This document shows, piece after piece, positions 1 to 64,000 of a stretch of 64,000 nt of DNA. The DNA is from Escherichia coli. GTDB lineage: Bacteria > Pseudomonadota > Gammaproteobacteria > Enterobacterales > Enterobacteriaceae. Where the stretch lies: NCBI RefSeq assembly GCF_016026235.1, contig NZ_CP065613.1; one strand, written 5' to 3'. The stretch's first letter is position 1. The number at the start of each line of letters is the position of its first letter. The position numbers were made by a program, and so were the translations under genes. The notes under the pieces are model-generated. The model made no database searches. It saw only the letters and a list, made by a program, of their open reading frames with translations, and was not told the origin of the DNA.

Positions 1-724
1 GACGCTTAAACATATTGCCGAACGATTCAGCTGAGGCATAGCCCAGACGATGGGCAATTTTGGTCAACGAATATCCATCATCAAGAAGCGTCACTGCAGA
101 AATAACGTGCATTTGCTGAACCCAGTGGCGAAATGTTAATCCCGTCTCTTTAACAAATAAGCGCATGAGTGTACGGCTACTGACGTTAATTTTATCCGCT
201 AGATTATCCAGTGTTGGCAGATACCCTTGGTTGTTTAGCAAATTCTCACAAAGCTGCTGTAGCCGCTCATCATTTGGCCAAGGGAGTTCAAGTGACATTT
301 TCACCCCCATTTTTATTTCCTGAAGTATCAGTGTCTCGAGGGCTGAAAAACGTAACTGTTGTTTATCTGTGGTACTTTGCGACGGTGGAAGTTGGTTAAT
401 TGCAATTAGTAATTCCCTTAACAGGGGTGAAATACCCGTCATGAAGCAAACTGTTCCCAGCGTTTCACTTTCCGCTTCTGAAACCAGTACGGTTTTTAAA
501 AGTACGTTGCCTGTCGCAACAAACTTATGCGGCATTTGTGGGGGCAGCCAAAGCGCGCTGCTGGCATGGACTCCAGCCCATACACGAACGACTCCTTCAG
601 CCGGGTAAAGCAACTGGGCATAGAGATGTTTATGCCAGGGAACTGTACCTCCATTCAGATGTTCCGAATCCAGTCCGATAATGTGATGCCCTGGTGATGC
701 TTTGGGTTGCAGTATAATTGTCAT
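1..724 (-). CDS. AraC/XylS-family transcriptional regulator (3' end runs off the window start)
   Basis: Continuous minus-strand frame from ATG at 724..722 to position 1, absent from the ORF track because it reaches the window edge; C-terminal part reads like an AraC-type HTH (…SRTLMRLFVKETGLTFRHWVQQMHV…GYASAESFGNMFKR). Confidence 0.7.
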   Translation of the reverse strand, partial: MTIILQPKASPGHHIIGLDSEHLNGGTVPWHKHLYAQLLYPAEGVVRVWAGVHASSALWLPPQMPHKFVATGNVLLKTVLVSEAESETLGTVCFMTGISPLLRELLIAINQLPPSQSTTDKQQLRFSALETLILQEIKMGVKMSLELPWPNDERLQQLCENLLNNQGYLPTLDNLADKINVSSRTLMRLFVKETGLTFRHWVQQMHVISAVTLLDDGYSLTKIAHRLGYASAESFGNMFKR

Positions 725-820
725 TTACAGTAGGTATTTTGTCAGAAATCATCAAATAAGCCATGTTAAATTTTAAATATGACGTATGCAAGTTTCCGGA
801 TATATACGGTGTAAAGAGTG

Positions 821-1849
821 ATGATAATTTCTAAAAAACAGCTTATTGGGGTGGTAGCGATCGGTATTCTTTTGACTGGCGTTGTCTTTTTTATCTGGTG
901 GGTAAGCAAAGGAAGATTTATACAGACGACGGATGATGCTTACATTGGTGGTAATATCACCACGGTGGCAAGTAAAGTTTCTGGTTATATTTCTGCTATA
1001 GAGGTGCGCGATAATCAGAGCGTAAAAAAAGGCGATATTATCCTGCGTCTCGATGATCGGGATTATCGTGCAAATGTCGCCAGGCTTGAGGCAAAAATAA
1101 AAAGTAGCAAAGCCAATCTCGAAGGCATTCAAGCCACTATTGCGATGCAGCAGTCGATAATTCAAAGTGCCAGTGAAACATGGCAGGCAGTAAAACATGA
1201 GGAGCAAAAGCGCCTGCGAGATACTGAACGTTATGAAAAACTCGCACAATCAGCGGCAATATCGCAACAAATTATTGATAACGCCAGGTTTGACTACCAG
1301 CAGGTCGCAGCAAAGGAGCGCAAAGCCGCGAACGATTTCCTGGTGGAGAAGCAACGGCTGGCAGTTTTATCTGCTCAGGAAGAAAACGTACGTGCGAGTA
1401 TCGAAGAAGTTCAGGCCGCTTTGACTCAGGCACTACTGGATCTGGAATATACCCTTGTGCGTGCGCCGATTGATGGCATTGTCGCAAACCGCAGCGCCCA
1501 TACAGGCAGTTGGGTGGAAGGCGGCACATCGTTAGTTTCACTAGTACCAGTCAGTGAGTTGTGGGTTGATGCAAATTATAAAGAAAACCAAATAGCGGGA
1601 ATGAAGCCAGGAATGAAGGCTGAGATCCGTGCTGATATTCTCAAAGGGGAAGTGTTTCACGGTCACATTGAAAGCCTTTCCCCAGCGACAGGAGCCAGTT
1701 TCAGCTTGATTCCGATAGAAAATGCCACTGGCAATTTCACCAAAATTGTTCAGCGTGTCCCGGTACGGATTGCATTTGACGACGCAAAGGAATTAAAGCA
1801 ACTTCTTCGCCCGGGACTGTCCGTCACCGTCAGTGTTGATGAGAGATGA
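821..1849 (+). CDS. EmrA/HlyD-family membrane fusion protein of a multidrug efflux pump
   Basis: 343-aa ORF with N-terminal TM helix and EmrA-like blocks (TDDAYIGGN, WVDANYKENQI, TGNFTKIVQRVPVRI); 4-nt overlap with the downstream transporter gene. Confidence 0.8.
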   Translation: MIISKKQLIGVVAIGILLTGVVFFIWWVSKGRFIQTTDDAYIGGNITTVASKVSGYISAIEVRDNQSVKKGDIILRLDDRDYRANVARLEAKIKSSKANLEGIQATIAMQQSIIQSASETWQAVKHEEQKRLRDTERYEKLAQSAAISQQIIDNARFDYQQVAAKERKAANDFLVEKQRLAVLSAQEENVRASIEEVQAALTQALLDLEYTLVRAPIDGIVANRSAHTGSWVEGGTSLVSLVPVSELWVDANYKENQIAGMKPGMKAEIRADILKGEVFHGHIESLSPATGASFSLIPIENATGNFTKIVQRVPVRIAFDDAKELKQLLRPGLSVTVSVDER

Positions 1850-3359
1850 TGTCTATGCGTAAACATATTGCTTTCGCCAGTATGTGTATGGGATTATTTA
1901 TTGCTCAGCTTGATATTCAAATTGTATCGTCATCCCTAAATGAAATAGGTGGTGGTTTGTCCGCAGGTAAAGACGAAATGGCCTGGCTTCAGACCAGCTA
2001 TTTAATTGCTGAGATTATTGTTATTCCGCTCTCTGGGTGGCTGTCACGGGTATTTTCCACTCGTTGGCTTTTTACTCTATCCGCGGGAATATTTACTTTA
2101 ATGAGTATCGCGTGTGGACTTGCATGGAATATTCAGATCATGATTTTGTTTCGTGCTTTACAGGGAGCTGCTGGCGCATCCATGATCCCTTTAGTTTTCA
2201 CGACGGCGTTTATTTATTACCAGGGTAAAGAGTTGGGGTTGGCTGCTGCGGTAGTCAGTGCGCTGGCCTCACTGTCACCGACGCTAGGGCCAACTCTGGG
2301 GGGCTGGATCACTGATAACCTCGACTGGCGATGGCTATTTTATATCAATATATTACCTGGCATATATTTAGTTTTGAGTATTCCTTTTCTGGTTAATTTT
2401 GATAAACCTGATCTCTCTTTACTGAAAGTTGCTGATTATCCGAGTATTATCCTGTTGGCCATGACTCTGGGATGTCTGGAATATACCCTTGAAGAAGGAG
2501 CGCGCTGGGGATGGCTGGATGATAATACTATTTTGCTGACATCAGTTCTGGCATTGGTGAGTTTTATTTTATTTGCTGCGCGTACACTTACAATATCCAA
2601 TCCGATAATGGATCTTCATGCTTTTAAGGATAAAAATTTCACTCTGGGATGTTTTTTTTCTTTTTCTGGAGGGGTTGGGATATTCTCTACTGTATATTTA
2701 ATACCTGTGTTTTTGGGGCAGATTCGCGGATTAAATGCCGAAGAGATAGGTTTTGCCGTTTGCACAACAGGTATTTTCCAGTTATTTTCTGTTCCCTTTT
2801 ACTTCTGGTTAAGTAAAAAAATAAATCTGCGATGGCTGTTGATGGCGGGGCTGGGCGGATTTGTGTTTTCAATGTATCTTTTTACCCCTATAACCCACGA
2901 ATGGGGATGGCAGGAATTACTGTTTCCACAGGCAATTAGAGGGATTTCGCAGCAGTTTGCGATGGCCCCATCGTAACATTAACGCTAGGGGGAATTCCAA
3001 AAGAACGGCTGAAGTTAGCCTCTGGTGTATTTAATTTAACACGTAATCTTGGGGGCGCGATTGGTATTGCCCTGTGTGGCTCTATTCTCAATAATCGAAC
3101 TAATTTTCATTTTTCGCGAATGGGTGAAAAAATGGTTTCTGTTCCCCATACGGTGAATGACTTCATTTCCAGAAGTGCTTTATTTTTTAATCGCAGTGGA
3201 AGTGACCAGACATCGGAAATACTGGCTTCAACCAAATTATTGAGTCAATTGATGCTGAGGGAGGCGCAAACTATGGCATTTTCGGATACCTTTCTGCTAA
3301 TCAGTGGTCTGTTATTTATCGCATTTTTGTTGGTTCCTGCTATGAATAAATCATCCTGA
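1846..3359 (+). CDS. EmrB-like MFS (DHA2) efflux transporter, reading frame broken once
   Basis: 376-aa ORF ends at 2976; the C-terminal ~125 aa continue in the -1 frame from 2979 (…LTLGGIPKERL…). Adding one C to the C4 run at 2966..2969 restores a ~504-aa protein. Confidence 0.7.
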
Positions 3360-3553
3360 TCGGAGCCTGTGCTGAATTAAACTCGGGCTAAACTGTTCGA
3401 TACTGCTAACAGGCTAGTATAAAATGCCCCGCCTGCGCAGATACTCACAGGTATGAAGTAGAGTATTGTTTCAATCTGTGAAGGGAACGATGCAGTAAGT
3501 ATGAACAATTAACCCGTCTGAATCACGACGTGTGAAGGTGCATAGGAGGTTAC

Positions 3554-4117
3554 ATGAACCTTGACGACAAATCGCTGTTTCTTGACGCCATGGAAGATGT
3601 CCAGCCGCTGAAACGAGCTACAGATGTCCACTGGCATCCAACGCGTAACCAACGTGCGCCGCAGCGTATCGACACGCTGCAGCTTGATAATTTCCTCACC
3701 ACCGGATTTCTCGACATCATCCCGCTAAGTCAGCCGCTGGAGTTTCGGCGGGAAGGGTTGCAACATGGGGTGCTGGATAAGCTGCGCAGTGGTAAATATC
3801 CGCAACAGGCGAGCCTGAATCTTTTGCGCCAGCCGGTGGAAGAGTGCCGCAAAATGGTGTTCAGTTTCATTCAACAAGCCCTGGCGGATGGTTTGCGTAA
3901 TGTGCTGATTATTCATGGTAAAGGGCGGGAAGATAAATCGCATGCCAATATTGTCCGCAGCTATGTGGCGCGCTGGCTGACCGAATTTGATGATGTTCAG
4001 GCATATTGCACCGCGCTACCGCATCATGGCGGCAGCGGGGCGTGTTACGTCGCACTACGTAAAACGGCGCAGGCGAAGCAAGAAAACTGGGAGCGCCACG
4101 CTAAGCGCAGTCGTTGA
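3554..4117 (+). CDS. smrA: Smr-domain DNA endonuclease SmrA
   Basis: 187-aa ORF with good SD (aggagg); recognised as E. coli SmrA/YdaL. Confidence 0.85.
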   Translation: MNLDDKSLFLDAMEDVQPLKRATDVHWHPTRNQRAPQRIDTLQLDNFLTTGFLDIIPLSQPLEFRREGLQHGVLDKLRSGKYPQQASLNLLRQPVEECRKMVFSFIQQALADGLRNVLIIHGKGREDKSHANIVRSYVARWLTEFDDVQAYCTALPHHGGSGACYVALRKTAQAKQENWERHAKRSR

Positions 4118-4137
4118 TCTCGAGACGCATCCGCGGC

Positions 4138-5370
4138 TTATGCCGCCAGCACGCGGTTGCGTCCATCATTTTTCGCCCGATACAAAGCATCATCAACGCG
4201 TTTAAACAGTTCATCGATGCTTTCATTTCCTTCGTGATGCGCCACACCAATGCTGACGGTAAAGCGTGGTAAGCCCGAAATACTCACTTTTGCCACGCTT
4301 ACGCGGATAGTTTCAGCCAGCGAAAGCGCGGTATCCAGTGGGGTTCTTGGTAGCAATAAGACAAACTCTTCGCCTCCCCAACGAAACACCAAATCGCCTT
4401 TGCGAGCGCAACTTTCGAGGGTGCGGGCGAGGGCGCATAACACCTCATCACCTTTAGAATGCCCATAGAGATCGTTAATGTGTTTAAAACGATCGGTGTC
4501 GATGAGCAACAAGCTGTAATCCTGAGCGATGGCGAGATGCTGCATTTGGCCTGGCTCGGTAATGTGATAAAACTGTCGCCGATTCAGTAATCCGGTCATC
4601 GCGTCATGGTGAGCAGCATGTTCCAGCTGCTCCTCCAGCCGTTTTTGCTCAGTAATATCATGCACAATACATAACATGAGCTTGTCGCCATAAATTTCAA
4701 TCGGTCCGGCATAGGTCTGCACATGACGAGTAGATCCATCCGCCAGTTTATGAACAAAATTCAAAGGTTTATGACCGCCGGGTAAATGCGAAATTTCATG
4801 CATGATAGGCATGACGCGACGCCCGAGCATATTTATTTCCCAGGTATGTTTCTGGCACATCGTTTCATGGTTATAACCATAGAAATTGAGCGCGGCGAGG
4901 TTAGCATCGACGATTTGTCCATCTCGTGACGGGTCAATCAACAACATTGGTGCAGAGTTAGTCAGAAAAAAGCGCGCATAAAAACCTTGTTTTTTGCGCT
5001 GATAATTTGCCGAGCGACTGGCTTTTAAACCCAGCGTTGCCGGCGCTTCGATACCTTCGAAAATAATCACCGGTTCTGTTTCTGTCAGCTCTCGCAAAAC
5101 AAGCCGACAGCTTAATGCTGTTTCCTCTTCTTTACGCTGAACAGTGAGGATTTCGATAATATCGTGTTGGTTTTGCAGATCGGAGAGGTATTTCGGCAGT
5201 TCTTTTTGTGAGGAGACGGAATAGGGACCGGTTCGTAGCTGACTAAACGTGAGGTCTTGCATCAACAGTCGCGCCGCGCTATTGGCATAAATTAACTGTT
5301 CCTCAAAGGGCGAAACGATCCAGACAGGACTGGTGAGTAAGTCCAGGGTATTGAAGTTGTGCGTAATCAT
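4138..5370 (-). CDS. dgcM: Diguanylate cyclase DgcM (PAS-GGDEF)
   Basis: GGEEF motif (RWGGEEF) and PAS-like N-terminus; ORF extends to 5430 but the start is probably the Met at 5370 (410 aa). Confidence 0.8.
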   Translation of the reverse strand: MITHNFNTLDLLTSPVWIVSPFEEQLIYANSAARLLMQDLTFSQLRTGPYSVSSQKELPKYLSDLQNQHDIIEILTVQRKEEETALSCRLVLRELTETEPVIIFEGIEAPATLGLKASRSANYQRKKQGFYARFFLTNSAPMLLIDPSRDGQIVDANLAALNFYGYNHETMCQKHTWEINMLGRRVMPIMHEISHLPGGHKPLNFVHKLADGSTRHVQTYAGPIEIYGDKLMLCIVHDITEQKRLEEQLEHAAHHDAMTGLLNRRQFYHITEPGQMQHLAIAQDYSLLLIDTDRFKHINDLYGHSKGDEVLCALARTLESCARKGDLVFRWGGEEFVLLLPRTPLDTALSLAETIRVSVAKVSISGLPRFTVSIGVAHHEGNESIDELFKRVDDALYRAKNDGRNRVLAA

Positions 5371-5603
5371 TGAGATCCCATTATTTTTATCAATTTTTGT
5401 TGCTATCCGATCGCAAAAAAGCCACGTCATATGATCAGATAATTCTGATAATGATAGACGCTATTTAACACTTCACACGGTTTGTATACGGAAAAGCATT
5501 TTGCTTTTTGTATTCAATTTAGACAGAATTTTATTAATCATTTCAGGGTAATGGGGTGATGAGATGTTGCGTAACAGGGCCAGAAGGCTAGACTACAAAA
5601 TAA

Positions 5604-6608
<1,005 letters not shown>

Positions 6609-6654
6609 CAAAAGCAATTTTTCCGGCTATCTGTATACAAAAACGCCGCAAAGT

Positions 6655-6668
6655 TTGAGCGAAGTCAA
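6655..6668 (+). promoter_or_regulatory. FNR box (TTGAG-N4-GTCAA) centred about 42 bp upstream of fnrS
   Basis: Near-consensus FNR half-sites with class II spacing relative to the FnrS 5' end. Confidence 0.5.
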
Positions 6669-6703
6669 TAAACTCTCTACCCATTCAGGGCAATATCTCT
6701 CTT

Positions 6704-6825
6704 GCAGGTGAATGCAACGTCAAGCGATGGGCGTTGCGCTCCATATTGTCTTACTTCCTTTTTTGAATTACTGCATAGCACAATTGATTCGTACGACGCC
6801 GACTTTGATGAGTCGGCTTTTTTTT
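6704..6825 (+). ncRNA. fnrS: FnrS small regulatory RNA
   Basis: Sequence GCAGGTGAATGCAACGTCAAGCGATGGGCG… ending in hairpin GCCGACTTTGATGAGTCGGC plus T8 matches my memory of FnrS; lies between zntB and dbpA as in K-12. Confidence 0.8.
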
Positions 6826-6882
6826 GCCTGTTATTTATCAGCGTCTACCCTTTAAGAGTCCACCCAATGACCGGAGGGAAAT

Positions 6883-7053
6883 ATGACGACACTTATTTAT
6901 TTGCAAATTCCTGTCCCTGAACCGATTCCTGGCGATCCTGTTCCAGTGCCCGATCCGATCCCTCGCCCGCAACCCATGCCTGACCCACCACCCGATGAAG
7001 AACCGATTAAATTGTCGCATCGTGAGCGTAGATCTGCGAGGATACGCGCCTGA
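6883..7053 (+). CDS. Candidate 56-aa proline-rich small protein
   Basis: ATG 7 nt after GGAGGG; sequence MTTLIYLQIPVPEPIPGDPVPVPDPIPRPQPMPDPPPDEEP…; below the ORF-track length cut-off. Confidence 0.35.
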   Translation: MTTLIYLQIPVPEPIPGDPVPVPDPIPRPQPMPDPPPDEEPIKLSHRERRSARIRA

Positions 7054-7085
7054 TGACTTTGCGTCGATGACCACGAGAATAGATT

Positions 7086-8459
7086 GTGACCGCTTTTTCT
7101 ACCCTGAATGTTTTGCCTCCCGCCCAACTCACGAACCTTAATGAGTTGGGTTATTTAACCATGACGCCGGTGCAGGCCGCCGCGCTTCCGGCGATCCTTG
7201 CCGGAAAAGATGTTCGCGTGCAGGCGAAAACTGGCAGCGGCAAAACGGCGGCTTTTGGCCTCGGCTTGTTACAGCAAATTGATGCGTCGCTATTTCAAAC
7301 CCAGGCTTTAGTGCTGTGTCCTACGCGTGAACTGGCGGATCAGGTGGCAGGTGAATTGCGTCGGCTGGCGCGTTTTCTGCCAAATACCAAAATTTTGACG
7401 TTGTGCGGTGGTCAACCGTTCGGTATGCAGCGTGATTCGTTGCAACATGCGCCGCATATTATCGTGGCAACGCCGGGGCGTTTGCTGGATCACCTGCAAA
7501 AAGGCACGGTATCACTGGATGCGTTGAATACGCTGGTGATGGATGAGGCCGACCGCATGCTGGATATGGGATTTAGCGATGCCATTGATGATGTCATCCG
7601 TTTTGCGCCAGCATCTCGACAGACGCTTCTGTTTTCGGCAACCTGGCCGGAAGCCATCGCTGCAATCAGCGGACGAGTGCAACGCGATCCTTTGGCGATT
7701 GAAATTGACTCAACAGATGCTTTGCCACCCATTGAACAACAATTTTATGAGACATCCAGCAAAGGCAAAATTCCTCTGTTGCAACGGTTATTAAGCTTGC
7801 ATCAGCCATCCTCTTGCGTGGTGTTTTGCAATACCAAAAAAGATTGTCAGGCTGTCTGCGACGCGCTGAATGAAGTAGGGCAAAGTGCATTGTCGTTACA
7901 CGGCGATCTGGAGCAACGCGATCGCGATCAGACCCTGGTACGTTTTGCTAACGGTAGCGCCCGTGTACTGGTCGCGACTGATGTTGCTGCGCGTGGTCTG
8001 GATATAAAATCGCTTGAGCTGGTGGTGAACTTTGAGCTGGCGTGGGACCCTGAAGTTCATGTACATCGCATCGGCCGTACAGCTCGTGCAGGAAATAGCG
8101 GTCTGGCGATCAGTTTCTGTGCTCCGGAAGAAGCACAGCGGGCCAATATCATTTCTGACATGTTGCAGATAAAACTTAACTGGCAAACACCGCCAGTTAA
8201 TAGTTCCATTGTGCCGCTGGAAGCAGAAATGGCAACGTTGTGTATCGATGGCGGGAAAAAAGCCAAAATGCGCCCGGGTGATGTATTAGGTGCACTGACA
8301 GGAGATATCGGGCTTGATGGCGCAGATATTGGCAAAATCGCCGTGCATCCGGCGCATGTCTATGTCGCGGTCCGTCAGGCTGTTGCTCATAAAGCATGGA
8401 AACAGTTACAGGGCGGGAAGATTAAAGGAAAAACGTGCCGGGTGCGGTTATTAAAATAA
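7086..8459 (+). CDS. dbpA: ATP-dependent RNA helicase DbpA (DEAD-box)
   Basis: 457 aa; AKTGSGKT Walker A, VMDEAD box, SAT, HRIGRTAR motifs. Confidence 0.9.
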   Translation: MTAFSTLNVLPPAQLTNLNELGYLTMTPVQAAALPAILAGKDVRVQAKTGSGKTAAFGLGLLQQIDASLFQTQALVLCPTRELADQVAGELRRLARFLPNTKILTLCGGQPFGMQRDSLQHAPHIIVATPGRLLDHLQKGTVSLDALNTLVMDEADRMLDMGFSDAIDDVIRFAPASRQTLLFSATWPEAIAAISGRVQRDPLAIEIDSTDALPPIEQQFYETSSKGKIPLLQRLLSLHQPSSCVVFCNTKKDCQAVCDALNEVGQSALSLHGDLEQRDRDQTLVRFANGSARVLVATDVAARGLDIKSLELVVNFELAWDPEVHVHRIGRTARAGNSGLAISFCAPEEAQRANIISDMLQIKLNWQTPPVNSSIVPLEAEMATLCIDGGKKAKMRPGDVLGALTGDIGLDGADIGKIAVHPAHVYVAVRQAVAHKAWKQLQGGKIKGKTCRVRLLK

Positions 8460-8507
8460 TGAAATGTTGAATTGCCGGGTGCAAGAGTAAACATCTTATT
8501 CGGGATT

Positions 8508-8577
8508 GCCGGATGCGACGCTGGCCGCGTCTTATCCGGCCTCCATAAGAGTAGCCCGATACGCTTGCGCATCGGGC
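8508..8577. repeat. REP/BIME-like palindromic units
   Basis: GCCGGATGCGACGCTGGCCGCGTCTTATCCGGC followed by GCCCGATACGCTTGCGCATCGGGC between convergent dbpA and ttcA. Confidence 0.5.
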
Positions 8578-8587
8578 GCTATCCTGG

Positions 8588-9523
8588 TTATTTCACTTCA
8601 ACCACATTCAGCCGTAACTCATCCAACTGATTTTCATCTTCTTCTGGCTGCCAGCCCGCCGGTTGTAGTGGGATCTCTTCGCGATCAAACGCCAGATCAC
8701 CCCCGTTAACCACTTCAGAACCGTGGGTGATGCCTTTGAAATCGAACAGGTTGGTATCGCACAGATGCGACGGCACCACATTCTGCATCGCGCTGAACAT
8801 CGTCTCGATACGCCCTGGATAACGTTTATCCCAGTCCCGCAACATGTCAGCAATCACCTGACGTTGCAGGTTAGGCTGTGAACCGCACAGGTTGCACGGA
8901 ATAATCGGGAACGCTTTTGCATCGGCAAATCGCTGAATATCTTTCTCGCGGCAGTAGGCCAGCGGACGAATAACGATATGTTTGCCATCATCGCTCATCA
9001 GTTTCGGAGGCATACCTTTCATCTTGCCGCCGTAGAACATATTTAAGAACAACGTTTGCAGGATATCGTCACGATGGTGGCCCAACGCGATCTTCGTCGC
9101 CCCCAGTTCCGTTGCGGTGCGATAAAGGATACCGCGACGTAGCCGAGAACACAGTGAGCAAGTGGTTTTGCCCTCTGGAATCTTCTCTTTCACGATACCG
9201 TAAGTGTTCTCTTCAACAATCTTGTACTCAACGCCCAGCTTTTCAAGATACTCGGGCAGAACGTGTTCCGGGAAGCCCGGTTGCTTTTGATCGAGGTTAA
9301 CAGCCACCAGCGAAAAATTGATTGGCGCGCTTTGCTGCAAATTGCGCAGAATCTCCAGCATGGTATAGCTGTCTTTACCCCCGGAGAGGCAAACCATGAT
9401 GCGATCGCCTTCTTCAATCATATTGAAGTCAGCAATGGCTTCGCCCACGTTACGACGCAGACGTTTTTGTAATTTGTTCAGATTGTATTGTTCTTTCTTT
9501 GTAATTTGTTGATTTTCTTGCAT
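8588..9523 (-). CDS. ttcA: tRNA 2-thiocytidine synthase TtcA; its 5' end is supplied by the prophage junction
   Basis: 311 aa with SGGKDS PP-loop and Cys motifs; start [17 protein letters not shown] overlaps the att core. Confidence 0.9.
9474..9499. other. Prophage att core, left copy (TTGTTCAGATTGTATTGTTCTTTCTT)
   Basis: 26-bp sequence identical to 57929..57954; sits in the first codons of ttcA next to the integrase gene. Confidence 0.65.
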
Positions 9524-9574
9524 TATTTCAGTTCTCTGGTACTAAATGGGGCAAATTGGGGGCAAACTTTGCAA

Positions 9575-10810
9575 CTACGATAACCGCGCATTCAACATGG
9601 CTATCTGTTCGTCGTTCATGTCATCAATCCACATACCGTAAATTTCATACACCATTTGCGCAGTTTCATGCCCCATCTGGCTGGCTATAAATGCCGGGTT
9701 CGCTCCTGCCGTCAACAGCCAGCAGGCAAAAGTATGTCGCGTATGGTACGGATTACGGCGGCGAATACCAGCACGTTTTACTGCTGCATTCCATCTCGCA
9801 CCCAAACTGCTTACCGAGTAATAAGGTTTCTGTTTTCCGTTACACATCCTGGGCATGAAAACAAAATGCAGTTTTTGCTTTTCGGTTCTGCCGTACTCCC
9901 GATGATAAAAAGTGATTTCGCTTTTGCGATGATGCCCGGTCAGTTTGTATTGCTCCTTCAGTGCTTCAAGAGCTGGCTGTAGTAATGTTACCGTCCGGAT
10001 CCCGGCATTTGTTTTTGGGGGACCGAACATATCAAGTATCGTCAGGTTTCTTCTGACATTCACAATTCCCTTCTCGAAATCCACATCCTCCCACGCCAGA
10101 GCTGCCAGTTCCCCGTGACGAAGCCCGGAGTAAACGGCAAATTTCCACAAGTTTTGGCTCTGTCCTTTTTCACTTTCCATTAATGCATTGAATTCTGTTT
10201 TAGATAACGGGTCAGGCTTTATTCTGTTTCGCTGTAATTTTTTTACTCCTTCAAATGGTTTGGTTGATATAAATCCCGACTGATACGCAAAACGTAACAG
10301 CGAACAGAGCAGGGCGATATAGTTATCAACTGTGCGCACGGTTCTTCCTTTTTTGTTGGATCTTGGATTATCCAGGTAAAGCGTTTCTCCATGCAGCAGT
10401 TCATTCCGGTAGTTTAAGATATCGCTATAACGAATATATGATATCGGGGTACTTTCACAAATTATTATTCTGAGTGTTTTTAATTGTGATTTCGTTTTCT
10501 TCATTGTGTTTGTTGTTAACTCTGTCTCTTTAATTTTTGTCCAGATATCACAAAGCTCCCCGAACGTTTTTATGACTCTCGTTGTCACCATTTTTGCCCC
10601 AGTGCTGGACTGGGGAAAACGTCTTAAATACTCAAATTCACCGGAGTTTATTTCATGAACTATCAGCGCTCTTAAATTTCCGGCCTTTTTAATATTACTG
10701 TTTGTAATCTCCCAGCCTTTTAATGTTTCCCGACATCGTTTTCCTCGAAACATGAACCAGATGCGAATGTTTCTACCTCTAATCTCGACACCTGTTGGTA
10801 ATTTAGACAT
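9575..10810 (-). CDS. Phage integrase (tyrosine recombinase), IntR-like
   Basis: 411 aa; C-terminal catalytic region (…HTRHTFACWLLTAGANPAFIASQMGHE…YGMW) typical of lambda-family integrases; adjacent to the att site. Confidence 0.85.
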   Translation of the reverse strand: MSKLPTGVEIRGRNIRIWFMFRGKRCRETLKGWEITNSNIKKAGNLRALIVHEINSGEFEYLRRFPQSSTGAKMVTTRVIKTFGELCDIWTKIKETELTTNTMKKTKSQLKTLRIIICESTPISYIRYSDILNYRNELLHGETLYLDNPRSNKKGRTVRTVDNYIALLCSLLRFAYQSGFISTKPFEGVKKLQRNRIKPDPLSKTEFNALMESEKGQSQNLWKFAVYSGLRHGELAALAWEDVDFEKGIVNVRRNLTILDMFGPPKTNAGIRTVTLLQPALEALKEQYKLTGHHRKSEITFYHREYGRTEKQKLHFVFMPRMCNGKQKPYYSVSSLGARWNAAVKRAGIRRRNPYHTRHTFACWLLTAGANPAFIASQMGHETAQMVYEIYGMWIDDMNDEQIAMLNARLS

Positions 10811-10811
10811 A

Positions 10812-11027
10812 TCATGAGTCTTTGATAAACTGATTTATCTTTGGATAGTTGTACCAGATAATCCCTCGTTTGCTGTCTGGCTTACCTAAAGGAGATACTC
10901 GTTTGAAGTGGAAGCCCTCCACCCAACAGTTCTGGCGGTATGCTTCAATTTGTCTGGCCCCCAGACCAGTGCGAAGCATCAGGCCGTATTCAACCATCCA
11001 CTCTTCATTAAAGATTACTTGTGCCAT
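10812..11027 (-). CDS. Excisionase-like protein
   Basis: Small basic protein directly upstream of int ([16 protein letters not shown]…); ORF extends to 11051 but the start is probably the internal Met. Confidence 0.6.
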
Positions 11028-11126
11028 CGCATCACCTCTGGCAGGCGCCAATGTTAGACTGAAATTGACGCCTGATGTTGATTATTAATAATCAGCTATG
11101 AAGTTCTAATCTGGATATAATGAAAT

Positions 11127-11315
11127 TCACGAGGACTGAAGTTTCTCGCAATTAAAATTTATCAGTTTTACTTTCTGCTCTCTGGAAACGCCTGCTTCTT
11201 TTTCCCCTGAGAGCATTTTTTCGCATTCTGATTTCGTTAGTTTTGTCTTTGAGTATCTTGTCCAGCTGGCAGGAGAACCACCTTCCTTTTCAATAGTGGC
11301 TGTAATTTTATACAT
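11127..11315 (-). CDS. Hypothetical phage protein (62 aa)
   Basis: ATG preceded by GGAGGTG; no recognisable motif. Confidence 0.4.
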   Translation of the reverse strand: MYKITATIEKEGGSPASWTRYSKTKLTKSECEKMLSGEKEAGVSREQKVKLINFNCEKLQSS

Positions 11316-11354
11316 GAACACCTCCATTAATATTTTCCCAAAATGCACTTGGTT

Positions 11355-12452
11355 TTACACCGGAATATTCTCATCGTATCCTGCTTGTTGCGTTTCGTTT
11401 TGTGTTTGTGGATCCGGGAATGCATATTCAACGCCTTCCAGTTCAATCCATAGTGCATTACGACCAGCTTTGATTGTCGGCCAGTCCATACCTTTGATTC
11501 TTTCCCATGAGCGGGAGGTGAATGTTTTTTCCAGCAAATCAGCTTTTGCGCGTTTGGCGTCGTTACTGGTGCCCCCATGGTGCTTGTTGAGCAACTCGAT
11601 AATTTCATCAAGTGCGATTTCTTTTGCACGCTTTTCTTTTAGCCATGTCGGTGTACCGTCGTTGGCAAATAATTCACTGTTATCCCGTGAGGTATCGATG
11701 CCGAGGTGTTCACCTCCCAGGTTAAGAAACTCGATATGAGGAAGAAAGTTTTTAAATGTTGGGTTTGAAAATACCTGTCCATCAATACGGGTGGAGCGAT
11801 CTTTTAGTATTCTGGCGGTGCGCCACACCTGACCGGTTTCTATGTTCATTTGCTTCTCCATCTGGATCAGGATGGAGGGTTCATAACCGGTTTCTGTTTC
11901 TGCTTTCATTTTTATACCGGTTTTTGCCAACTGGCGTTTGCCATCATCACCTTCGAAAAAGTCATACTCATATCCTGCACGCCCGCACATAATAATGTGC
12001 GCCTGACTGTTAACAAATCGATCGGTAAAGCGTCGCCACTCCTGTTTGAGCCACGCCCAGTCTGAAAATTCCAGTCCTCGTTTACGGTTTCGGCGTCTGG
12101 CATACTCGTCGCATAATCCGGTCCAGAAGTGACTGATGGAGTCGATGATCATTACGGAACCGCTGCTTTCCGCTTCATTAATGGCTTCAAGCAGATCAAC
12201 AAACGAGCGGGTTTTTGCCGTAAATAATTCGATATTTTCCGCATCAAAGCGGGGTTTAACCCAGTCAGAGCCTGTTTCTGTGTCCAGAAACATTACCGGG
12301 CGGTTACCAGCTTCAATTCCCCGTTGCCGCATAAGCATTACCAGACCAATAGCCAGTTCGCTTGCTGTGTAGGTTTTGCCGTCGCCAGCAAACCCCATAA
12401 TTCCTGCTTTTAGATAGGCCTGTGTGTTTATTGCTCGTTGAAAAAGCGCCAT
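11355..12452 (-). CDS. RecA-fold P-loop ATPase, Sak4-like
   Basis: 365 aa; Walker A GFAGDGKTYTA and Walker-B-like VMIIDSISHFW; strong SD; sits in the recombination-module position next to int/xis. Confidence 0.55.
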   Translation of the reverse strand: MALFQRAINTQAYLKAGIMGFAGDGKTYTASELAIGLVMLMRQRGIEAGNRPVMFLDTETGSDWVKPRFDAENIELFTAKTRSFVDLLEAINEAESSGSVMIIDSISHFWTGLCDEYARRRNRKRGLEFSDWAWLKQEWRRFTDRFVNSQAHIIMCGRAGYEYDFFEGDDGKRQLAKTGIKMKAETETGYEPSILIQMEKQMNIETGQVWRTARILKDRSTRIDGQVFSNPTFKNFLPHIEFLNLGGEHLGIDTSRDNSELFANDGTPTWLKEKRAKEIALDEIIELLNKHHGGTSNDAKRAKADLLEKTFTSRSWERIKGMDWPTIKAGRNALWIELEGVEYAFPDPQTQNETQQAGYDENIPV

Positions 12453-12457
12453 AGATT

Positions 12458-12757
12458 TTAGTCCTCCAAATCAATATCAACCTGGTGGTGGGCAATGGTT
12501 TCAGCCATGTACCGGATGTGTTCTGCCATGCGCTCCTGAAACTCAACATCATCATCAAATGCGTGGCTGATTGCCTGTTTATTGGCACCGTGGCGTTGCA
12601 AATGGTCGATGCAGAGCGATTCAAACAGGTGCTGAGGCAGACCTTTTTCCAGGTCGTCCGCCAGTTCCGTTTCTTTTTCTTCACGAACGATCTGCTGGTA
12701 GTGGCGAGCCCATGCCATTTCTTCAATACGATCAAAAATCGGGTAAGCGCTCATCAC
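12458..12757 (-). CDS. Hypothetical acidic phage protein (99 aa)
   Basis: ORF only; translationally packed between the large early gene and the ATPase gene. Confidence 0.4.
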
Positions 12758-13106
12758 TGGTCACTCCAAAATTTTCAAGCTTGTTGGCAATCATCATTGC
12801 GATGTCAGGGATTGCAGGCGCATAGGCTATGCACGCAGGATTCGCACATAAACCGTAAACCGCCGCAATCAACACCTGTTTTTTCCAGTTGAGTTCATCT
12901 TCGCCAGTTTCATTATTGCTATCATTATGCTGATCGCTGCCAGCGTTCTCCGGTAACAAATCATCAGCTTTTCCGTTTTCTTCGGCTCTTCTTCCTGTGC
13001 TTCATCTGGTTTTTTTTCGTCAAAAGTTTCCTGATAAGTTGCGTCTCCCATCACCGCGCCACAGTCAGGGCAGTTATCCTCGCCAGTCTGATTGCAGGGT
13101 GTTCCC
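12732..13106 (-). pseudogene. C-terminal remnant of the large early-left gene, cut off by the IS10-like insertion and carrying a further frame break
   Basis: Reading from the target duplication at 13106 continues the 14401..15975 frame (…[16 protein letters not shown]…); switches to the -1 frame at a T4/A4 run near 12969..12979 and ends at 12732. Confidence 0.5.
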
Positions 13107-14400
13107 CTGAGGGATCCCCAGAAAATTTAGTAAACCATTATCATATTGGTATACCGTTGCTGTAGAACTTTCAGCCCTGCGTCAAGTGACAGTGTGTTTA
13201 GTATGAGTGGAGAATGTCGAATCACATTCTCCGCCAGTTTTAATAACGAGATGACTCGCCTGTGCTTCACTGTATTTGCCTGATATTTATGATGTATCCC
13301 TTTGTTTTCCAGGCTGAAACCGCTTAACCACATAATGATACTGGCTAATGTTGCGATCAGACTCAATACCGTGACCCGCCCGGATGAATGACTGGCACCA
13401 AACCGTAGTCCAAATCCCCAGCGAGGATTTTTTTCATCCCTGAAATTTTGCTCAATTTGCATTCTACGGCTGTATAATTTCATTACCTGTTTTGGCGAGA
13501 ACTCAGTACTGTTTGTGAAAATAAACCATGGTGATTTCCCGGCAGTACGAGCTTTAGCCGTCACCGATGGTCTGGTTGCTCTTTCCTTCGAGCGTTTAAA
13601 TCTACGACCTTTAGGCTTACTTTTATAAAGATAAAAATGCCCTTCATGTTGTGCATTTTTATCTCGACCCAGCAGGCCTTCACCTAAATAAATTGCTGTC
13701 GTTGATGCTTTTGTGCCTGAGTCCGACACCTTTTCCCAGCCATTACCAACATTGTAATAATGATTGCCCAGTACCCGGCAAATATAGGTCCAGCCACGGG
13801 AGCGGAGCTGTTGGAACCATCGCCCCTGAAAACCGGCATCTGTAATAACAATGACATCAGTCCCGGGGGAAAAGCACTCAGCAAGCGATTCCAGAAAACG
13901 CTCATGTACATCTGCATTCGCTGTCTGTGATGATGGAACGACACAACTCATCAACGGTAAAGAACGCCCGTCACATGCCAGGCTTGCCCGCAAAAGCTGA
14001 AAACGAGAGGCATGATAAGCACTCCAGTCAATGAGTATCACAACACGAGACATTCCCCGCGTAATCTTTTGGGTAATTCGCTGAAAAATGGTGGAAACCT
14101 CATTTTGCAAATGTCGATTCCCCAACAGTCGATCCACCCGCTTTATTTTGTTTTTAACTGATGCCGTACCGGTTAAATGACGCCCGATACTGGTAAGTGT
14201 GAGGGAAGCGCCATTTATTACAGCATTAGTTGCGTCAATCAGTGATTTTTGACGGTAAAGATGCAAAGGGGCCAGTATGTTGTTAAGGAAATTTTGGCAT
14301 AATGAACGTGCAGGCATAGTGGTGATCTCCTTGAAATTGTTAGCACAATCAATTAGATCACATCTCACTATGCCTGTCTTGTTTTCTGGGGATTCCTCAG
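13107..14400. mobile_element. IS10-like insertion sequence (IS4 family), 1294 bp
   Basis: Ends CTGAGGGATCCCCAGAAAA / TTTTCTGGGGATTCCTCAG (about 22-bp imperfect inverted repeats, IS10-like CTGA termini); flanked by direct repeat GGGTGTTCCC at 13097..13106 and 14401..14410. Confidence 0.8.
13127..14317 (-). CDS. IS10-like transposase (DDE, IS4 family)
   Basis: Blocks resembling IS10 transposase as I recall it: KRVDRLLGNRHL, VILIDWS, ITDAGFQGRWF, YSRRMQIEQNFRDEK, QANTVKHRRV; ORF extends to 14368. Confidence 0.8.
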   Translation of the reverse strand: MPARSLCQNFLNNILAPLHLYRQKSLIDATNAVINGASLTLTSIGRHLTGTASVKNKIKRVDRLLGNRHLQNEVSTIFQRITQKITRGMSRVVILIDWSAYHASRFQLLRASLACDGRSLPLMSCVVPSSQTANADVHERFLESLAECFSPGTDVIVITDAGFQGRWFQQLRSRGWTYICRVLGNHYYNVGNGWEKVSDSGTKASTTAIYLGEGLLGRDKNAQHEGHFYLYKSKPKGRRFKRSKERATRPSVTAKARTAGKSPWFIFTNSTEFSPKQVMKLYSRRMQIEQNFRDEKNPRWGFGLRFGASHSSGRVTVLSLIATLASIIMWLSGFSLENKGIHHKYQANTVKHRRVISLLKLAENVIRHSPLILNTLSLDAGLKVLQQRYTNMIMVY

Positions 14401-15975
14401 GGGTGTTCCCTCCTCCGGTTCGCTGTTCTGGTGCTGTTTATCTTCAGTCTGTCGCACTTCATTTTCCGTTTTTTTGACTTCATTTGAGGAGATATGATGA
14501 CCGGGAATCCATTTCGGATCATTCGGGTCGCTAATCCCTTCAACAAATTCTCCGCGAGAGGCAGCCAGTAATTTGTCTGCATCGACAGGATTTTTGGGCG
14601 GAATGTTTTTCCGGGCTTCATGGAGTTCTGCCCGCAGTTCCTGATATTTCTCATCAACAGCATTTACCTGTGACTGAGCATCCAGCGGCTGCGTGTCCTG
14701 ATGATGTTCAGTTGCATCCGGTTCCACTGTTTCAGCCGTTGCCTGTTCATCTGCCATTGCGCAAGATGGTTGCGGTTTTTCTTCATCATCCTGTTTTCCT
14801 TCTTCTGTTACTCGCTGCGGCATCGGGGCAGAGGAGCGACCGCAGGCAATATCCACGATTTCCGGATCAGGGTTGGCATGATCGGTTTCAGTCAGTACCT
14901 TGTTCAGATATTCAGTGACGTGCGCGGGGATGACCTCGATACCAATCGGTGCTTCTTTCACTGACGCAACCACGATGGCGCGGGAATAATCCATCCCGCC
15001 AGGCATGGTGATGAATTTGTCGCGGAAAACAGAAAAGGGCGGTTTATTTTCAGTGATAATTTCCTCAATGCGTTTAGCGTGTGCCGGATGAAGATTATAA
15101 ATATCCACGTCCATTGAACGGGCCAGTACGCCAGTGGCTACGTCGCGCGCCAGCGACGTCAGATCGTGGACGAAACCTTCGCCGCGATCGGTGAGGTTCC
15201 CGCCGCCAGCATTAGCACCGGAAGCCGTGCGAGTGATACGCGAAACACGATTTCCTTTCATCCACTCTTTTGTCAGCAGACCGCGATCGGTGTAGTTGGC
15301 ATCCAGATATGCTTCGAAAAAAGCAGTCATCAGTCCCAGATTTGAATTGCCAGGATTAGGGAAAACTTTGTCAGTATCACGCACGAGTTTGTGGAGGTCG
15401 CGAATCTCCAGCGGGTCGAGCAGACTGGTTTTATGCGAAACAGCCAGAGCAGTAACAGCCGGTAGTTCTTCATCCCGAGCAATGTGTAATGCCTGGAGTT
15501 CGTCGCGTGAAACGTGCGTTACCGGTTTTTCGCTGCCGTGTTGCGCAAGCCAACGAATGGGCAGTTCCTGACCGGAAACTGGCAGGAGCATGTTCTCCTC
15601 AATTTCTGTCATGTCTTCGCCGTTGACGTTGGTATTGTCAGTGCTGGCTGGTTTGTCCTGAACAGAGGGAGAAGATGCGATAAATACCATTGTGATGCCA
15701 TCTTCCCCGCCTTTTTCGTAACGGTTGCAGAATTCCGTATCAAACACGCCTTCTGGTGGGAGGTCATCAACAACGGGCAAATTGACGCGAACAGGTTTTT
15801 TAAAGTCATCTTCATCGTAGCCAGCATCGTCAATCGCAACAGCACCACGGGAGATGGCAATGGATAATTTTTTCGCTTCAGCCCAGTAAAAACCGCCTTT
15901 AATACCGAGGCGTTTTCTTACTTTGTCATTTTTTGCTTCGTAATACAGTGGGTAAACTTGTTTATCGGTGCTCAT
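14401..15975 (-). CDS. Large acidic early-left phage protein, 3' end truncated by the IS insertion
   Basis: 535-aa ORF whose last 10 codons plus stop (14368..14400) are IS-derived; original product about 650 aa; no P-loop or other motif recognised. Confidence 0.5.
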
Positions 15976-15998
15976 TGTTTTTTAACCTCAACTCATAT

Positions 15999-16295
15999 TC
16001 AGATTGCATAAAAGAAACGAACTGATGATGCGATATGAGAGAGTTCTTTCAGTCGTTGATAACTGATACCGTATTTCTTGTCAGCCTCTTCAATGCGAGC
16101 TGTGAGTAATGCAATTTCTTTAATGGCACATACACAACAATCAAATGTTCCCAGAACGTAACCGTCATCAATAATTACCGTGACGTTTTCTTTTTGGGAA
16201 ATCTGAATGAAACTATGTAATGTATTCCCACATTTAAATTCGGCGAGAGAATCGTTAATAACATCAAGTTCAATTTCACATTCAATAATGCTCAT
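15999..16295 (-). CDS. Hypothetical phage protein (98 aa)
   Basis: ATG preceded by AGGAAACA; ORF-track version begins upstream at 16343. Confidence 0.4.
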   Translation of the reverse strand: MSIIECEIELDVINDSLAEFKCGNTLHSFIQISQKENVTVIIDDGYVLGTFDCCVCAIKEIALLTARIEEADKKYGISYQRLKELSHIASSVRFFYAI

Positions 16296-16369
16296 TGCTG
16301 TTTCCTTTTTTAAGGTTGAGTGAATCCCTGCCATTGCTGGCATAAATTCAGTTTCGAATATTCAGTTAA

Positions 16370-16657
16370 TTAAAGTTCGTGTGCCATCTTGTCTTTTTCG
16401 GCACAAGCTGCACTGCAATATTTTCGTTTCTTTCTGGCAATCATGTTTCCATGCATATAAATAAGCTCGCCAGTAAAAGCTTTTTCAGGTAAAAACTGTT
16501 TATTGCAGAGATGGTAATCACATTGTATTAAATCCAGGTCACCTTTTTGCTGGAGAATTTTTCTGATTCTCCACAGCCATTTTTTAATCCCGGTATGACT
16601 GATGGTCTGCCTGAGGGCAGGTGTAAAACAATAATCAAGCATGGGGTTCATATCCAT
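16370..16657 (-). CDS. Hypothetical Cys-rich phage protein (95 aa)
   Basis: ORF with several Cys pairs (CDYHLC…CSAAC). Confidence 0.35.
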   Translation of the reverse strand: MDMNPMLDYCFTPALRQTISHTGIKKWLWRIRKILQQKGDLDLIQCDYHLCNKQFLPEKAFTGELIYMHGNMIARKKRKYCSAACAEKDKMAHEL

Positions 16658-16667
16658 AGCTCCATTT

Positions 16668-17213
16668 TTATTTTAAGGAAAGCAACTGCTCTACGGTCAT
16701 GTTTTTAATTGCGCCCCGGTTTACAAGAGTCCAGCCCTGTTTTTCCAGATAAAACCGGAAAGTCTCCAGGGTACAGACCAGTGCGCCATCAGGAACGGTT
16801 TCGGTGAATTCGACATTGCCGAATTTGTCGAAGTGAACAACCAGAGTGCGACCATCACCCGGAATCATCTTGTCAGCAGGTGGGGTGTTATTCTGGCGCA
16901 GTTCGGCCTCCATGCGGTCGAACTCAGCAATGTAGGCTTCCTTGAATGTGGCGGCTTTTTTGCCCGTGAAGCCCATCACCAGGAAAACGAAGCCGTTTTT
17001 GGTGATTTGGTAGGCGTTATAAGAATTGCCGCGGTGTTCGAATTTAACCCGCGAAAAGTTGCTGGTTAAAAATAGTTCAGAACATTCGAGGGATTCTATT
17101 TTTTGAACAACATGGTGATGCTGCTTGCCAAAAAACTCAGCAATCGAAATAGAAGTAGTGACGGCGCGACCATTTTCGATGGTTACGTCAGGGTGAGAAA
17201 GGGTAGTAGCCAT
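16668..17213 (-). CDS. Rha-family phage regulatory protein / antirepressor-like
   Basis: MATTLSHPDVTIENGRAVTTSISIAEFFGKQHHHVVQKIESL… resembles the Rha N-terminal domain; GAGGA 7 nt upstream of this Met; the ORF extension to 17507 contains a terminator. Confidence 0.55.
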   Translation of the reverse strand: MATTLSHPDVTIENGRAVTTSISIAEFFGKQHHHVVQKIESLECSELFLTSNFSRVKFEHRGNSYNAYQITKNGFVFLVMGFTGKKAATFKEAYIAEFDRMEAELRQNNTPPADKMIPGDGRTLVVHFDKFGNVEFTETVPDGALVCTLETFRFYLEKQGWTLVNRGAIKNMTVEQLLSLK

Positions 17214-17378
17214 AATGACATCCTCAAGTGATAAGTTAATTAACTCACCAGCAGAGGTGCTAATCTCATGGGTGGTGAGACGCACAGGGTTAGCACTACC
17301 GGTCACTCGAGAACCCGGCCAGCCTTGCGGCTGCCCCGCACGCCTCACCATAATTTGAATGTGGCTGTGCATTACGCA

Positions 17379-17402
17379 TAAAAAAACCGCTTCAGCGCGG
17401 TT
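17379..17402 (-). terminator. Rho-independent terminator (minus strand)
   Basis: Minus-strand read AACCGCGCTGAAGCGGTTTTTTT; lies inside the upstream extension of the Rha ORF. Confidence 0.45.
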
Positions 17403-17529
17403 ATGCGCTCGAGTAACTTTCGGGGTGCTAATCCCGGCACCCGTTTTATGAGGTGCAGGTGCACTATAATTCCACCCGTTCTGGTTTTCAATAGCTACAT
17501 TCAACATTTTCTCTTTCCTTTCATCACCG

Positions 17530-17684
17530 AAGTGAATTTTGTGATGCGGTGCCTGGTGCCTCCAGGTGACGTTAACCAGTTAACAATTACAGTCGGCTTT
17601 CCCACCCAAAACAATAAGGACTAACATGACTTTTAACTGTGCCGCGTGCGCTTAGCCGCATTCACCGCATCACAAAATTCACTT
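17530..17684. repeat. 22-bp perfect inverted repeats flanking a 111-bp spacer
   Basis: AAGTGAATTTTGTGATGCGGTG at 17530..17551 and its exact reverse complement at 17663..17684; the spacer holds its own palindrome GTTAACCAGTTAAC. Confidence 0.6.
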
Positions 17685-17920
17685 TAAAAAGGGCGGACAT
17701 CAGCCAGCAATTAAACCGATGCCGCCAACTGGTACTTCACACAGCAATGTCGTTATTTACAACCGGAAGCGCACTCCCACCATTTAAATTTCACAGACAA
17801 GACCGACTCTTTATGAATACCGGAAATGCGCCTTCGTGTTGTGCCCGGTTTTATTTCACCACCTCCGGGCTTTGGTGGTATCTTTACTGAAGTTCTCACA
17901 CAACCAGTAAGGAAATGAAT

Positions 17921-18238
17921 ATGCCAACGTATCTCGCCAGAGTAGAACTATATAATGCTGAGCCAGAGGATTACGAAGGGCTTCATAAATATATGCTCTC
18001 ACTAGGATTCAGGAGAACGATCCCCCATGGAGATGGTTCGTATAATCAACTCCCGGACGGAACTTATGTTTCCGAAAAGGGCGGTGATATTTATCAAATT
18101 CGCAGCCAGATATCTGACTATGCAGACCGACTATCCGGGTATCGCGCGTCTGTTTTGTTTGCGAATTCAGTCAATGCGCATGGTATTTATACCCCGCCAA
18201 GACCCGGTGAATATCCTGCACGGCCTTCTGCTTTGTAG
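17921..18238 (+). CDS. Hypothetical 105-aa protein encoded against the direction of the early-left operon
   Basis: AAGGA SD 7 nt before ATG at 17921; MPTYLARVELYNAEPEDYEGLHKYMLSLGF…; converges on the ydaF-like gene. Confidence 0.5.
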   Translation: MPTYLARVELYNAEPEDYEGLHKYMLSLGFRRTIPHGDGSYNQLPDGTYVSEKGGDIYQIRSQISDYADRLSGYRASVLFANSVNAHGIYTPPRPGEYPARPSAL

Positions 18239-18390
18239 AAGGCTTCTTCGCTATCATAATCGCCAGATTCCAGCGCTTCTTTAGCCAGCCAGATGCGTGC
18301 CCCAGTGCCTGCATTTGGCTCCAGTTGCTGGAGGCGTTTTGCATCTTCTAGGAGTAGAGCGATAACGTGTTTTAATTCTGTCTCGTTCAT
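18187..18390 (-). CDS. Small phage protein, YdaF-like by position
   Basis: 67-aa ORF from the internal ATG with SD GGTGAG; sits where Rac has ydaF; family assignment is by position only. Confidence 0.4.
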   Translation of the reverse strand: MNETELKHVIALLLEDAKRLQQLEPNAGTGARIWLAKEALESGDYDSEEAFYKAEGRAGYSPGLGGV

Positions 18391-18391
18391 T

Positions 18392-18547
18392 TTACTCACC
18401 TGAATGTCTTCCCAACCAACGACGTGCGCCAGCTTCGGTTTTAAACGTTTTGCTTTTGGTATACGTCATGGCGGTGAATGTGCCGTCTTGATTGGGAAAC
18501 ACGCCACATACCAGAGATTCGTTGTTGCCAAGATCGATAGTATTCAT
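18392..18547 (-). CDS. Small phage protein, YdaG/YdfA-like
   Basis: 51 aa MNTIDLGNNESLVCGVFPNQDGTFTAMTYTKSKTFKTEAGARRWLGRHSGE, resembling small early-left proteins of Rac/Qin as I recall them. Confidence 0.45.
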   Translation of the reverse strand: MNTIDLGNNESLVCGVFPNQDGTFTAMTYTKSKTFKTEAGARRWLGRHSGE

Positions 18548-18744
18548 GTTGACCCCATTTCCCCTTAACGCCGGGTGGCGGAACGTTTTATCTACTGCGC
18601 TTTGTATCAATCAACAACTGCCGTCATGTTCGTATGCCTCAGGCTGGCTACTTAGCCCTGTTCAGTGACTGGATAACTCGAGGTATTGTCCTGCCGTTCT
18701 CTGGTGGGGCGTTGTTTGGATATGCTTATTAAACACAATTTGTT

Positions 18745-18775
18745 TTCTTATGTCAACACGTAATGTGTTTTATGG
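18745..18775 (-). promoter_or_regulatory. Candidate early-left (pL-like) promoter with operator AACAC-N5-GTGTT
   Basis: Minus-strand TTGACA, 17-bp spacer, TTTAAT; overlapping half-sites at 18755..18769. Confidence 0.4.
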
Positions 18776-18799
18776 TGGGTGTCATATGATGATGCTACA

Positions 18800-18830
18800 A
18801 AAAAGCCCGCTGATAGCGGGCTGATTGGCA
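18800..18830 (-). terminator. Rho-independent terminator downstream of the repressor gene (minus strand)
   Basis: Minus-strand hairpin CAGCCCGCTATCAGCGGGCT followed by TTTTTT. Confidence 0.45.
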
Positions 18831-18852
18831 TATTACTGTGATAGCAAGATCA

Positions 18853-19272
18853 TTATTCCGGTGGGGGATTATCTTTAATCCTGCCTCTCAAATATTTTTC
18901 TACATACTCATCGATTTCTTTTAGCCGGACTTCAAATAGCTCAATCATTCGTTGTTGTTCTGAGCCCGGTAGCTGGTTAAACAACTCAAGAAGTTTTCGT
19001 TGGGATTCATTTAACCACAATTCAGAAGATTCCTGTTCTCCAAAGAGGAGCTCAGGAGGAGATATGCCAAGTGCCTTTCCCAATACGACAGCGTCATGTA
19101 CTCCAACATTTCTGCTGCCCGCCTCATAGTTACCTATACGCGATTGCGTCCATCCGCAGATTTCAGCAAGTTTTCCTTGAGATAAACCAAGCTTCTGCCT
19201 GCGCTCTTTAAGACGCATTGCAATTTTGTCATTGAGCCTACTAGCGGCAATTTTTTCGTTTTCTTTTTCCAT
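18853..19272 (-). CDS. Prophage repressor (HTH, CI/RacR-like)
   Basis: 139 aa; N-terminal XRE-type HTH (LGLSQGKLAEICGWTQSRIGNYEAG); divergent from a Cro-like gene. Confidence 0.7.
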   Translation of the reverse strand: MEKENEKIAASRLNDKIAMRLKERRQKLGLSQGKLAEICGWTQSRIGNYEAGSRNVGVHDAVVLGKALGISPPELLFGEQESSELWLNESQRKLLELFNQLPGSEQQRMIELFEVRLKEIDEYVEKYLRGRIKDNPPPE

Positions 19273-19283
19273 TGCATCCTTGT

Positions 19284-19298
19284 ATCACGAATCGTGAT
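19284..19298. promoter_or_regulatory. Perfect 15-bp palindrome ATCACGAATCGTGAT in the repressor/cro intergenic region
   Basis: Directly upstream of the repressor start codon. Confidence 0.35.
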
Positions 19299-19318
19299 TT
19301 ACATAAAACACAAAACAG

Positions 19319-19351
19319 CTTGACTATATAACACAAGGTGTGTTTAAAATT
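19319..19351 (+). promoter_or_regulatory. Candidate pR-like promoter with operator AACAC-N5-GTGTT
   Basis: TTGACT, 17-bp spacer containing AACACAAGGTGTGTT (19330..19344), then TAAAAT; same half-sites as at 18755..18769. Confidence 0.45.
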
Positions 19352-19368
19352 GTCATCGGAGGTTTTCA

Positions 19369-19611
19369 ATGAACAAAATTTCAACATATCGAAAACAGCT
19401 TGGGCTGTCTCAAAGACAACTTGCTGTTCAGTTAGGGTGGATACAAAGCCGACTGGCAAATTACGAAGCAAATTTTCGTACCCCTGGACTAGAGGAGTGC
19501 AGAAAAATTGTTTCTACCCTTAATCGGCTTGGCGCTCATTGTGGACTTGACGATGTATTCCCCCCAGACGGTAAGCATAGCGAAAACAGCATAGGAGCGG
19601 TTGATTCATGA
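19369..19611 (+). CDS. Cro-like HTH regulator (YdaS-like position)
   Basis: 80 aa with HTH (LGLSQRQLAVQLGWIQSRLANYE); first gene of the rightward operon. Confidence 0.6.
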   Translation: MNKISTYRKQLGLSQRQLAVQLGWIQSRLANYEANFRTPGLEECRKIVSTLNRLGAHCGLDDVFPPDGKHSENSIGAVDS

Positions 19612-20030
19612 AAATCAGGCATGAGCACATCGAATCAGTGTTGTTAGCCCTGGCAGCCGAAAAAGGGCAGGCGTGGGTCGCTAACGCAATTACTGAAGAA
19701 TATCTGCGCCAGGGGGGAGGTGAATTGTCTCTGACACCAGGCAAGGACTGGAATAATCAGCAGAACATCTATCATCGTTGGTTAAAAGGTGAAACGAAAG
19801 CGCAAAGGGAAAAAATTCAGAAACTGATCCCTGCGGTTCTGGCAATTCTTCCGCGCGAGCTGCGTCACCGACTCTGCATCTTCGATACCCTGGAACGCCG
19901 TGCATTACTGGCGGCGCAGGAAGCGTTGAGTACGGCAATTGATGCGCATGATGATGCAGTCCAGGCCGTTTACCGGAAAGCGCATTTCAGCGGCGGCGGG
20001 TCTTCCGACGATTCTGTCATTGTTCATTAA
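19608..20030 (+). CDS. YdaT-like protein (CII-position regulator)
   Basis: 140 aa, same length and position as Rac YdaT; 4-nt overlap with the cro-like gene. Confidence 0.55.
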   Translation: MKIRHEHIESVLLALAAEKGQAWVANAITEEYLRQGGGELSLTPGKDWNNQQNIYHRWLKGETKAQREKIQKLIPAVLAILPRELRHRLCIFDTLERRALLAAQEALSTAIDAHDDAVQAVYRKAHFSGGGSSDDSVIVH

Positions 20031-20093
20031 GCAAAAGTTTCCATGCTGTTTGTGCTTATTCTAAGCAACCGGGCAGCATCATACGGGGCAATT

Positions 20094-21242
20094 ATGGCCG
20101 CATTACCATACATGCAACTGTACATAGCTGATTACCTGGCTGACACCATGCATTTGTCAGCAGAGGAGCACGGCGCGTATTTGTTGCTGATGTTCAATTA
20201 CTGGCAAACAGGAAAGCCAATACCCAAAAACAGGTTGGCAAAAATTGCCCGTCTGACTAACGAGCGATGGGTTGATGTTGAACCATCCTTGCGGGAGTTT
20301 TTTTGTGATAACGGCGACGAATGGATGCATCTTCGGATTGAGGAAGATCTGGCATCTGTCAGAGAAAAATTAACCAAAAAATCAGCCGCAGGAAAAGCAT
20401 CTGTTCAGGCCAGAAGAAGCAGAAAGGAAGCAGATGTTCAAACAAAACAAGAGAGAAATTTAACAGGTGTTCAAACAGATGTTGGAGTGATGTTCGAACA
20501 TGATGCCAACACAAAGGCAACTAATAAAGATACAGATAAAGATCTAAAAACAGATCTAACCCATCCCAAACCCTTCCCTTCCGGAAGGGAGTTTCGGGAT
20601 TTTGTGGCTGGAGTGCTTGAGGGGAGATTATCTGGCGGTACTGCAGCGGAATTTTGTAATTCTGCGGTGGTTGCGTTGCAGGCTGCTGGCCTGGATGTCT
20701 GTCGTGAGTATCCGGTGCCAGAGCGTGGTGACGGTTGCGGAGGGCGGATTGATATCGTCGTGACTGACAGGAACGGTGTCCGGTGTGGGATCGAGCTTGA
20801 CCGAAATTCTCCGCGACAGAAATCACTGCTCAAAATCGGTGCTGTTGAAACCGGGATATGTGTCTTGCGGCGCAGTGATATCGCAAGGCACACCGAGCAG
20901 GGAATTCTGGTTATCGGTGGGGCTGTTCGCCAGAAAAAATTTGACCCGTTGTCAGTTGATCTGCCCGACTGGTTGCCAGAAACACTCTGGCATGAGTGGG
21001 TCCAGTTCAGGCAGGCATTGCGAAAACCGATTCGAACGGAGCAGGGCGCTAACGGGGCGATACGGGAACTGGAAAAATTCCGTCAGCAGGGTTTTACACC
21101 TGAGCAGGTGATTCGACACAGCATCGCCAATGAATACCAGGGTCTGTTCGCGCCGAAAGGTGTTCGGCCTGAGACGTTGCTCCGACAGGTTAACACCGTC
21201 TCGTTGCCGGACAGTGCGATCCCGCCAGGCTTCAGGGGGTAA
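20094..21242 (+). CDS. Replication initiation protein (O-position, YdaU-like)
   Basis: About 382 aa from the Met at 20094; directly precedes the DnaC-like loader; ORF extends to 20043. Confidence 0.5.
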   Translation: MAALPYMQLYIADYLADTMHLSAEEHGAYLLLMFNYWQTGKPIPKNRLAKIARLTNERWVDVEPSLREFFCDNGDEWMHLRIEEDLASVREKLTKKSAAGKASVQARRSRKEADVQTKQERNLTGVQTDVGVMFEHDANTKATNKDTDKDLKTDLTHPKPFPSGREFRDFVAGVLEGRLSGGTAAEFCNSAVVALQAAGLDVCREYPVPERGDGCGGRIDIVVTDRNGVRCGIELDRNSPRQKSLLKIGAVETGICVLRRSDIARHTEQGILVIGGAVRQKKFDPLSVDLPDWLPETLWHEWVQFRQALRKPIRTEQGANGAIRELEKFRQQGFTPEQVIRHSIANEYQGLFAPKGVRPETLLRQVNTVSLPDSAIPPGFRG

Positions 21243-21248
21243 CAGACC

Positions 21249-21995
21249 ATGAAAAATATTGCGACAGGAGGCGTTCTGGAGCGTATCCGCAGACTGACCC
21301 CACCACATGTAACCGCCCCATTCAGAACGGTTGCGGAGTGGCGCGAGTGGCAACTTGCTGAAGGCCAGAAACGTTGCGAGGAGATCAACCGCCTGAATCG
21401 TCAGTTGCGGGTGGAAAAAATCCTGAACCGCTCCGGCATCCAGCCGTTGCACCGGAAGTGTTCGTTTGCGAATTACCGGGCGCAGAACGACGGTCAGCGA
21501 CATGCACTGAGTCAGGCGAAATCCATAGCTGACGAACTGATGACAGGCTGTACGAATTTTGTGTTCAGCGGTAAGCCCGGCACCGGAAAAAATCATCTTG
21601 CAGCCGCGATTGGCAACCGGCTGATGGCGAAGGGGCGTAGCGTGATTATCGTCACCGTGTCCGATGTCATGAGCGTGTTGCATGAGAGCTACGACAACGG
21701 CAAATCCGGTGAAAAATTTTTACAGGAGCTTTGTGGTGTTGACCTGCTGGTCCTGGATGAAATTGGCATGCAGCGGGATACGAAAAACGAGCAGGTGGTA
21801 CTGAACCAGATTGTTGATCGCCGGACGGCATCGTTACGCGGTGTGGGGATGCTGACAAATATTAACCATGCAGCGATGAATACACTTCTCGGCGAGCGGG
21901 TGATGGATCGCATGGTCATGAACGGCGGGCGCTGGGTGAATTTTAACTGGGAGAGCTGGCGTCCGAATGTTAGCCATTCGAGGGTTGTTAAGTAG
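21249..21995 (+). CDS. DnaC-like helicase loader / replication protein (YdaV-like)
   Basis: 248 aa; Walker A GKPGTGKNHLA and Walker B LLVLDEIG. Confidence 0.8.
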   Translation: MKNIATGGVLERIRRLTPPHVTAPFRTVAEWREWQLAEGQKRCEEINRLNRQLRVEKILNRSGIQPLHRKCSFANYRAQNDGQRHALSQAKSIADELMTGCTNFVFSGKPGTGKNHLAAAIGNRLMAKGRSVIIVTVSDVMSVLHESYDNGKSGEKFLQELCGVDLLVLDEIGMQRDTKNEQVVLNQIVDRRTASLRGVGMLTNINHAAMNTLLGERVMDRMVMNGGRWVNFNWESWRPNVSHSRVVK

Positions 21996-22009
21996 TTTCA
22001 GGAGGATTT

Positions 22010-22432
22010 ATGGCGAAACCTTTTACTCCCGAACAGCGGGAAGAACTGAAGACGCGAATTGTGGAACTCGTGCATCAGGACGGTCGGGTCACGATTCGGC
22101 AGTTGTCAGATGAAACAGGTATCAGTCGTGCGTCTGTCGGTCGCTTATGCATGGAACTGGTCGCAAGTGGTGATGTATATAATTCTGGCTACGGGGTATT
22201 TCCCTCTGAACAGGCTCATAAAGACTGGCAAAACGCCCGCAAAAAGCTATCGAGGGTAAAGGTGAAGAAACCGGTTGTGGTTGATCCTGACCTTATCTGG
22301 TCATTACCAGACGGAGAAATACGCCGCTACGACAGGCGCCTGAATATAATCTGTCGCGAGTGCCGGAAGAGCGAAGCTATGCAGCGCGTGCTGGCGTTTT
22401 ATCAGGGGAAATTTCAGGAGGCGGTACTGTGA
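22010..22432 (+). CDS. Hypothetical HTH-containing phage protein (YdaW-position)
   Basis: 140 aa; SD present; IS911 lies 11 bp past its stop codon. Confidence 0.45.
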   Translation: MAKPFTPEQREELKTRIVELVHQDGRVTIRQLSDETGISRASVGRLCMELVASGDVYNSGYGVFPSEQAHKDWQNARKKLSRVKVKKPVVVDPDLIWSLPDGEIRRYDRRLNIICRECRKSEAMQRVLAFYQGKFQEAVL

Positions 22433-22475
22433 GTAAAATTAGCTATGAAGTGGTCAACAAAAACTGGCCACCGAG

Positions 22476-23659
<1,184 letters not shown>

Positions 23660-23742
23660 CTCTGTTCAGGTGGCCAAATTCAGTAAACCACTTCACTATC
23701 AGGCTTCAATTACCGCTGGTATTCGCATCAAAGGAGAGGAGC

Positions 23743-24099
23743 ATGGAAATAAAACCAGAAGATGAGTTAAGCAATATCGTTTTATTTCCGGTAAAAGAGG
23801 ATGACCCACGTAATCAGGTTAATTTTCTTTATGAACCATCGGAAAGACCATATTGCCATCACGCCTCTGTCCGGGTTGACGAAAAAGAGCGTCAGGTCCG
23901 CTGTAAAATCTGCGGTGCGGTTGTGGAGCCGTTTGACTGGATGCTCTCTGTGGCAAAAAGAGAAACCAGACTGGCAGATGATGTAAGGCTATTGCGCCAG
24001 GAGGAACAGGAAAGGCGGAGAAATATAGAAAAGCTGATACAGATTGAGCGTAACGCGAAAGCGCGGATACGCAGGGCGACAAAATCCAGAACTGAATAA
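23743..24099 (+). CDS. Hypothetical zinc-ribbon-like phage protein (118 aa)
   Basis: CHH…CKIC motif; SD GGAGAGGAG before ATG at 23743. Confidence 0.4.
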   Translation: MEIKPEDELSNIVLFPVKEDDPRNQVNFLYEPSERPYCHHASVRVDEKERQVRCKICGAVVEPFDWMLSVAKRETRLADDVRLLRQEEQERRRNIEKLIQIERNAKARIRRATKSRTE

Positions 24100-24411
24100 T
24101 TAAATTTAGCACTGTTAAAAATTTAATCCTTAACCGGAGGGATTTCTGCACCCTCAAATCATCAGGAGACCGCCCGAAAGGGCGGTAATGAATGGTTACA
24201 TTATTTAGAAAAAAATATCCGCGAAAGAGTAGAACAACAGAATTCCTGTTTCTCATTCTGTTTATCGTGTTGATGACACCGATATCCCCACTAATTTTTG
24301 TCTGGATAATCGGAAAAATAATTGAGCCAGTTATTGAATTGTATAACGACGTGGTATGGGCGTCATTCAACACACTGCACAATAAAATTAATCCGTATAA
24401 GGAAAGCTGAT

Positions 24412-24777
24412 ATGGCACTGACGAAAAAACAACGTGCAGAACTGCGCATGAAGTTCGGTGGTCGCTGCGCTTATTGCGGCTGCGAACTTGGCGAAAAGTG
24501 GCATGCAGACCATGTAAAACCGGTCATTCGTTTTGATGGAAATATGCTTCACCAGGAACGTGACGATATATCCAACATGGTACCAGCATGCCACCCATGC
24601 AATCTGCACAAGCATTGCAGTAGCCTGGAAGATTATCGACGAATTATCAGTGATGGTCGTCGTGAATTCCTTGCGTCCGGGAAAGGCAAAGCGCTGGTTC
24701 GTATGGGATTGGTTGAAATGAAATCTGACCCGGTTGTGTTCTGGTTTGAAAAATATCAAGAAGGGGCTACGGCATGA
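24412..24777 (+). CDS. HNH endonuclease
   Basis: CAYCGC…HADHVKP…ACHPCNLHK HNH signature; SD AAGGAAAG; 4-nt overlap with the next gene. Confidence 0.6.
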   Translation: MALTKKQRAELRMKFGGRCAYCGCELGEKWHADHVKPVIRFDGNMLHQERDDISNMVPACHPCNLHKHCSSLEDYRRIISDGRREFLASGKGKALVRMGLVEMKSDPVVFWFEKYQEGATA

Positions 24778-25439
24778 CCACTATTACCAAAGAGCGACTG
24801 CAATGGCTGGCTAACATTTCTGGCCGCGATGATATTGACGATATAGACGGCGGTGAAATTCGTGAACTGGCGCTTATCGCTCTGGCATCACTGGAAGCAG
24901 AGCCTGTAGCGGAATGCATTGTTGAAGATGGGGGCATGTGTATTGACGGGTTCGGTGAGTATGTGGGTCACTCGCTGCCTGATGGAATGCATGAGCTTTA
25001 TGCTGCCCCGCGAATGCGACAACCTGATGGATGGAAAGCCGTAGCTGTAGCGTGGAAGGTGACGTTTACTCAAGTTGACCAGGAATCTAATACGTTCACT
25101 GCTATATATTTTGACAAAGCGGAAGTTGAGCGTTGGGTACGACTGCATAAAGCATGTGATTTTCGGGCAGATATAACACCGCTTTACGCAGCGCCGGCAG
25201 TGCCGGTTGCAGTAAACGACGACATGGCTTACGCATTCCATCACGCACTGTCAGATTCATCGCTTGGCTCTGATGAAATCGAAGAAATTAAAACCGGTTT
25301 GCGTGCTGCCTTTGCCAACGTCACTATCCAACCAGAGCCGATAGTGCCGGATGAAATCGGGCCAAACGATAGTAATACGTTTGATTATGTTGATGGCTGG
25401 AACGCCTGCCGCGCTGCCATGCTTAAGGGAGATAAATAA
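24774..25439 (+). CDS. Hypothetical phage protein (221 aa) with repeated LYAAP motif
   Basis: ORF translationally coupled on both sides. Confidence 0.4.
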   Translation: MTTITKERLQWLANISGRDDIDDIDGGEIRELALIALASLEAEPVAECIVEDGGMCIDGFGEYVGHSLPDGMHELYAAPRMRQPDGWKAVAVAWKVTFTQVDQESNTFTAIYFDKAEVERWVRLHKACDFRADITPLYAAPAVPVAVNDDMAYAFHHALSDSSLGSDEIEEIKTGLRAAFANVTIQPEPIVPDEIGPNDSNTFDYVDGWNACRAAMLKGDK

Positions 25440-25804
25440 TGATTAATCGAACCAAACTGGAGCACATTCTCGAATATGCCAGGCAGCAGAAATGTATTGG
25501 GCAACTTTGTAAAATTCCACCAGGAGATATGGTTGAAATCGTGGAAATGGCCATGCGTAAGGCTGGCAACTCTCCGGTAACTCCGGCTGGCTGGATAAGC
25601 TGTAGTGATGCAGTTCCTGCTGAATATTGCGATGTGATTCTTCTCGATGATCTCGGGAATGTATTCCCCGGTTCCTGGGATAAGGTTTTTTGCCCCACTC
25701 GTGGCGGGAATAAGATGGCTTTTGTGGACAAAGACGGCGTTGAAGTAGAGAGCTCAACTCACTGGATGCCGCTACCGGAACCACCGCAGGAGGTGAATCA
25801 ATGA
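25439..25804 (+). CDS. Hypothetical phage protein (121 aa), resembles the DUF551 family
   Basis: ORF; family call is from memory and weak. Confidence 0.35.
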   Translation: MINRTKLEHILEYARQQKCIGQLCKIPPGDMVEIVEMAMRKAGNSPVTPAGWISCSDAVPAEYCDVILLDDLGNVFPGSWDKVFCPTRGGNKMAFVDKDGVEVESSTHWMPLPEPPQEVNQ

Positions 25805-25883
25805 CCTGGCCTGAGGCATTCACCACGGTAGGAATTGCGATGGCGGTGGCGCTGGTGGTGTATTCGATTTGCCGTTGGGGTTA
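25801..25883 (+). CDS. Candidate 27-aa single-TM peptide
   Basis: ATGA overlap with the upstream stop; MTWPEAFTTVGIAMAVALVVYSICRWG; followed by a strong terminator. Confidence 0.25.
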
Positions 25884-25890
25884 ACAAACA

Positions 25891-25921
25891 AAAACCCCGG
25901 ATTGATGGTCCGGGGTTTTTG
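25891..25921 (+). terminator. Rho-independent terminator
   Basis: AAAACCCCGGATTGATGGTCCGGGGTTTTTG. Confidence 0.6.
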
Positions 25922-26258
25922 AAGGAAACAAAACAGAAACAGCAATTGCCGTTACCTGTTGTTACCATGGCAAGTAAACGTATCTCAGGCGAGCGCATTG
26001 CGCCGTTCTGACGCAGATAAACTAGCCTGGATAGATGGTGCTGGCAATAAAAAATAGCGTTTTCTTATCGGTGTCGGTAAGATTGCTGCGGGTGCTTGAG
26101 GCTGTCTGCCTCGGGCATGTCACTGTAAGGCAGACAGAGAAAAGCCCCAGTTAACATTACGCGTCCTGCAAGACGCTTAACATTAATCTGAGGCCCAATC
26201 TATGTCTCACAAATGTAGGTTAGCCTCTTACGTGCCGAAAGGCAAGGAGAAGCAGGCT

Positions 26259-26414
26259 ATGAAGCAGCAAAAGGCGATGTTAATCGCCCTGATCGTCATC
26301 TGTTTAACCGTCATTGTGACGGCACTGGTAACGAGGAAAGACCTCTGCGAGGTACGAATCCGAACCGGCCAGACGGAGGTCGCTGTCTTCGTAGACTACG
26401 AATCTAGAGAGTAA
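26259..26414 (+). CDS. Hok/Gef-family type I toxin
   Basis: 51 aa MKQQKAMLIALIVICLTVIVTALVTRKDLCEVRIRTGQTEVAVFVDYESRE; an in-frame upstream extension (26202) resembles a mok-like leader. Confidence 0.75.
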   Translation: MKQQKAMLIALIVICLTVIVTALVTRKDLCEVRIRTGQTEVAVFVDYESRE

Positions 26415-26692
26415 GAGTGACCAGGCGGGAGAGTAATCTCCCGCCACCTTTGATGTGTCAGGCATCCTCAACGCACCCGCACTTAACCCGTTTCGGCGGT
26501 TTTTTTTGTTGCGTGCTGAATACGCAGGGTGAAAAATAACCATATATTTGATTATATACACAACAAAAAATAAAAGTCATTGTACTTGCACATTAAACAA
26601 TCAAATATACGGCGTGAAATAAATGTTTTTCAGATTAATATTTTTGTCTCTATGTGGATATAACCGTTTGTACTTATAAACCTGGAGGCATC

Positions 26693-26905
26693 GTGGAAAA
26701 AATAAAGAAACTATTTAGTAGCAAATACGCAGTCATACGTCGTGATGACCTGTCAGTTATAGTCGAAATGGATTACTTCCCTGAAACCCCAAAATCAATA
26801 ATGTATCGTAATGGTCGAAAGGCAATTTTTTTACCGATGAGGGTAAGTGACATTATGGGAAATGATAAACTGCTGGATGAATTGCGAGTCAGAGCATCCT
26901 GTTAG
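26693..26905 (+). CDS. Hypothetical small phage protein
   Basis: GTG start after GGAGG; AT-rich promoter-like region upstream (26520..26680). Confidence 0.3.
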   Translation: MEKIKKLFSSKYAVIRRDDLSVIVEMDYFPETPKSIMYRNGRKAIFLPMRVSDIMGNDKLLDELRVRASC

Positions 26906-26976
26906 TATTGGCATTAATTCTGGTATACTACATAACGGGCTGAACACCCATTCTACTGCGCCAGCGGAGAACTACG

Positions 26977-27576
26977 ATGGCGCATATACAACTGGTCAAA
27001 CAAACCTCTTCCGGATTACTTCTCCCGGCGACGCCGGAGAGTTGCGATTTTTTGCATCAAATCAAAATAGGTGAGTGGATACACGCAGACTTTAAGCGTG
27101 TGCGTAACTACGCATTCCACAAGCGTTTTTTCAAACTCCTGCAACTGGGATTTGATTACTGGACTCCGGTCGGTGGGGCGATCACGCCTCGCGAACGAAA
27201 ACTGGTATCAGGCTTCGTTGATTACCTGTGCGAATCAGTAGGTCGGGAACACACTCCAGCCCTGAGTGATGCCGCAGAGCAATACCTTAATACAGTTGCG
27301 ACATGCAGAACCCGGGATACGGCATTGCTAAAGTCGTTTGACGCTTTCCGCGAGTGGGTAACCATTCAGGCCGGATTTTACACCGAGCATATTTATCCTG
27401 ATGGTAGTCGTGGGCGCAGGGCAAAATCTATCGCATTTGCGAACATGGACGAAACCGAGTTTCAGCAGGTTTATAAATCTGTACTGAATGTGCTGTGGAA
27501 CTGGATCCTGTTCCGTAAATTTTCCTCTCCGGAACAAGTCGAAAATGTGGCCGCGCAGCTACTGGAGTTTGCGTAA
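26977..27576 (+). CDS. Hypothetical nin-region protein (199 aa), resembles DUF1367
   Basis: ORF; 1-nt-coupled to the downstream gene. Confidence 0.45.
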   Translation: MAHIQLVKQTSSGLLLPATPESCDFLHQIKIGEWIHADFKRVRNYAFHKRFFKLLQLGFDYWTPVGGAITPRERKLVSGFVDYLCESVGREHTPALSDAAEQYLNTVATCRTRDTALLKSFDAFREWVTIQAGFYTEHIYPDGSRGRRAKSIAFANMDETEFQQVYKSVLNVLWNWILFRKFSSPEQVENVAAQLLEFA

Positions 27577-27866
27577 TGGTGGATTTACGTAAAGCGGCGC
27601 GGGGGCAGATGTGCACCGTCAGAATTCCTGGCTACTGCAATCACGATCCGGAAACGTCTGTGCTGGCGCATTACCGACTGGCGGGAACGTGCGGAACAGC
27701 GACAAAACCACACGATATGCAGGCGGCGATTGCCTGTAGCTCATGCCACGATTTAATCGACGGGCGGGTAAAAACAAGCGATTACACCAAAGAAGAATTA
27801 CGCCTGATACATGCAGAAGGTGTTTTTCGCACGCAAGAAATCTGGAGAAAGGAAGGTTATTTATGA
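27576..27866 (+). CDS. Hypothetical nin-region protein (96 aa), resembles DUF1364/YbcO
   Basis: Cys/His-rich (CTVRIPGYCNHD…CSSCHD). Confidence 0.45.
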   Translation: MVDLRKAARGQMCTVRIPGYCNHDPETSVLAHYRLAGTCGTATKPHDMQAAIACSSCHDLIDGRVKTSDYTKEELRLIHAEGVFRTQEIWRKEGYL

Positions 27867-28417
27867 TTTACCCAACAAATACAGGCAAAAGCGGGGAACA
27901 CCTTCGTCTCACCACGCTGGAAAGTGTCTGGATTCAGGGAAAACTGCGCATGTGGGGGCGCTGGTCGTATATTGGCGGCGGTAAGACGGGGAATATGTTC
28001 AACCAGTTGTTGGCCTCTAAAAAGCTGACAAAAACGGCAATTAACGAGGCGCTCCGGAGGATGAAAAAAGCAGGTCTGGACAAACCTGAACTTGAGGCTT
28101 TTTTGCGGGATATGATCAACGGCAAGCAAAAAAGCTGGCTGGTGCATTGTACTGACGCAGAGGCGTTATGCATTGATCGGGTGATTAGTGAAGTGCTGGC
28201 AGAACACCCAGGATTGATTTGTATCCTCCGGCAACGATATGAAGGGAGTGGGATGACTAAGCGAAAAATGGCTGAATTGCTGAATGATTCACACCCTGAG
28301 TGGTGTTATCGGACGTGTTGCAGTCGGGTTGATGTATGGCTAAATCTTGCTGAATATATGCTCTATCTACCGATGCGTGATGCATTCTCTTCCGGGGATC
28401 TAAAAACCGTCTGTTGA
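27863..28417 (+). CDS. Putative late-gene antiterminator (Q-like)
   Basis: 184 aa from ATG at 27863 with SD AGGAAGG; position upstream of pR'-like promoter, tRNAs and lysis genes; Cys-rich C-terminus. Confidence 0.45.
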   Translation: MIYPTNTGKSGEHLRLTTLESVWIQGKLRMWGRWSYIGGGKTGNMFNQLLASKKLTKTAINEALRRMKKAGLDKPELEAFLRDMINGKQKSWLVHCTDAEALCIDRVISEVLAEHPGLICILRQRYEGSGMTKRKMAELLNDSHPEWCYRTCCSRVDVWLNLAEYMLYLPMRDAFSSGDLKTVC

Positions 28418-28689
28418 CTCAATCTGTTATCCGGGGCTATATTCCTCACGCGCCAGCAAAATCTGGCGTCGGGATTGGCGTCCCGGATGTTTACGGAGCG
28501 ATATGAGACGCGCCCGCGTCTTTTTTCATATCGTTTGCACAGTCTCATTCGCGATTTATGGCGGGCTGTGTGGGGGAGCCGAAAGGCTCGCCGGTTTCCG
28601 TACCCGGTTACGCCAACCCTGCACAGTTCGCCACCAGTTCGATTGGCGTCGTCGGTGGCGATAATTTCCAAATGTACGGAGTTATCGTT

Positions 28690-29247
28690 ATGACCACTCA
28701 AATCTCTGTTGAAACTCTCTCCCCGATCACCCATAACCAGATTCCTGTTATTACCACCGAACTTTTGGCGCAGCTTTACGGCACTGAGCCGGTGCGTATT
28801 CGCCAGAATCATCATGAGAACAAAGTACGCTTCGTTGAAGGGAAACACTTTTTCAAAGTTGTTGGTAATGACCTTAAAGAATTGCGGGTAGCTTTAAACT
28901 ACTCACAAAATCCCATCTCTCCCAAAGCCCGCTCCCTCATCCTCTGGACAGAACGAGGCGCAGCACGCCACGCCAAAATGCTCGAAACCGATCAGGCGTG
29001 GGATGTGTTCGAAAAACTGGAAGACTGCTATTTCAGTCAAAAGGATCCGTCAACGCCAGTTTCATGCCAGAAAAGTTACGACACGCGAGTTCTCTGTTAT
29101 CAGAGAGGCGGTGTCACTGTTTCCACAATTCAGTTACGGGATGATGATATTGTTATTTCCCTTGAGTCATGGCTGGAACTGGCGAGAGCCAATGGTTGGT
29201 TTGTTGTTCGCAGAGATAAACTGGTGGAAAGGTTGATGCAGCTTTAA
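28690..29247 (+). CDS. KilA-N/Bro-N-type antirepressor-like protein
   Basis: MTTQISVETLSPITHNQIPVITTELLAQLYGTEPVRIRQNHHENKVRFVEGKHFF… resembles phage antirepressor N-terminal domains. Confidence 0.5.
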   Translation: MTTQISVETLSPITHNQIPVITTELLAQLYGTEPVRIRQNHHENKVRFVEGKHFFKVVGNDLKELRVALNYSQNPISPKARSLILWTERGAARHAKMLETDQAWDVFEKLEDCYFSQKDPSTPVSCQKSYDTRVLCYQRGGVTVSTIQLRDDDIVISLESWLELARANGWFVVRRDKLVERLMQL

Positions 29248-29256
29248 AAAAGTTCT

Positions 29257-29290
29257 TGCATTTTTGCACATAAACTGCTTCAATTCCGGT
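29257..29290 (+). promoter_or_regulatory. Candidate late promoter (pR'-like)
   Basis: TTGCAT, about 17 bp, TAAACT just before a terminator and the tRNA/lysis region. Confidence 0.3.
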
Positions 29291-29338
29291 AAGCTTCGCA
29301 AAGCTGTATCGCGAGGCGAATAGCAGACATGGACATTT

Positions 29339-29368
29339 GAAAGAGCCCGCTTTATGCGGGTTTTTTTA
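29339..29368 (+). terminator. Rho-independent terminator (tR'-like)
   Basis: AAAGAGCCCGCTTTATGCGGGTTTTTTTA. Confidence 0.55.
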
Positions 29369-29455
29369 TACCTGAAAAACGGCACAGGACGTTAAACGTG
29401 CTGGTGGTCAGATGAGTTTGCAGATGTGATGACATATGGTTATTATTCTGCCTCC

Positions 29456-29532
29456 GGCCCTTTAGCTCAGTTGGTCAGAGCGAGCGACTCATAATCGCCA
29501 GGTCGCTGGTTCAAGTCCAGCAAGGGCCACCA
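29456..29532 (+). tRNA. tRNA with anticodon CAU (Ile2/Met-like, ileZ-type)
   Basis: Cloverleaf by eye: acceptor GGCCCTT/AAGGGCC, anticodon loop CTCATAA, T-arm GCTGGTTCAAGTCCAGC, 3' CCA encoded. Confidence 0.8.
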
Positions 29533-29533
29533 A

Positions 29534-29610
29534 CCACCACTAGCTCATCCGGATAGAGCATCAACCTTCTAAGTTGACGGTGCGAGGTTCGAGTCCTCGG
29601 TGGTGGGCCA
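29534..29610 (+). tRNA. tRNA-Arg (anticodon UCU) with atypical 5' C-start acceptor stem
   Basis: Acceptor CCACCAC/GTGGTGG, anticodon loop CTTCTAA, T-arm CGAGGTTCGAGTCCTCG, CCA encoded. Confidence 0.65.
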
Positions 29611-29612
29611 GC

Positions 29613-29688
<76 letters not shown>

Positions 29689-29691
29689 TAT

Positions 29692-29766
<75 letters not shown>

Positions 29767-30058
29767 GTCAGAGTCTTTCAGTCTGCGATGATGGGAAATC
29801 CCGGAGTGACTGAAAGACGTTTAAGTTATGAATGATCGCCTTTTTTTGCAAAATTGCTGTGCAGAAATACTAACCTTCGGGCGTGCGATCATTCATAAGC
29901 ACTCTGCTTTTATTCCGATTAACTGTGGGTGGTTTGTTGGATAGAGTGCTTTCCTTACTGTATATATCGTTTCGCCCGCTTTTGCGTTTTTTTCTTTTCA
30001 AATCCCTTTCATTTCTCAGTGTAAAACTACGCCATCCGTTATTTGCGGAGGTGAGGCT

Positions 30059-30274
30059 ATGAAATCCATGGACAAAATTTCAACGGGCATTGCCTACGGC
30101 ACCTCCGCCGGCAGTGCCGGCTACTGGTTTTTGCAGTGGTTGGATCAGGTCAGTCCATCACAGTGGGCTGCGATTGGTGTGCTGGGAAGTCTGCTTCTGG
30201 GGCTTCTGACTTATCTGACGAATCTGTATTTCAAAATAAGAGAAGACAAGCGTAAGGCTGCACGGGGAGAGTAA
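30059..30274 (+). CDS. Class II holin / pinholin (phage 21 S-like)
   Basis: 71 aa; [28 protein letters not shown]… two TM helices and charged C-terminus; SD GGAGGTGAGG. Confidence 0.85.
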
Positions 30275-30277
30275 ATA

Positions 30278-30907
30278 ATGAAGCATGAAGAAATGAATCA
30301 GCGATTCAATCACCTGGAAAATGAAATCACTGAGCTTAATAAAAAATTGTCGGCGTTGGTGAGTTCTGAAGATGAAAACAAACGCCGCGATGAGCATTAT
30401 GCGGCGATTTACGATTACTGCCACAAAGTCGCTCACGAGACTTTTATGAAGTTTTTGCAGGAAAAGTTTTTACCGGCCGCATTGTCAGAAAAAGAGGCGG
30501 CTTACCTGCGGCCTGAGTACGTCATTACGGTTAACAGTGCCGGAGAGGAAGAGCATAAAAGTGATTTTATTGCGTCTGCACCGGATAAAGACCAGGAACC
30601 CCGTCGGCCTTTCAGGGTTTCCTGTGAAGAGGGTGAGTTCGTCGTTTATGAGAACGGAAAACCTGTCCGGGCATCGCATCATCACTGCCTGAAAATTATT
30701 AATCTCGCTATCAGATGCCTGAAAGACGAAAACACCAGAGTTATGAAACGCATTGGCCGTTGCATGGGGTATTTGCAGGTGGCGGCAGAGATTGAAGCAC
30801 TTGCCAGTGGTGCAGACATGGATGCTGCGGTGCGGGAGGCTCTTCTTCGTGATTTCAATACTCCCCCTTTAAGAAAGAGCCTGATGACTGGATCCAGCCG
30901 GGGCTGA
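30278..30907 (+). CDS. Unknown 209-aa protein inserted between holin and endolysin
   Basis: ATG 3 nt after the holin stop, SD GGGGAGAG; N-terminal coiled-coil-like segment, several Cys/His; no family recognised. Confidence 0.5.
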   Translation: MKHEEMNQRFNHLENEITELNKKLSALVSSEDENKRRDEHYAAIYDYCHKVAHETFMKFLQEKFLPAALSEKEAAYLRPEYVITVNSAGEEEHKSDFIASAPDKDQEPRRPFRVSCEEGEFVVYENGKPVRASHHHCLKIINLAIRCLKDENTRVMKRIGRCMGYLQVAAEIEALASGADMDAAVREALLRDFNTPPLRKSLMTGSSRG

Positions 30908-30972
30908 CTTATCTTAAAAGGCGTATATAAGTTGGCTCGTTATTTGTTGCCGATAAATCCTGATAAATATCC

Positions 30973-31506
30973 ATGAGCGCAAAAATCAAATACGGCCTGT
31001 CGGCTGCTGTTCTGGCGCTGATTGCCGCAGGCGCGTCTGCTCCCCAGATACTTGACCAGTTTCTGAACGAAAAAGAGGGTAATCACACAACGGCATACCG
31101 TGATGGTTCTGGCATATGGACCATCTGTCGTGGTGCCACAATGGTGGATGGTAAGCCTGTCATACCGGGAATGAAGCTGTCGAAGGAAAAATGTGACCAG
31201 GTTAACGCTATTGAACGTGATAAGGCGCTGGCATGGGTGGAGCGCAATATTAAAGTACCTCTGACCGAACCACAAAAAGCGGGTATAGCGTCATTTTGCC
31301 CCTATAACATTGGCCCCGGTAAGTGTTTCCCGTCGACGTTTTATAAGCGGCTGAATGCCGGTGATCGTAAGGGCGCATGCGAGGCGATTCGCTGGTGGAT
31401 AAAAGATGTTGGGCGCGATTGCCGCATACGTTCAAATAACTGCTATGGACAGGTTATTCGTCGTGACCAGGAAAGCGCATTAGCCTGTTGGGGGATAGAT
31501 CAATGA
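30973..31506 (+). CDS. SAR endolysin (T4-lysozyme-like muramidase)
   Basis: 177 aa; N-terminal hydrophobic signal-anchor-release segment ([16 protein letters not shown]) followed by E…D…T catalytic triad region. Confidence 0.8.
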
Positions 31507-31970
31507 GCAGAGTCACCGCGATTATCTCCGCTCTGGTTATCTGCATCATCGTCTGCCTGTCATGGGCTGTTAATCATTACCGTGATAACGCCATTACCTA
31601 CAAAGAGCAGCGCGACAAAAACGCAAGAGAACTGAAGCTGGCGAACGCAACCATTACTGACATGCAGCAGCGCCAGCGTTCTGTTGATGCACTCGATGCT
31701 AAATACACGAAGGAGTTAGCTGATGCGAAAGCTGAAAATGATGCTCTTCGGCGCAAGCTTGATAATGGTGGTCGGGTGCTCGTCAAAGGAAAATGCCCTG
31801 TGCCAGCCTCAGCCAAAACCTCCAGCGCCTCCGGCATGGGCAATGATGCCACCGTCGAACTCTCTTCAGTTGCTGGACGAAACGTTCTCGGTATCCGGGA
31901 CGGAATTATCCGCGACCAAACAGCACTGAGAACGCTTCAGGAATACATCAATACGCAATGCCTGAATTAA
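31503..31970 (+). CDS. Rz i-spanin
   Basis: ATGA overlap with the endolysin stop; N-terminal TM helix and coiled-coil periplasmic domain. Confidence 0.7.
31723..31929 (+). CDS. Rz1 o-spanin lipoprotein, embedded in Rz in the +1 frame
   Basis: Signal peptide with lipobox (MVVGCSS) and proline-rich mature part. Confidence 0.65.
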
Positions 31971-32011
31971 TCCCTCTGTATCAAAAACGAACTCAATTTG
32001 TTGGATAGTGA

Positions 32012-32323
32012 ATGAAAATTTATATTGCCGGGCCAATGACGGGATATGAGAACTTTAATCGTGACGCCTTTAATAAAGAGGCAGATCGTTTGTCACGACA
32101 TGGTCACTCTGTCTTGAATCCAGCCACTTTGCCTAATGGTCTGACACAACGTGAATACATGGATATTTGCTTTGCAATGCTTCGTTGTGCGGATGCTATT
32201 TTGATGCTTCCTGGCTGGAAAGCGTCTGCTGGAGCAACTGCTGAGTATCATTACGCATACAAGATGGAGATGCCGGTATTCACTACGCTGAATTACCCGC
32301 CAGCTTGTTCCTCTGCAGTATAA
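32012..32323 (+). CDS. Small protein with a nucleoside 2-deoxyribosyltransferase-like N-terminus (DUF4406-like)
   Basis: 103 aa beginning MKIYIAGPMTGYENFN…VLNPATLP…; sits between the lysis and packaging modules. Confidence 0.45.
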   Translation: MKIYIAGPMTGYENFNRDAFNKEADRLSRHGHSVLNPATLPNGLTQREYMDICFAMLRCADAILMLPGWKASAGATAEYHYAYKMEMPVFTTLNYPPACSSAV

Positions 32324-32869
32324 AAATCTCTTTGTTTCTCGTGTGCGATCGTGGTCGCTCGCTAAATTCCGCGCTGCATCGTCGCCGTATTTCCGCATTA
32401 ACTATGACCGTAGCCCGACGGGGAACTCCTTCTGCGCGAGTGTGCGGGAATAATCAAAAACGATGCACACCGGGTTTTTACCGCGTTTATGGTTCGCGGG
32501 TTTGTCCCTCATGCTCGCCAGTCCTGTGCGGGGGTGGAAGAAACAGGACACTTACACTGATTCTTGTGGGTACGATGCTATTCCTTTCTGGATTATCCCG
32601 ATGTCATTCATGCAGGGCGCTGTATCAGACGTTCGTCATGGCTGTCAGGCTGACGGGTCCTCCCGGTGGGGTGGCCTGCCACGGGGCGGGAGCGGCGCGG
32701 AAAAAGGCTAGTTTTTGAAATTTCATTCGTCATCACCACTACTGTAATGTATTGATATTACAGTGGTTTTATTTTTGTGCTGTCGGTTTTGATTGTTTTT
32801 TGTTCATCACTAACACCGTTTGCCTAAAGTTGTTCGCAAGATGCATGTTTAAAACATTCTGGAGCGGGT

Positions 32870-33363
32870 ATGGATCGAGAGTTAAAAAATCTGACGCTGA
32901 ATATCAGTCAACTGGCGGCACTGTCAGGTGTACATCGCCAGACTGCTGCGGCAAGGCTGCAAAATCTACCCGTTGCAGGGGGCATGAAAGCAACCTCAAG
33001 CTTTATCGGGTGGTTGATATTGTGTCGGCATTTCTGGCATTACCACCGCCGGTTGCAGAAGGCGAAATGGACGCGCATGAGCGCAAAGCCTGGTATCAGT
33101 CTGAACGTGAGCGTCTTAAGTTCGAACAGGAAACGGCACAACTCATTCCGGCCAGTGATGTCAGACGGGAGTTTGCCATCTGGGCAAAAGCGGTCGTGCA
33201 GGTGCTGGAGACATTACCGGATATTCTTGAACGTGACTGCGGTCTGCAGCCTGCCGCTGTGAGCCGTGTTCAGTCCATTATTGATGATCTGCGCGATCAG
33301 ATAGCCCTGCGGGTGACTGAAGCAGGTGCGGATGATGAGGAGGAATTACAGCAGGAGGAGTAA
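32870..33363 (+). CDS. Terminase small subunit, reading frame broken once
   Basis: N-terminal HTH-like segment (MDRELKNLTLNISQLAALSGVHRQTAAARL) in one frame, C-terminal part (…NLKLYRVVDIV…EEELQQEE) in the -1 frame; bridged by adding one G to the G5 run at 32978..32982. Confidence 0.6.
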
Positions 33364-35443
33364 TGCTGAATCAGGAAACCGCAAAGGCAGCACGAACCGA
33401 TTCAGGTTATATCCTTCGCGCACCAAGACGAATGCGGGTTGCTGATGCCGTTGCTCAGTATATGCGGGTGCCCATGGGGCAGGGAACTCAGTCCCGTGGG
33501 ATCCGCTGGTGGCACCGTATGTTATTGAGCCGATGAACTGCCTGGCCTCGCGTGAATACGACGCAGTGATATTTGTTGGCCCGGCACGAACCGGCAAGAC
33601 TATCGGCCTGATTGACGGCTGGGTGATTTACAACGTGATTTGCGATCCTGCTGATATGCTGATCATTCAGATGACGGAGGAAAAAGCCCGCGAACACTCC
33701 AAAAAACGACTCGCCAGAACGTTTCGCGTCAGCCCGGAAGTGGTCAGTCGCCTGAGTCCGAACAAAAATGACAACAACGTTTATGACAGAACATTCCTTG
33801 CTGGCAACTACCTGAAAATCGGCTGGCCGTCAGTCAATATCATGTCCTCATCAGATTATAAATGCGTCGCGCTGACGGATTATGACCGTTTTCCGGAAGA
33901 TATTGATGGTGAGGGGGATGCTTTCTCTCTTGCCTCAAAACGTACCACAACATTTATGTCCAGTGGTATGACGCTGGTGGAGAGTTCCCCCGGCAGGGAT
34001 GTGAAGGATGTGAAATGGCGACGGACTTCACCGCATGAGGCTCCACCAACCACGGGGATACTGTCGCTCTATAACCGTGGCGATCGCCGTCGCTGGTACT
34101 GGCCCTGTCCACACTGTGGTGAGTATTTTCAGCCCTGCGGCGATGTGGTTGCTGGTTTCCGTGATATTGCCGATCCCGTGCTGGCAAGTGAGGCGGCTTA
34201 TATTCAGTGTCCTTCCTGTTCAGGACGGATTATGCCTGAACAAAAACGTGAGCTGAACGGACGTGGGGTCTGGTTGCGGGATGGTGAATCCATCAATGCG
34301 GATGGCAGTCGTTATGGTGATCCCAGGCGTTCACGTATTGCGTCATTCTGGATGGAGGGTCCGGCAGCTGCTTACCAGACACTCTCGCAACTCGTTTACA
34401 AACTGCTTACTGCAGAACAGGAATACGAGACAACCGGAAGTGAAGAAACACTCAGGGCGGTTATCAACACCGACTGGGGATTACCTTATCTTCCCCGCGC
34501 CAGCATGGAGCAACGAAAAAGTGAACTGCTTGAGCAGCGGGCAGAGCCTGTTCCTCCCCGCTGCGTGCCGGATGGTGTTAATTTCCTGGCGGCGACAGTG
34601 GATGTGCAGGCGGGACGTCATCGCCGTTTTGTGGTTCAGGTAACGGGTTATGGTTGCCGTGGCGAACGCTGGATTATTGATCGTTACAACATCACGCAGT
34701 CATTGCGTTGTGACAACAACGGAGAAAGCCTGCGAATTGATCCTGCTGGTTATCCTGAGGACTGGGATGTCCTGCTGACGGATGTTTTTCATAAAAGCTG
34801 GCCGTTGGCCTCCGATCCTTCTCAACAAATGCGACTGATGGCAATGGCGGTGGACTCCGGCGGTGAAGACGGGGTCACTGATAATGCCTATAAATTCTGG
34901 CGTCGTTGCCGTCGTGATGGCCTTGGTAAACGTATTTACCTGTTTAAGGGCGACAGCATCCGGCGCGCAAAACTGATCACCCGTACATTCCCTGATAACA
35001 CCGGACGAACGGGCCGACGGGCGCAGGCCGCAGGTGATGTGCCGCTCTGGCTTCTTCAGACGGATGCCCTGAAAGACCGGGTGAATAACGCGTTATGGCG
35101 TGACTCGCCAGGTCCCGGCTATGTGCATTTCCCTGACTGGCTGGGGAGCTGGTTTTACGACGAACTGACGTATGAAGAGCGGAGCAGTGACGGGAAATGG
35201 AGTAAGCCGGGTCGAGGTGCCAACGAAGCTTTTGACCTGATGGTGTATGCCGAGGCTCTGGTCATTCTGCATGGTTACGAGAAAATTCAGTGGCCGGATG
35301 CGCCGGAATGGGCATGCAGGGAAACCTGGCTGGAGCGTGTCAGGGACGATGCCGGACTGTCAGCCTCGCCGGAGCCGGTATCCGTGTCCGTTAAAAAAAG
35401 AAACGAAAAAAAGTGGTGCCTGATGAAGAAAACCCATGGGTGA
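33363..35443 (+). CDS. Terminase large subunit (lambda gpA-like)
   Basis: Walker A VGPARTGKT and CPHCG zinc-finger-like motif; TAATG coupling with SD GAGGAG at 33363, but the frame then needs +1 C near 33493..33495; alternative in-frame ATG at 33446. Confidence 0.75.
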
Positions 35444-35672
35444 CTTCCGGAGGATGGTTGTGAACCAGAATGATATTGAAGCCATGATCCATCGTTATAT
35501 CAATGCGGAAATGGCAGTGCTGGACGGAAAGTCCATTACTTTTAATGGTCAGCAGATGACCATGGAAAACTTATCCGAGATCCGACAGGGGCGGCAGGAG
35601 TGGGAACGTCGCCTTGCGACTCTGGCTGCGCGGCGACGGGGGACGCCGGGCTATAAACTGGCGAGGTTCTGA
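35436..35672 (+). CDS. Head-tail joining protein (gpW-like)
   Basis: 78 aa with C-terminal RRRGTPGY resembling lambda W; sits between terminase and portal. Confidence 0.45.
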   Translation: MGDFRRMVVNQNDIEAMIHRYINAEMAVLDGKSITFNGQQMTMENLSEIRQGRQEWERRLATLAARRRGTPGYKLARF

Positions 35673-37176
35673 TGGCAATTCTTGATGATGTGATTGGTGT
35701 TTTTTCACCTGGCTGGAAAGCTGCGAGATTGCGCTCAAGGGCATTAATTCGTGCCTATGAGGCAGTGAAGCCTACTCGTACACATAAAGCCCGGCGGGAA
35801 AATCGTTCTGCCGACCAGCTCAGTAAGTACGGTGCAGTTTCCCTGCGGGAGCAGGCTCGTTTTCTGGACATCAATCATGATCTGGTAATCGGTGTTTTCG
35901 ACAAACTTGAGGAACGGGTGATTGGTGCAAAAGGGATCGTTGTCGAACCCCAGCCATTACTGAAGAACGGTGATATAGCCACAGAGCTGGCAATGATTAT
36001 CCGTCGCTTGTGGGTGGAATGGTCTGTCAGTCCGGATGTGACCGGGCAGTATACGCGCCCCATGCTCGAGCGTCTGCTGCTGCGTACCTGGTTACGTGAT
36101 GGTGAAGTGTTTGCCCAGCTGGTTCGTGGTGCCGGCGGCGGGCTGGTGCGGACTGCTGGCGTGCCTTTCTGGATCGAGGCAATGGAGCCGGATTTTGTGC
36201 CCATGCTCAGTGATGAATCTGTGGGGTTGAATCAGGGTGTTTTTCTGGATGACTGGGGCAGACCGAAAAAATACCTGGTTTATAAAAATCATCCGACTAC
36301 CGGGCGGCTGAGTGATACCAAAGAGATCGTTGCCGAAAATATGGTGCATCTGAAATTTACCCGTCGTCTGCATCAGACGCGTGGTACATCCATGTTGTCA
36401 GGTGTGCTGATGCGGATCAGTGCGCTTAAGGAATATGAAGATGCTGAGCTGACAGCGGCGCGTGTTGCTGCGGCTCTGGGGCTGTATATCCGTAAAGGAG
36501 ATGGGCAGGATTATGAAGACGCCACGATAAATAAAGATAATGACCGGGAACTGCATATCACCCCTGGCATTATTTATGACGATTTGCGCAAGGGGAAGAT
36601 ATTGGCATGGTCAAATCTGATCGGCCCAATCCTAACCTTGAAACTTTTCGTAACGGGCAGCTGCGTGCGGTGGCCGCAGGCAGTCGTATGAGTTTTTCCA
36701 GTGCGGCGCGCAATTACAACGGTACCTACAGCGCTCAGCGACAGGAGCTGGTCGAGTCCACTGACGGGTATCTGATCCTGCAGGACTGCTTTATTGGTGC
36801 TGTAACCCGTCCCGTGTACCGGACGTGGCTGAACATGGTGGTAGCAGCAGGTCTGCTGAAAATCCCGTCGGATGTGGATATGAAAACGTTGTGTAACGCA
36901 ACATATTCCGGTCCGGTCATGCCGTGGATTGATCCGGTTAAGGAGGCTGAGGCCTGGAAAATCCAGATTCGCGGTGGAGCGGCGACAGAATCAGACTGGG
37001 TGCGAGCAGGTGGGCGTAATCCGGATGATGTCAAACGTCGGCGCAAGGCTGAAATTGATGAAAACCGCAAGCTGGGTCTGATATTTGATACCGATCCGGC
37101 CAGTGATAAAGGAGGCAGCAGTGTCGCAACGAAACGACAGGAGCCGCAGCACACCGACGGCCAGTCCGAAGAATAA
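35672..37176 (+). CDS. Portal protein, reading frame broken once
   Basis: 339-aa N-terminal ORF and 189-aa C-terminal ORF in the -1 frame; adding one G to the G4 run at 36592..36595 joins them (…LRKGEDIGMVKSDRPNPN…). Confidence 0.75.
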
Positions 37177-39180
37177 TTCCTGGTTCAGGATGCAGGCAGG
37201 TCACCAGAGTGACGCGGATATTTATATTTATGACGAGATTGGTTTCTGGGGTGTTACGGCGAAGCAGTTTATCAGCGATCTGAATGCACTGGGCGATATC
37301 ACCCACATTAATCTCCATATCAATTCACCGGGTGGCGATGTCTTTGAAGGCATCGCCATTTTTAATGCACTGAAAACACATGGTGCGTCCATTACCGTTT
37401 ATGTCGACGGTGTGGCGGCATCAATGGCGTCGGTCATTGCGATGGTGGGAAACCCGGTCATTATGCCGGAAAACACCTTCATGATGATTCATAAACCATT
37501 TGGCTTTACGGGCGGTGATGCGGAGGACATGCGCACCTATGCCGACCTGCTCGATAAAGTTGAGGCGGTTCTGTTACCCGCTTATGCACAGAAAACCGGG
37601 AAAACCACCGATGAAGTTGCTGCCATGCTGGCGGATGAGACCTGGATGTCCGGTGCCGAATGTCTGGCACATGGATTTGCTGATCAGGTGACGCCAGCCG
37701 TTAAGGCAATGGCATGTATTCAGTCAAAACGTACAGAGGAATTTAAAAAGATGCCGGAATCCATTCGAAACATGATTACTCCGCCACGCAACAGTGCAAC
37801 GCGTGAACCTGAAAACAAAAATACTGCATCTCAGACACAGGAGCAGACTACGGCTCAGGTTGCCACAACCGCGACCACCACAAATGCACCTTCCGCAGAT
37901 GAAAGCAGTATCCGTGCGCAGGTACTGGCAGAGCAAAAAGCACGTGTGAGTGGTATTAATGAACTGTTTGGTATGTTTGGCGGGCGTTATCAGACATTGC
38001 AGGCCAGTTGTCTTTCCGATCCGGAGTGCTCGCTTGAGCAGGCCCGTGAGAAATTACTTAACGAAATGGGTAAGGAATTTTCACCATCAAATAAAAATAC
38101 CCCGGCCCATATTTATGCCGGAAACGGTAATTTTGTGGGGGACGGGATCCGCCAGGCGCTGATGGCGCGTGCCGGGTTTGAAAAAACTGAACGTGATAAT
38201 GTCTACAACGGGATGACCCTGCGTGAATATGCCCGTATGTCACTGACTGAACGGGGTATTGGGGTTTCCGGTTATAACCCGATGCAGATGGTCGGGGCAG
38301 CGTTCACACACAGTACGTCTGACTTCGGTAATATTCTGCTGGATGTTGCGAACAAAGCCATTCTGCAGGGCTGGGAAGATGCCCCTGAAACCTATGAACA
38401 GTGGACGCGGAAAGGTCAGCTGTCTGATTTTAAAATTGCCCATCGTGTGGGTATGGGGGCTTCAGTGCTCTGCGTCAGGTGCGTGAAGGAGCGGAATATA
38501 AATACGTTACTACCGGAGATAAACAGGCCACGATTGCACTGGCGACCTATGGTGAACTGTTCAGTATCACCCGTCAGGCCATTATCAACGATGATCTGAA
38601 TATGCTGACCGATGTCCCGATGAAACTGGGCCGTGCGGCAAAATCCACTATTGCCGATCTGGTTTATGCCATTCTGACGTCTAACCCGAAAATCTCCACA
38701 GATAATGTAAGTCTGTTCGATAAAGCGAAACATGCAAACGTACTGGAGAGCGCTGCAATGGACGTGGCATCGCTGGATAAAGCCCGCCAGTTGATGCGTG
38801 TTCAGAAAGAGGGTGAGCGTCATCTGAATATTCGTCCTGCGTTCGTACTGGTACCGACGGCGATGGAGTCTGTTGCTAACCAGGTCATTCGCTCCTCAAG
38901 TGTCAAGGGGGCTGACATTAACGCCGGTATTATTAACCCGGTGAAAGATTTTGCGACCGTTATTGCAGAGCCTCGTCTTGATGATAACAGCCAGACCACC
39001 TTCTACCTGGCTGCGTCCAAAGGCTCCGATACGATTGAAGTGGCTTATCTCAACGGTGTGGATACGCCATATATTGATCAGATGGAGGGCTTCAGTGTGG
39101 ATGGCGTGACAACGAAAGTGCGTATTGACGCTGGTGTCGCGCCAGTTGATCACCGCGGTCTGGTGAAATGTACGGCGTAA
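37121..39180 (+). CDS. Prohead protease (ClpP-like) fused to scaffold and major capsid protein, reading frame broken once
   Basis: N-terminal ClpP-like block (DIYIYDEIGFWGV…INSPGGDV…MIHKP); capsid-like C-terminus in the -1 frame from 38479; bridged by adding one G to the G5 run at 38455..38459; GTG start with SD GGAGG. Confidence 0.65.
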
Positions 39181-39266
39181 ACGTCGCAGATAACAACTCT
39201 GATGGCCCGTAAGGGCTTTTTTTGTACCTGAAATCAGCCCCTGAACGGGGCTGTGCGGAGACAGTT

Positions 39267-39590
39267 ATGGCAAAGAATTTTGTAGAAGAAGGGAAAACGG
39301 TGGCGATTGTTGCCAGTGCAGCCATCAGCAGCGGAGATCTGGTGCAGGTGGGTGATGTTTTTGCGGTGGCGCTGACCGATATTCCACAGGGTGAAACAGG
39401 CGACGGCCTGACCGAAGGTGTGTTTATGCTGCCTAAGCTGAAAACGGATGACATGAAAACGGGTAAGAAGGTTTTTCTGAAGTCCGGAAAAGTTCAGCTG
39501 ACTAACAGCGGCTCTGATCCGCTGGTCGGGGTTGTCTGGGCAGATGCCGGAGCTGGTGCAGAAGAAGTGCCGGTAAAACTCAATGTCTGA
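39267..39590 (+). CDS. Small head protein (108 aa), resembles DUF2190; decoration-protein position
   Basis: ORF with SD; role inferred from position. Confidence 0.4.
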   Translation: MAKNFVEEGKTVAIVASAAISSGDLVQVGDVFAVALTDIPQGETGDGLTEGVFMLPKLKTDDMKTGKKVFLKSGKVQLTNSGSDPLVGVVWADAGAGAEEVPVKLNV

Positions 39591-39858
39591 TCCCTTTTCC
39601 CGGCTGGCAGCGCGTATGGATGCGATCACGGTCAGAAAGATGGGAAAGATGGCCTCGATTAATGATGTTTATATGCCTGTGCTCCCGGGAGAAACTCTGG
39701 CAGAGCTGAACGCTCTGTCCGGACCGGCGGTCTCTCTGGTGGTGTTTTCTTCGGGATACCGCCCACGGCGCGGGGACCGCGTTGTTTATGACGGACAACA
39801 ATGGACGGTCACACGGCATGAACGCTTTAACGGTAAACCAATGATCTTTATTGAGTAA
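39583..39858 (+). CDS. Head-tail connector/adaptor-like protein
   Basis: 91-aa ORF in the head-completion gene position. Confidence 0.35.
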   Translation: MSDPFSRLAARMDAITVRKMGKMASINDVYMPVLPGETLAELNALSGPAVSLVVFSSGYRPRRGDRVVYDGQQWTVTRHERFNGKPMIFIE

Positions 39859-39869
39859 AGAGGTGTGGG

Positions 39870-40454
39870 ATGAAGGGGCTTGAGAATGCCATCCGTAATC
39901 TGAACAGCCTCGATACCCGCATGGTGCCACAGGCCAGCGCATGGGCGGTAAACCGTGTGGCGGCAAAGATTATTTCTGTCGCCACACGGCAGGTTGCGCA
40001 GAATACCGTTGCCGGGGATAACCAGGTGAAAGGTATTCCCCTGAAAACGGTCAGGGAGCGTGTCAGGCTGCTTAAAGCCAGCCCCTCAGGAAAAATGTAT
40101 GCCCGCATGCGTGTTAACCGGGGTAACCTGCCCGCCATTAAGCTGGGTACCGCACAGGTCAGACTGGCCCGCTCCCGGCATGGCAGCAACTCACGTCATC
40201 GTGGCAGCGTACTGAAAGTGGGGAAATACCTTTTCCGGGATGCGTTTATTCAGCAACTGGCGAATGGTCGCTGGCATGTGATGCGGCGTATTGACGGCAA
40301 AAATCGTTACCCCATTGATGTGGTGAAAATCCCGCTGTCCGGACCGCTGACACAGGCATTTGAAGATGCCCGCGACCGCATCATTGCTGCGGAAATGCCG
40401 AAACAGCTGGGGTATGCACTGAAACAACAACTGAGGTTATGGCTGACCCGATGA
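39870..40454 (+). CDS. Head-tail joining / tail completion protein
   Basis: 194-aa ORF; role from position. Confidence 0.35.
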   Translation: MKGLENAIRNLNSLDTRMVPQASAWAVNRVAAKIISVATRQVAQNTVAGDNQVKGIPLKTVRERVRLLKASPSGKMYARMRVNRGNLPAIKLGTAQVRLARSRHGSNSRHRGSVLKVGKYLFRDAFIQQLANGRWHVMRRIDGKNRYPIDVVKIPLSGPLTQAFEDARDRIIAAEMPKQLGYALKQQLRLWLTR

Positions 40455-40852
40455 ACCGACATACACAGATCCGCCAGGTCGTACTGGCACGCCTTCGGGA
40501 ACAGTGTGGAGACAGCGCCACGTTTTTTGACGGGCTTCCGGCATTTGTTGATGCGCAGGAACTGCCTGCCGTGGCGGTGTGGCTGAGTGATGCTCAGTAC
40601 ACCGGAAAAATGACGGATGAAGATGACTGGCAGGCTGTTCTGCATATTGCTGTCTTCATCCGGGCACAGGCACCGGATTCAGAGCTGGATATGTGGATGG
40701 AGAGCACCATTTTCCCGGCCCTGAATGATGTACCGGCACTTTCCGGACTCATCGACACCATGAACCCACTCGGTTTTAACTATCAACGTGATAATGAGAT
40801 GGCCACCTGGGCGATGGCGGAAATCACGTACCAGATCACGTACACGAATTAA
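40439..40852 (+). CDS. Tail terminator protein (gpU-like position)
   Basis: 137-aa ORF immediately before the major tail gene. Confidence 0.4.
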   Translation: MADPMNRHTQIRQVVLARLREQCGDSATFFDGLPAFVDAQELPAVAVWLSDAQYTGKMTDEDDWQAVLHIAVFIRAQAPDSELDMWMESTIFPALNDVPALSGLIDTMNPLGFNYQRDNEMATWAMAEITYQITYTN

Positions 40853-40862
40853 GGAGGTGGCA

Positions 40863-41603
40863 ATGACCACACCAAATCCACTGGCAAAAACGAAAGGTGC
40901 GGGAACGACGTTCTGGATGTACACCGGCAAGGGCGATGCGTTTGCGAACCCTTTGTCGGACACTGACTGGCTGCGTCTTGCGATGGTGAAGGATCTGCAA
41001 CCTGGCGAAATGACCGCTGATGCAGAAGATGACACTTATCTCGATGATGAAGATGCAGACTGGAAAACGACAACCCAGGGGCAGAAATCCGTCGGTGATA
41101 CTTTGGCGACGCTGGCCTGGCGTCCGGGTGACAGCGGGCAGAAAAAACTGGTTCAGTTGTTCGATTCCGGTGAAGTCTGCGCGTTTCGTATCAAATACCC
41201 CAACGGTACGGTTGATGTTTTCCGTGGCTGGCTGAGTTCACTGGGTAAAACCATTACCTCAAAAGAGGTGATGACCCGTACTGTAAAAATCAGCGGTGTG
41301 GGGCGTCCGTATCTGGCAGAGGAGGGCGCTGAAACCGTGGGTGTTACCGGACTGACGGTGGCACCGGCATCTGTCAGTGTCAAAGCGGGAGCAACCACCA
41401 CACTGACCTTTACAGTAAAACCTGACGGGGCCAGTGACAAAGCGATCAGTGTGCATTCGTCAGATCCTCAGACTGCTTCGGTGACCCTGAGCGGGCTTGT
41501 GGCCACGGTGAAAGGCGTGAAGCAGGGCAGTGTCAGCATCGTGGGCATGACCTCTGACGGAGAGTTTGTGGCAGTGGCTGCGGTGACCGTCAGCGCACCA
41601 TAA
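40863..41603 (+). CDS. Major tail protein (lambda gpV-like with C-terminal Ig-like domain)
   Basis: MTTPNPLAKTKGAGTTFWMYTGKGD…VDVFRGWLSS… closely resembles lambda V as I recall it. Confidence 0.8.
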   Translation: MTTPNPLAKTKGAGTTFWMYTGKGDAFANPLSDTDWLRLAMVKDLQPGEMTADAEDDTYLDDEDADWKTTTQGQKSVGDTLATLAWRPGDSGQKKLVQLFDSGEVCAFRIKYPNGTVDVFRGWLSSLGKTITSKEVMTRTVKISGVGRPYLAEEGAETVGVTGLTVAPASVSVKAGATTTLTFTVKPDGASDKAISVHSSDPQTASVTLSGLVATVKGVKQGSVSIVGMTSDGEFVAVAAVTVSAP

Positions 41604-41624
41604 CAGGACGATACTCATCATTGC

Positions 41625-41646
41625 CCCGGTTATCCGGGGCTTTTTG
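41625..41646 (+). terminator. Hairpin plus T-run after the major tail gene
   Basis: CCCCGGTTATCCGGGGCTTTTTG. Confidence 0.4.
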
Positions 41647-41658
41647 CATCCGGAGAAC

Positions 41659-42048
41659 ATGATGTTTCTGAAACAGGATACGTTTAATTATGAAAAACAG
41701 TCCGTGGTGCTCAGTGAGCTGTCCGGGCTGCAGAGAATTGAATATCTGACGTTTGTTCAGCAGCGAACGGCAAAGTTTGATGCACAGGAGGGAGAACTGC
41801 CGGAGGCTGAACGACAGATTGCTTTTCTGCGTATGGGAATGGATATCAATGCCTGGCTGGTTTCCCGCTCACTGTGGAATGCTGAGCAGTCTCAGGATGT
41901 TGAGACGCTTTGCGCATCCATTATGACAACATGGTCGTATGATGCGCTGGGCGCGGGGGCGGAGAGGGTTCTGTCGCTGAGCGGTATGGGGACCATTGAG
42001 AATGCCGGGGATGATGATCATGAGGCGCTGACGCCGGAAAAGTCCTGA
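41659..42048 (+). CDS. Tail assembly chaperone (gpG-like)
   Basis: Acidic about 130-aa protein preceding the tape-measure gene; ends at a Lys-codon slippery run. Confidence 0.6.
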   Translation: MMFLKQDTFNYEKQSVVLSELSGLQRIEYLTFVQQRTAKFDAQEGELPEAERQIAFLRMGMDINAWLVSRSLWNAEQSQDVETLCASIMTTWSYDALGAGAERVLSLSGMGTIENAGDDDHEALTPEKS

Positions 42049-42056
42049 CGCGGGAA

Positions 42057-42386
42057 ATGCAGTTTGTCATGCGGCTTGCCCGGGAGTTCCGGCGGGCAGA
42101 CTGGCGGCGGATGCTGTCGGAAATGTCGGCCACTGAGCTTGGTGAGTGGGGCGATTATTTCCGGATGCAGAGCTTCAGTGATGTGTGGATGGATGCGCAG
42201 TTTGCCTCGCTGAAGGCATTGATCGTGAGAATGGTGTCCGGCAGCAGCGATGCTGCGGTGGCTGATTTCAGCCTTTTACCGGAAGAGAACGGGATACCGG
42301 AGCGAACGGACGAAGAACTGATGCATCTTGGGGAAGGTATTTCCGGAGGTGTGCGTTATGGACCAGATAGCCAACCTGGTCATTGA
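42057..42386 (+). CDS. gpT-like segment, probably expressed as G-T fusion by programmed -1 frameshift
   Basis: ORF in the -1 frame relative to G, with no plausible start of its own; GAAAAG run at the end of G. Confidence 0.5.
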   Translation: MQFVMRLAREFRRADWRRMLSEMSATELGEWGDYFRMQSFSDVWMDAQFASLKALIVRMVSGSSDAAVADFSLLPEENGIPERTDEELMHLGEGISGGVRYGPDSQPGH

Positions 42387-45300
42387 TTTGGGGATTGATG
42401 CGGCAGAGTTTAAAAATGAAATTCCCCGTATCAAAAACCTTCTGAATGGTGCAGCCAGCGATGCAGAACGGTCTTCTGCCCGTATGCAGCGTTTTATGGA
42501 GCGTCAGACTCAGGCCGCCCGGCAGACAACGCAGGCGGCTTCTTCGGCTGCAACAGCCGCATCCGTCCATGCGCAGACGGTGGAGAAGAACGCACAGGCT
42601 CATGAACGCATGGCCCGCGAGGTGGAGAAAACCCGCCAGCGCATGGAGGCGCTGAGCCAGAAAATGCGCGAGGAACAGGCGCAGGCCAGGGCACTGGCGG
42701 AGGCGCAGGATAAAGCGGCTGCCGCCTTTTATCGCCAGATTGACAGTGTGAAACAGGCCGGTGCGGGGCTTCAGGAATTACAGCGTATTCAGCAGCAGAT
42801 CCGACAGGCCAGAAACAGTGGCGGGGTTGGTCAGCAGGATTATCTGGCGCTGATTTCGGAGATCACGGCGAAAACCCGTGCCCTGACGCAGGCAGAGGAA
42901 CAGGCCACCCGGCAGAAAGCGGCGTTTATCCGCCAGCTTAAAGAGCAGGCAACCCGCCAGAATCTGTCGTCTTCTGAGTTGCTTCGCGCCAGGGCGGCTC
43001 AGCTGGGGGTAAGCAGTGCTGCAGAAGTGTATATCCGCAAAATGGAGCGGGCAGGAAAAGCCACACATTCGCTGGGGCTGAAAAGTGCGGCAGCCCGGCG
43101 GGAGCTGGGGGTGTTAATCAGTCAGATGGCGCGCGGCAATTTTGGTGCGCTGAGGGGATCCGGGATAACGCTGGCTAACCGTGCCGGATGGACAGGCGCA
43201 CTGATGTCGCCGAAAGGCATGATGACTGGCGGCGTTATTGGCGGACTTGTCGCGGCGGTCCTGGGTCTGGGTAAAGCCTGGCATGACGGCCGGAAGGAGG
43301 GCGAGGAATTTAACCGTCAGCTGGCGCTGACGGGACATTATGCCGGTGTCACTGTCGGGCAGTTGTGGAAACTCAGCCGGGCCATATCCGGGAATGGTAT
43401 CACGCAACATGCGGCAGCCGGTGCGCTGGCACAGGTGGTGGGCAGTGGGGCATTTCATGGAAACGATATTGGTATGGTGGCGAAAGCTGCCGCACAGATG
43501 GAGCGATCGGTTGGCCAGTCGGTCAGCGATACCATAAATCAGTTTAAGCGGCTGAAGGATGATCCTGTAAATGCCGCGAAGGCGCTGGACAATGCGCTGC
43601 ATTTTTTGACTGCCACTCAGCTTGAGCAGATACGCGTCCTTGGGGAGCAGGGGCGGTCCAGTGATGCGGCCCGGATCGCCATGTCTGCGCTGGCAGAGGA
43701 AACCGGTAAACGCACATCTGATATTGATAATAATCTCAATGCGCTGGGTAGTACGCTGCAAACCTTGTCTGACTGGTGGAAGCAGTTCTGGGATGCGGCC
43801 ATGAATATTGGTCGTGAAGACTCGCTGGATGCGCAGATTGATGCGTTACAGGAAAAAATTCAGCGCGCGAAAAAATATCCGTGGACAAACGCCTCCACAC
43901 AGGTGGAGTACGATCAGCAGCGTCTTAACGATCTTCAGGAGAAAAAACGCCGGAAGGATTTGCAGGATGCAAAAGCGCAGGCAGAACGGAATTACCAGGA
44001 GCAACAGAAACGCCGGAATGCTGAAAATGCCGCGCTGAACCGGATGAATGAAACGGAAGCTGCACGACATCAGCGGGAAATTGCGCGTATTAATGCCATG
44101 CAGTACGCCGACCAGGCTGTCAGGGATGCGGCGATACAGCGTGAAAATGAACGTTACGAAAAAGCCATTAAGAAAAATACACGGGCAACCCGTAATGATG
44201 AGGCCACCCGGTTATTGCTGCAGTACAGTCAGCAGCAGGCACAGGTGGAAGGGCAGATTGCTGCTGCCAGACAGTCAGCAGGCATTGCCACTGAAAGGAT
44301 GACTGAAGCGCATAAACAGCTTCTGGCCCTGCAGCAGCGCATCAGCGACCTGGGCGGGAAAAAGCTGACGGCAGATGAAAAGAGTGTGCTGGCCCGTAAG
44401 AATGAGCTGATTCAGGCGCTGACGCTGCTGGATGTGAAACAGCAGGAGCTGCAGAAACAGACAGCGCTTAACGACCTGAGAAAAAAAACGGTTCAGCTGA
44501 CCAGCCAGCTGGCAGACAAAGAACGTGCACTGCGTGAGCAGCACAATCTGGATATTGCCACTGCAGGTATGGGGATAAGCAGCGGCAGCGCTACCAGGCA
44601 CAGTTGCGCATCCGGCAGGAATACCGGCAACAGTTGCAACAGCTTGAGAATGACAGTCGCCAGAAAGGCACTTACGGGACGGAGGACTACCGGAGGGCTG
44701 AGGAGGTGCTGAAGGGGAGCCTGAAGCGACAACTGAATGAAAACAAACGCTACTGGCAGGAACTGGAAGTGGCGCAGGGCGACTGGAAAAACGGTGCCAT
44801 GCGGGCGTTTCAGAATTTTACGGCGGATGCGGATAATGCGGCGGGAACGGCAGAACAGATGTTTACAGTGGCATTCAGCAGTGCCGGTAATGCACTGGCG
44901 ACATTCTGTACCACCGGTAAGCTGAATTTTAAATCCTTTACCTCTTCCCTGTTGTCAGATATGGCCAGAATTATGGCACAGATGGCCATGATGCAGGCGG
45001 TAAAGGGCGTCGGTTCTTTATTCGGCTTCACGACTAATGCTGATGGCGGTGTTTACCAGTCTGCTGATTTGAGTCGCTACAGTGGCACGGTGGTTAACCG
45101 TCCGACGTTTTTTGCTTTTGCAAAAGGCGCGGGTGTGATGGGGGAAGCGGGACCTGAAGCCATTCTGCCACTGCGTCGCGGTGCTGATGGTAAGCTGGGG
45201 GTTGTGGCGGATACTGGTGGTTCAGGCATGGTGATGTTTGCCCCGCAGTACAACATTGAGATCAATAACGATGGCACGAACGGGCAGATAGGTCCGGCTG

Positions 45301-45398
45301 CCCTGAAGGTGGTTTATGACCTCGGGAAAAAAGCGGCCGCGGACTTTATGCAACAGCAGGCCCGTGATGGTGGCCGGTTAAGTGGAGCATACCGGTAA
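42358..45398 (+). CDS. Tail tape measure protein (gpH-like), reading frame broken once
   Basis: Long Ala/Gln-rich coiled-coil protein; 794-aa ORF continues in the -1 frame as a 264-aa ORF; adding one G to the G4 run at 44571..44574 gives about 1013 aa. Confidence 0.8.
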
Positions 45399-45727
45399 TG
45401 GAGACGTTTCACTGGAAAGTGCGCCCGGATATGAATGTGGTATCAGAGCCGAAAGTGGTGACAGTGAAGCTGGGCGATGGTTATGAACAGCGTCGTGCGG
45501 CGGGACTGAATAACCAGTTGTCGACTTACAGCGTGACGATACGTGTTCGTAAAGGTGAACACCCATCTTTAAAAGCCTTTCTGGAACGGCACGGTGGCGT
45601 CCGCGCATTTCAGTGGACGCCACCTTATGACTGGAAGCCGATCAGGGTGGTTTGTCGTAAATGGTCGGCAAGCGTGGGGGCGTTGTGGGTAACCATAACG
45701 GCAGATTTTGAACAGGTCGTGGCATAG
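45398..45727 (+). CDS. Minor tail protein M
   Basis: 109 aa, same length and position as lambda M. Confidence 0.75.
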   Translation: METFHWKVRPDMNVVSEPKVVTVKLGDGYEQRRAAGLNNQLSTYSVTIRVRKGEHPSLKAFLERHGGVRAFQWTPPYDWKPIRVVCRKWSASVGALWVTITADFEQVVA

Positions 45728-45736
45728 GAGTCTCTG

Positions 45737-46435
45737 ATGCAGGATATTCCACAGGAAACACATCATGAGACGACACGCCTCACTCAGTCAGCCCAGGTGG
45801 TGCTCTGGGAAATCGATCTGACAGTGGTCGGTGGAGAACGTTATTTTTTCTGTAATGAGCAGAACGATAAAGGTGAGCCGGTCACCTGGCAGAGGCGACA
45901 GTATCAGGCGTATCCCATTCAGGGGACGGGATTTGAACTGAACGGCAAAGGCAGTGCTGCCCGTCCGACACTGACGGTTTCTAACCTGCACGGCATGGTC
46001 ACCGGGATGGCGGAAGACCTGCAGAGTCTGGTCGGAGGAACGGTGGTCCGGCGTAAGGTTTACGCCCGTTTTCTGGATGCGGTGAACTTCGTCAACGGAA
46101 ACAGTGACGCCGATCCGGAGCAGGAGGTGATCAGCCGCTGGCGCATCGAGCAGTGCAGCGAACTGAGCGCGGTGAGTGCCTCTTTTGTACTGTCCACGCC
46201 GACGGAAACGGACGGCGCTGTTTTTCCGGGGCGCATCATGCTGGCTAATACCTGCACCTGGACCTATCGCGGTGATGAGTGCGGTTATCACGGTCCGGCG
46301 GTCGCGGATGAATATGACCAGCCGACCTCCGATATCACGAAGGATAAATGCAGCAAATGCCTGAGCGGCTGTAAGTTTCGCAATAACGTCGGCAACTTTG
46401 GCGGCTTCCTTTCCATTAACAAACTTTCGCAGTGA
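45737..46435 (+). CDS. Minor tail protein L
   Basis: 232 aa; C-terminal Cys cluster (CSKCLSGCKF) as in lambda L. Confidence 0.8.
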   Translation: MQDIPQETHHETTRLTQSAQVVLWEIDLTVVGGERYFFCNEQNDKGEPVTWQRRQYQAYPIQGTGFELNGKGSAARPTLTVSNLHGMVTGMAEDLQSLVGGTVVRRKVYARFLDAVNFVNGNSDADPEQEVISRWRIEQCSELSAVSASFVLSTPTETDGAVFPGRIMLANTCTWTYRGDECGYHGPAVADEYDQPTSDITKDKCSKCLSGCKFRNNVGNFGGFLSINKLSQ

Positions 46436-47184
46436 ATCCCATGACAGAGACAGAATCAGCGATTCTGGCGCACGCCCGGCGATGTGCGCCAGCGGAGTCG
46501 TGCGGCTTCGTGGTGAGAACACCGGAGGGGGAAAGATATTTTCCCTGCGTGAATATCTCCGGTGAGCCGGAGGAGTATTTCCGGATGTCGCCGGAGGACT
46601 GGCTGCGGGCAGAGATGCAGGGTGAGATTGTGGCGCTGGTCCACAGCCACCCCGGTGGTCTGCCCTGGCTGAGTGAGACCGACCGGCGGCTGCAGGTGCA
46701 GAGTGATTTGCCGTGGTGGCTGGTTTGCCGGGGGGCGATTCACAAGTTCCGCTGTGTGCCACATCTTTCCGGGCGGCGCTTTGAGCACGGGGTGACGGAC
46801 TGTTACACGCTGTTCCGGGATGCTTACCATCTGGCGGGGATTGAGATGCCGGATTTTCATCGCGAGGATGACTGGTGGCGTAACGGTCAGAATCTCTATC
46901 TGGATAATCTGGAGGCCACAGGGCTGTATCAGGTGCCGTTGTCAGCGGCGCAGCCGGGCGATGTGCTGCTGTGCTGTTTTGGTTCATCGGTGCCGAATCA
47001 TGCCGCCATTTACTGTGGTGACGGCGAGCTGCTGCACCATATTCCTGAACAACTGAGCAAACGAGAGAGGTACACCGACAAATGGCAGCGACGCACACAC
47101 TCCCTCTGGCGTCACCGGGCATGGCACGCATCTGCCTTTACGGGGATTTACAACGATTTGGCCGCCGCATCGACCTTCGAGTGA
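46432..47184 (+). CDS. Tail assembly protein K (JAB/MPN plus NlpC/P60-like)
   Basis: HSHPGG JAB motif and a Cys/His peptidase-like C-terminus. Confidence 0.8.
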   Translation: MNPMTETESAILAHARRCAPAESCGFVVRTPEGERYFPCVNISGEPEEYFRMSPEDWLRAEMQGEIVALVHSHPGGLPWLSETDRRLQVQSDLPWWLVCRGAIHKFRCVPHLSGRRFEHGVTDCYTLFRDAYHLAGIEMPDFHREDDWWRNGQNLYLDNLEATGLYQVPLSAAQPGDVLLCCFGSSVPNHAAIYCGDGELLHHIPEQLSKRERYTDKWQRRTHSLWRHRAWHASAFTGIYNDLAAASTFE

Positions 47185-47729
47185 AAACGGGGTCCGAAGC
47201 CATCCGGGCGCTGGCCATGCAGATCCCGGCGTTTCGTCAGAAACTGAGCGACGGCTGGTACCAGGTACGCATTGCCGGGCGTGATGCAGGTGAAACCGAA
47301 TTGTCTGCCCGTCTTAATGAGCCGCTGGCAAATGGTGCCGTGATCCACATCGTGCCGCGTCTGGCGGGAGCTAAAAGTGGCAGTGTGTTTCAGGTGGTGC
47401 TGGGGGTGGCGCTGATTGCGGTGGCATGGTGGAACCCTGTGGGCTGGCTGGGTGCCGCGGCTGTATCGGGCATGTATGCGGCAGGGGCCAGTATGATCCT
47501 GGGCGGAGTGGCGCAGATGCTGGCACCGAAAGCCAGGACGCCCACGGCAGCAAGTACAGATAACGGCAAACAGAACACCTATTTCTCCTCACTGGATAAC
47601 ATGGTTGCCCAGGGCAATGTTCTGCCCGTTCTGTACGGTGAAATGCGCGTGGGGTCGCGGGTGGTCTCTCAGGAGATCCGCACGGCAGACGAAGGGGATG
47701 GTGGTCAGGTTGTGGTGATTGGTCGCTGA
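47082..47729 (+). CDS. Tail assembly protein I
   Basis: 215 aa overlapping the end of K, as in lambda; hydrophobic Gly/Ala-rich C-terminus. Confidence 0.7.
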   Translation: MAATHTLPLASPGMARICLYGDLQRFGRRIDLRVKTGSEAIRALAMQIPAFRQKLSDGWYQVRIAGRDAGETELSARLNEPLANGAVIHIVPRLAGAKSGSVFQVVLGVALIAVAWWNPVGWLGAAAVSGMYAAGASMILGGVAQMLAPKARTPTAASTDNGKQNTYFSSLDNMVAQGNVLPVLYGEMRVGSRVVSQEIRTADEGDGGQVVVIGR

Positions 47730-47786
47730 TGAAAAACGTTTTATGTGAAACCGCCTCCGGGCGGTTTTGTCGTTTATGGAGCGTGA

Positions 47787-51198
<3,412 letters not shown>

Positions 51199-51219
51199 AA
51201 TTGTTATAACCCATATAAG

Positions 51220-51243
51220 GGCACCAGAAATGGTGCCTTTTTT
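51220..51243 (+). terminator. Rho-independent terminator after J
   Basis: GGCACCAGAAATGGTGCC followed by TTTTTT. Confidence 0.5.
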
Positions 51244-51267
51244 ATTGCAGAAAAGCGAGAGGTAATT

Positions 51268-51867
51268 ATGCGTAAACTTTATGCCGCCATTTTGTCCGCA
51301 GCCATTTGTCTGGCCGTATCCGGTGCGCCTGCATGGGCATCTGAACATCAGTCCACGCTGAGCGCGGGGTATCTTCATGCCTCGACGAACGTTCCCGGCA
51401 GCGATGATCTTAACGGGATTAACGTGAAATACCGTTATGAGTTTACGGACACACTGGGGCTGGTGACGTCATTCAGCTATGCAGGAGACAAGAATCGCCA
51501 GCTTACCCGTTACAGCGATACCCGCTGGCATGAAGATTCCGTGCGTAACCGCTGGTTCAGCGTGATGGTGGGGCCGTCTGTGCGCGTGAATGAATGGTTC
51601 AGCGCGTATGCGATGGCGGGTATGGCTTACAGCCGTGTGTCGACTTTCTCCGGGGATTATCTCCGCGTAACTGACAACAAGGGGAAAACGCACGACGTGC
51701 TGACCGGAAGTGATGACGGTCGCCACAGCAACACGTCTCTGGCGTGGGGAGCTGGCGTGCAGTTTAACCCGACCGAATCCGTGGCCATTGACCTTGCTTA
51801 TGAAGGTTCCGGCAGTGGCGACTGGCGCACTGACGGTTTCATCGTGGGTGTCGGTTATAAGTTCTGA
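51268..51867 (+). CDS. lom: Lom/Ail-family outer membrane beta-barrel protein
   Basis: 199 aa with signal peptide and C-terminal …GVGYKF; classic moron position after J. Confidence 0.8.
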
Positions 51868-51930
51868 TTAGCCAGGTAACACAGTGTTATGACAGCCCGC
51901 TGGTTCAGGCGGGCTTTTTGTGGGGTGAAT

Positions 51931-53343
51931 ATGGCAGTAAAGATTTCAGGTGTACTGAAAGATGGGGCGGGTAAACCTGTCGTAAATTGTGCGATTGAAC
52001 TGCGGGCCAGAAGAACCAGTCCGACCGTTGTGGCACACGTTGTTGCCACTTGCGTGACGGACAATAACGGTGCTTATGTGATTGAGGCTGAGCCGGGGTA
52101 TTACGAGGTTGCGCTTCACTGTAACGGCTGGCAGCCAACCCGTGTCGGGGATATTGATGTGGCACCGACTGATGCACCGGGGACACTGAACGCGTTTCTG
52201 AATGCACCAAAGGATGGTGATTTACGTCCGGAGGTGATGAAGCGCTTTGAGGAAATGGTGGCGCAGGCGCAGCAGAGTGCCGGGGCTGCAGCCGGAAACG
52301 CACAGCAGACGGCGCAGAATGTGGCGGCAGCCGCAACGGCCCGTGATGATGCACAACGTTTTGCGGAGAATGCCAGACAGGATGCAGTTGCCACTGCAGA
52401 GGACAGAAAGGCCACTGCGGAAGACGTGAAAAGCACGGGGAAAAACGCCGTCTTATCCGGTCAGCGTGCACAGGCAGCCGCAGGTTATGCCCGCGCAGCA
52501 GAACAGGCCAAAAATGACATTGATGCTGCGCTGACCGGCACTCTGAAAACGGCTAACCATCTGTCAGAAATCGCAGCAGCAGGCGAAAAGGCACAACAGA
52601 AGTCCCGGGATAATCTGGGGCTGAAAAGTGCGGCCACGATGGAAGCACAGAGCGACATTTACGACCGGACAAAAGGCCGTCTGGCGATACCCGGCGCATT
52701 CGGCTTTGGGTGTGCTTTTCTGCCTGAAGATGTTATCCGTTTTGACACTAAGAGTGATTTCCTGGCCTGGGTAAGGAATGCGCTGCCAGGTGAGTATTCC
52801 GTTGCTGGCCGCCTGGGCATCATACCCGACACACGGTTTGAAGGGGTGCTCAGCATCCGGTGGACTGATGCACGCCCTGAGACAACAGAACCGCGGTACA
52901 GAGCCAAATCCCTTACTTTTTACGGCATTAACGGCCCCATTTATCACACCCGCTACTGCTACTGGCCCATATCCAGACTGACTGACTGGGTGAAAATAAA
53001 TATAACCACAGAAGATATTATTTACAGAATCGTGGCGAGCTCTGTCTGCAACAGATGGGGAGACCCTGACATTGGCGGGCTGATTATTGCTGCGTACCAG
53101 GGAGAAGCTGACGGTGATAAAGTCATCAGACTTGTCAGGGGGCAGTCATACAGAGGCTCACGACTGGGACCGGTGGGGATTTCAGTGCCCAGTACTCCCA
53201 CCGGAACGCATATAGCATACCCACAATTTTTCATTACGGGATGTTCAGAGCATTCATTACCGGGGTCATATTGCGCCCTGTCCGGGGTGCCGGATGCACA
53301 TGTCTCTGGCGCAATGCCCGGGCTTTTTATTCGCACATCGTGA
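51931..53343 (+). CDS. Side tail fibre protein (Stf-like)
   Basis: N-terminus MAVKISGVLKDGAGKPV… as in lambdoid Stf; 471 aa from this Met. Confidence 0.7.
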   Translation: MAVKISGVLKDGAGKPVVNCAIELRARRTSPTVVAHVVATCVTDNNGAYVIEAEPGYYEVALHCNGWQPTRVGDIDVAPTDAPGTLNAFLNAPKDGDLRPEVMKRFEEMVAQAQQSAGAAAGNAQQTAQNVAAAATARDDAQRFAENARQDAVATAEDRKATAEDVKSTGKNAVLSGQRAQAAAGYARAAEQAKNDIDAALTGTLKTANHLSEIAAAGEKAQQKSRDNLGLKSAATMEAQSDIYDRTKGRLAIPGAFGFGCAFLPEDVIRFDTKSDFLAWVRNALPGEYSVAGRLGIIPDTRFEGVLSIRWTDARPETTEPRYRAKSLTFYGINGPIYHTRYCYWPISRLTDWVKINITTEDIIYRIVASSVCNRWGDPDIGGLIIAAYQGEADGDKVIRLVRGQSYRGSRLGPVGISVPSTPTGTHIAYPQFFITGCSEHSLPGSYCALSGVPDAHVSGAMPGLFIRTS

Positions 53344-53353
53344 GGAATGCACC

Positions 53354-53917
53354 GTGGAAATTAAAAAAATCATTAATCCCCGTTATACCGAAAGTGGCGC
53401 AGTAGACTGTGACGTTTTTTTTGACGACAGGGACCAGGCAGTTCCCTACACAGCCACCGCTGATGATGTCGCACCGACGGGTCAGCAAATCTGGCAGGAA
53501 CTGCAAAGTGGCAAATGGGGTGAGATAGCCCCATTCACTGTGACACCAGAAATGCTGGAAGCGGCCAGAGAGGCCAGACGTCAGGAAATTGAAGCATGGC
53601 GCGCAGAACAGGAGGCGAAGCCGTTCACGTTTGAATGGAACGGTCGTATCTGGAATGCTGGTCCCGACTCACTGGGCCGCCTGTCCCCGGTAGTCATGCT
53701 GGCAAAATCTGTCACAGCACAAACACATATGGCGTGGAGCGATGCCGATAATCAGCAGGTGAAACTGTCGATGCCGGAACTGGAAGAACTGGCGGCAGCA
53801 ATGGTGCAGGCGCAGGTCGATCGCAACGATGAGATTTATCGCCGTCAGCGGGAGCTGAAGGAAGAGCTGAATAGTCTGAAGGATTTGAATTCGGTTAGGA
53901 ATTTTATCGTGGAATAA
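53354..53917 (+). CDS. Tail fibre assembly protein (Tfa-like)
   Basis: ORF after stf; GTG at 53354 preceded by GAGGAA; ORF-track start at 53294 overlaps the stf 3' end. Confidence 0.55.
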   Translation: MEIKKIINPRYTESGAVDCDVFFDDRDQAVPYTATADDVAPTGQQIWQELQSGKWGEIAPFTVTPEMLEAAREARRQEIEAWRAEQEAKPFTFEWNGRIWNAGPDSLGRLSPVVMLAKSVTAQTHMAWSDADNQQVKLSMPELEELAAAMVQAQVDRNDEIYRRQRELKEELNSLKDLNSVRNFIVE

Positions 53918-54117
53918 CAGAAGCTGCGGCACGTCGTATGCAGGAACGTGCCGCGGTTGGCTGGTAAACTTTCGATAGTGCGAGTATTGAATGATTTCTA
54001 GGCGTTATCGATTTTACGTATTTTTTGCATGATAGAATTCGTACCTCCTCCCAACGACCTTCCATGGCTTTCCGGACTTCTGTAGGCTGGCGGACGATGC
54101 TGTCCTCGGATGTTGTG

Positions 54118-54975
54118 CTAATTGGGTGATAACAGATCCTGTGTATGGGCGTTTCCCTTTGTGCGTGCGTTGATGCTGGTAACGGTAAACGTCATGATGA
54201 ACACGACCGCGAATAAGACGACAATCGTCGGAGCTGGTGCGCTGTCGATAAAAAAGGACAGCCAGACACCAGTCATTGACACTATTACCGATATGCCAGT
54301 CGCCAGTAGGAGCGCAATATGAAAGCGTTGTGTCAGGAGTACTGCAATGGCGCCAGGCGCAATGAGCAGAGAAATAGAGAGAATGATACCTACTGCTTTC
54401 AGCGTCGCCACAATGGTCAGGGAAACCATGCACAGCAGCCCATAATGCAGCCATCTCGTATGCAAACCGCTTACCTGCGCCTGTTGATAATCAAAGCTGA
54501 ACAGCAAAAAATCCCGCCATTTTACGCTAATAACAAGTGTAACCAGCCCGGCAATAATCACCGTCTGGATTATATCGCCGATGGTTATCCCGAGCATGTC
54601 GCCGAAAAGAATATGGTCAAGATGTACGTCTGGTTTGATTGCAATATACAAGATCAGACCTGCGGCAAACATGCCAGAAAAAACAATCCCCATAACTGTA
54701 TCTTGCTTGATTCGGCTGTTGTCTTTCAGGTATCCCGTCGCCACCGCGCAGAATACTCCGGCGACGAATGCCCCTGTAGCCAGAGGTAACCCCAGAATCC
54801 AGGTAAGCACGATGCCAGGAAAAACCGCATGACTCATCGCGTCACCCATCAGTGCCCAACCTTTCAGGACCAGAAAGACCGACAGCAGCGCACAGGGTAT
54901 GGAAACTACCAGTGAAATCAGCAGTGCGTGACTCATAAAGGTGAACTGCAGTGGCTCCAGTAATAATGCCATCAT
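54118..54975 (-). CDS. sitD: Mn/Fe ABC transporter permease SitD
   Basis: 285-aa polytopic membrane protein; last gene of a four-gene operon with overlapping stops and starts. Confidence 0.8.
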   Translation of the reverse strand: MMALLLEPLQFTFMSHALLISLVVSIPCALLSVFLVLKGWALMGDAMSHAVFPGIVLTWILGLPLATGAFVAGVFCAVATGYLKDNSRIKQDTVMGIVFSGMFAAGLILYIAIKPDVHLDHILFGDMLGITIGDIIQTVIIAGLVTLVISVKWRDFLLFSFDYQQAQVSGLHTRWLHYGLLCMVSLTIVATLKAVGIILSISLLIAPGAIAVLLTQRFHIALLLATGISVIVSMTGVWLSFFIDSAPAPTIVVLFAVVFIMTFTVTSINARTKGNAHTQDLLSPN

Positions 54976-55829
54976 GAGCGATCCTCCAGCGCTTTATGCG
55001 CACGCCGACGATTTGCCAAAAGTCCATGGGTGGGCGCAAATACAAATGCTAAAAGAAACAGCAGTGTCTGCGCCACCACGATGATTCCACCTGTCGCGCC
55101 GTCCAGAAAGTAACTGACCCACGCGCCGAGGAAACTGGTTACACTGCCAATAGTTACAGCAATTATGAGCAGGCGGGGAAAACGATCGGTTAACAACCAT
55201 GCTGTTGCACCGGGAGTCACCACCAGACAGATCACCAGAAAGGCACCAACCGTTTGCAGCGCCGCAACGGTCGAAACCGACAGCAGGGTGAAGAAGAGGA
55301 TTTTTAATCTGCCCGGATGTAATCCAATAGCACGGGCGTGATTCTCGTCGAAAAAGGTCACCATAAGATCTTTCCATTTGAAAAAAAGCACGATGATCGA
55401 GAGAATGCCAATGATAGTGAGTTGCAGGATATCCGCCGGATCGATTGCCAGAATATTGCCCAGGACGATGGTCTGAATGTTCACGGATGTCGGGTTCAAT
55501 GACACCATAAACAGCCCCAGGCCAAAAAAGGACGAGAAGATCAGGCCGATGATGGCATCTTCTTTTAAGCGGGTGCGTTGGTTAAGAAACAGCATGCTGC
55601 CCGCTGCCAGTCCGCCGGAAAAGAAGGCTCCCAGAGAAAACGGAAGCCCCAGCATATATGCCCCCGCAACACCCGGGACAATAGAGTGCGACAGCGCATC
55701 GCCAATCAGCGACCAGCCTTTTAGCATCAGATAGCATGACAGGAAAGCGCAGAGACCGCCGACCATTGCCGAGACCCACATCGCATTGAGCATATATTCA
55801 TAGCTGAAGGGTTCCAGTAGCACGTTCAT
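54972..55829 (-). CDS. sitC: Mn/Fe ABC transporter permease SitC
   Basis: 285-aa membrane protein, paralogous to the next permease. Confidence 0.8.
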
Positions 55830-56653
55830 CTTGCTTCCCTCTGCACCGCTGACGGTCGATGTGCCACAAAAGGGCGTTCATCGTCAGTAATAATGCTTTC
55901 TTCCGAGCCGTTAAGTGTGACATGGCGCAGTACGCCGCTAAAAGCCAGCTCCAGGTTCTCGGCTGTAAAAGTGGTGTCTGTCGGCCCGCTTGCCAGGACG
56001 GTGCCTTTGACCATGACCGTATAATCGCAAAATGTCGTGACTGAGCCGAGATTGTGCGTTGAGACAAGCATCGTTTTGCCTTCCGCGCGTAACTCCCTCA
56101 ACAGGCTGATGATTTTCGCTTCGGTTTTCACATCAACGCCGGTAAAAGGTTCATCCAGCAGGATCACATCACCCTGCTGTGCAATCGCTCTCGCCAGAAA
56201 GACGCGTTTCTTTTGTCCACCGGAAAGCTCGCCGATTTGACGATGGCGAAAATCCACCATATCGACACGTTCCAGCGCATCGGTGACAATCTGACGATCC
56301 CTCTTTTTGGCTATACGCAACATACCCATATGCCCATAGCGGCCCATCATCACCACATCTTCCACCAGTACAGGAAATGACCAGTCAACCTCTTCTGACT
56401 GAGGGACGTAGGCAACCAGGTTTTTCTGTAGCGCCTGTCGCGTGGGAATACCCAGAACAGATATCTTTCCGCTGGTCAGACGCACAAATCCCATAATCGC
56501 TTTAAACAACGTCGATTTTCCGGAACCGTTTACCCCAACCAGAGCGGCAATAGATCCACTTGGTACTGTGAAGGATGCATCGCGCAGTGCTGTGTGCCCG
56601 TTACGCCAGGTGACAGTAACATCATTAACGACAATGCCTGCAGATTGCATCAT
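55826..56653 (-). CDS. sitB: Mn/Fe ABC transporter ATP-binding protein SitB
   Basis: GVNGSGKST Walker A, LSGGQ signature, ILLDEP Walker B. Confidence 0.85.
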
Positions 56654-57567
56654 TATTTCTCCCTTTTCCCGGCTTTAATTCCCTGTACCAGCGTACTGGT
56701 AGTAACCTTAAGAAGGTCGATATACGTAGGTACCGGGCCGTTTTCTGTGCTCAGGGAATCGACATAGAGCACACCGCCGTAGTGTGCGCCGGTTTCACGC
56801 GCAACCTGACGCGCTGGTTTATCGGAAATCGTACTCTCGCTAAAGACTGCCGGGATATGATTTTTCTTAACTATATCAACAACCTTACGTACCTGCTGCG
56901 GTGTTCCTTGTTGATCGGCATTAATCGGCCACAGATAAAGCTCTTTTAGCCCCAAATCGCGTGCGAGATAAGAAAAAGCCCCTTCACTGGTGACCATCCA
57001 TCGCTGATTCTCAGGGAGTTCCGTAATCTGCTTACGCAGGGGGGCAAGGGTTTGGGTAATCTTGGCTTTATAAGTATCGGCATTACGTTGGTAGGTTTGT
57101 GCATTTGCCGGATCGTATTTTATCAACGCATCACGAATATTATCGACGTAAATCAGAGCATTATCTGGCGACATCCATGCATGGGGATTAGGTTTGCCCT
57201 CATAGGGTCCTTCGGTGATCCCTACTGGCGTCACACCCGAAGAGACAATTACTTCTGGAACCCCATTGAGATGCTGGTAAAAGCGTTGGAACCACAATTC
57301 CAGATTCATACCATTGGCGAGAATCAGTTGTGCCCCCTGCGCACGTTTAATATCGCCAGGGGTAGGCTGATACTCATGAATTTCTGCACCAGGCTTGGTT
57401 ATGGATGAGACTTCTGCAGCATCTCCAGCCACGTTTTTGGCCATATCCGCGATGATGGTAAATGTTGTAATGACCTTGAATTTTTCAGTTGCACTTGCCT
57501 GAAATGCGATCGAGCAGGTGAGGGCGAGGCACCCCAAGAGCATGGTTACTTTTTTTATTGAGTGCAT
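56653..57567 (-). CDS. sitA: Periplasmic Mn/Fe-binding protein SitA
   Basis: 304 aa with signal peptide; closely resembles SitA as I recall it ([21 protein letters not shown]…). Confidence 0.85.
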
Positions 57568-57600
57568 AATTTAGTACCTATAGTGAGCAAAATTAGAACA

Positions 57601-57620
57601 AACATAGCAACGGCTATGTT
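57601..57620. promoter_or_regulatory. MntR-box-like inverted repeat (AACATAGC-N4-GCTATGTT) upstream of sitA
   Basis: Perfect 8-bp arms. Confidence 0.5.
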
Positions 57621-57641
57621 TTATAGCATAACCTATACAAA

Positions 57642-57662
57642 ATGAAAATAATTATCATTAAC
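57642..57662. promoter_or_regulatory. Fur-box-like site (GAAAATAATTATCATTAAC)
   Basis: Similar to the Fur consensus GATAATGATAATCATTATC. Confidence 0.5.
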
Positions 57663-57928
57663 AGCTTTGAGGCCTAAAACAGGGATTAGGTTGTTTCCTG
57701 CTGGCGACATGATATTGAGGAAAAAAGTAGAGCAGCTATTAGGCTTTGAAATGACTTTATGAGGAAAATTGTTGATGGCAAAAATGGGGCAAAACGCTGT
57801 AGAAGGGGCAAAAAAGGGGCAAAAAAAGAGTGGGTTATCGTAGCTTATTGTTGTCGCTGATAATGTTTAACATATTGAAAAATAAATAAAATACTTATGA
57901 GTCAGATAGTTGTGATTTTTGCCCTTAC

Positions 57929-57954
57929 TTGTTCAGATTGTATTGTTCTTTCTT
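57929..57954. other. Prophage att core, right copy
   Basis: Identical 26 bp to 9474..9499. Confidence 0.65.
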
Positions 57955-57978
57955 GCTAATTTCTTGATTTTGCGACAT
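57929..57978 (-). pseudogene. ttcC-like remnant (original 5' end of ttcA displaced by the prophage)
   Basis: Minus-strand ATG at 57978 encodes [17 protein letters not shown], matching the TtcA N-terminus, then runs into prophage DNA. Confidence 0.55.
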
Positions 57979-58153
57979 TTAAAAGCGACTCAATTCGTTA
58001 TATGGCATCAGAAGAGTATGCGTCATGCCGGAACGCCCAGCATAAGAAATCTGATATAAAAACTGTGGCGTGTATGGTACGGATTAGAGGGGAAAATGTC
58101 AGCACATTTGCGAAATGAATCAAAAAGCCCGCAGCAATGTGCGGGCGTTAGTG

Positions 58154-58669
<516 letters not shown>

Positions 58670-58728
58670 TTAGATCAAAGGAGGAAGAATAAGCAGAAAA
58701 AGCCCGCCATAACAGCGGGCAGGAGGAT

Positions 58729-59862
58729 TTAGAACTGATAAACCAGACCTAAAGCGACAATATCATCGGTAGAGATGCCGTTGGCAGCGTAGAAACTGTC
58801 ATCTTCATCCAACAGGTTGATTTTATAGTCAACATAAGTGGACATGTTTTTATTGAAATAGTAAGTCGCGCCAACATCGGCGTATTTAACCAGATCTTTA
58901 TCATCAACACCTGCCGGGTTGTCTGCACCACCGGCAGCGTGCAGGTCACGGCCTTTAGACATCAGGAAAGAGACTGCCGGACGCAGACCAAAATCAAACT
59001 GGTACTGTGCAGTGACTTCAAAGTTCTGGGTTTTGTTTGCAACAGCATAATCGCTGTCGCCAAACGGGGTCATATTACGCGTTTCTGAATACATGGTTGC
59101 CAAGTAAATATTGTTAGCATCGTATTTTAGCCCAGCAGTCCACGCGTCTGCTTTATCACCACCCGCCGCAGTATGGTTAACCTGGTCATTGGTGCGGTCA
59201 GAAGAGGTGTATGCCGCACCAGCGCTAAAGCCCATGCCTAAATCATATGTTGTGGAAAGACCCCAGCCGTCACCGTTTTCATGGCGAACATCACGTCCGT
59301 TGTTGGTGCCTTCCTGACCATTACTGGCACCTTCGTTGTTACCTTGATACTGCACCGCGAAGTTCAGACCATTTACCAGACCGAAGAAATCAGTATTACG
59401 ATAAGTCGCGACGCCATTGGCACGACCAGTCATAAAGTTGTCTGCATTGGTATAAGAGTCACCGCCAAATTCAGGCAGCATATCGGTCCAGCCTTCGATG
59501 TCGTACATTACGCCATAATTACGTCCGTAATCGAAAGAACCGTAATCTGAAAATTTCAGTCCGGCAAATGCCAGACGGGTCCATGACTGGTTTTTTGAAG
59601 ATTCAGTGTTGTTTGCCTGAATATTGTATTCCCATTGACCGTAGCCAGTAAGTTGATCGTTAATTTGGGTTTCGCCTTTAAAACCCAGACGCGCATAGCT
59701 CTGGTCGCCATCTTTCGCTGAATTATCAGAAAAATAATGCAGGCCATCAACTTTGCCATACAGATCTAATTTGTTGCCGTCTTTATTATAAACTTCGGCT
59801 GCATGTGCAGCACCTGCGCCGAGCAGGGCAGGAATTAAAAGTGCCAGTACTTTGCTTTTCAT
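58729..59862 (-). CDS. ompN: Outer membrane porin OmpN (OmpC/F family)
   Basis: 377 aa with signal peptide and C-terminal …LVYQF. Confidence 0.85.
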
Positions 59863-60089
59863 TGAATAAATCCTTTAGTTATTTTATTTGCCTTTTATCC
59901 CCATTTCGGGGAGTGAAAACATCCTAAAGGAGAAGTTCAGTTAGCCGATAAATATCATTTGTTACGCCTTAAGTAAAACCTTAATCAAAAAATTCCTCTG
60001 AAATGATAATAAGTCTGGTGAATGTATCGAAGATAATACATACAAAATAAAAATTATACTTTTAATTTTCTATACGTTATTCTGCGCGG

Positions 60090-60198
60090 GTTATATGCCT
60101 TTATTGTCACAGATTTTATTTTCTGTTGGGCCATTGCATTGCCACTGATTTTCCAACATATAAAAAGACAAGCCCGAACAGTCGTCTGGGCTTTTTTT
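60090..60198 (+). ncRNA. micC: MicC small regulatory RNA
   Basis: GTTATATGCCTTTATTGTCACAGATTTTATTTTCTGTTGGGCC… with terminal hairpin and T-run matches my memory of MicC; lies between ompN and ydbK. Confidence 0.8.
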
Positions 60199-60227
60199 TA
60201 GAATTGGATAATCCTTATCCAGAGCAT

Positions 60228-63200
60228 TTAATCGGTGTTGCTTTTTTCCGCTTTTCCGGCCATTTGTGCCAGGAAGTCATAGCGTTTTTGCAAATCAGCT
60301 GCAGCATCTTTCCATAACTGTTCTGCCACTTCTGGCTGCTGAGAATTCAGACGACGGAAACGTTGCTCGTGAAGTAACGTTTCTTCCAGTGCTTCTGACG
60401 GCGGGCGTGAATCCAGCGCCAGCGGCAGTTTGCCTTCATCGGCACGACGCGGATCGAAGCGATATAGCGGCCAGAAGCCGGTAGCTGTGAGTTGGCGCAT
60501 CTGGTCATGGCTGAGTGCCAGATCGTAACCATGCTCTTCACACGGGCTATAAGCAATGATCAGCGATGGTCCCGGATACGCTTCCGCTTCCTGAATCGCT
60601 TTCACCGTCTGGTTCAGTTGCGCGCCGAGAGAAATCTGCGCCACATAAACATGACCGTACATCATCATACTGACGCCAAGATCTTTACGCGCTTTACGTT
60701 TGCCGTGCTCGCCAAATTTAGTTACTGCACCCAGCGGTGTCGCTTTCGACGCCTGACCACCGGTGTTGGAATAGCATTGCGTATCCAGCACCAGAATGTT
60801 GACGTTTTCCGTCAAACTCAATACATGATCCAGACCGCCAAAGCCGATATCGTAAGCCCAGCCGTCGCCACCAATCAGCCAGATTGATTTTTCTACCAGT
60901 GCATCTGCGTCACGCAGCAGTTCATGTGCTTCGGCAACATCGTTGAGTTGCTGGCGTAAAGCTGCAACCTGTTCACGACGAACCTCTGGCGTGGCGTCTG
61001 ATTTCAACGCAGTCAGTAATTCCGCCGGGATTTTATCGGCAAATTGATCCAGCAGACGCAGCACGCGGACACGGTGTTGATCGACCGTCAGGCGGAAACC
61101 AAGGCCAAATTCGGCATTATCTTCAAATAGAGAGTTCGCCCATGCCGGCCCACGACCGTTGGCATCGGTGGTATACGGTGTAGAGGGCAGGTTACCGCCA
61201 TAAATTGAAGAACAGCCGGTGGCGTTAGCGATCAACATCCGGTCGCCATAGAGCTGAGTCAGCAATTTAATATACGGCGTCTCGCCACAACCGGAGCAAG
61301 CACCGGAATATTCAAACAGCGGTGTAATCAGCTGCGATGTACGAATATCAATACGTTCCAGTTTGCTACGGTCGATTTCTGGCAGGTTGAGGAAGAAATC
61401 GTAATTGATTTTCTCTTCTTCGACATGTTCCAGGCGCGACATCATATTGATGGCTTTAATCTCTGGATTCTGACGGTCTTTCGCCGGGCAAACTTCGACG
61501 CACAGGTTACAACCGGTGCAATCTTCCGGAGCCACCTGCAAGACATATTTCTGCCCGCGCATATCACGCGATTTCACATCCAGCGAATGCAGGCTGGCAG
61601 GGGCGTTTTCCATCGCTTCAGGCGGTACCACTTTTGCGCGAATAGCTGAGTGTGGGCAAGCGGCGACGCAGTGGTTACATTGGGTACAGAGTTCCTCTTT
61701 CCAGATGGGGATCTCTTCGGCGATATTGCGTTTTTCCCAGCGAGTGGTGCCCATCGGCCAGGTGCCGTCTGGCGGCAGCGCCGAAACGGGGAGGGCATCA
61801 CCAAGCCCGGCGAGCATCGCAGCGGTTACGGTTTTCACGAAATCAGGGGCGGCATCGGAAACCACTGGCGGTCGATTGGCGCTGTGCGGATTTACCGGTT
61901 GCAACGGAACTTCTTCTACGGATTCACGCGCCAGCGCCAGAGCCTGCCAGTTGCGTTCCACCAGATCCTGACCTTTGCTGCTGTAACTTTTGGCAATCGC
62001 ACCCTGCAATTCTGCGAGGGCGCTATCGCCAGGCAGAATTTGTGTCAGATGGAAAAAAGCCATCTGCATGACGGTATTAATACGGGCCGCCAGGCCACAT
62101 TCGCGGGCGATTTTCGCCGCGTTAATCACATAGAAGCGCGCTTTTTTCTGATTTAGCACGGCCTGAACTTCCTGCGGCAAGCGCGACCACACTTCATCTG
62201 CGCTGTACGGCGTGTTGAGCAGGAAAATGCCGCCAGGTTTTAAACGCTCAGCCATCTGATATTTATCGATAAACTGCAACTGGTGGCAGCCAACAAAATC
62301 AGCCTGGGAAATGAGATAAGCGGAACGAATCGGCTGTTCGCTCACGCGAAGGTGAGAAACCGTCAGGCCGCCCGCCTTTTTGGAGTCGTAAACAAAATAG
62401 CCCTGTGCGTACCACGGCGTGGAATTACCGATAATCTTGATATTGTTTTTGGTCGCGGAAACGCTGCCATCACTACCAAGGCCATAAAACAAGGCTTCCA
62501 GTTTCGCCGAGTTTGGCAGGGTGTTTTCCGGCAACGGCAGTGACAGATTGGTCACATCATCGTAAATACCAACCGTAAAGCGCGCTTTCGGTTTAGCCGC
62601 GTTGAGCTCGGCAAATACCGCCAGTACACAGTCCGGGCCAAATTCTTTGGATGAAAGACCATAGCGCCCACCAATGATACGGGGCAGAGTTTCGCGCTCG
62701 CCATTATTAAAGGCTTCTGCCAGTGCGGTCATTACATCCAGATAGAGCGGTTCTGCCTGGGCACTGGGTTCTTTGGTTCTGTCCAGTACCGCCACGCTGC
62801 GTACGGATCCCGGCAGAGCTTGCAGCAAGTGTTTGGCGGAGAAGGGACGGTACAGGCGAACTTTCAGCACGCCAACTTTTTCGCCACGGGTTAGCAATTC
62901 ATCAACCACTTCTTCACAGGTGCCAATGGCAGAGCCCATCAGGATAATCACCCGTTCCGCTTGCGGATGCCCGTAATATTCAAACGGCTGATACTGACGA
63001 CCTGTCGCGGCAGAGAAATCATTCATCGCCTGTTCAACATGGTCATAGACCGCGTTGTACCATGGGTTGGTGGCTTCGCGAGACTGGAAATAAGTGTCAG
63101 GATTCGCGGACGTACCGCGGATCACCGGATGTTCCGGGTTGAGTGCCCGGGCGCGATGAGCATCAATTTCGGCCTGCGGCATGAGATCAAGAATCGTGTC

Positions 63201-63752
63201 ATCGGCCAGCGGGACAATTTTGTTGATTTCGTGGGACGTGCGGAAACCATCAAAGAAATGAATAAATGGCACGCGGCTCTTCAGCGTCGCGATGTGCGAA
63301 ATGAGAGCAAAGTCTTGCGCTTCCTGGACGTTTGCTGCACACAACATCGCGCAACCCGTCTGGCGCACCGCCATGACGTCGGAATGATCGCCAAAAATAG
63401 AGAGTGCATGTGTGGCAACGGTACGTGCCGCTACATGCAGGACAAACGGTGTGAGTTCGCCTGCCAGTTTGTACAGCGTCGGGATCATCAGCAGCAAACC
63501 CTGCGATGACGTAAACGATGTTGAAAGGGCACCCGTCTGCAAAGCGCCATGCACGGTAGCGATAGCACCCGCTTCCGACTGCATTTCAACCACGCGTGGT
63601 GTGTCTCCCCAAACGTTCTTCAAGCCGTTTCCGGCCCAGGCATCAGCCTGTTCTGCCATCGTGGAACTGGGGGTAATAGGGTAGATGGCGATAACTTCAC
63701 TGGTGCGAAACGCCACCGAAGCAACCGCGCCATTACCGTCAATAGTAATCAT
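60228..63752 (-). CDS. ydbK: Pyruvate:flavodoxin/ferredoxin oxidoreductase (PFOR)
   Basis: 1174 aa; two 4Fe-4S ferredoxin motifs (CTQCNHCVAACP, CTGCNLCVEVCP) and a TPP-binding domain. Confidence 0.9.
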   Translation of the reverse strand: MITIDGNGAVASVAFRTSEVIAIYPITPSSTMAEQADAWAGNGLKNVWGDTPRVVEMQSEAGAIATVHGALQTGALSTSFTSSQGLLLMIPTLYKLAGELTPFVLHVAARTVATHALSIFGDHSDVMAVRQTGCAMLCAANVQEAQDFALISHIATLKSRVPFIHFFDGFRTSHEINKIVPLADDTILDLMPQAEIDAHRARALNPEHPVIRGTSANPDTYFQSREATNPWYNAVYDHVEQAMNDFSAATGRQYQPFEYYGHPQAERVIILMGSAIGTCEEVVDELLTRGEKVGVLKVRLYRPFSAKHLLQALPGSVRSVAVLDRTKEPSAQAEPLYLDVMTALAEAFNNGERETLPRIIGGRYGLSSKEFGPDCVLAVFAELNAAKPKARFTVGIYDDVTNLSLPLPENTLPNSAKLEALFYGLGSDGSVSATKNNIKIIGNSTPWYAQGYFVYDSKKAGGLTVSHLRVSEQPIRSAYLISQADFVGCHQLQFIDKYQMAERLKPGGIFLLNTPYSADEVWSRLPQEVQAVLNQKKARFYVINAAKIARECGLAARINTVMQMAFFHLTQILPGDSALAELQGAIAKSYSSKGQDLVERNWQALALARESVEEVPLQPVNPHSANRPPVVSDAAPDFVKTVTAAMLAGLGDALPVSALPPDGTWPMGTTRWEKRNIAEEIPIWKEELCTQCNHCVAACPHSAIRAKVVPPEAMENAPASLHSLDVKSRDMRGQKYVLQVAPEDCTGCNLCVEVCPAKDRQNPEIKAINMMSRLEHVEEEKINYDFFLNLPEIDRSKLERIDIRTSQLITPLFEYSGACSGCGETPYIKLLTQLYGDRMLIANATGCSSIYGGNLPSTPYTTDANGRGPAWANSLFEDNAEFGLGFRLTVDQHRVRVLRLLDQFADKIPAELLTALKSDATPEVRREQVAALRQQLNDVAEAHELLRDADALVEKSIWLIGGDGWAYDIGFGGLDHVLSLTENVNILVLDTQCYSNTGGQASKATPLGAVTKFGEHGKRKARKDLGVSMMMYGHVYVAQISLGAQLNQTVKAIQEAEAYPGPSLIIAYSPCEEHGYDLALSHDQMRQLTATGFWPLYRFDPRRADEGKLPLALDSRPPSEALEETLLHEQRFRRLNSQQPEVAEQLWKDAAADLQKRYDFLAQMAGKAEKSNTD

Positions 63753-64000
63753 ATGACACCCTTACATTGCGCAAATGAGGGGCGCACGAAATTGCTGCGC
63801 GCCCAGTAGTAATCCTTCAATTTTAGCAAATGGCTTTCTTCTGCATTTTCGCTTTTGTGTCCCCCACATCAGCGTAATGAATGTTTTGATCAAACAGAGG
63901 GCAAAAAAATAGCCATAAAAAAGTAAAAATGCGGGGCAACGCGCAGGACAGCTCTCGACGCCGCCCTCTGTGCTGCCTATTATTTATGGCGGTGTCGTTT

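Follow-up and report, generated by a model that had tools for sequence, protein, structure and literature searches.

An inverted repeat in a Rac-like Escherichia coli prophage is probably the extended stem of an STnc100-type RNA domain and a predicted RNase III site

The 64,000-nt stretch of Escherichia coli DNA analysed here (NZ_CP065613.1; hereafter the window) corresponds to the fnrS-Rac-micC region, as indicated by Rfam matches above gathering score to fnrS (6704), RalA (11131) and MicC (60087). The prophage that it carries is Rac-like, a larger relative of Rac, and the element studied here lies on the minus strand of its early-left operon, the features of which, read in the direction of transcription, are the following:

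18853-19272, minus strand: RacR-like repressor gene (PHROG matches to transcriptional regulators and repressors)
18392-18610 and 18187-18399, minus strand: two small ORFs, downstream of the RacR-like repressor gene
about 17781-17686, minus strand: DicF/KilS-like sRNA with its intrinsic terminator, GGCGG...CCGCCC UUUUU (sub-threshold Rfam DicF match; kilS/dicF alignment)
17686-17690, minus strand: U-tract of that terminator (terminator-like site prediction)
17684-17530, minus strand: the whole element (inverted repeat)
17491-17463, minus strand: predicted sigma-70-like promoter site, ahead of isrK
17380-17456, minus strand: isrK (Rfam, above gathering score)
17402-17385, minus strand: terminator-like site of isrK (terminator prediction)
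17268-17355, minus strand: C4 antisense RNA (Rfam, above gathering score)
16668-17507, minus strand: Rha/antirepressor ORF of 279 aa, "Rha family" (PHROG; same annotation in an O121 genome)

In the O121 genome, which is identical in sequence to the window across 17450-17900, the positions of the two small ORFs are taken by a DUF1391 (YdaF/YdfA-type) gene and the gene next to it. The Rfam DicF model (RF00039) matches the minus strand at 17691-17741 with 28.6 bits, below its 48-bit threshold; since the same model gives 39.1 bits to K-12 kilS and 76.7 bits to K-12 dicF, the sRNA adjacent to the element is a divergent DicF relative, nearer to KilS, which is itself a Northern-verified sRNA (Bar et al. 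2021, PMC8175672). The first arm of the repeat begins one base past the U-tract of the terminator of this sRNA, and the element has the orientation of the RNA genes that flank it, on the minus strand.

Some observations on the surrounding genes were also made. The 279-aa Rha ORF traverses both the isrK and the C4 RNA genes; its Rha domain starts only past an internal ATG at 17213, which is preceded by a GAGGA Shine-Dalgarno sequence, yet the ATG at 17507, further upstream, likewise follows a plausible ribosome-binding site, and the phrog_995 profile covers the long N-terminus. The sequence-only reading of this stretch had placed the repeat between the Rha-like gene and an "orphan" gene; the position stands, but the second label does not, because the gene at 17915-18238 (plus strand) matches phrog_8894 with an E-value of 1e-29 (function unknown in PHROG) and occupies the opposite-strand slot held by sieB in K-12 Rac, and it is thus a member of a recurrent phage family. 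A second isrK/c4-a1b1/C4 module is found at 28437-28638 (plus strand), with four tRNA genes about 800 nt further on (29456-29763, plus strand). A 413-aa IS-type transposase-like ORF (13127-14368, minus strand) stops exactly where a 535-aa ORF (14368-15975) stops; its O121 counterpart is annotated as a truncated RecE-family gene, which may indicate an insertion into recE.

The element is delimited by two inverted arms of 22 nt each (17530-17551 and 17663-17684), which are 100% complementary and separated by 111 nt; read on the plus strand, AAGTGAATTTTGTGATGCGGTG lies at 17530-17551 and its exact reverse complement at 17663-17684. This geometry, 22-bp perfect inverted repeats around a 111-bp spacer, had been described from the sequence and is borne out by the repeat search, with a 22-mer match in 0 of 100 dinucleotide-preserving shuffles. 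The palindrome GTTAACCAGTTAAC, said to be nested in the spacer, is also found (17571-17584), and it consists of the loop of hairpin H3, which forms the 3' strand of a pseudoknot, together with the 3' strand of H3. The repeat is real, non-random and in possession of a biological explanation. That no ORF accounts for it was likewise correct: the interior carries indels between homologues, and the two ORFs of a mechanical list that overlap the element (17403-17624 and 17639-17890, both on the plus strand) are not credible as explanations. Two spacer ORFs, MLVLIVLGGKADCNC (minus strand) and MTFNCAACA (plus strand), were considered and rejected as a coding explanation, being unconserved and lying mostly in the variable insert or across RNA helices.

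Beyond the two arms, no further copy of the 22-mer occurs in the 64-kb window when up to 3 mismatches are allowed. The repeat is thus unique in the window, yet a 451-nt query around the element has matches in 4640 of 5426 complete E. coli genomes, at a median of 2 places per genome, and because of these homologous regions the uniqueness of the repeat, which had been offered as a ground for dismissing it, does not apply. In most of the E. coli records the similarity begins where the arm has its outer edge (query positions 81-84). K-12 has two homologous spacers, one between kilS (b4833) and kilR in Rac and one between dicF and dicB in Qin, both of which align with the element over its whole length; interiors of the Rac type reach about 91% identity in K-12-derived strains over query positions 84-433. 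Two annotations touch these regions. PGAP places a "partial DicB" pseudogene inside the RNA element of E. coli S4 (L126 2588-2671), and in the Qin record (L002) a GTG at 2005 is in frame with the dicB ATG at 2110 (2005-2112), so that a long-form dicB starting there would traverse H3, the hairpin P5 and the 3' arm of the repeat. Long-form dicB ORFs and "partial DicB" calls across the element are probably annotation artefacts.

The family to which the element is related was indicated by Rfam. The STnc100 model (RF02076) matches the minus strand at 17538-17679 with 34.3 bits (E 1.2e-5 in an 801-nt scan, 9e-4 window-wide); this is under the 47-bit gathering threshold, so that a scan at that threshold gives no match, and it covers model positions 21-154 of 206. 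Similar sub-threshold matches are obtained for the Qin and Rac spacers, and no other STnc100 copy was detected in the window by the Rfam scan up to E 0.05. Comparison with STnc100 copies, alignment to homologues and covariation resolve the element into the following parts, in which P1 is the stem formed by the two arms:

17663-17684, minus strand: 5' arm of P1, AAGUGAAUUUUGUGAUGCGGUG (repeat search, alignment to homologues; arm-pair tally over 26 arm combinations)
17548-17551/17663-17666, minus strand: P1 core, GGUG/CACC (STnc100 comparison)
17660-17662, minus strand: junction AAU, preceding P2 (STnc100 comparison)
17644-17659, minus strand: hairpin P2, GCG-GC-(UAAGC)-GC-A-CGC, a 5-bp stem with a bulged A and a pentaloop ending in GC (alignment, covariation)
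17633-17639, minus strand: 5' strand of the pseudoknot, CAGUUAA (permutation test, covariation)
17595-17632, minus strand: variable insert, differing in length and sequence between copies (alignments)
17568-17594, minus strand: hairpin H3, 5' strand GACUGUAAUU, 3' strand GGUUAACGUC (covariation)
17578-17584, minus strand: H3 loop GUUAACU, the 3' strand of the pseudoknot (permutation test)
17552-17566, minus strand: hairpin P5, CCUGG-AGGCA-CCAGG, abutting the 3' strand of P1 directly
17530-17551, minus strand: 3' arm of P1, CACCGCAUCACAAAAUUCACUU (repeat search and arm-pair tally)

To collect relatives, viral contigs were scanned with two motifs, CACCNGGAGGCACCNGGCAC, which is the most conserved one, and GTGAATGCGGCTNNGCGC, which is specific to the variant; each of the two gave at least 120 loci. 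Among the matches listed, the copies share one order of parts, namely P1, AAU, P2, the pseudoknot strand, the variable insert, H3, one A and P5, and across the family a segment of 6-9 nt after P2 pairs with the H3 loop. P5 (CCNGG-AGGCA-CCNGG) is the most conserved part, nearly invariant and 100% paired in 20 diverse copies, and in the window it carries a compensatory G-C to U-A variant; in the same 20 copies the columns of the P1 core, AAU and P5 are either invariant or compensated in this way. The H3 of the window looks recombinant. Its 5' strand, GACUGUAAUU, is of the Rac type and its 3' strand, GGUUAACGUC, of the Qin type, which accounts for two mismatched pairs in the window copy; in the two parental types, compensatory changes keep H3 paired throughout.

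Folding of both strands had been proposed as a check. On the minus strand, P1 and P5 are retained in the minimum-energy and centroid folds with z of about -3.8 to -4.4, and the 22-bp stem persists in both kinds of fold for transcripts of 241 nt and 316 nt. The plus strand folds about as well (z -4.5); an RNA from that strand was considered and is ruled out by the orientation of the Rfam match, by the neighbouring RNA genes and by the asymmetry between G-U and A-C pairs in the arms given below. Among the options named earlier, that of a structured RNA is the one supported, by the sub-threshold STnc100 match on the minus strand and by the covariation of the helices.

Pairs that covary across phage copies lend support to P1, P2, H3 and the pseudoknot. 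With 20 diverse copies, RNAalifold predicted P1, P2 and P5, with compensatory changes in 9 of 19 pairs. When H3 and the pseudoknot are included, 86.1% of the cells of this alignment are paired, against 70.4% in shuffles, and the covariation score is 0.424 against 0.150, a value that 0 of 500 shuffles equalled; in a control with slid partner columns, pairing is at most 46% and the score at most 0.143. Changes on both sides were seen in 6 of 6 pseudoknot pairs and in 6 of 7 H3 pairs, and 60 distinct H3 stems occur among the compared copies. In P2, where 100% of the cells are paired, three pairs switch from C-G to G-C or U-A with respect to canonical STnc100 copies. The pseudoknot, which the nested structure line of RF02076 does not contain, was examined separately in 94 copies comprising 55 distinct pseudoknot helices: the longest stretch in which the segment after P2 is complementary to an H3 loop has a mean of 6.44 nt for the loop of the same copy and of 4.75 nt for the loops of other copies, and 0 of 2000 permutations attained the former mean.

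The length of P1 is what distinguishes the window copy. Among the matches listed, P1 usually has 5-10 bp, and the copies adjacent to DicF have 21-22 bp; stems of 21-22 bp fall into three subfamilies with unrelated arm sequences, AAGTGAATTTTGTGATGCGGTG, AACAGACCTTGCAATGCAGTG and AACAGGCTTTGTGGTGCGGTG, the first of which includes the window, Qin and Rac. For this first subfamily the arms of 63 distinct element sequences were tallied, giving 26 arm combinations with 490 Watson-Crick cells, 46 G-U, 6 A-C and 20 other non-pairs, 15 of the latter being A-G at the terminal position 22. Four arm positions are fully compensated (C-G to U-A, A-U to G-C, U-A to G-C and U-A to C-G), and the fully Watson-Crick arm pair of the window is found in 3 of the 63 sequences. 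Because the G-U and A-C counts would swap if the opposite strand were the functional one, selection acts on the minus-strand RNA; a simple count of G-U pairs in the short P1 extensions does not separate the strands, whereas the long-stem subfamily (46 vs 6) does. A DicF-type terminator lies just upstream on the same strand in 80 of the 87 copies of the arm family, and none of the 87 is inverted with respect to it. Moreover, in most long-stem copies the end of the 3' arm lies roughly 15-35 nt ahead of a start codon, that of dicB, kilR or another small ORF, and the Shine-Dalgarno sequence follows the 3' arm by a few nt.

A function for such a stem is suggested by the Qin homologue. There, a 72-nt DicF is reportedly made by RNase III (Faubladier et al. 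1990, as cited in PMC5069750 and PMC9438474), and an older review lists the dicA-dicF-dicB intergenic regions among RNase III substrates. With dicF annotated at 1883-1935 of L002, 72 nt counted from 1883 end at 1954, nt 13 of the arm at 1942-1963, and by this calculation the 3' end of the 72-nt DicF would fall inside the 5' arm, close to the midpoint of the helix. A duplex of about 22 bp is what RNase III accommodates, with a preference for G-C or C-G between the two cleavage points (PMC6212723), and the centre of the helix (G12-C, U13-A, G14-C) fits this preference. In the window the duplex is uninterrupted over about two helical turns (about 20-22 bp), with 22 of 22 pairs Watson-Crick, and it is homologous to the Qin RNase III site both in sequence and in position, the arm lying just past the terminator U-tract in both. 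In Table S1 of Gordon 2017 the rnc-dependent position 1649470 (dicF-dicB) is marked "known" with 26 reads; it falls in the P2 region, 7 nt inward from the point where the 5' arm stops, and gives weak support for cleavage of the stem.

Taking these data together, we consider it probable that the inverted repeat is the extended P1 of a structured minus-strand RNA domain of about 155 nt within the early-left transcript, and we predict it to be an RNase III site. The domain appears, on a sub-threshold match, to be a long-stem variant of the STnc100/PasD-type phage RNA fold, with P5 stacked beside P1, and the repeat of the window copy is most probably an RNase III processing site, as judged from its homology to Qin. 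According to this model, RNA polymerase would continue past the terminator of the DicF/KilS-like sRNA lying upstream, the arms of the repeat would pair into a perfect 22-bp duplex, of about the length that RNase III accommodates, and the enzyme would cut near the middle of it, as its Qin homologue suggests. Through the cut the sRNA would acquire an alternative 3' end that extends it, and the downstream message would be released with a new 5' end, this message being isrK-C4-Rha/antirepressor in the window and dicB, kilR or another small ORF in other prophages. The effect on downstream expression is uncertain in the window, because the next gene is not dicB or kilR but isrK, which has a promoter-like site of its own. 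The suggestion that the repeat is a regulatory element is thus plausible in one sense only, that of an RNA processing site.

A second pairing was noticed in the same transcript. The segment 17767-17793, at the 5' end of the KilS-like sRNA, is complementary over 27 nt (70%) to 17627-17653, in the P2/pseudoknot part of the element, and the rnc-dependent K-12 positions 1418510 and 1649470 lie near the segments equivalent to these two. A duplex of this kind would enclose the sRNA and may be an alternative long-range pairing behind a second RNase III site; it is unused in the minimum-energy and centroid folds. As a point against the RNase III model, the dicBF study of 2023 places the enzyme only at the 5' end of a DicF species of 190 nt.

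RNase III processing cannot be the function of the conserved core, since P1 of most members, at 5-10 bp, is too short for it. Canonical copies score 52-165 bits against STnc100 and, in phage contigs, form tandem arrays that also contain tRNA genes and isrI. Such arrays, in which 2-5 STnc100 units alternate with tRNA genes and isrI-like RNAs, are found at L046 6091-7998 and L078 4089-5246, and further arrays of the same kind at L043 342-1253 and L026 2361-3362; in L046, intrinsic terminators close the units and a 216-aa ORF precedes the array. At the tRNA cluster of the window (29456-29763) STnc100 units are absent, unlike in the tRNA arrays of related phage contigs. Other copies lie in the P7 ban operon, between tRNA genes and terB, and STnc100 has been reported 75 nt downstream of stx2B and in outer-membrane vesicles (PMC12370729). 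The PasD1 and PasD2 RNAs of EPEC, for which a structural relationship to STnc100 has been reported, depend on Hfq and have been confirmed as sRNAs by Northern blot (PMC8550237; bioRxiv 10.64898/2026.05.13.724894). In the window, the 3' linker and terminator hairpin of the STnc100 model (positions 155-206) are lacking, with no terminator-like site between 17530 and that at 17402-17385; lacking the terminator part of the model, the window copy is better viewed as an operon-embedded variant than as an sRNA gene.

Five other readings were weighed. Membership of the STnc100 sequence and structure family, the Hfq dependence of the related PasD RNAs (PMC8550237) and the intrinsic terminator that ends each canonical phage unit would suit a stand-alone, Hfq-dependent, trans-acting sRNA gene of the canonical STnc100/PasD type that base-pairs with target mRNAs. 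We regard this as unlikely for the window, where the match stops before the 3' linker and terminator hairpin are reached, the isrK terminator is the first terminator-like site past the 3' arm, no promoter-like site precedes the 5' arm, which begins one base past the terminator of another RNA, and a perfect 22-bp stem would bury both RNA ends. A slightly better, though still poor, chance is given to the idea that the core goes beyond an sRNA scaffold and is a functional RNA machine of a type not yet described, such as a domain that binds a protein or ligand, an RNA that processes itself, or a decoy; its four-way junction, the H3-loop pseudoknot, the near-invariant junction and loop nucleotides and its distribution (most E. 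coli genomes, P1-like phages, tandem arrays with phage tRNA genes) are features of this core, to which, if it were such a machine, the DicF-adjacent copies would have added an RNase III stem. It is possible, if doubtful, that the core acts in cis, as a sensor or protein-binding domain in the 5' UTR which controls the translation or stability of a toxic gene such as dicB or kilR, and just as doubtful that the long stem keeps the ribosome-binding region repressed until RNase III or a bound factor opens it. The distance of the 3' arm from start codon and Shine-Dalgarno sequence speaks for it, as do the invariant loops and junctions and the pseudoknot, a complexity usual for ligand- or protein-binding RNAs, and the lambda N leader, in which processing by RNase III relieves translational repression, provides an analogy only. 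Against it, nothing tested points to a ligand or binding protein, canonical copies precede terminators or tRNA genes rather than ORFs, and the next unit in the window is isrK with its own promoter-like site. This sensor reading is compatible with the RNase III stem and does not exclude it.

The two remaining readings have far less in their favour. If P1 on P5 mimicked the minihelix of acceptor stem and T arm, the element could be a tRNA-like punctuation mark cut by RNase P or another tRNA-processing enzyme: P5, with its 5-bp stem, abuts the 3' strand of P1 as the T arm abuts the acceptor stem, the junction is four-way, GC dinucleotides are conserved in the P2 and P5 loops, tRNA genes stand in the same arrays as canonical copies, and RNase P is the enzyme that matures the adjacent C4 RNA. 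However, P1 ranges between 5 and 22 bp instead of having a constant 7, the loop of P5 is 5 nt long and not 7 as in a T-loop, no conserved CCA-like tail is found at the 3' end, and the Rfam scans gave no tRNA or tmRNA match at the element, so that we hold it very improbable. Least credible of all is an element acting as DNA, whether a MITE or its scar, an invertible promoter segment with recombinase sites, or paired operator sites. Perfect 22-bp terminal inverted repeats around a short segment, and an IS-type transposase ORF elsewhere in the window, are what recommend it. Yet there is no target-site duplication (CACCG precedes the repeat and TAAAA follows it), the window holds one copy, and the homologues keep the same neighbours with 0 of 87 inverted; selection at the DNA level is also an unlikely source of the arms, because it would yield neither the excess of G-U over A-C, 46 to 6, nor the compensatory changes in four further helices. 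The proposed scar of a miniature transposable element fails on the lack of a duplication, on the single window copy and on the 80 of 87 copies that follow a DicF-type terminator, and for a replication element, also proposed, there is no support, neither a second copy nor a DNA-level feature having been found. An invertible switch was rejected on the same orientation count and because each of the 40 listed E. coli matches forms one collinear piece.

At the level of the Qin homologue and of the Rfam family the feature is largely known. In the literature searched we did not find the link between the dicBF/kilR processing region and STnc100/PasD, the pseudoknot, or the origin of long stems on three occasions, and a full-text search with the P5 core sequence gave no match. 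The analysis thus explains a striking repeat as an RNA feature and not as a feature of mobile elements or replication, in a copy that sits where the DicF of K-12 Qin reportedly acquires its RNase III-made 3' end; it links two literatures, on the dicBF/kilR processing region and on the STnc100/PasD family of prophage sRNAs, and adds to the family fold a pseudoknot supported by covariation. If the stem does govern the separation or expression of a division-inhibitor sRNA and of toxic or antirepressor genes, it would be a means by which such genes are restrained in cryptic prophages. For annotation it serves as a warning that ORFs called through the element, such as the long dicB and "partial DicB" pseudogenes, are probably artefacts.

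Among known systems the Qin dicF-dicB spacer is the closest: it lies directly 3' of a DicF-type terminator and has the same arms, P2, pseudoknot, H3 and P5. Its stem has 21 pairs including three G-U, whereas that of the window is Watson-Crick throughout; DicF and dicB flank it in Qin, whereas in the window the KilS-like sRNA lies upstream and isrK-C4-Rha/antirepressor downstream; and the reports of RNase III cleavage concern the Qin homologue, not the window copy. The kilS-kilR spacer of Rac shares prophage type, position and a near-identical interior; in K-12 its stem is composed of 10 bp, a bulged A and 11 bp with G-U pairs, its H3 shows compensatory changes relative to Qin, and kilR lies downstream. 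With canonical STnc100 the window copy has in common the GGUGAAU junction, a P2 with a bulged A and a loop ending in GC, H3, and P5 (CCNGG-AGGCA-CCNGG) abutting P1; it differs in its P1 of 22 bp instead of 5-10 bp, in having neither the 3' linker nor the terminator, and in being embedded in an operon after another sRNA, canonical copies being terminator-ended units in tRNA arrays. The put RNAs of HK022 are also cis-acting structured RNAs of lambdoid early operons, but the element comes after, and not before, the adjacent terminator, and identity with these antiterminators is excluded because HK022 is without a copy, with 0 matches to the P5 core pattern at up to 3 mismatches and no Rfam match at E up to 0.01. 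Finally, the RNase III sites between the cistrons of T7 early mRNA, in the lambda N leader and at sib represent the same proposed mode of action, a duplex in a polycistronic phage transcript, and there cutting by RNase III separates RNAs and alters their stability or translation. Those sites are simple hairpins without sequence homology to the element, whereas the duplex of the window closes a conserved, pseudoknotted domain of 111 nt.

Follow-up and report, generated by a model that had tools for sequence, protein, structure and literature searches.

A candidate lambda-like switch with five operators in the immunity cassette of an Escherichia coli prophage

In the window, which is the whole 64-kb stretch of E. 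coli DNA that we analyzed, positions 18725-19368 are probably an exchangeable immunity cassette of a lambdoid (Rac/Qin-like) prophage with a lambda-like switch. Five 15-bp sites of one class lie in this cassette, namely OL1 and OL2 at PL, and OR3, OR2, and OR1 at PRM/PR, with a centre-to-centre operator spacing of 23 bp. The repressor gene (minus strand) and the cro-like gene (plus strand) diverge from a 96-bp intergenic region, as is typical of lambdoid phages. The three related OR operators stand there at lambda-identical offsets, with a predicted overlap with PRM, and operators of the same class are found at the leftward early promoter, with two OL sites rather than three. Our evidence comprises the sequence and geometry of the sites, their conservation, their covariation with the proteins, and protein homology, from which we infer binding, cooperativity, the position and activation of PRM, the preference of the cro-like protein, and the route of induction. 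The features are as follows.

18728..18733, minus strand: PL -10 candidate TTTAAT, with a 17-bp spacer from TTGACA
18732-18746: OL1, weaker operator, AACACAATTTGTTTT (AACAC AATTT GTTTT), one mismatch, lying over the spacer of PL and the margin of its -10
18751..18756, minus strand: PL -35 TTGACA, conserved in relatives
18755-18769: OL2, perfect operator, AACACGTAATGTGTT (AACAC GTAAT GTGTT), overlapping the PL -35 by 2 bp
18804..18822, minus strand: intrinsic-terminator-like hairpin after the repressor gene (8 pairs, 6 of them G-C), then a T run (TTTTTGT)
18853..19272, minus strand: repressor gene, 139 aa, HTH_3 N-terminal domain and helical C-terminal domain
19279..19287, minus strand: PRM candidate, extended -10 TGaTACAAG, predicted to overlap the OR3 left half
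19284-19298: OR3, perfect palindrome, ATCACGAATCGTGAT (ATCAC GAATC GTGAT), abutting the repressor start codon
19307-19321: OR2, weak operator (AACAC AAAAC AGCTT), overlapping the PR -35 by 2 bp
19320-19325, plus strand: PR -35 TTGACT, 50-55 nt from CAT
19330-19344: OR1, perfect operator, AACACAAGGTGTGTT (AACAC AAGGT GTGTT), filling the PR spacer
19343-19350, plus strand: PR -10 region, TTTAAA at 19343-48 (17-bp spacer) or TAAAAT at 19345-50 (19-bp spacer)
19369..19611, plus strand: cro-like (YdaS-like) HTH gene, 80 aa, preceded by GGAGG at 19358-62
19601..19618: YdaT operator-like inverted repeat, TTGATTCATGAAAATCAG, at the cro-like/ydaT junction, one mismatch to TTGATT-N6-AATCAA
19608..20030, plus strand: gene of the ydaT family, functional counterpart of cII, immediately following the cro-like gene

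Operators and promoters of the cassette

The initial annotation had described a simple layout, with one AACAC-N5-GTGTT operator at each of two divergent early promoters on either side of an HTH repressor gene that faces a cro-like gene, and with a separate palindrome nearby. The coordinates that it gave for all three sites are exact, and Pfam HTH_3 matches both the repressor (E = 4.6e-13, 49.4 bits) and the cro-like protein (E = 6.7e-10, 39.3 bits), against a cutoff of 23 bits. The palindrome, however, is not separate: it is the OR3 equivalent, it belongs to the same class and has a fixed position in relatives, and lambda likewise mixes ATCAC and AACAC halves. The two-site layout had also overlooked OL1 and OR2. 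OL1, with its imperfect right half (GTTTT), is centred 23 bp from OL2, and the centre of OR2, with one good and one degenerate half (7 of 10 matches), is 23 bp away from those of OR1 and OR3. With a strong site 23 bp away from each of these weak ones, the arrangement is of the lambda 2+3 type.

Exact AACAC-N5-GTGTT has two matches in the 64-kb window, both in the immunity region, and allowing one mismatch adds OL1 and one distant site. The wider form A(A/T)CAC-N5-GTG(A/T)T occurs three times in the 64 kb (0.29 expected), each time within 590 bp around the repressor gene, and none of 100 shuffles reached three such sites. Bare CAC-N5-GTG is unenriched window-wide (12 vs 16.7 expected), with 3 of the 12 inside the 590-bp stretch. 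A repeat search with a 6-bp seed left the operators undetected because their arms are 5 bp long. We also looked by eye for a third OL site 20-24 bp past OL2, and rejected the only candidate, a poor half (ATCAT) in a region that is variable among variants.

The minus-strand TTGACA/TTTAAT promoter of the initial annotation is upheld as PL, with a 17-bp spacer and conservation across the family; diverged relatives keep ATTAAA at the PL -10 even if the operator half that overlaps it is degenerate. For PR, only one element of the proposed TTGACT/TAAAAT promoter holds firmly. TTGACT has the sequence and offset of the lambda PR -35; most relatives retain it as TTGAC(T/A/C), and a few decayed prophages carry mutations in it. 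As a hexamer, TAAAAT is the better of two -10 candidates, but it is unconserved in relatives and has an atypical 19-bp spacer, whereas the 17-bp register, with the offset of lambda GATAAT, is conserved as TTTAAN (TTTAAT, TTTTAT, or TTTAAC); TTTAAA and TAAAAT are both kept here as candidates for the PR -10. A consensus promoter scan, with rules of an A at -10 position 2 and a 16-18-bp spacer, called neither promoter. PL was missed because TTTAAT fails the position-2 rule, and PR because TTGACT/TAAAAT fails the spacer rule; the usual A at position 2 is absent from the PL and PR -10 hexamers. Both promoters were assigned by conservation instead of by the scan.

The PRM candidate has the same position relative to the repressor ATG as the lambda PRM -10, TAGATT, and its GTG(A/G)TA(A/C)AA motif recurs in relatives. 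Window-type loci also carry a Shine-Dalgarno-like AAGGA motif upstream of the repressor ATG, which fits a leaderless PRM transcript poorly; a PRE transcript could use it.

Conservation and specificity covariation

We compared 25 window-type OR variants, 30 window-type OL variants, and 92 distinct relatives, ∼880 relatives having been detected in total. Among the 25 OR variants, variation is absent from all 25 strong half-site columns but present in 21 of the 46 remaining intergenic columns (Fisher p = 1.8e-5); the half-sites of OR1 and OR3 and the AACAC half of OR2 are invariant, and the OR1 centre is variable. In the 30 OL variants, all 10 half-site columns of OL2 are invariant and four of its five central columns vary, and OL1 has an invariant left half, a nearly invariant right half, and a variable centre. 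Diverged relatives retain a site at the OL1 position, with the good half on the opposite side. In relatives, the OR2 position, read by eye, has 7-9 of 10 matches (e.g., AACCCGTATAGTGTT and AAAACGATGTGTGTT). Relatives that are 61-68% protein-identical, with the same recognition helix, carry perfect AACAC/GTGTT halves at OR1 and OL2 around an unrelated N5. The comparison across related prophages that had been proposed as a check of the initial annotation hence yields invariant half-sites in near-identical and in 61-68% relatives alike, and this invariance around a drifting N5 suggests that the two AACAC-N5-GTGTT sites are indeed operators at divergent early promoters.

The same claim gains from covariation, in which the outer dinucleotide appears to track the repressor recognition helix. 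The helix xQSRIGNYE goes with OR1 halves starting AA (AA-CAC) in 74 of 74 cases, S..SR.ANYE with TT-CAC halves, and ATASRVGNYE with G(A/T)-CAC halves, over ∼8 independent helix/operator lineages and without phylogenetic correction. CAC-N5-GTG occupies both the OR3 and the OR1 positions in 89 of the 92 distinct relatives; the OR3 position is fixed 14-15 nt from the repressor ATG, with CAC-N5-GTG lying 8-18 nt from the start codon (89/92). The proximal half of OR3 tracks the Cro recognition helix, and its distal half is repressor-type in most relatives. Kp4865-4, which served as a negative control, has the same repressor C-terminal domain, a different HTH, and no CAC-N5-GTG sites. Between window-type and pPE4-type cassettes, repressor and operators are exchanged, whereas Cro is 100% identical and the ATCAC half of OR3 is kept. 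The resulting helix/operator table is a start towards sequence-based prediction of immunity specificity and of possible cross-talk among prophages that share a host.

Three other readings of the sites were weighed against these data. If the two perfect AACAC-N5-GTGTT sites were the sole repressor operators, one per promoter, then OL1 and OR2 would be non-functional and the ATCAC palindrome would serve another reader, either the cro-like protein only or a factor of the host or of another prophage. These two sites are indeed the only perfect AACAC palindromes, OR2 and OL1 each have one poor half, and OR3 halves follow the Cro helix, not the repressor helix, in relatives. Yet OR3, OR2, and OL1 fall at exact 23-bp intervals and at lambda offsets, their good halves are invariant among variants, the distal OR3 half argues for the repressor, and in both mEp213 and lambda a single repressor binds operators in which ATCAC, AACAC, and ACCAC halves are combined; we therefore regard this reading as improbable. 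It is considerably less probable still that the sites are operators of the cro-like protein alone and that the 139-aa repressor reads something else. The close resemblance of the two recognition helices would allow this, as would the identity of the cro-like protein in phages whose operators differ only in outer bases, but the outer dinucleotides of OR1 and OL2 follow the repressor helix while Cro remains identical (window-type vs pPE4-type), the operator class changes where the HTH is replaced in the Kp4865-4 repressor, and the cassette is without any other repeated motif.

The palindromes might, finally, be chance features of A+T-rich intergenic DNA with no regulatory role, as their short arms (5 bp) and the lack of window-wide CAC-N5-GTG enrichment would permit. 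This has next to no probability, because the comparative data in effect refute it: the half-sites do not vary although their flanks drift, their positions are kept in 89 of 92 distinct relatives, and they covary with the recognition helices, in addition to the result of the shuffles. We thus retain the five-operator switch as the preferred reading.

Proteins and proposed switch

The N-terminal domain of the repressor is 31% identical to that of lambda cI (E = 2e-6), with LGLSQ...QS in register and the equivalents of cI Q33, Q44, and S45 aligned. In an AF2 model (pLDDT 87.9), this domain superposes on C.AhdI and on the P22 c2, 434, and lambda cI N-terminal domains (Foldseek). The C-terminal domain is all-helical in the model and comprises 50 residues; it has no PDB sequence match, the Foldseek matches are limited to the N-terminal domain, and Pfam finds no Peptidase_S24 (LexA-type cleavage) domain in the repressor. 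The protein is cI-like at the DNA and lies outside the cI/LexA family in its C-terminal half. Along its full length it shares 29% identity with Qin DicA (E = 2e-15), and it reaches 57.3 bits with the NCBIfam DicA model NF007257, the cutoff of which is 101 (protein 15-133, model 4-131 of 135); judged by these scores, it is a DicA homolog and not a DicA ortholog. A hairpin equivalent to the one after the repressor gene is found in relatives.

Over 42 aa, the cro-like protein shares 45% identity with the HTH of the repressor, with the recognition helix QSRLANYE versus QSRIGNYE, and pPE4-type phages, whose repressor is different, have a 100% identical Cro. In Rac, YdaS does not repress racR (PMC9638921), so Cro-like behaviour is not guaranteed here. 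The following gene matches Pfam YdaT_toxin (E = 2.4e-11, 44.4 bits vs a cutoff of 21) and PHROG 163, a CII-like activator (E = 1.1e-36). A YdaT site has been footprinted at the same cro-like/ydaT junction in CP-933P (PMC9986795), and the right arm, with ydaT after the cro-like gene and the junction repeat, is of the ydaS/ydaT type. On the left, the conserved leader after PL gave an empty Rfam search even at E <= 5, folds no better than shuffles (z = +1.26), with modest covariation, and has no similarity to the HK022 PL/putL region.

We propose that a dimer of the 139-aa repressor would bind the 15-bp A(A/T)CAC-N5-GTG(T/A)T operators, reading only the outer 5 bp of each half. Bound at OR1/OR2, it would turn off the early rightward genes (cro-like, ydaT, and replication), and bound at OL1 (weak) and OL2 (strong), which would bracket the PL -35 and cover the PL spacer, the early leftward genes. 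OR2 would probably be filled cooperatively, and the occupancy of OR2 and OL1 would depend on this assumed cooperativity. Because OR2 is centred, like its lambda counterpart, 42 nt upstream of the ATG of the repressor gene, the site would be placed to stimulate PRM, which is predicted to be weak and probably leaderless; occupation of OR3 would turn PRM off. The cro-like protein, with nearly the same recognition helix, is a predicted binder of the same sites and would probably prefer OR3, whose ATCAC halves depart from AACAC at the equivalent of lambda position 3. As the repressor is without a LexA-type cleavage domain, induction would probably proceed through an antirepressor, for which the Rha-domain protein encoded at 16668-17213 is a candidate. 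The LexA box CTGT-N8-ACAG has no exact match in the 64-kb window, and this search for exact boxes identified no LexA-controlled antirepressor promoter.

A possible, though doubtful, extension is a split code, in which the repressor would read the outer dinucleotide of OR1, OR2, and the OL sites, and the cro-like protein would read the more widely shared ATCAC, concentrated in OR3. The natural window-type/pPE4-type recombinants would fit such a code. If it were true, a Cro protein could work in trans on other, heteroimmune prophages of the family in the same host. Lambda-type proteins might also touch these sites, given that the outer 5 bp match lambda half-sites.

Comparison with known systems

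This immunity type is present in ∼3% of complete E. coli genomes (152/5426), O121 strains among them, with related forms in many enterobacterial phages. Our literature search (AACAC operators, H-19B operators, DicA, RacR, and PaaR2) returned no earlier description of the operator type and no report of binding, footprints, or transcript starts for this repressor, and the characterised relatives in the literature have other operator specificities. The analysis offers an operator map, at base resolution and open to testing, of an immunity type that is uncharacterised.

The Qin DicA system shares full-length repressor homology, including the LFNxLPxSEQ C-terminal motif, in a short and non-cleavable protein, as well as a DUF1391/ydfA-like gene first after PL, and an antirepressor is implicated in DicA derepression. 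Unlike the operators here, however, the DicA operator Oc, TTGTTAGTCATAACTAACAA (TTGTTAG-N6-CTAACAA), has another specificity and geometry, and it was absent on reading the cassette sequence.

The CP-933P (PaaR2/YdaS/YdaT) and Rac (RacR/YdaS/YdaT) regions likewise have a cro-like HTH gene followed by ydaT. Tripartite operators of other sequences have been footprinted in such ydaS/ydaT-type immunity regions, with four inverted repeats and three overlapping "operators" in the PaaR2/YdaS OR and three inverted repeats for RacR, and the authors of both studies draw a lambda-like logic (PMC8630535; PMC9638921). The PaaR2 repeats (GTTTAGTAA-type) and the RacR repeats, (T/A)TAGGC-n3-GCCTA(T/A), are nonetheless unrelated to the operators described here, where, moreover, no toxin-antitoxin genes follow the repressor. 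The sole matched Rac repressor (from the phage Rac record, annotated dicA) is 28% identical.

Also comparable are the plaque-forming phage mEp213 and the mEpX1/VT1-Sakai cI, with HTH domains 58% and 49% identical to that of the repressor, respectively. Both have the same operator class at the same positions, unannotated in the phage records examined; mEp213 carries ATCAC/AACAC/TACAC sites, three in OR and three in OL, with TACACGATTTGTGTT at the OR2 position. Their repressors differ in having 213-216 aa and a LexA-like cleavable C-terminal domain.

Lambda itself differs in several respects. The cassette has no third OL site that we could find, YdaT replaces cII, and the repressor has a short helical C-terminal domain in place of the S24 autocleavage domain. 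Lambda consensus halves conserve CCGC, whereas in this cassette the 5 bp at the centre of a site are free of constraint. Here the repressor and the cro-like protein are HTH_3 paralogues of each other, and the lambda Cro fold differs from the HTH_3 type. Shared with lambda are the divergent repressor and cro genes, three OR sites, the operators at PL, the offset of the PR TTGACT, and a 12-mer at PL, TTATGTCAACAC, common to both PL/OL2 regions; operator centre-to-ATG (A) offsets are 19/42/65 here versus 19/42/66 in lambda. The half-site repertoire (ATCAC, AACAC, and ACCAC) is also common to both, with a lambda OR2 core of AACAC-CGTGC-GTGTT and a lambda consensus core of ATCAC-N5-GTGAT, as is a homologous HTH domain with a Gln-Ser opening of the recognition helix. 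The understanding of lambda-type switches is unchanged by this cassette, which appears to be a well-supported, fairly ordinary new case of a known design and a close copy of the lambda switch layout, and which extends the operator geometry and half-site vocabulary of lambda to short, non-cleavable DicA-like repressors.

Operator array, promoters, and lambda geometry

The operator region is part of an E. coli lambdoid prophage; an O121 chromosome is identical (100%) to it, and among 5426 complete E. coli genomes, 152 carry at least 80% of the region. The core idea of the initial annotation, namely two AACAC-N5-GTGTT operators at divergent promoters, was right but incomplete. All of its named sequences and positions were confirmed in the window, and its two operators stand at the core of a layout in which we count five sites, among them the palindrome (OR3) that it treated as separate: OL1 and OL2 at the leftward early promoter PL, and OR3, OR2, and OR1 at the repressor promoter PRM and PR.

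Proposed operators, promoter elements, and genes of the region
18733..18728, minus strand: PL -10, TTTAAT, 17-bp spacer
18732-18746: OL1, one-mismatch site, AACACAATTTGTTTT, centre 23 bp from OL2
18756..18751, minus strand: PL -35, TTGACA
18755-18769: OL2, AACAC-N5-GTGTT, AACACGTAATGTGTT
18853-19272, minus strand: repressor, HTH_3, 139 aa
19287..19279, minus strand: candidate PRM extended -10-like TGaTACAAG, overlapping OR3
19284-19298: OR3, ATCAC palindrome, ATCACGAATCGTGAT
19307-19321: OR2, AACACAAAACAGCTT, centre exactly 23 bp from OR1 and from OR3
19320-19325: PR -35, TTGACT
19330-19344: OR1, AACAC-N5-GTGTT, AACACAAGGTGTGTT
19343-19348: candidate PR -10, conserved register TTTAAN, 17-bp spacer
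19345-19350: candidate PR -10 as initially annotated, TAAAAT, 19-bp spacer
19369-19611, plus strand: cro-like gene, HTH_3, 80 aa
19608-20030: YdaT-family gene, cII equivalent
Right of the YdaT-family gene: replication genes

Exact AACAC-N5-GTGTT occurs in the 64 kb only at OL2 and OR1, and the broader A(A/T)CAC-N5-GTG(A/T)T has three matches, every one of them in this region, versus 0.29 expected; 0 of 100 shuffles reached three. We set the annotated lambda record against the window: measured from the first base of the repressor start codon, the operator centres lie at 19/42/66 in lambda and 19/42/65 in the window, and TTGACT of PR occupies an offset of 50-55 nt in both. The two also have TTATGTCAACAC in common, which reaches across the PL -35 into the first bases of OL2. 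Lambda half-sites comprise ATCAC, AACAC, ACCAC, and weaker variants; the lambda OR2 core, AACAC-CGTGC-GTGTT, is the motif first noticed in the window, and the lambda consensus core, ATCAC-N5-GTGAT, is the form of OR3.

Conservation backs PL as originally read (TTGACA-17-TTTAAT), and the -35 of PR is secure. As to the PR -10, either hexamer may be the one used: the proposed TAAAAT is better than TTTAAN but is not conserved in relatives, and the lambda PR -10 (GATAAT) has the same offset as TTTAAN. A consensus promoter scan called neither PL nor PR, owing to its own rules. By lambda geometry, PRM would lie at the candidate element over OR3, and its start would coincide with the repressor ATG, giving a leaderless transcript; leaderless transcripts have been reported for paaR2 and cI (PMC8630535). 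An AAGGA upstream of this ATG could serve transcripts from a putative YdaT-dependent PRE. At 19601-19618, TTGATTCATGAAAATCAG is a YdaT-type site with one mismatch to TTGATT-N6-AATCAA. It straddles the stop codon of the cro-like gene and the start of ydaT, and in CP-933P a YdaT site has been footprinted at the equivalent place (PMC9986795), which implies a leftward PRE-like promoter nearby.

Conservation and recognition-helix specificity

Conservation was examined in 160 related loci from two IMG/VR scans, with several phage records added. Among 25 distinct OR sequences of window-type loci (those with the window's kind of repressor), 0 of 25 strong half-site columns varied, as against 21 of 46 other intergenic columns (Fisher p = 1.8e-5); across 30 OL variants, the OL2 half-sites were invariant in all 10 of their columns and 4 of 5 central columns varied. 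Relatives with 61-68% protein identity and the same helix, xQSRIGNYE, keep (i) perfect AACAC/GTGTT at OR1 and OL2, around unrelated central bases, (ii) a match to A(C/T)CAC-N5-GTG at a distance of 14-15 nt from the repressor start codon, (iii) PL as TTGACA-17-TTTAAT, and (iv) 7-9 of 10 OR2 positions (sequences inspected by eye). CAC-N5-GTG is present at both the OR3 and OR1 positions in 89 of 92 distinct relatives. The N5 centre varies freely among relatives, and diverged relatives whose operators are the same have no N-terminal extension at all, which suggests that what the repressor reads in each half is the outer 5 bp alone. In IMG/VR, some loci that encode exactly the window's repressor protein (groups L006/L008) have TTTAAC or TTGGCT in place of the PR -35 TTGACT, with all operator half-sites intact; in these, which may be cryptic prophages, the lytic promoter may have decayed or been silenced.

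Repressor recognition helices and their OR1 half-sites
xQSRIGNYE: AA-CAC (74/74)
S..(S/P)R.ANYE: TT-CAC
SGSSRIANYE (pPE4-type): CT/TT-CAC
ATASRVGNYE: G(A/T)-CAC

Independently of the repressor, the proximal half of OR3 tracks the helix of the cro-like protein, ATCAC pairing with helices ending ..ANYE and ACCAC with those ending ..SNYE. A natural experiment on specificity is provided by window-type loci and pPE4-type phages, in which 18725-19368 is exchanged for a 62%-identical repressor with different operators, while the flanks and the cro-like protein are 100% identical and the ATCAC half stays in OR3. The pPE4-type phages (L002, L080, L084) carry CTCAC/TTCAC operators and a one-residue insertion in the repressor's recognition region; the recombination joints lie at the PL -10 and the cro ATG.

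As a negative control, the repressor of Klebsiella phage Kp4865-4 (L005) has the same C-terminal domain (LFxQLPExEQ...YVEKYLRGR) on an unrelated HTH; no CAC-N5-GTG sites were found there, and its palindromes are instead of the TTTAT-N7-ATAAA type (TTTATAGCCACAATAAA and ATAAACCTATGCTTTAT). It follows that the DNA-binding domain and the C-terminal domain are shuffled independently of each other. Phage mEp213 is the converse case, in which the same HTH is joined to a LexA-like C-terminal domain: its cleavable cI is 58% identical to the window repressor in the HTH domain, and its sites of this class, three in OR and three in OL, mix ATCAC, AACAC, and TACAC halves.

The AlphaFold model of the repressor (pLDDT 87.9) comprises an HTH domain of five helices and, C-terminal to it, a second helical domain; structural neighbours were obtained for the HTH domain only (C.AhdI and the N-terminal domains of P22 c2, 434, and lambda cI). 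Lambda cI aligns with the N-terminal domain (31% identity, E = 2e-6), with LGLSQ in register, as is the Gln-Ser at the start of the recognition helix. In lambda repressor-operator structures these residues touch outer operator bases, and by analogy their equivalents here would do the same.

The PL leader and neighbouring genes

Directly 3' of PL, a conserved non-coding leader (18548-18721, minus strand) extends up to the DUF1391/ydfA-like gene; it is also found in L003, L005, and L071-L163 among the fetched loci. The commonest type has the blocks AGTAGC..GGCAWACGAA..GCAGYAG..GTTCSG over ~115 nt, in order in 98 of 164 fetched loci, and the leader is present, unannotated, in phages ST64B, SfV, SfII, mEp237, SPN3UB, and others. 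Rfam gave no hit for it at E <= 5, and it does not resemble the HK022 PL/putL region; single-sequence folding was unremarkable, and its terminal hairpin shows compensatory changes, with weak covariation overall. Since no N gene was seen adjoining PL in leader-bearing phages, one possibility is that the leader acts in cis as an RNA element, in antitermination or in processing.

Downstream of PL, the genes are arranged much as in dicA-ydfA-ydfB-ydfC of Qin. A mechanical 72-aa ORF with a TTG start (18392-18610, minus strand) exceeds the RefSeq DUF1391 CDS (18392-18547, ATG start), and a 107-aa ORF without a Pfam match (17915-18238, plus strand) is directed against the PL operon.

Regulation, induction, and known systems

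The mechanism most likely matches that of lambda. Repressor dimers, presumably binding cooperatively, would occupy OR1/OR2 and OL1/OL2 and block PR and PL; OR2, at -42, may activate PRM; and OR3, probably preferred by the cro-like protein, would mediate PRM shut-off. What the analysis shows is the sequence, its geometry, conservation, covariation, and homology; repressor binding, cooperativity, PRM, and the way the prophage is induced are inferred. The 139-aa repressor has no S24 domain, and induction would have to bypass autocleavage, probably via an antirepressor. Two Rfam matches at 17268-17456 (minus strand), one to C4 antisense RNA at 78.6 bits and one to isrK at 68.5 bits, fall within the 5' part of the RefSeq 279-aa Rha family protein ORF; the Rha domain begins only past an ATG at ~17213 (region 16668-17213, minus strand), and the annotated start is probably too far upstream. 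This C4/isrK/Rha arrangement, similar to P1 immI (c4/ant) or the Gifsy isrK module, may constitute an antirepressor system for the non-cleavable repressor.

The repressor is homologous to Qin DicA over its full length (29% identity, E = 2e-15) and scores under the cutoff of the NCBIfam DicA model. Our literature search found no description of this operator specificity, and the characterised relatives, namely DicA (Oc), PaaR2 (PMC8630535), and RacR (PMC9638921), have operator sequences that differ from those of the window. The region is a well-supported new example of the lambda-type operator design, the value of which lies mainly in its base-for-base match to lambda and in a readable code between helix and operator.

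Follow-up and report, generated by a model that had tools for sequence, protein, structure and literature searches.

The segment spanning positions 26090 to 26506 (plus strand) of the window—i.e., the entire 64,000-nucleotide (nt) stretch of Escherichia coli DNA analyzed here—very probably represents a hok/mok/sok type I toxin-antitoxin module that is complete and belongs to the hokW/hokD subgroup. The first-pass annotation of this DNA had proposed a hok-type type I toxin locus inside the prophage, and that identification is fully supported by the evidence presented below. Loci of this kind are already known, having been annotated and experimentally characterized elsewhere, and the window contains an ordinary complete copy. 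Putative counterparts of all regulatory parts of the R1 model could be recognized in the locus at the sequence level (Table 1). Its functional role, and specifically a contribution to lysis, is clearly less certain than its identification.

Table 1. Features of the hok locus and of the surrounding prophage, ordered by window position
Feature	Position	Strand	Remarks
RalA (antitoxin of RalR)	11131–11309	+	same prophage; Rfam
isrK/C4 antisense module (one of two, on opposite strands)	17268–17456	−	Rfam
cI-like repressor	18853–19272	−	window ORFs and family searches
cro-like	19369–19611	+	window ORFs and family searches
ydaT-like	19608–20030	+	window ORFs and family searches
ydaU-like, intact	20043–21242	+	window ORFs and family searches
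ydaV-like ATPase	21249–21995	+	window ORFs and family searches
nin-type small genes	between 21995 and 25439	+	window ORFs and family searches
DUF551 protein	25439–25804	+	window ORFs and family searches
27-aa hydrophobic ORF, MTWPEAFTTVGIAMAVALVVYSICRWG	25801–25884	+	overlaps the DUF551 stop codon (ATGA)
Bidirectional terminator, AAAAACCCCGG...CCGGGGTTTTT	25889–25921	both	perfect 13-bp stem separating the small ORF from hok
−10 box of the hok/mok promoter, TAAGAT	26078–26083	+	predicted; start at ~26089–26090
Predicted full-length hok/mok mRNA, ~417 nt	26090–26506	+	fold and conservation
tac element, GGGTGCTTGAGG	26090–26101	+	mRNA 5′ end; predicted partner fbi in full-length RNA, ucb once the 3′ end is trimmed
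5′ stem-loop of hok mRNA (hairpin 1)	26102–26137	+	arms CTGTCTGCCT (26102–26111) and AGGCAGACAG (26128–26137)
Predicted Sok antisense RNA, 71 nt	26210→26140	−	coordinates transferred from the sokW misc_RNA of 933W
ucb/anti-SD box, AAGCCCCAG	26142–26150	+	predicted to pair with the mok SD in full-length RNA and with tac in truncated RNA
mok Shine-Dalgarno (SD), GAGG	26190–26193	+	8 nt 5′ of the mok ATG; invariant in 57 loci
Sok-target hairpin	26197–26221	+	9-bp stem, 7-nt loop CUCACAA (YUNR-type CUCA start); holds the mok AUG
mok reading frame	26202–26414	+	70 codons, in frame with hok, common stop codon
Predicted sok promoter	26217–26245	−	−35 TTGCCT (26245→26240), 17-nt spacer, −10 TAACCT (26222→26217)
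hok Shine-Dalgarno, AAGGAG	26244–26249	+	9 nt 5′ of the hok ATG; invariant in alignments A1 and A2
hok toxin gene	26259–26414	+	51 aa; Pfam, HokW identity, RefSeq annotation of an identical segment
Hairpin 3′ of the stop codon, GGCGGGAGA/TCTCCCGCC, loop GTAA	26424–26445	+	perfect 9-bp inverted repeat
fbi element, CCTCAACGCACCC	26466–26481	+	complementarity reaching GCA; predicted to pair with tac; invariant in intact loci
Predicted terminator, CCGU-UUCG-GCGG then U8	26488–26506	+	fold of mRNA
PHROG 1813 protein	26693–26905	+	window ORFs and family searches
NinB/DUF1367	26977–27576	+	window ORFs and family searches
DUF1364	27576–27866	+	window ORFs and family searches
Q-like DUF1133	ends at 28417	+	window ORFs and family searches
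isrK/C4 antisense module (second of two)	28437–28638	+	Rfam
Four-tRNA cluster	29456–29763	+	downstream of the Q-like gene

The toxin gene and its overlapping mok frame

The 51-aa Hok/Gef-like toxin previously noted in this region was confirmed: its product matches the Pfam family HOK_GEF (PF01848) over the full length of the model (positions 1 to 42 of 42; E = 1.3e-22) and PHROG 251, "MokW-like host killing" (E = 1.3e-32), whereas it scored 53 bits against the NCBIfam Hok subfamily HMM, i.e., below the curated cut-off of 73. The protein is identical to HokW at 49 of 51 residues (96%), compared with 44% identity to Hok of R1. A 601-bp segment carrying hok is 100% identical in E. coli VL40, the sole complete E. 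coli genome with such a copy, and in RefSeq only the hok coding sequence is annotated within it (WP_000813259.1, "Hok/Gef family protein"); mok, Sok, and the mRNA elements described below could be added to that annotation. More generally, hok-like DNA was detected in 4,720 of the 5,426 complete E. coli genomes, at a median of 2 and a maximum of 9 places per genome.

Upstream of hok and in frame with it, a leader had been recognized in the first-pass annotation. We found this leader to be mok, a 70-aa open reading frame (ORF) starting with the ATG at 26202, and this start codon is kept in 56 of 57 homologous loci. Equivalents of mok have been annotated as the mokW coding sequence in 933W and as mokC in K-12, and GAGG is likewise the mok SD sequence in R1 (PMC9841398).

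One further feature of the coding sequence concerns RNA editing. The codon of Hok Tyr47 together with the following base (UAC + G; 26397–26400, plus strand) forms UACG, the motif at which TadA carries out A-to-I editing; every aligned locus has it unchanged. For K-12 hokD mRNA, editing of the equivalent Tyr codon to Cys has been reported at a level of ~6% (PMC12214031). A tRNA-Arg-like stem-loop around the Tyr47 UACG was considered as well and rejected, local folding lending it no support.

The mRNA leader and its hairpins

The leader of the module matched the Rfam family RF01794 at 26090–26264 on the plus strand, along the entire model (positions 1 to 157 of 157), with 118.4 bits (gathering score, 59) and an E value of 2.4e-26. 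In view of this match, the Pfam and PHROG matches, and the fold energy given below, a chance origin of these features can be dismissed. As this family is named "sok," the match could be mistaken for an antitoxin encoded on the plus strand; we rejected this reading because the alignment runs along the sense strand and includes both the mok AUG and the hok AUG. The hit thus marks the hok mRNA leader, with the antisense RNA lying opposite to it.

Two hairpins had been placed at 26101–26140 and near 26170 in the first-pass annotation, and both are present within a few bases of these positions. Hairpin 1 belongs to helix 1 of the Rfam model, whereas hairpin 2 (arms GCGTC at 26161–26165 and GACGC at 26172–26176) forms the tip of the hairpin that is common to the hok leader and the antisense Sok RNA; both are conserved, in keeping with the proposal that they are elements of hok mRNA and Sok. 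The accompanying claim that they overlap the antisense RNA holds for hairpin 2, which lies inside Sok, but not for hairpin 1, which is situated 5′ of the Sok-complementary stretch.

Predicted fold switch of the hok/mok mRNA

The predicted −10 box of the hok/mok promoter coincides with a T-A-x-x-A-T hexamer that each of the 12 loci in alignment A1 has at the same place, R1-type hok and hokC among them. We detected no convincing −35 box, and a consensus scan missed this promoter, which is accordingly weak or unproven. Folding of the 417-nt mRNA gave a minimum free energy (MFE) of −164.4 kcal/mol (z = −5.97 versus shuffled sequences). At its 3′ end, the terminator was missed in its window version by a terminator scan. 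In most relatives, the terminator has a stronger CCCGC-UUCG-GCGGG stem followed by U5–6; the window and the three relatives closest to it carry a G→T change and a C→T change, the latter confined to these loci, which have cut the stem from 5 to 4 bp (one of them G-U) and extended the U-run to 8 residues.

According to the R1 model, as summarized in PMC9841398, a tac/fbi lock forms on the full-length mRNA while ucb holds the mok SD; 3′ trimming then gives rise to tac/ucb and SD/dcb stems, enabling translation and Sok binding, and RNase III degrades the mRNA-Sok duplex. In the predicted folds of the window RNA, both tac/fbi closure and an alternative trimmed fold as in this model are present. More specifically, tac (26090–26101) pairs with 26466–26478 of fbi in the full-length RNA with a probability of 0.96 to 1.0, the helix comprising twelve pairs and a single bulge; the mok SD, in turn, is held by ucb through pairs 26144–46/26192–94 and 26148–50/26188–90, all invariant in the 57 loci. 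When the 3′ end was cut at 26463, thereby removing fbi, the 5′ end re-paired with 26142–26148 (tac/ucb) with a probability of 0.61, and the SD region formed a small stem with 26204–26209 (SD/downstream-box stem). The Sok-target hairpin is the MFE structure of the isolated segment (−13.3 kcal/mol) and identical to the Rfam consensus helix; within the whole truncated RNA, its probability is ~0.1, such that this step of the switch is only partly reproduced. It is this trimmed conformation that the Rfam covariance model, matched in full at 118 bits, describes. By analogy with R1 (PMC9841398), the hairpin at 26424–26445 is likely the 3′ protective stem of the trimmed mRNA. A long-range helix between 26218–26231 and 26412–26423 was also considered as ucb/dcb and rejected, as ucb is the anti-SD box at 26142–26150 (PMC9841398).

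Conservation and covariation of the fold

For the mapped structure, 95.7% of the pair cells were kept in 57 distinct homologous loci, whereas only 33 to 41% were kept in a control in which partners were slid by 1 to 3 columns. Changes on both sides were seen for 16 pairs. One pair of the 5′ hairpin covaries (alignment columns 20/52), being A-U in 38 loci and G-C in 18, and three pairs of the hairpin at 26424–26445 show compensatory changes. For the tac-fbi helix, 100% of the cells were kept but the helix is invariant in the 57-locus set, hence no covariation can be drawn from that set; comparing the window with an R1-type locus by hand, we observed a coupled change from U-A to C-G at tac position 4 and its partner in fbi. 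Double substitutions that leave the structure intact, as seen across the 57 loci, suggest that the RNA fold is still under selection.

The antisense Sok RNA and its promoter

A Sok antisense RNA that is complementary to the mok start region and has its own promoter is predicted for the locus. Its coordinates were transferred from 933W, in which the position of the locus equals the window position minus 24581, an offset that is exact in alignment A1. Upon folding, the predicted RNA (−30.7 kcal/mol; z = −5.07) consists of a ~16-nt single-stranded 5′ tail, a long hairpin, and a terminal UUUU. It is identical to SokW at 64 of 71 positions, and six of the seven differences fall within the 5′ tail (first 16 nt).

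The consensus scan called neither the sok promoter, which is weak by consensus, nor the sok terminator, and having been missed in this way, both signals were assigned by homology to sokW, for which they have been mapped. The stretch that begins at 26213 and reaches the hok start, covering the sok promoter, is identical in hokW/sokW of 933W. In the hokW-sokW system, antitoxin activity was lost when exactly this −10 box was replaced (PMC8621323; primers YO-421/422). The −35 box of sok also overlaps, on the opposite strand, the hok SD.

Among the 57 loci, which are otherwise roughly 90 to 99% identical, the stretch from 26192 to 26214 (Sok 5′ tail and mok codons 1 to 5) is the most variable transcribed part, with 19 variants. 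Divergence of copies under pressure to avoid cross-talk would produce such a pattern. Variants of the 5′ hairpin, the Sok tail, and the Hok C terminus occur in differing combinations across loci, which suggests recombination between hok copies.

Position of the module in the prophage

The prophage is lambda-like, and the hok locus has its replication genes on one side and its late-gene activator on the other; the cro, ydaU, ydaV, NinB, and Q-like ORFs all run in the same direction as hok. The same slot holds hok in phages Rac-SA53 and Rac 442/2, where the order is annotated as mok-hok-rem-irsA-ybcO-Q. Rfam matches flanking the prophage were found for FnrS (at 6704) and MicC (at 60087), positions that presumably place it at the Rac (ttcA) site, judging from the K-12 map.

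The prophage as a whole was absent from the 5,426 complete E. coli genomes; the best match, VL40, covered 63% of the region from 14 to 38 kb at 97% identity. The window and VL40 align only in segments (96 to 99% identity), and VL40 has features that the window lacks, namely, IS600 in recE, a split ydaU, ipaH, and a yecD/aspS flank. VL40 annotation was therefore used for 23.7 to 29.8 kb only and was checked against the window's own ORFs.

The 27-aa hydrophobic ORF is found upstream of hok and on the same strand in 52 of ~92 related loci, including that of 933W, and so apparently moves together with the hok module. No match to this ORF was obtained in PHROG or PADLOC.

Proposed mode of action and alternative roles

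By homology with R1 and hokW-sokW, a weak promoter would give rise to a stable ~417-nt mRNA. In the full-length RNA, tac would be paired with fbi and the anti-SD box (26144–26150) would cover the mok ribosome-binding site, because of which this RNA would be neither translated nor bound by Sok. Slow 3′-exonucleolytic trimming up to the hairpin at 26424–26445 would strip off fbi, whereupon the 5′ end would re-pair with 26142–26148 and free the mok start. As long as the unstable 71-nt Sok is made, its 5′ tail would pair across the mok start and the resulting duplex would be destroyed. Once Sok synthesis stops, mok would be translated and hok along with it through translational coupling, leading to 51-aa Hok in the inner membrane and to membrane collapse. 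Parts of the R1 mechanism may not apply here, given that RNase III and Hfq are only partly required in hokW-sokW (PMC8621323).

The most likely trigger in the present case would be prophage induction, resulting in earlier membrane damage and lysis, as for hokW-sokW; prophage stabilization or exclusion of other phages may be side effects. By analogy, help with lysis upon induction is the best-supported role for the hokW/hokD subgroup. Takada et al. (2021; PMC8621323) found HokW to be toxic, located in the inner membrane, and counteracted by sokW, and the window Hok, which is 96% identical to it, may show the same toxicity and the same neutralization by Sok. After induction, hokW-sokW brought about faster growth arrest and lysis and doubled phage release, whereas its deletion delayed growth arrest and halved phage release (PMC8621323). 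In the same study, sokW RNA was gone after mitomycin C, and HokW appeared approximately an hour before the endolysin in a RecA-dependent manner (PMC8621323).

The module could instead be functional with prophage addiction or abortive infection (both proposed in the first-pass annotation), rather than lysis help, as its main role, a reading that we regard as unlikely but deserving of consideration. R1 hok/sok gives post-segregational killing (cited in PMC8621323), whereas chromosomal hokA, hokB, and hokC reportedly gave none when tested (summarized in bioRxiv 10.1101/2025.08.07.668861). A recent survey reports hok genes to be approximately four-fold enriched in prophages; hok has also been reported as not enriched near defence systems. 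On a high-copy plasmid, R1 hok/sok lowered T4 plating by 42% (cited in PMC8621323), the only case in which phage exclusion is reported, and an infecting phage shutting off transcription would deplete the unstable Sok. However, no PADLOC model matches the window Hok, such that the abortive-infection module suggested in the first-pass annotation gained no support from this source. Moreover, for the hokW/hokD subgroup, the case for addiction or abortive infection comes from R1 data only, and the sole functional data for a near-identical locus describe a pro-phage effect on induction (PMC8621323).

That the locus might be a decayed silent remnant comparable to the chromosomal hok genes of K-12, its toxin ORF conserved by hitch-hiking and the module unregulated, is highly improbable: K-12 hokA, hokC, hokD, and hokE are indeed regarded as inactivated (PMC12214031), both promoters of the window locus are weak by consensus, and its terminator stem is weakened, but every element lost from K-12 hokD is present in the window, there is no insertion sequence (IS), the promoter-to-start sequence is the same as in the functional sokW/hokW, and structure-preserving double substitutions have occurred across the 57 loci.

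We further propose, tentatively and with rather little confidence, that the module acts as an induction sensor and, in addition, that the hypervariable Sok 5′ tail could keep the hok/sok copies of a genome from cross-talking. Flanking genes are co-stranded with hok in every related locus in which they were recognized; hok is sense to the early-right operon in the window and sense to the attR-end gene block in 933W. In the usual lambdoid layout, the latter block would come to lie downstream of pL only after excision and circularization. With hok sense to early transcription, the sok promoter would fire head-on into induced transcription and be occluded. The gene order thus suggests a simple explanation for Sok loss on prophage induction, and it could account for the RecA-dependent loss of sokW RNA, the cause of which Takada et al. 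left open (PMC8621323). Given the strong terminator at 25889–25921 upstream of hok, such occlusion would need antitermination in the window prophage.

Comparison with known hok systems

The hok family has served as a textbook case since the 1980s, and a 93%-identical locus has been experimentally characterized, such that the window copy adds little to what is known of these systems. That closest characterized relative is hokW-mokW-sokW of the Stx2 phages 933W and Sp5/VT2-Sakai, which shares 93% nt identity with the window over ~405 nt, the same mok frame, and the same 27-aa ORF upstream. HokW ends in EK and the window Hok in RE, these being the sole differences between the two proteins. Relative to 933W, the window carries six substitutions in the Sok 5′ recognition tail and the matching mok codons 2 to 5, and one pair of the 5′ hairpin is G-C in the window but A-U in 933W (compensated). 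A stretch of ~187 nt containing the terminator at 25889–25921 is present in the window and absent from 933W, in which the small ORF runs into the hokW −10 box. The two modules also differ in position: that of the window lies in the nin region upstream of NinB and Q, whereas that of 933W lies in the attR-proximal arm.

R1 hok/mok/sok shares the architecture of the window locus, consisting of tac, a 5′ hairpin, ucb, the GAGG mok SD, an in-frame mok, the hok SD, a hairpin after the stop codon, fbi, and a terminator, and the predicted conformational switch is the same. The layout of the sok promoter is likewise the same (TTGCGC-17-TATCCT in the R1 type; TTGCCT-17-TAACCT in the window). In contrast, nt similarity is detectable only around the mok/hok start; the 5′ hairpin of R1 is longer than that of the window and its Sok hairpin shorter. 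R1 hok/sok also resides on a different replicon, its proven role being plasmid post-segregational killing.

K-12 hokC (gef)/mokC/sokC is 74% identical to the window at the nt level over the leader and coding sequence. In K-12, mokC is annotated in frame and the sokC noncoding RNA lies antisense across the mokC start, i.e., at the same relative position as the window Sok, whereas its Sok hairpin is shorter than that of the window; IS186 is inserted in the hairpin after the stop codon, and fbi has been lost. We observed that K-12 hokC and a hokD-like locus on an IncY plasmid carry IS186/IS421 at the identical base (between ...TCCC and ATAAGCGCTAAC...), within the 3′ arm of the GC-rich hairpin that follows the stop codon (A1 columns ~425 to 440), with fbi removed. 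An identical site in two different hok loci suggests an insertion hot spot.

K-12 hokD (relF), located in the Qin cryptic prophage, is 92% identical to the window at the nt level from the hok SD to the terminator, and its protein differs from the window Hok in five C-terminal residues and is otherwise identical. A rem-like gene lies downstream of hok in related Rac-type phages, as is the case for K-12 hokD. The K-12 locus aligns only to 26245–26505, however, and has relBE in place of tac, the 5′ hairpin, ucb, sok, and the mok start. None of the lesions of K-12 hokD, hokC, or the IncY copy is found in the window locus, which thus represents the intact counterpart of the truncated K-12 hokD and may serve as a reference for what the latter has lost.

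Follow-up and report, generated by a model that had tools for sequence, protein, structure and literature searches.

A structured element in the tRNA-to-holin gap of an Escherichia coli prophage appears to represent an undescribed RNA family that is linked to prophage tRNA arrays and supported by covariation. In the stretch of DNA that was analysed (64,000 nucleotides of contig NZ_CP065613.1, hereafter the window), a perfect inverted repeat within this gap is predicted to be the closing helix, P1, of a three-way-junction hairpin (HP2), which forms one domain of a larger conserved RNA. Covariation indicates that the structure is conserved, and an excess of G·U over A·C cells that it is read on the + strand, the strand of the late transcript. 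The element starts a few nucleotides after the last tRNA, with a promoter-like site of conserved position on one side and a terminator on the other. The reading that we favour, tentatively and at a likelihood somewhat short of probable, is that it corresponds to the 3′ trailer RNA of the prophage tRNA operon, released as a stable non-coding RNA that would act in trans via a near-invariant loop.

A perfect inverted repeat in the tRNA-to-holin gap

A preliminary description of this DNA had reported an inverted repeat of 13 bp at positions 29826-29898. The repeat is present at this place and each of its arms is one base longer than reported: TTATGAATGATCGC (29826-29839) and GCGATCATTCATAA (29885-29898) are 14 nt long, 100% complementary and separated by a spacer of 45 nt. 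No other perfect inverted repeat with arms of 14 nt or longer and a spacer of up to 100 nt occurs in the 64-kb window. A chance origin was ruled out by dinucleotide-preserving shuffles, two of 100 shuffled windows containing such a repeat (mean expectation of 0.02 per window). Another perfect inverted repeat, of 11 nt, is located just 5′ of the first one (29773-29783/29808-29818). The 292-nt gap that holds the repeat extends from the gene for tRNA-Gly (29692-29766) to the gene for a phage 21-type holin (30059-30274), and the folding of this entire gap beats that of shuffled sequence (z = -3.95). We rejected the identification of the repeat as a terminator: its interior is 45 nt long, it is followed by GCACUCUGC and not by a U-run, and no terminator was called at 29826-29898. 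The features of the region, in window coordinates, are the following:

29417-29446, + strand: sigma-70-like promoter of the tRNA array (TTGCAG-17-TATTAT), from a consensus scan; promoter-like by sequence only
29456-29766, + strand: four tRNA genes, Met/Ile2(CAU), Arg(UCU), Thr(UGU) and Gly(UCC) (ARAGORN; Rfam tRNA, 56-70 bits)
29773-29818, + strand: predicted hairpin HP1, with an 11-bp perfect lower stem, an internal loop and a GGG/CCC apical stem
29826-29839, + strand: left arm of the repeat, 5′ strand of helix P1 of HP2 (inverted repeat, pairing alignment)
29843-29867, + strand: HP2a, inner hairpin of 8 bp, 29843-29850 pairing with 29860-29867 (98% of cells paired)
29874-29881, + strand: HP2b, small inner hairpin CC[UUCG]GG (pairing alignment)
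29885-29898, + strand: right arm of the repeat, 3′ strand of helix P1 of HP2 (P1 92-93% paired)
29899-29949, + strand: HP3, long hairpin of 8 + 6 + 4 bp with several G·U pairs (outer and inner helix >95% paired)
29974-29999, + strand: eroded intrinsic terminator, GCCCGC-TTTT-GCG then a T-run (comparison with relatives)
30059-30274, + strand: phage 21-type class II holin, first gene of the lysis cassette (Pfam PF04971, E = 1e-35)

Distribution of the element

The gap is conserved at 95-100%, without annotation, in 529 of 5426 complete E. coli genomes (~10%), and it was also found in four E. coli phages. For instance, the tRNA-to-holin gap of E. coli CFSAN029787 is 100% identical to that of the window, with tRNA-Ile, -Arg, -Thr and -Gly annotated by RefSeq just upstream. 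A copy with 75% identity is present in the late leader of phage HK639, between tR′ and another annotated terminator; at the element itself, the GenBank record of this phage annotates terminators only. The copies present in E. coli are almost all of the window type, those of the HK639 type being found in only about 10 genomes.

Two scans of viral contigs with conserved words led to the identification of 148 loci containing the central hairpin, with 61 distinct core sequences; most of the new loci retrieved by a 15-mer scan of these contigs were chance matches. A scan of species-representative genomes (four true and about 15 chance matches) added Citrobacter sedlakii, Yokenella regensburgei, Phytobacter ursingii and a Pseudocitrobacter MAG to this list, and the element is also carried by the Salmonella phage Fels-1. 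It occupies a median of one place per genome and up to four, always in the same context, and the window contains one copy. A covariance-model search detected no HP2-like element between Q and S in the Stx phage 933W. The record H30, a candidate 'Stx2a phage' with the element, was discarded, the matching locus being a different prophage inside that record.

Architecture of the predicted RNA

The complete unit is about 185-230 nt long and is composed of HP1, HP2 and HP3 followed by an A/U-rich spacer and the terminator. HP2, located between HP1 and HP3, spans 73 nt in total (29826-29898) and comprises P1, HP2a and HP2b. The HP2a loop, AAAUUGCUG, is 9 nt long (29851-29859) and nearly invariant, and the 3′ strand of HP3 bears a conserved GGGUGGUUUGUUGGA. 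In copies of the HK639 type, HP2b reads CUGACC[UUUG]GGUUCAG.

The internal loop of HP1 is invariant and resembles a K-turn, with a bulge (G29787-U29789) followed by the pairs G29790·A29805 and A29791·G29804; this assignment was made by our own inspection against the published consensus rather than with a tool. The pattern, consisting of a 3-nt bulge and tandem G·A/A·G pairs, is present in 22 of 23 sequences, the Fels-1-like lineage departing from it, and weak matches to C/D-box snoRNAs at HP1 (E = 1.6-8) correspond to the same K-turn-like motif. Resemblances of HP3 to a T-box and of HP1 to a hammerhead, seen by eye, were rejected because the defining cores are missing and Rfam is silent.

HP1 is an optional module, missing where HP2 abuts the tRNA. 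More generally, HP1 and HP3 behave as modules: in some lineages the tRNA is joined straight to HP2, and others have a different 3′ hairpin.

Covariation and strand

At 75% identity between the window and HK639, all three hairpins keep their pairing via two-sided changes. In P1, an A-U pair has changed to U-A and a U-A pair to G-C; a single pair is G·U and a single position an A·C mismatch. Paired changes of the same kind are found in the 11-nt repeat of HP1 and in the third hairpin. Among 43 distinct HP2 sequences, 92.9% of the cells are paired, versus 29-52% when the partners are slid by 1-3 columns. Two-sided changes are present in each of the three helices of this domain: P1 (92-93% paired, with 4 of its 14 pairs altered on both sides), HP2a (98% paired, including a U-A to C-G compensation) and HP2b (86% paired). 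The structure with all three hairpins, which contains 50 pairs, has 96.5% of its cells paired in 23 distinct full-length sequences, versus 38-47% after sliding, and nine of its pairs have changed on both sides. In these full-length sequences, the lower helix of HP1 is 98% paired (two pairs changed on both sides), the outer helix of HP3 95.6% (four two-sided pairs) and its inner helix 99%. In one divergent lineage, represented by two loci, the sequence of HP2a has been replaced and the hairpin kept, together with all 14 outer pairs. A first RNAalifold run on a noisy alignment of 32 sequences had recovered only HP2a and part of HP3, and cleaner alignments were required.

In the pairing alignment, 136 cells are G·U and 24 are A·C mismatches, and the covariance model of HP2 (R1) scores 87.6 bits on the + strand versus 20.6 bits on the - strand; the large excess of G·U cells and the higher score on the + strand indicate that the constraint acts on the + strand RNA. 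The independent covariation events are modest in number, since the covariation stems mostly from two clades with a few divergent lineages, and the signal is consistent over every helix. Many stem positions, as well as the loops, are in addition near-invariant in sequence across genera, beyond what pairing needs. As an alternative to a scar, the preliminary description had suggested that the late transcript forms a regulatory hairpin here. These data support an RNA structure on the late strand, but the hairpin that had been noticed would be only one helix of a larger RNA tied to the tRNA array.

Transcription unit and genomic neighbourhood

A tRNA, usually tRNA-Gly(UCC), ends at most 70 nt 5′ of HP2 in about 107 of the 148 loci; 59 nt separate it from HP2 in loci with HP1, and 1-3 nt in loci without HP1. 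HP1 of the window starts at 29773, after a tRNA-Gly that ends at 29766, so that the element, like a 3′ETS-type tRNA trailer, lies directly 3′ of the last tRNA and on the same strand. Adjacency to a tRNA is also observed in the Yokenella and Citrobacter loci, and in several loci without a called tRNA, as well as in HK639 and Fels-1, a degenerate 3′ half of a tRNA persists. The homology of the hybrid pseudo-tRNA of HK639 starts in the anticodon loop.

In the 110 nt located 5′ of the first tRNA in 72 diverse loci, the mean best sigma-70 score is 8.6, versus 6.9 in background windows, and in about 45 of these 72 loci the end of the -10 hexamer lies exactly 9 nt ahead of the first tRNA (TTGCAA or TTGCAG, 17 nt, TATTAT). 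The promoter pT of 933W is annotated at the same place as this promoter-like site. The preliminary description had equated the tRNA-to-holin gap with the slot where Stx phages carry stxAB, and the comparison with 933W bears this out: the order in this phage is pT, tRNAs, terminator, stxAB and S, which makes the gap the analogous slot.

A 3′ETS-type trailer would also be expected to end at an intrinsic terminator. A perfect-stem terminator is located at most 300 nt downstream in 69 relatives, and HK639 has an annotated terminator right after the element, at the equivalent place. In relatives, the intact terminator reads GCCCGCTTTTGCGGGC-TTTTCTTTT. Terminators of the window type form a series of the same length (GCGGGC > GCGGGT > GCGGT > GCGT) in which the window, with a stem of only 3 bp, is the weakest, and a terminator scan of the window called none at the 29974-29999 remnant. 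The terminator is eroded in the window and in a sizeable share of the E. coli copies. Because its terminator hairpin is eroded, the window copy may read through more or be functionally weakened.

Of 89 diverse loci, 56 have lysozyme-type ORFs downstream of the element and 49 have S21-type holin ORFs there, the median start of the holin being at +232 nt from the start of HP2. No gene of unknown function consistently co-occurs with the element in these 89 loci, in which lysis genes and assorted Q or Rus genes recur. In the window, the holin gene is followed by an ORF of 209 aa without family match, a lysozyme gene and Rz/Rz1. Upstream, a Q-like gene (DUF1133, with a weak Phage_antitermQ match) is followed by a strong promoter-like site (28414-28443) and a terminator-like site (28505-28522), then by a C4-type antisense RNA (Rfam, 77.6 bits) and an ORF6N antirepressor-like ORF, 5′ of the tRNA array. 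Another terminator-like hairpin, followed by a T-run, can by our inspection be placed at about 29340-29368, before the array. An 8-nt complementarity to the C4-like RNA was judged to be due to chance, since it lies inside the closing stem of that RNA. In three of the relatives, an element of the IS3 family is inserted right after HP3.

Possible roles of the element

The best explanation, in our view, is that of a trailer RNA of the tRNA operon. The operon would consist of the pT promoter, the tRNAs, the trailer RNA and the terminator, within the late leader that runs from the Q region to the lysis cassette. In lysogens, this unit would be transcribed from pT, and during lytic growth also by readthrough of the Q-modified polymerase. 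The tRNAs would be cut out by RNase P and RNase E, which would free the trailer as a stable RNA, as for the 3′ spacer of glyW-cysT-leuZ. We infer that the freed RNA would then act in trans on an RNA or protein partner via the exposed 9-nt loop. The 3′ end of the unit resembles that of an sRNA, with an A/U-rich spacer ahead of a hairpin and a U-tract, and the best Rfam matches in HK639, given by HP3 with the terminator, are weak and sub-threshold; they concern the Hfq-binding RNAs istR (26 bits, threshold 45) and isrB (22.5 bits, threshold 35). No significant match to the complements of the HP2a strand (including its loop) and of the HP3 motif was found elsewhere in the window. The many invariant stem positions and the K-turn-like motif of HP1 are more in keeping with a tertiary fold or a protein partner than with an sRNA that acts simply by base pairing. 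An RNA that depends on a defined 3′ end would not be expected to have an eroded terminator, and the tight linkage to the lysis cassette fits a role in cis equally well.

Such a role, as a processing or stability element, is a possible though rather unlikely alternative. Excision of the tRNAs by RNase P and RNase E would leave the lysis and morphogenesis mRNA with a 5′-monophosphate; the tRNA-proximal hairpins would sequester this new end and shield the mRNA from decay by RNase E that depends on the 5′ end. They could, in addition, define the 3′ processing site of the tRNA. This would account for a first hairpin that begins 1-8 nt past the tRNA whichever module leads (about 6 nt for HP1 and 1-3 nt for HP2), and it agrees with the lysis cassette as the constant downstream neighbour, with a structure on the + strand and with the modularity of the hairpins. 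However, a protective 5′ hairpin needs no set sequence, yet the loops and many stem positions are near-invariant across genera, and three domains with a three-way junction exceed what protection needs. Moreover, a terminator normally intervenes between the element and the lysis genes, and Stx phages with tRNA arrays in the same slot do without the element.

We consider it improbable that the element is a folded sensor or protein-binding RNA, in which HP1, HP2 and HP3 would pack into a tertiary structure binding a protein or a small ligand. The output of such a sensor could possibly be the control of the downstream terminator, hence of the leakage from pT into the lysis genes, or else the titration of a host factor. 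The internal loop of HP1, which by our inspection fits the K-turn consensus, the invariance of the helices in sequence beyond pairing needs, the fold z-score and the presence of a terminator of varying strength directly downstream all point in this direction. On the other hand, our inspection revealed no alternative antiterminator pairing shared by the two main types, Rfam yielded no match to a riboswitch or ribozyme family, and the search for a conserved partner gene was negative. In some lineages HP1 and HP3 can be dispensed with, which argues against one obligatory tertiary fold.

A resemblance to the host sRNA RprA provides a lead rather than a result. In HK639-type copies, the loop and 3′ strand of HP2a contain AAUUGCUGUGUG, an exact match to the initial 12 nt of processed RprA, which comprises the last 47 nt of rprA (PMC9262595). 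The copy of the window shares 10 nt with the start of processed RprA, and there is neither further similarity to this RNA nor a match to the Rfam RprA family. The match may be due to chance, the probability of a 12-nt match being about 1% by a rough estimate that allows for about 100 sRNAs. The RNAduplex analysis of pairing with the rpoS leader was run on long inputs and gave duplexes that could not be interpreted; the region of RprA known to pair with rpoS has only 4 nt in common with the shared 12-mer. One can imagine that an RNase E cut in the HP2a loop, between an A and AUUGCUGUG, a site resembling that of RprA processing, would expose an RprA-identical seed, with which the prophage would, in lysogens, take over part of the RprA regulon of its host (envelope stress, biofilm, control of conjugation); we regard this scenario as quite improbable.

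A feature acting at the DNA level (scar left by cargo exchange or target of it, recombinase site, remnant of a miniature transposable element) is very improbable, and its interpretation as a scar had been put forward in the preliminary description, with an alignment against cargo-bearing prophages as the way to check it. This comparison gives one partial point in its favour. In Fels-1, a moron ORF is located between a duplicated, partial copy of the left arm and a complete HP2, which indicates that the edge of the hairpin can be a recombination junction. The frequent breaks of homology between mosaic prophages at the edges of the modules, the IS3-family insertions right after HP3 and the homology of the HK639 pseudo-tRNA starting within the tRNA are in line with this. 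Nevertheless, the repeat is conserved and free of cargo in nearly all relatives, that is, in hundreds of prophages among the 529 genomes and 148 loci described above, and 933W, which does carry cargo at this place, has no copy. The arms co-vary, and the compensatory changes together with the excess of G·U over A·C indicate selection on the + strand RNA, so that covariation largely refutes the DNA-level reading. An origin as a MITE or IS remnant was likewise rejected, the element usually being present in one copy per genome (median of one place), in a constant context and with flanks that show no target duplication.

Finally, a small protein encoded by the 38-codon ORF at 29828-29944, whose ATG lies inside the left arm, has a negligible probability, even if two phage records annotate a 'hypothetical protein' across the gap: TTG stands in place of the ATG in HK639-type copies and in most relatives, the T-run 3′ of the left arm varies in length among close relatives, shifting the frame, and the substitutions track pairing and not codon positions, the TTG and the variable T-run indicating that the element is non-coding.

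The tRNA arrays in the late leaders of lambdoid phages, including Stx phages, are usually discussed just as a codon supply. Our results indicate that many of these arrays carry a conserved structured passenger RNA, so far unannotated, in about one in ten E. coli genomes and in several enterobacterial genera. If this passenger is a stable trans-acting RNA, as in our favoured reading, it would reveal a tRNA-linked route by which prophage regulators enter their hosts; if it acts in cis, it would show how a phage answers the mRNA breakage caused by tRNA excision just before its lysis genes. In both cases, the element offers a tangible candidate for a new RNA family whose structure can be tested. 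If the mimicry of RprA proved true, the element would, more generally, stand for a new class of large K-turn-containing tRNA-trailer RNAs with which temperate phages reprogramme their hosts.

Comparison with known systems

Several non-coding RNAs of prophages in pathogenic E. coli (PasA/PasC/PasD, AgvB, AsxR, STnc100 and Esr41) are encoded in the lambdoid moron slot beside the holin/lysozyme operon, often near tRNAs (bioRxiv 10.64898/2026.05.13.724894; PMC8550237). The comparison of the element with the PasA, PasB and PasC loci of EPEC E2348/69, whose coordinates were taken from RIL-seq supplements, yielded chance matches only (blastn with a word size of 7, E >= 0.26), and PasD was compared only indirectly via Rfam STnc100. 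In E2348/69, PasB is located between tail genes, and PasA and PasC after an esterase gene. According to the RIL-seq table, PasA is encoded on the strand opposite to the holin, whereas the element belongs to the late strand and is directly attached to a tRNA array. A search of the gap with Rfam 15, which includes AgvB, AsxR, STnc100/PasD-like, Esr41, IsrK, C4, RprA, T-box and ribozyme families, retrieved nothing at E <= 1 and only noise at E <= 10, and a full-text literature search with conserved sequence strings returned nothing relevant.

The put antiterminator RNAs of HK022 and HK639 are also structured cis RNAs located 5′ of terminators in lambdoid operons, each made of two stem-loops close to an early promoter, and HK639 has both kinds of RNA; this phage encodes a Q protein for late antitermination as well. 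Its annotated putL-like RNA is located just downstream of pL and is not matched by our covariance model of HP2. We rejected the identity of the element with a put RNA on the grounds that it is not promoter-proximal to pL or pR and that the putL-like region of HK639 fails this model.

The pT-tRNA-terminator unit of 933W (ileZ-argN-argO, upstream of stx2AB) occupies the same slot as the element, between Q/tR′ and the lysis genes. Each unit has a promoter of its own (a promoter-like site in the case of the element) immediately ahead of its first tRNA, and a terminator follows its last tRNA; the first tRNAs are about 90% identical. They differ in that only a terminator follows the tRNAs of 933W, before the stx cargo, with no HP2-like element.

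The RNAs C and D of phage T4 are small, structured and stable RNAs of unknown function that are co-transcribed and co-processed with a tRNA cluster. By this description they resemble the element as tRNA-linked phage RNAs, T4 being a virulent phage. The 3′ETS-leuZ RNA, an Hfq-bound sponge produced from the glyW-cysT-leuZ operon of E. coli, is, like the element, located immediately 3′ of the last tRNA of its operon; it ends at the intrinsic terminator of this operon, as the element would where its terminator is intact, and in both cases tRNA processing would release a stable RNA. 3′ETS-leuZ is about 50 nt long and consists of little more than the terminator hairpin, whereas the element is about 185-230 nt long, is built from three covarying domains, and is carried by phages across several genera.

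Mosaicism around the three-hairpin element

In E. coli CFSAN029787, the 292-nt gap between tRNA-Gly and the holin, which includes the conserved three-hairpin element (HP1-HP2-HP3), is 100% identical to that of the window, and the gap used as query matches three places. In the place examined, a short gene of the Q (late antitermination) family lies directly before the tRNAs and, unlike in the window, there is no C4/Ant module. The association of an identical gap with a different upstream module illustrates the mosaicism around this unit. Insertions were detected in several related loci:

L193 2600-3241 (phage Fels-1), moron ORF STM0906.1n, with a signal-peptide-like start
L100 8590-9746, also in L171 and L048, IS3-family insertion sequence (orfA/orfB)

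The moron ORF of Fels-1 separates a partial copy of the left arm of HP2, the central hairpin, from a complete HP2, itself followed by a different 3' hairpin that is also present in locus L027. The IS3-family insertions are located directly 3' of HP3 and separate the element from the holin. The element is followed by a terminator:

29974-29999, terminator, also in loci L144, L107, L106 and L121

Its variants form a same-length substitution series (GCGGGC, GCGGGT, GCGGT, GCGT), in which the stem becomes shorter and the T-run longer at every step, the weakest version being that of the window.

The loop region of HP2a, an inner hairpin of HP2 (window 29849-29861), is conserved and contains AAUUGCUGUG(UG), which is also found at the 5' end of RprA in its processed form (L194 573-678). 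The match is 12 nt long in HK639-type copies, compared with 10 nt in the window.

Variation of the tRNAs

The second tRNA of related arrays is hypervariable (Lys, Arg, Phe or Leu), and several anticodon loops could not be assigned by ARAGORN. One tRNA carries a UUA 'stop' anticodon and is possibly a suppressor. The Yokenella copy encodes a Gly-like tRNA with the anticodon UUC, and phage HK639 a hybrid:

L001 2937-2988, hybrid pseudo-tRNA

The latter is identical to tRNA-Gly(UCC) from the anticodon loop through the 3' half, with an unrelated 5' half; it was not called by ARAGORN and scored slightly under threshold with the Rfam tRNA model (27.5 bits).

Lysis cassette

Two additional ORFs were identified in this region:

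30278-30907, 209-aa ORF, hypothetical in RefSeq, flanked by the S21-type holin and lysozyme genes
32012-32323, DUF4406/nucleoside 2-deoxyribosyltransferase-like ORF, immediately 3' of Rz/Rz1

The first has no Pfam match; in related cassettes, e.g., L100, the lysozyme directly follows the holin without an intervening ORF.

Upstream module and array promoter

The following features precede the tRNAs:

27863-28417, Q-like gene (DUF1133)
28414-28443, strong promoter-like site (TTGACT-18-TATATT), directly after the Q-like gene
28505-28522, terminator-like hairpin, directly after the Q-like gene
28554-28638, C4-type antisense RNA (Rfam RF01695, 77.6 bits)
28558-29247, ORF6N/Ant-like ORF, after the C4-type RNA
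29418-29446, sigma-70-like promoter

The promoter-like site and the terminator-like hairpin probably correspond to pR' and tR'. The C4-type RNA and the Ant-like ORF form an antirepressor module resembling immI of P1, located 3' of the Q-like gene and within the apparent late leader.

The -10 hexamer of the sigma-70-like promoter ends 9 nt upstream of the first tRNA, and this position is conserved, with a comparable site at the same distance in about 45 of 72 related loci, suggesting that the tRNAs and the element 3' of them can be expressed without Q. Its counterpart in the Stx phage 933W is the annotated promoter pT (L216 1583-1611).

What the first reader, a model, noticed from the sequence alone, without database searches (positions are those of the whole stretch)
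30278..30907. Unknown 209-aa gene wedged between pinholin and SAR endolysin
Lysis cassettes of this type are usually compact. Here a well-initiated 209-aa ORF starts 3 nt after the holin stop and ends 65 bp before the endolysin. It has a coiled-coil-like N-terminus and Cys/His-rich C-terminal half, with no family I recognise. It may be a lysis-timing regulator or a cargo gene co-expressed with late genes; this is my top candidate for something undescribed.
Basis: inference. Interest (0 to 1): 0.65.

Follow-up and report, generated by a model that had tools for sequence, protein, structure and literature searches.

The report
Decayed accessory gene in lysis cassette
The extra gene between the holin and the endolysin is real. 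It is a tail-damaged copy of a recurrent, uncharacterised accessory gene family of E. coli and Salmonella prophages, with no evidence that it regulates lysis.

Summary
The ORF at 30278..30907 exists exactly as described: a Shine-Dalgarno sequence inside the holin's last codons, a start 3 nt after the holin stop, and 65 nt before the endolysin. It is a real gene with many homologues and dN/dS of about 0.36.

It is not unclassified. It matches PHROG family phrog_1085 (unknown function) at E = 4e-74. It corresponds to the coiled-coil plus C-terminal domain of the long "YdfR family" proteins, but lacks their N-terminal DUF1327 domain.

It occupies the slot that K-12 Qin fills with ydfR (essQ-ydfR-rrrQ). 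Most sequenced relatives leave that slot empty. In Salmonella the homologues lie upstream of the holin.

In 52 of 54 loci found with the partner as query, a convergent ~105-aa gene ("Y", phrog_1853) lies next to an X-type gene. The window keeps only the empty Y site.

A 1-nt deletion at 30863-30867 puts the family's most constrained tail (…PPFKKEPDDWIQPGLTYLKRRI) out of frame. Thirteen independent records carry the same allele.

The protein is soluble. It has no Pfam, NCBIfam, PADLOC or PDB relative, and fold searches found only family members.

The best reading is a mobile, late-expressed accessory module that is partly decayed here, not a lysis-timing regulator. Its function remains unknown.

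The parts
27863..28417 (+). Q-type late antiterminator (context: defines the late operon that carries the finding)
   Evidence: phrog_753, anti-termination protein Q-like, E = 5e-79
29456..29766 (+). Cluster of four tRNA genes (CAU, UCU, UGU, UCC anticodons) upstream of the lysis cassette
   Evidence: ARAGORN. The same cluster is annotated in CFSAN029787 and in phage PhiR47_1.
30059..30274 (+). Class II (S21-type) holin, 71 aa, with a dual-start MKSM N-terminus
   Evidence: phrog_9876 and phrog_20, holin. A 93%-identical copy carries PF04971. RefSeq names it 'class II holin family protein'.
30264..30271 (+). Shine-Dalgarno-like GGGGAGAG inside the last holin codons. It serves whichever gene follows the holin.
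   Evidence: Sequence. The junction alignment shows the same GGGGAGAGTAA plus 3-4 nt plus ATG in front of R (VT2-Sakai), ydfR (K-12 Qin, PhiR47_1), long X (L004) and this ORF.
30278..30907 (+). The finding, gene X: a 209-aa soluble protein of family phrog_1085. This is the short isoform without DUF1327, and its C-terminus is frameshifted.
30278..30469 (+). X residues 1-64: helical hairpin / coiled-coil module
   Evidence: AF2 helices at 3-27 and 31-64, with pLDDT 86-89 over the first 20 residues. The same module also occurs fused after DUF1327 without the C-terminal domain (phrog_2091; P0136). dN/dS 0.59.
30470..30604 (+). X residues 65-109: variable, acidic, disordered linker
   Evidence: pLDDT below 50 for residues 76-109. 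Rich in indels among homologues. dN/dS 0.86. pI 4.5.
30605..30865 (+). X residues 110-196: conserved C-terminal domain core, a three-stranded beta-meander plus three helices, with the motif GRCMGYLQVAAEIE
   Evidence: AF2 model of the domain alone: pLDDT 78, pTM 0.71. Invariant H136, I145, G160, R161, L166, Q167 and A169. dN/dS 0.32.
30863..30867 (+). C5 run carrying a 1-nt deletion relative to the family (CCACCC became CC-CCC). This is the frameshift site.
   Evidence: DNA alignment with intact relatives. Three-frame translation. The run is identical in 13 records.
30868..30930 (+). Ancestral tail, now out of frame: FKKEPDDWIQPGLTYLKRRI plus stop. It holds the family's invariant K, W, PG and YL residues.
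   Evidence: The -1-frame translation equals the tail of P0004. These are invariant columns in the domain alignment. It has the lowest dN/dS of the gene, 0.25.
30931..30972 (.). Spacer that is the empty site of the convergent partner gene Y. The junction repeat CCGATAAATC is at 30950-30959.
   Evidence: The window is colinear with both flanks of the ~410-nt Y cassette of L026, which is bounded by GCCGGATAATC and ACCGATAAATC.
30973..31506 (+). SAR-type phage lysozyme, 177 aa. It has no Shine-Dalgarno sequence of its own in this arrangement.
   Evidence: phrog_7, endolysin, E = 1e-62. A 98%-identical copy carries PF00959. The N-terminal Ala/Gly-rich hydrophobic stretch and the SD-less upstream sequence are read directly from the sequence.
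31503..31970 (+). Rz i-spanin. The embedded Rz1 lipoprotein ORF is at 31723..31929.
   Evidence: phrog_13, Rz-like spanin, E = 7e-75. The embedded ORF has a lipobox VVGC.

Best explanation
X is a copy of a mobile accessory gene family, not a core lysis gene. The family is phrog_1085, the coiled-coil plus C-terminal domain module of the long 'YdfR-family' proteins. It rides in the Q-dependent late transcript of lambdoid prophages of Escherichia, Shigella and Salmonella.

In E. coli the family has colonised one fixed recombination slot, immediately after the S21-type holin. That is the slot K-12 Qin fills with ydfR.

Shown:
- Whatever sits in the slot starts 3-4 nt after the holin stop and uses the Shine-Dalgarno sequence embedded in the holin's last codons. 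X is therefore probably made late and translationally coupled to the holin.
- X is soluble and has three parts: an N-terminal helical hairpin, a disordered acidic linker, and a small alpha/beta C-terminal domain with a highly conserved tail.
- The full module elsewhere is X paired with a convergent ~105-aa gene Y, and often carries an N-terminal DUF1327 domain.
- This window has lost DUF1327 and Y. A 1-nt deletion has replaced the invariant tail.

Inferred:
- The C-terminal domain and its tail form a protein-binding module that acts on a cytoplasmic target late in infection.
- In the long isoforms it is tethered to DUF1327. K-12 YdfR, which consists of that domain, binds the catalytic half of RNase E and co-purifies with RNA. 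The family's most likely field of action is therefore host or phage RNA turnover, or another cytoplasmic host process, rather than membrane hole formation.
- The copy in this window is most likely hypo-functional or non-functional, a decaying passenger.
For: Family membership:
- phrog_1085 at E = 3.9e-74, matching profile positions 117-288 of 296.
- The long homologues (259-333 aa) carry PF07041/DUF1327 in front of the same module. P0004 is 82% identical.

Slot:
- In 80 of 80 IMG/VR loci the gene, with or without DUF1327, starts right after the class II holin and lies upstream of the lysozyme.
- K-12 Qin is essQ-ydfR-rrrQ, and PhiR47_1 is S-ydfR-R with the same tRNA cluster.
- The holin 3' junction is shared.
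- 31 of 41 sampled phage rows with both S and R are compact.

Mobility and accessory nature:
- Salmonella homologues lie between Q and the holin, next to toxin-antitoxin genes and ADP-ribosyltransferase toxin-like genes.
- Only 1065 of 5426 E. coli genomes carry any piece of the gene and 78 carry at least 80% of it, whereas 5298 carry parts of the S/R cassette.
- Frameshifted and fragmentary copies are common.
- dN/dS is 0.36, against 0.11 for the holin and 0.07 for the lysozyme.

Partner gene:
- Y is convergent to an X-type gene in 52 of 54 loci found with Y as query, and also in Salmonella and unassigned loci.
- The window retains the empty Y site.

Decay:
- The 1-nt deletion removes the invariant tail, which is the most constrained part of the gene.

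Cytoplasmic location: the maximum 19-residue hydropathy is 0.76, against 1.75 for the holin.

Late operon: no terminator-like or promoter-like site lies between X and R, and Q lies upstream.

RNase E link: K-12 YdfR binds the RNase E N-terminal half and co-purifies with RNA (PMC13232886).
Against: - No experiment addresses X, its C-terminal domain or Y.
- The RNase E link rests on a domain that this copy does not have, and on one two-hybrid and pull-down study of a different isoform.
- The tight 3-nt coupling to the holin in every E. coli locus would also fit a lysis-related role.
- The frameshifted allele is identical in 13 records with differing flanks, so a tail-less protein is at least tolerated and may keep some activity.
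- 185-aa forms without Y keep an intact tail, so Y is not obligatory.
- The dN/dS values are pooled pairwise counts on recombining sequences and are only rough.
Confidence: 0.55

Rival explanations
1. X is a cytoplasmic lysis-timing regulator. In this reading it acts like an antiholin cofactor or a modulator of SAR-endolysin release, is made in fixed ratio to the pinholin, and acts on the pinholin's cytoplasmic tail or on the endolysin's N-terminus.
For: - It always lies directly after the holin in E. coli, with translational coupling.
- Inserting it displaces the endolysin from the holin-embedded Shine-Dalgarno sequence and leaves R with an SD-less leader. The insert must therefore change R expression at least indirectly.
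- Accessory cytoplasm-facing regulators of SAR endolysins have a precedent in the Mu gp25 releasin (PMC9239132).
Against: - It has no transmembrane segment or membrane tether.
- It has no match to any lysis-annotated PHROG family or to any Pfam family.
- Most S21-type cassettes work without it.
- Salmonella homologues are upstream of the holin and separated from it by a convergent gene.
- Selection is relaxed and pseudogenes are frequent.
- The holin already encodes its own dual-start antiholin.
Confidence: 0.15
2. X, together with Y where Y is present, is a defence, anti-defence or superinfection-exclusion cargo. In this reading it is a two-gene moron that benefits the lysogen or counters a host immune system and has nothing to do with lysis.
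For: - The convergent X/Y pair is conserved across Escherichia and Salmonella. Y's orientation against the late transcript suggests it has a promoter of its own.
- The neighbouring positions hold toxin-antitoxin pairs (HicAB, ParE/ParDE), ADP-ribosyltransferase toxin-like genes and a Tad2-like gene.
- The distribution is patchy and mosaic, as is typical of such cargo.
Against: - Neither X nor Y has a PADLOC hit.
- Neither has a recognisable enzymatic or sensor domain.
- No promoter-like site was found for Y in two loci by a crude scan.
- X is oriented and coupled as a late gene, so it would not be expressed in the lysogen.
Confidence: 0.15
3. The ORF in this window is simply a pseudogene. The frameshift and the loss of DUF1327 and Y have left a non-functional remnant that is still translated only because it inherited the holin-coupled start.
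For: - The invariant tail has been lost to a 1-nt deletion.
- PGAP marks a relative as 'frameshifted'.
- Many fragments of the gene lie unannotated in E. coli genomes.
- No stimulatory RNA structure that could rescue the frame lies downstream of the slip site (z = -0.30).
Against: - The other 197 codons are intact and identical across 13 records.
- The coil and the domain core could retain partial function.
- Short isoforms without DUF1327 and without Y are established variants with their own conserved N-terminus, not recent truncations.
Confidence: 0.4

Closest known systems
Long 'YdfR family' / DUF1327-containing prophage proteins (phrog_1085; e.g. P0004 of 333 aa, P0091 of 296 aa)
   Same: - Same coiled-coil module and C-terminal domain (82% identity to P0004).
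- Same slot between the class II holin and the lysozyme.
- Same holin-coupled start.
   Different: - The window protein lacks the N-terminal DUF1327 domain altogether.
- It has its own short-form N-terminus.
- It has lost the conserved C-terminal tail to a frameshift.
E. coli K-12 YdfR (b1555, Qin prophage, 103 aa, DUF1327 only)
   Same: It occupies the identical position, essQ-ydfR-rrrQ. Its domain is fused to the X module in the long isoforms.
   Different: There is no sequence homology to the window ORF. Pfam PF07041 is not detected in it. YdfR's reported binding to the RNase E N-terminal half and to RNA (PMC13232886) cannot be transferred to X.
Phage Mu gp25 releasin (DUF2730)
   Same: It is an accessory, cytoplasm-facing protein encoded with a SAR endolysin that controls the endolysin's release (PMC9239132).
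   Different: The releasin is membrane-tethered by an N-terminal transmembrane domain and belongs to DUF2730. X has no transmembrane segment and no Pfam match. Mu lacks a holin, whereas this cassette has one.
Lambdoid late-region morons (for example stx in the Q-S region, bor after Rz)
   Same: - X is a variable, dispensable cargo placed at fixed junctions of the late operon.
- Its presence or absence is mosaic among otherwise near-identical cassettes.
- The Salmonella copies sit in the Q-S region.
   Different: Classical morons usually bring their own promoter and terminator. X has neither and is translationally coupled to the holin. Statements about stx and bor rest on general knowledge and were not tested here.

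Membership tests
phrog_1085 (C-terminal module of long YdfR-family proteins) | Significant profile match over the coil plus C-terminal domain | tested here: met
   E = 3.9e-74, residues 1-209 against profile positions 117-288 of 296. Distant Salmonella members hit the same profile.
phrog_1085 (C-terminal module of long YdfR-family proteins) | Conserved C-terminal tail PPFKxxPxxWxxPGxxYLKxR[IL] | tested here: not met
   In frame the protein ends PPLRKSLMTGSSRG. The tail is encoded in the -1 frame at 30868-30930 because of a 1-nt deletion.
phrog_1085 (C-terminal module of long YdfR-family proteins) | Position in the late operon next to a class II holin and a phage lysozyme | tested here: met
   Window. 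80 of 80 IMG/VR loci. In Salmonella loci it is adjacent but upstream of the holin.
YdfR / DUF1327 (PF07041) | Pfam PF07041 domain | tested here: not met
   No PF07041 hit for the window protein. The holin stop lies 3 nt upstream, so no DUF1327 coding sequence can be present.
Antiholins / lysis regulators (S21-71, T4 RI/RIII, P1 LydB and similar) | Homology to a lysis-annotated phage family | tested here: not met
   All five PHROG hits with E <= 0.01 are 'unknown function'. Nothing in Pfam or NCBIfam.
Antiholins / lysis regulators | A measurable effect on lysis timing | not testable with these tools
   This needs lysis curves of isogenic lysogens.
Releasin (Mu gp25, DUF2730) | N-terminal transmembrane tether and DUF2730 membership | tested here: not met
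   Maximum 19-residue Kyte-Doolittle hydropathy is 0.76. No DUF2730 hit in Pfam. The family definition is taken from PMC9239132.
Known anti-phage defence systems (PADLOC-DB 2.0) | Match to any defence-system protein model | tested here: not met
   Zero families at E <= 1 for X, for the long and distant homologues, and for Y.
   Only H136 is invariant. C116, C137 and C147 vary, and C162 is replaced by A or S in some members.

The most novel reading that the evidence does not exclude
X and Y, the convergent gene pair (phrog_1085 C-terminal domain plus phrog_1853), form a previously unrecognised two-protein module of enterobacterial lambdoid phages. The X domain has no detectable relative among solved structures. 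The module would either tune pinholin/SAR-endolysin lysis from the cytoplasm or redirect a host machine such as RNase E late in infection. The window's tail-less, Y-less allele would then be a natural partial knock-out of it.
Probability: 0.2. Interest if true: 0.6.

Novelty: new variant of a known kind. Interest (0 to 1): 0.3.

Why it matters
If the family does something, it is a widespread unknown. Pieces of it occur in about a fifth of complete E. coli genomes, including Stx-converting phages, and it sits inside the best-studied lysis cassette type.

The modules combine freely: DUF1327, coil, C-terminal domain and the convergent partner Y. That makes it an easy system for genetics.

The reported binding of K-12 YdfR to RNase E gives one concrete hypothesis to test.

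For this window the practical message is more modest. The gene is a catalogued, probably decaying passenger. Its main certain effect is architectural: it takes over the holin-coupled ribosome-binding site and leaves the endolysin with a leader that has no Shine-Dalgarno sequence.

Tried and rejected
1. Sequence family searches for X found nothing beyond phrog_1085 and its fragment families. I searched Pfam with the single sequence and with every alignment member, NCBIfam, PADLOC and PDB sequences with a profile.

2. Exhaustive HMMER against 1.84 billion representatives gave only 37 hits. All were family members or coiled-coil/HEAT noise.

3. Structure gave no lead.
- The full-length AF2 model was mediocre (pLDDT 65).
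- Foldseek against AFDB50 returned only uncharacterised family members from E. coli, Shigella and Salmonella.
- I therefore make no fold assignment.

4. Metal-binding idea: rejected, because the Cys/His residues are not conserved.

5. Programmed -1 frameshifting to rescue the tail. The deletion creates a C_CCT_TTA heptamer, and slippage there would give PPLKKEPDDW…. No stable downstream structure exists (z = -0.30) and no well-placed upstream Shine-Dalgarno sequence. I treat this as a curiosity, not a claim.

6. A functional link to the DUF4406/NDT-like gene. That gene is adjacent to X homologues in L007, L091 and L092, but it is absent from most E. coli X loci. I did not pursue it.

7. Promoter scans for Y found nothing convincing.

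8. Literature searches for YdfR, DUF1327, the RefSeq accession and the PHROG ids found no functional study of X or Y. The only relevant paper is the RNase E interaction screen for K-12 YdfR.

Full report
**Observation**

The window carries a lambdoid prophage. Its late region reads as follows:
- Q antiterminator, 27863..28417
- anti-repressor
- four tRNA genes, 29456..29766
- class II (S21-type) holin, 30059..30274
- the ORF in question, 30278..30907
- SAR-type lysozyme, 30973..31506
- Rz/Rz1, 31503..31970
- a small nucleoside-deoxyribosyltransferase-like gene
- terminase

The holin stop is at 30272-30274 and the ATG at 30278. A GGGGAGAG Shine-Dalgarno sequence sits at 30264-30271, inside the last holin codons. 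The ORF stop is at 30905-30907, and 65 nt follow before the lysozyme ATG.

No terminator-like or promoter-like site separates the ORF from the lysozyme. The ORF is therefore part of the late transcript.

**It is a real gene, and it is already catalogued**

- The protein is identical to RefSeq WP_001300760.1, 'hypothetical protein', in E. coli CFSAN029787.
- It matches PHROG family phrog_1085 (unknown function) at E = 3.9e-74. The match covers only profile positions 117-288 of 296.
- A search of 5.8 billion proteins gave 132 homologues. Every source name given was Escherichia or Shigella.
- The longer homologues (259-333 aa) carry Pfam PF07041/DUF1327, the 'YdfR family' domain, in front of the same sequence. 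P0004, at 333 aa, is 82% identical over 94% of the query.
- An exhaustive HMMER scan of 1.84 billion cluster representatives found only 37 hits.
- A profile of the C-terminal domain extended the family to Salmonella and no further.
- Pfam, NCBIfam, PADLOC and PDB sequence searches found nothing else.

**Anatomy**

The family is modular. Its parts are an optional N-terminal DUF1327 domain, a coiled-coil or helical hairpin, a variable acidic linker, and a conserved C-terminal domain of about 113 aa.

In the window protein:
- Residues 1-64 form two long helices.
- Residues 76-109 are predicted to be disordered.
- Residues 110-196 form a three-stranded beta-meander followed by three helices.
- The C-terminal domain modelled alone gives pLDDT 78 and pTM 0.71.
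- The protein is soluble. Its highest 19-residue hydropathy is 0.76, against 1.75 for the holin, and its pI is 6.2.

Fold searches were uninformative.
- Foldseek against AFDB50 returned only uncharacterised family members.

The 'Cys/His-rich' look is peculiar to this allele. Only H136 is invariant. The HHHC and RC motifs are HQHS and DY in relatives, and C162 is replaced by A or S in some members.

**The copy in the window is damaged**

Every intact homologue, including the Salmonella ones, ends …(D/N)xPPFKxxPxxWxxPGxxYLKxR(I/L). The K, W, PG and YL of that tail are invariant columns.

The window protein ends …NTPPLRKSLMTGSSRG instead. The -1 frame reads FKKEPDDWIQPGLTYLKRRI followed by a stop at 30928-30930, which is identical to the tail of P0004.

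A DNA alignment shows the cause: a single-base deletion, CCACCC to CC-CCC, in the C run at 30863-30867.

The same allele, with 0 or 1 nucleotide difference, is present in CFSAN029787 and in 12 IMG/VR contigs. It is therefore a real, recently spread allele and not a sequencing error.

Pairwise dN/dS on the IMG/VR copies:

| Gene or region | dN/dS |
|---|---|
| Holin | 0.11 |
| Lysozyme | 0.07 |
| X overall | 0.36 |
| X coil | 0.59 |
| X linker | 0.86 |
| X C-terminal domain core | 0.32 |
| X tail | 0.25 |

The deletion has therefore removed the most constrained part of the protein.

The deletion happens to create a C_CCT_TTA heptamer, and -1 slippage on it would restore the tail. The downstream RNA is no more structured than shuffled controls (z = -0.30), so I do not propose recoding.

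**The slot**

In all 80 IMG/VR loci retrieved with the family profile, the gene, with or without DUF1327, begins directly after a class II holin. It lies upstream of the lysozyme wherever the contig reaches that far.

The holin's 3' end, GGGGAGAGTAA, is followed after 3-4 nt by the ATG of whichever gene comes next:
- R in VT2-Sakai
- ydfR in K-12 Qin and in phage PhiR47_1
- the long X form in L004
- the short X form in the window

K-12 Qin is essQ-ydfR-rrrQ-rzpQ. PhiR47_1 has the same tRNA cluster and a DUF1327-only gene in the slot.

I queried the phage collection with the holin and lysozyme sequences joined together. In the spread sample, 41 rows matched both genes. Of these, 31 were compact and 10 carried an insert of about 375-430 nt.

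The insert is nonetheless a known polymorphism of this junction. Across complete E. coli genomes, 5298 of 5426 carry parts of the S/R cassette. Only 1065 carry any piece of X, and 78 carry at least 80% of it. Many copies are fragments or annotated as frameshifted.

One certain consequence of the insert can be read from the sequence. X takes over the holin-embedded Shine-Dalgarno sequence, and the lysozyme is left with the leader …CCGATAAATCCTGATAAATATCC-ATG, which has none.

**Outside E. coli the gene is not in the lysis cassette**

In Salmonella contigs the homologue lies between Q and the holin. It sits among toxin-antitoxin genes (HicAB, ParE-like) and genes with faint pertussis-toxin-like hits. 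In three loci it lies directly after a DUF4406/NDT-like gene. This weakens any argument built on its position between S and R.

**A conserved partner gene**

In those Salmonella and unassigned loci, X is followed at once by a convergent gene of about 105 aa, which I call Y. Y belongs to phrog_1853 (unknown function) and has no Pfam, NCBIfam or PADLOC match.

- The same Y lies between X and the lysozyme in 20 of the 80 E. coli loci.
- Searching IMG/VR with a Y profile gave 54 loci. In 52 of them Y is convergent to an X-type gene about 20-25 nt away. In the other two, Y sits alone between the holin and the lysozyme.
- Y has the same Escherichia/Salmonella distribution as X.
- The window's spacer is colinear with both flanks of the ~410-nt Y cassette of L026. 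That cassette is bounded by the near-repeats GCCGGATAATC and ACCGATAAATC. The window therefore holds the empty Y site, at 30931-30972.

**Interpretation**

The evidence fits a mobile accessory module of the late region: [DUF1327]-coil-C-terminal domain, paired with convergent Y. This module has settled in the ydfR slot of E. coli S21-type cassettes. In this window it is reduced to coil plus C-terminal domain, without Y and without the conserved tail.

The protein's action is not known. The only experimental lead concerns the sister domain. K-12 YdfR (DUF1327 only) binds the catalytic N-terminal half of RNase E in two-hybrid and co-purification assays, and it co-purifies with RNA (PMC13232886). 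In the long isoforms the C-terminal domain is tethered to that domain, so I rank action on cytoplasmic RNA turnover, or on another cytoplasmic host target, above action on the membrane lysis machinery. This step is inference.

The lysis-regulator reading is not excluded. Translational coupling to the holin would fit it, and Mu's releasin is a precedent for accessory control of SAR endolysins (PMC9239132). Against it:
- X has no membrane tether.
- X has no homology to lysis regulators.
- Selection on X is weak.
- X sits elsewhere in Salmonella.

A defence or anti-defence role is suggested only by the neighbourhood and by the two-gene architecture.

**Verdict**

'Cargo' is favoured over 'lysis regulator'. 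'Undescribed' holds for function but not for sequence.
- The copy is probably hypo-functional or non-functional.
- Novelty is modest. This is a variant of a catalogued but uncharacterised family.
- The conserved convergent X/Y pairing and the empty Y site are the most useful new points for anyone who wants to study the family.

Noticed in passing
L026:4661-4966 (- strand), L091:5521-5838 (-), L007:2378-2713 (-), L008:585-902 (-); empty site at window 30931-30972: A conserved convergent ~105-aa gene 'Y' (phrog_1853, unknown function) sits about 20-25 nt from the 3' end of X-type genes. This is so in 52 of 54 loci found with Y as query, and also in Salmonella contigs. The window retains only the empty site, with the junction repeat CCGATAAATC.
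   Followed up: yes
window 32012-32323 (+): A 103-aa nucleoside 2-deoxyribosyltransferase-like (phrog_355 / DUF4406-type) gene lies between Rz and the small terminase. DUF4406 genes lie directly upstream of X homologues in L007, L091 and L092. This may be a recurrent association of two late-region cargo genes.
   Followed up: partly
window 30861-30867: The 1-nt deletion creates a canonical X_XXY_YYZ heptamer (C_CCT_TTA). A -1 slip there would restore the conserved tail with a single F-to-L change. No downstream RNA structure supports recoding (z = -0.30).
   Followed up: partly
window 30931-30975; compare L151:463-533: With X in the slot, the SAR lysozyme loses the holin-embedded Shine-Dalgarno sequence it uses in compact cassettes. 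Its leader then has no obvious ribosome-binding site, so endolysin translation may differ between insert-bearing and compact cassettes.
   Followed up: no
window 31971-32750; L001:8112-9596; L004:7092-7613: The interval between Rz and the small terminase is a second variable cargo site. It holds the NDT-like gene in the window, ParD/ParE plus a KilA-N protein in CFSAN029787, and a Tad2-like (PF11195) gene in L004-L006.
   Followed up: no
window 29456-29766: Four tRNA genes (CAU, UCU-Arg, UGU-Thr, UCC-Gly) lie just upstream of the holin. ARAGORN calls the first one Met, whereas RefSeq annotates the identical position in CFSAN029787 as tRNA-Ile.
   Followed up: no
L003:3829-4348; L021, L022, L043: Some E. 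coli cassettes carry a different filling after X. It consists of a DUF1327 fragment plus a convergent 95-aa gene 'Z' (phrog_10490, unknown function). The X-to-R junction therefore accepts more than one convergent small gene.
   Followed up: partly
L093:3157-4469, L094:3325-4469: In Salmonella, the genes just upstream of the X homologue include a product with faint pertussis-toxin S1 / Scabin-like hits. This may be an ArtAB-type ADP-ribosyltransferase toxin, in the position that stx occupies in Stx phages.
   Followed up: no
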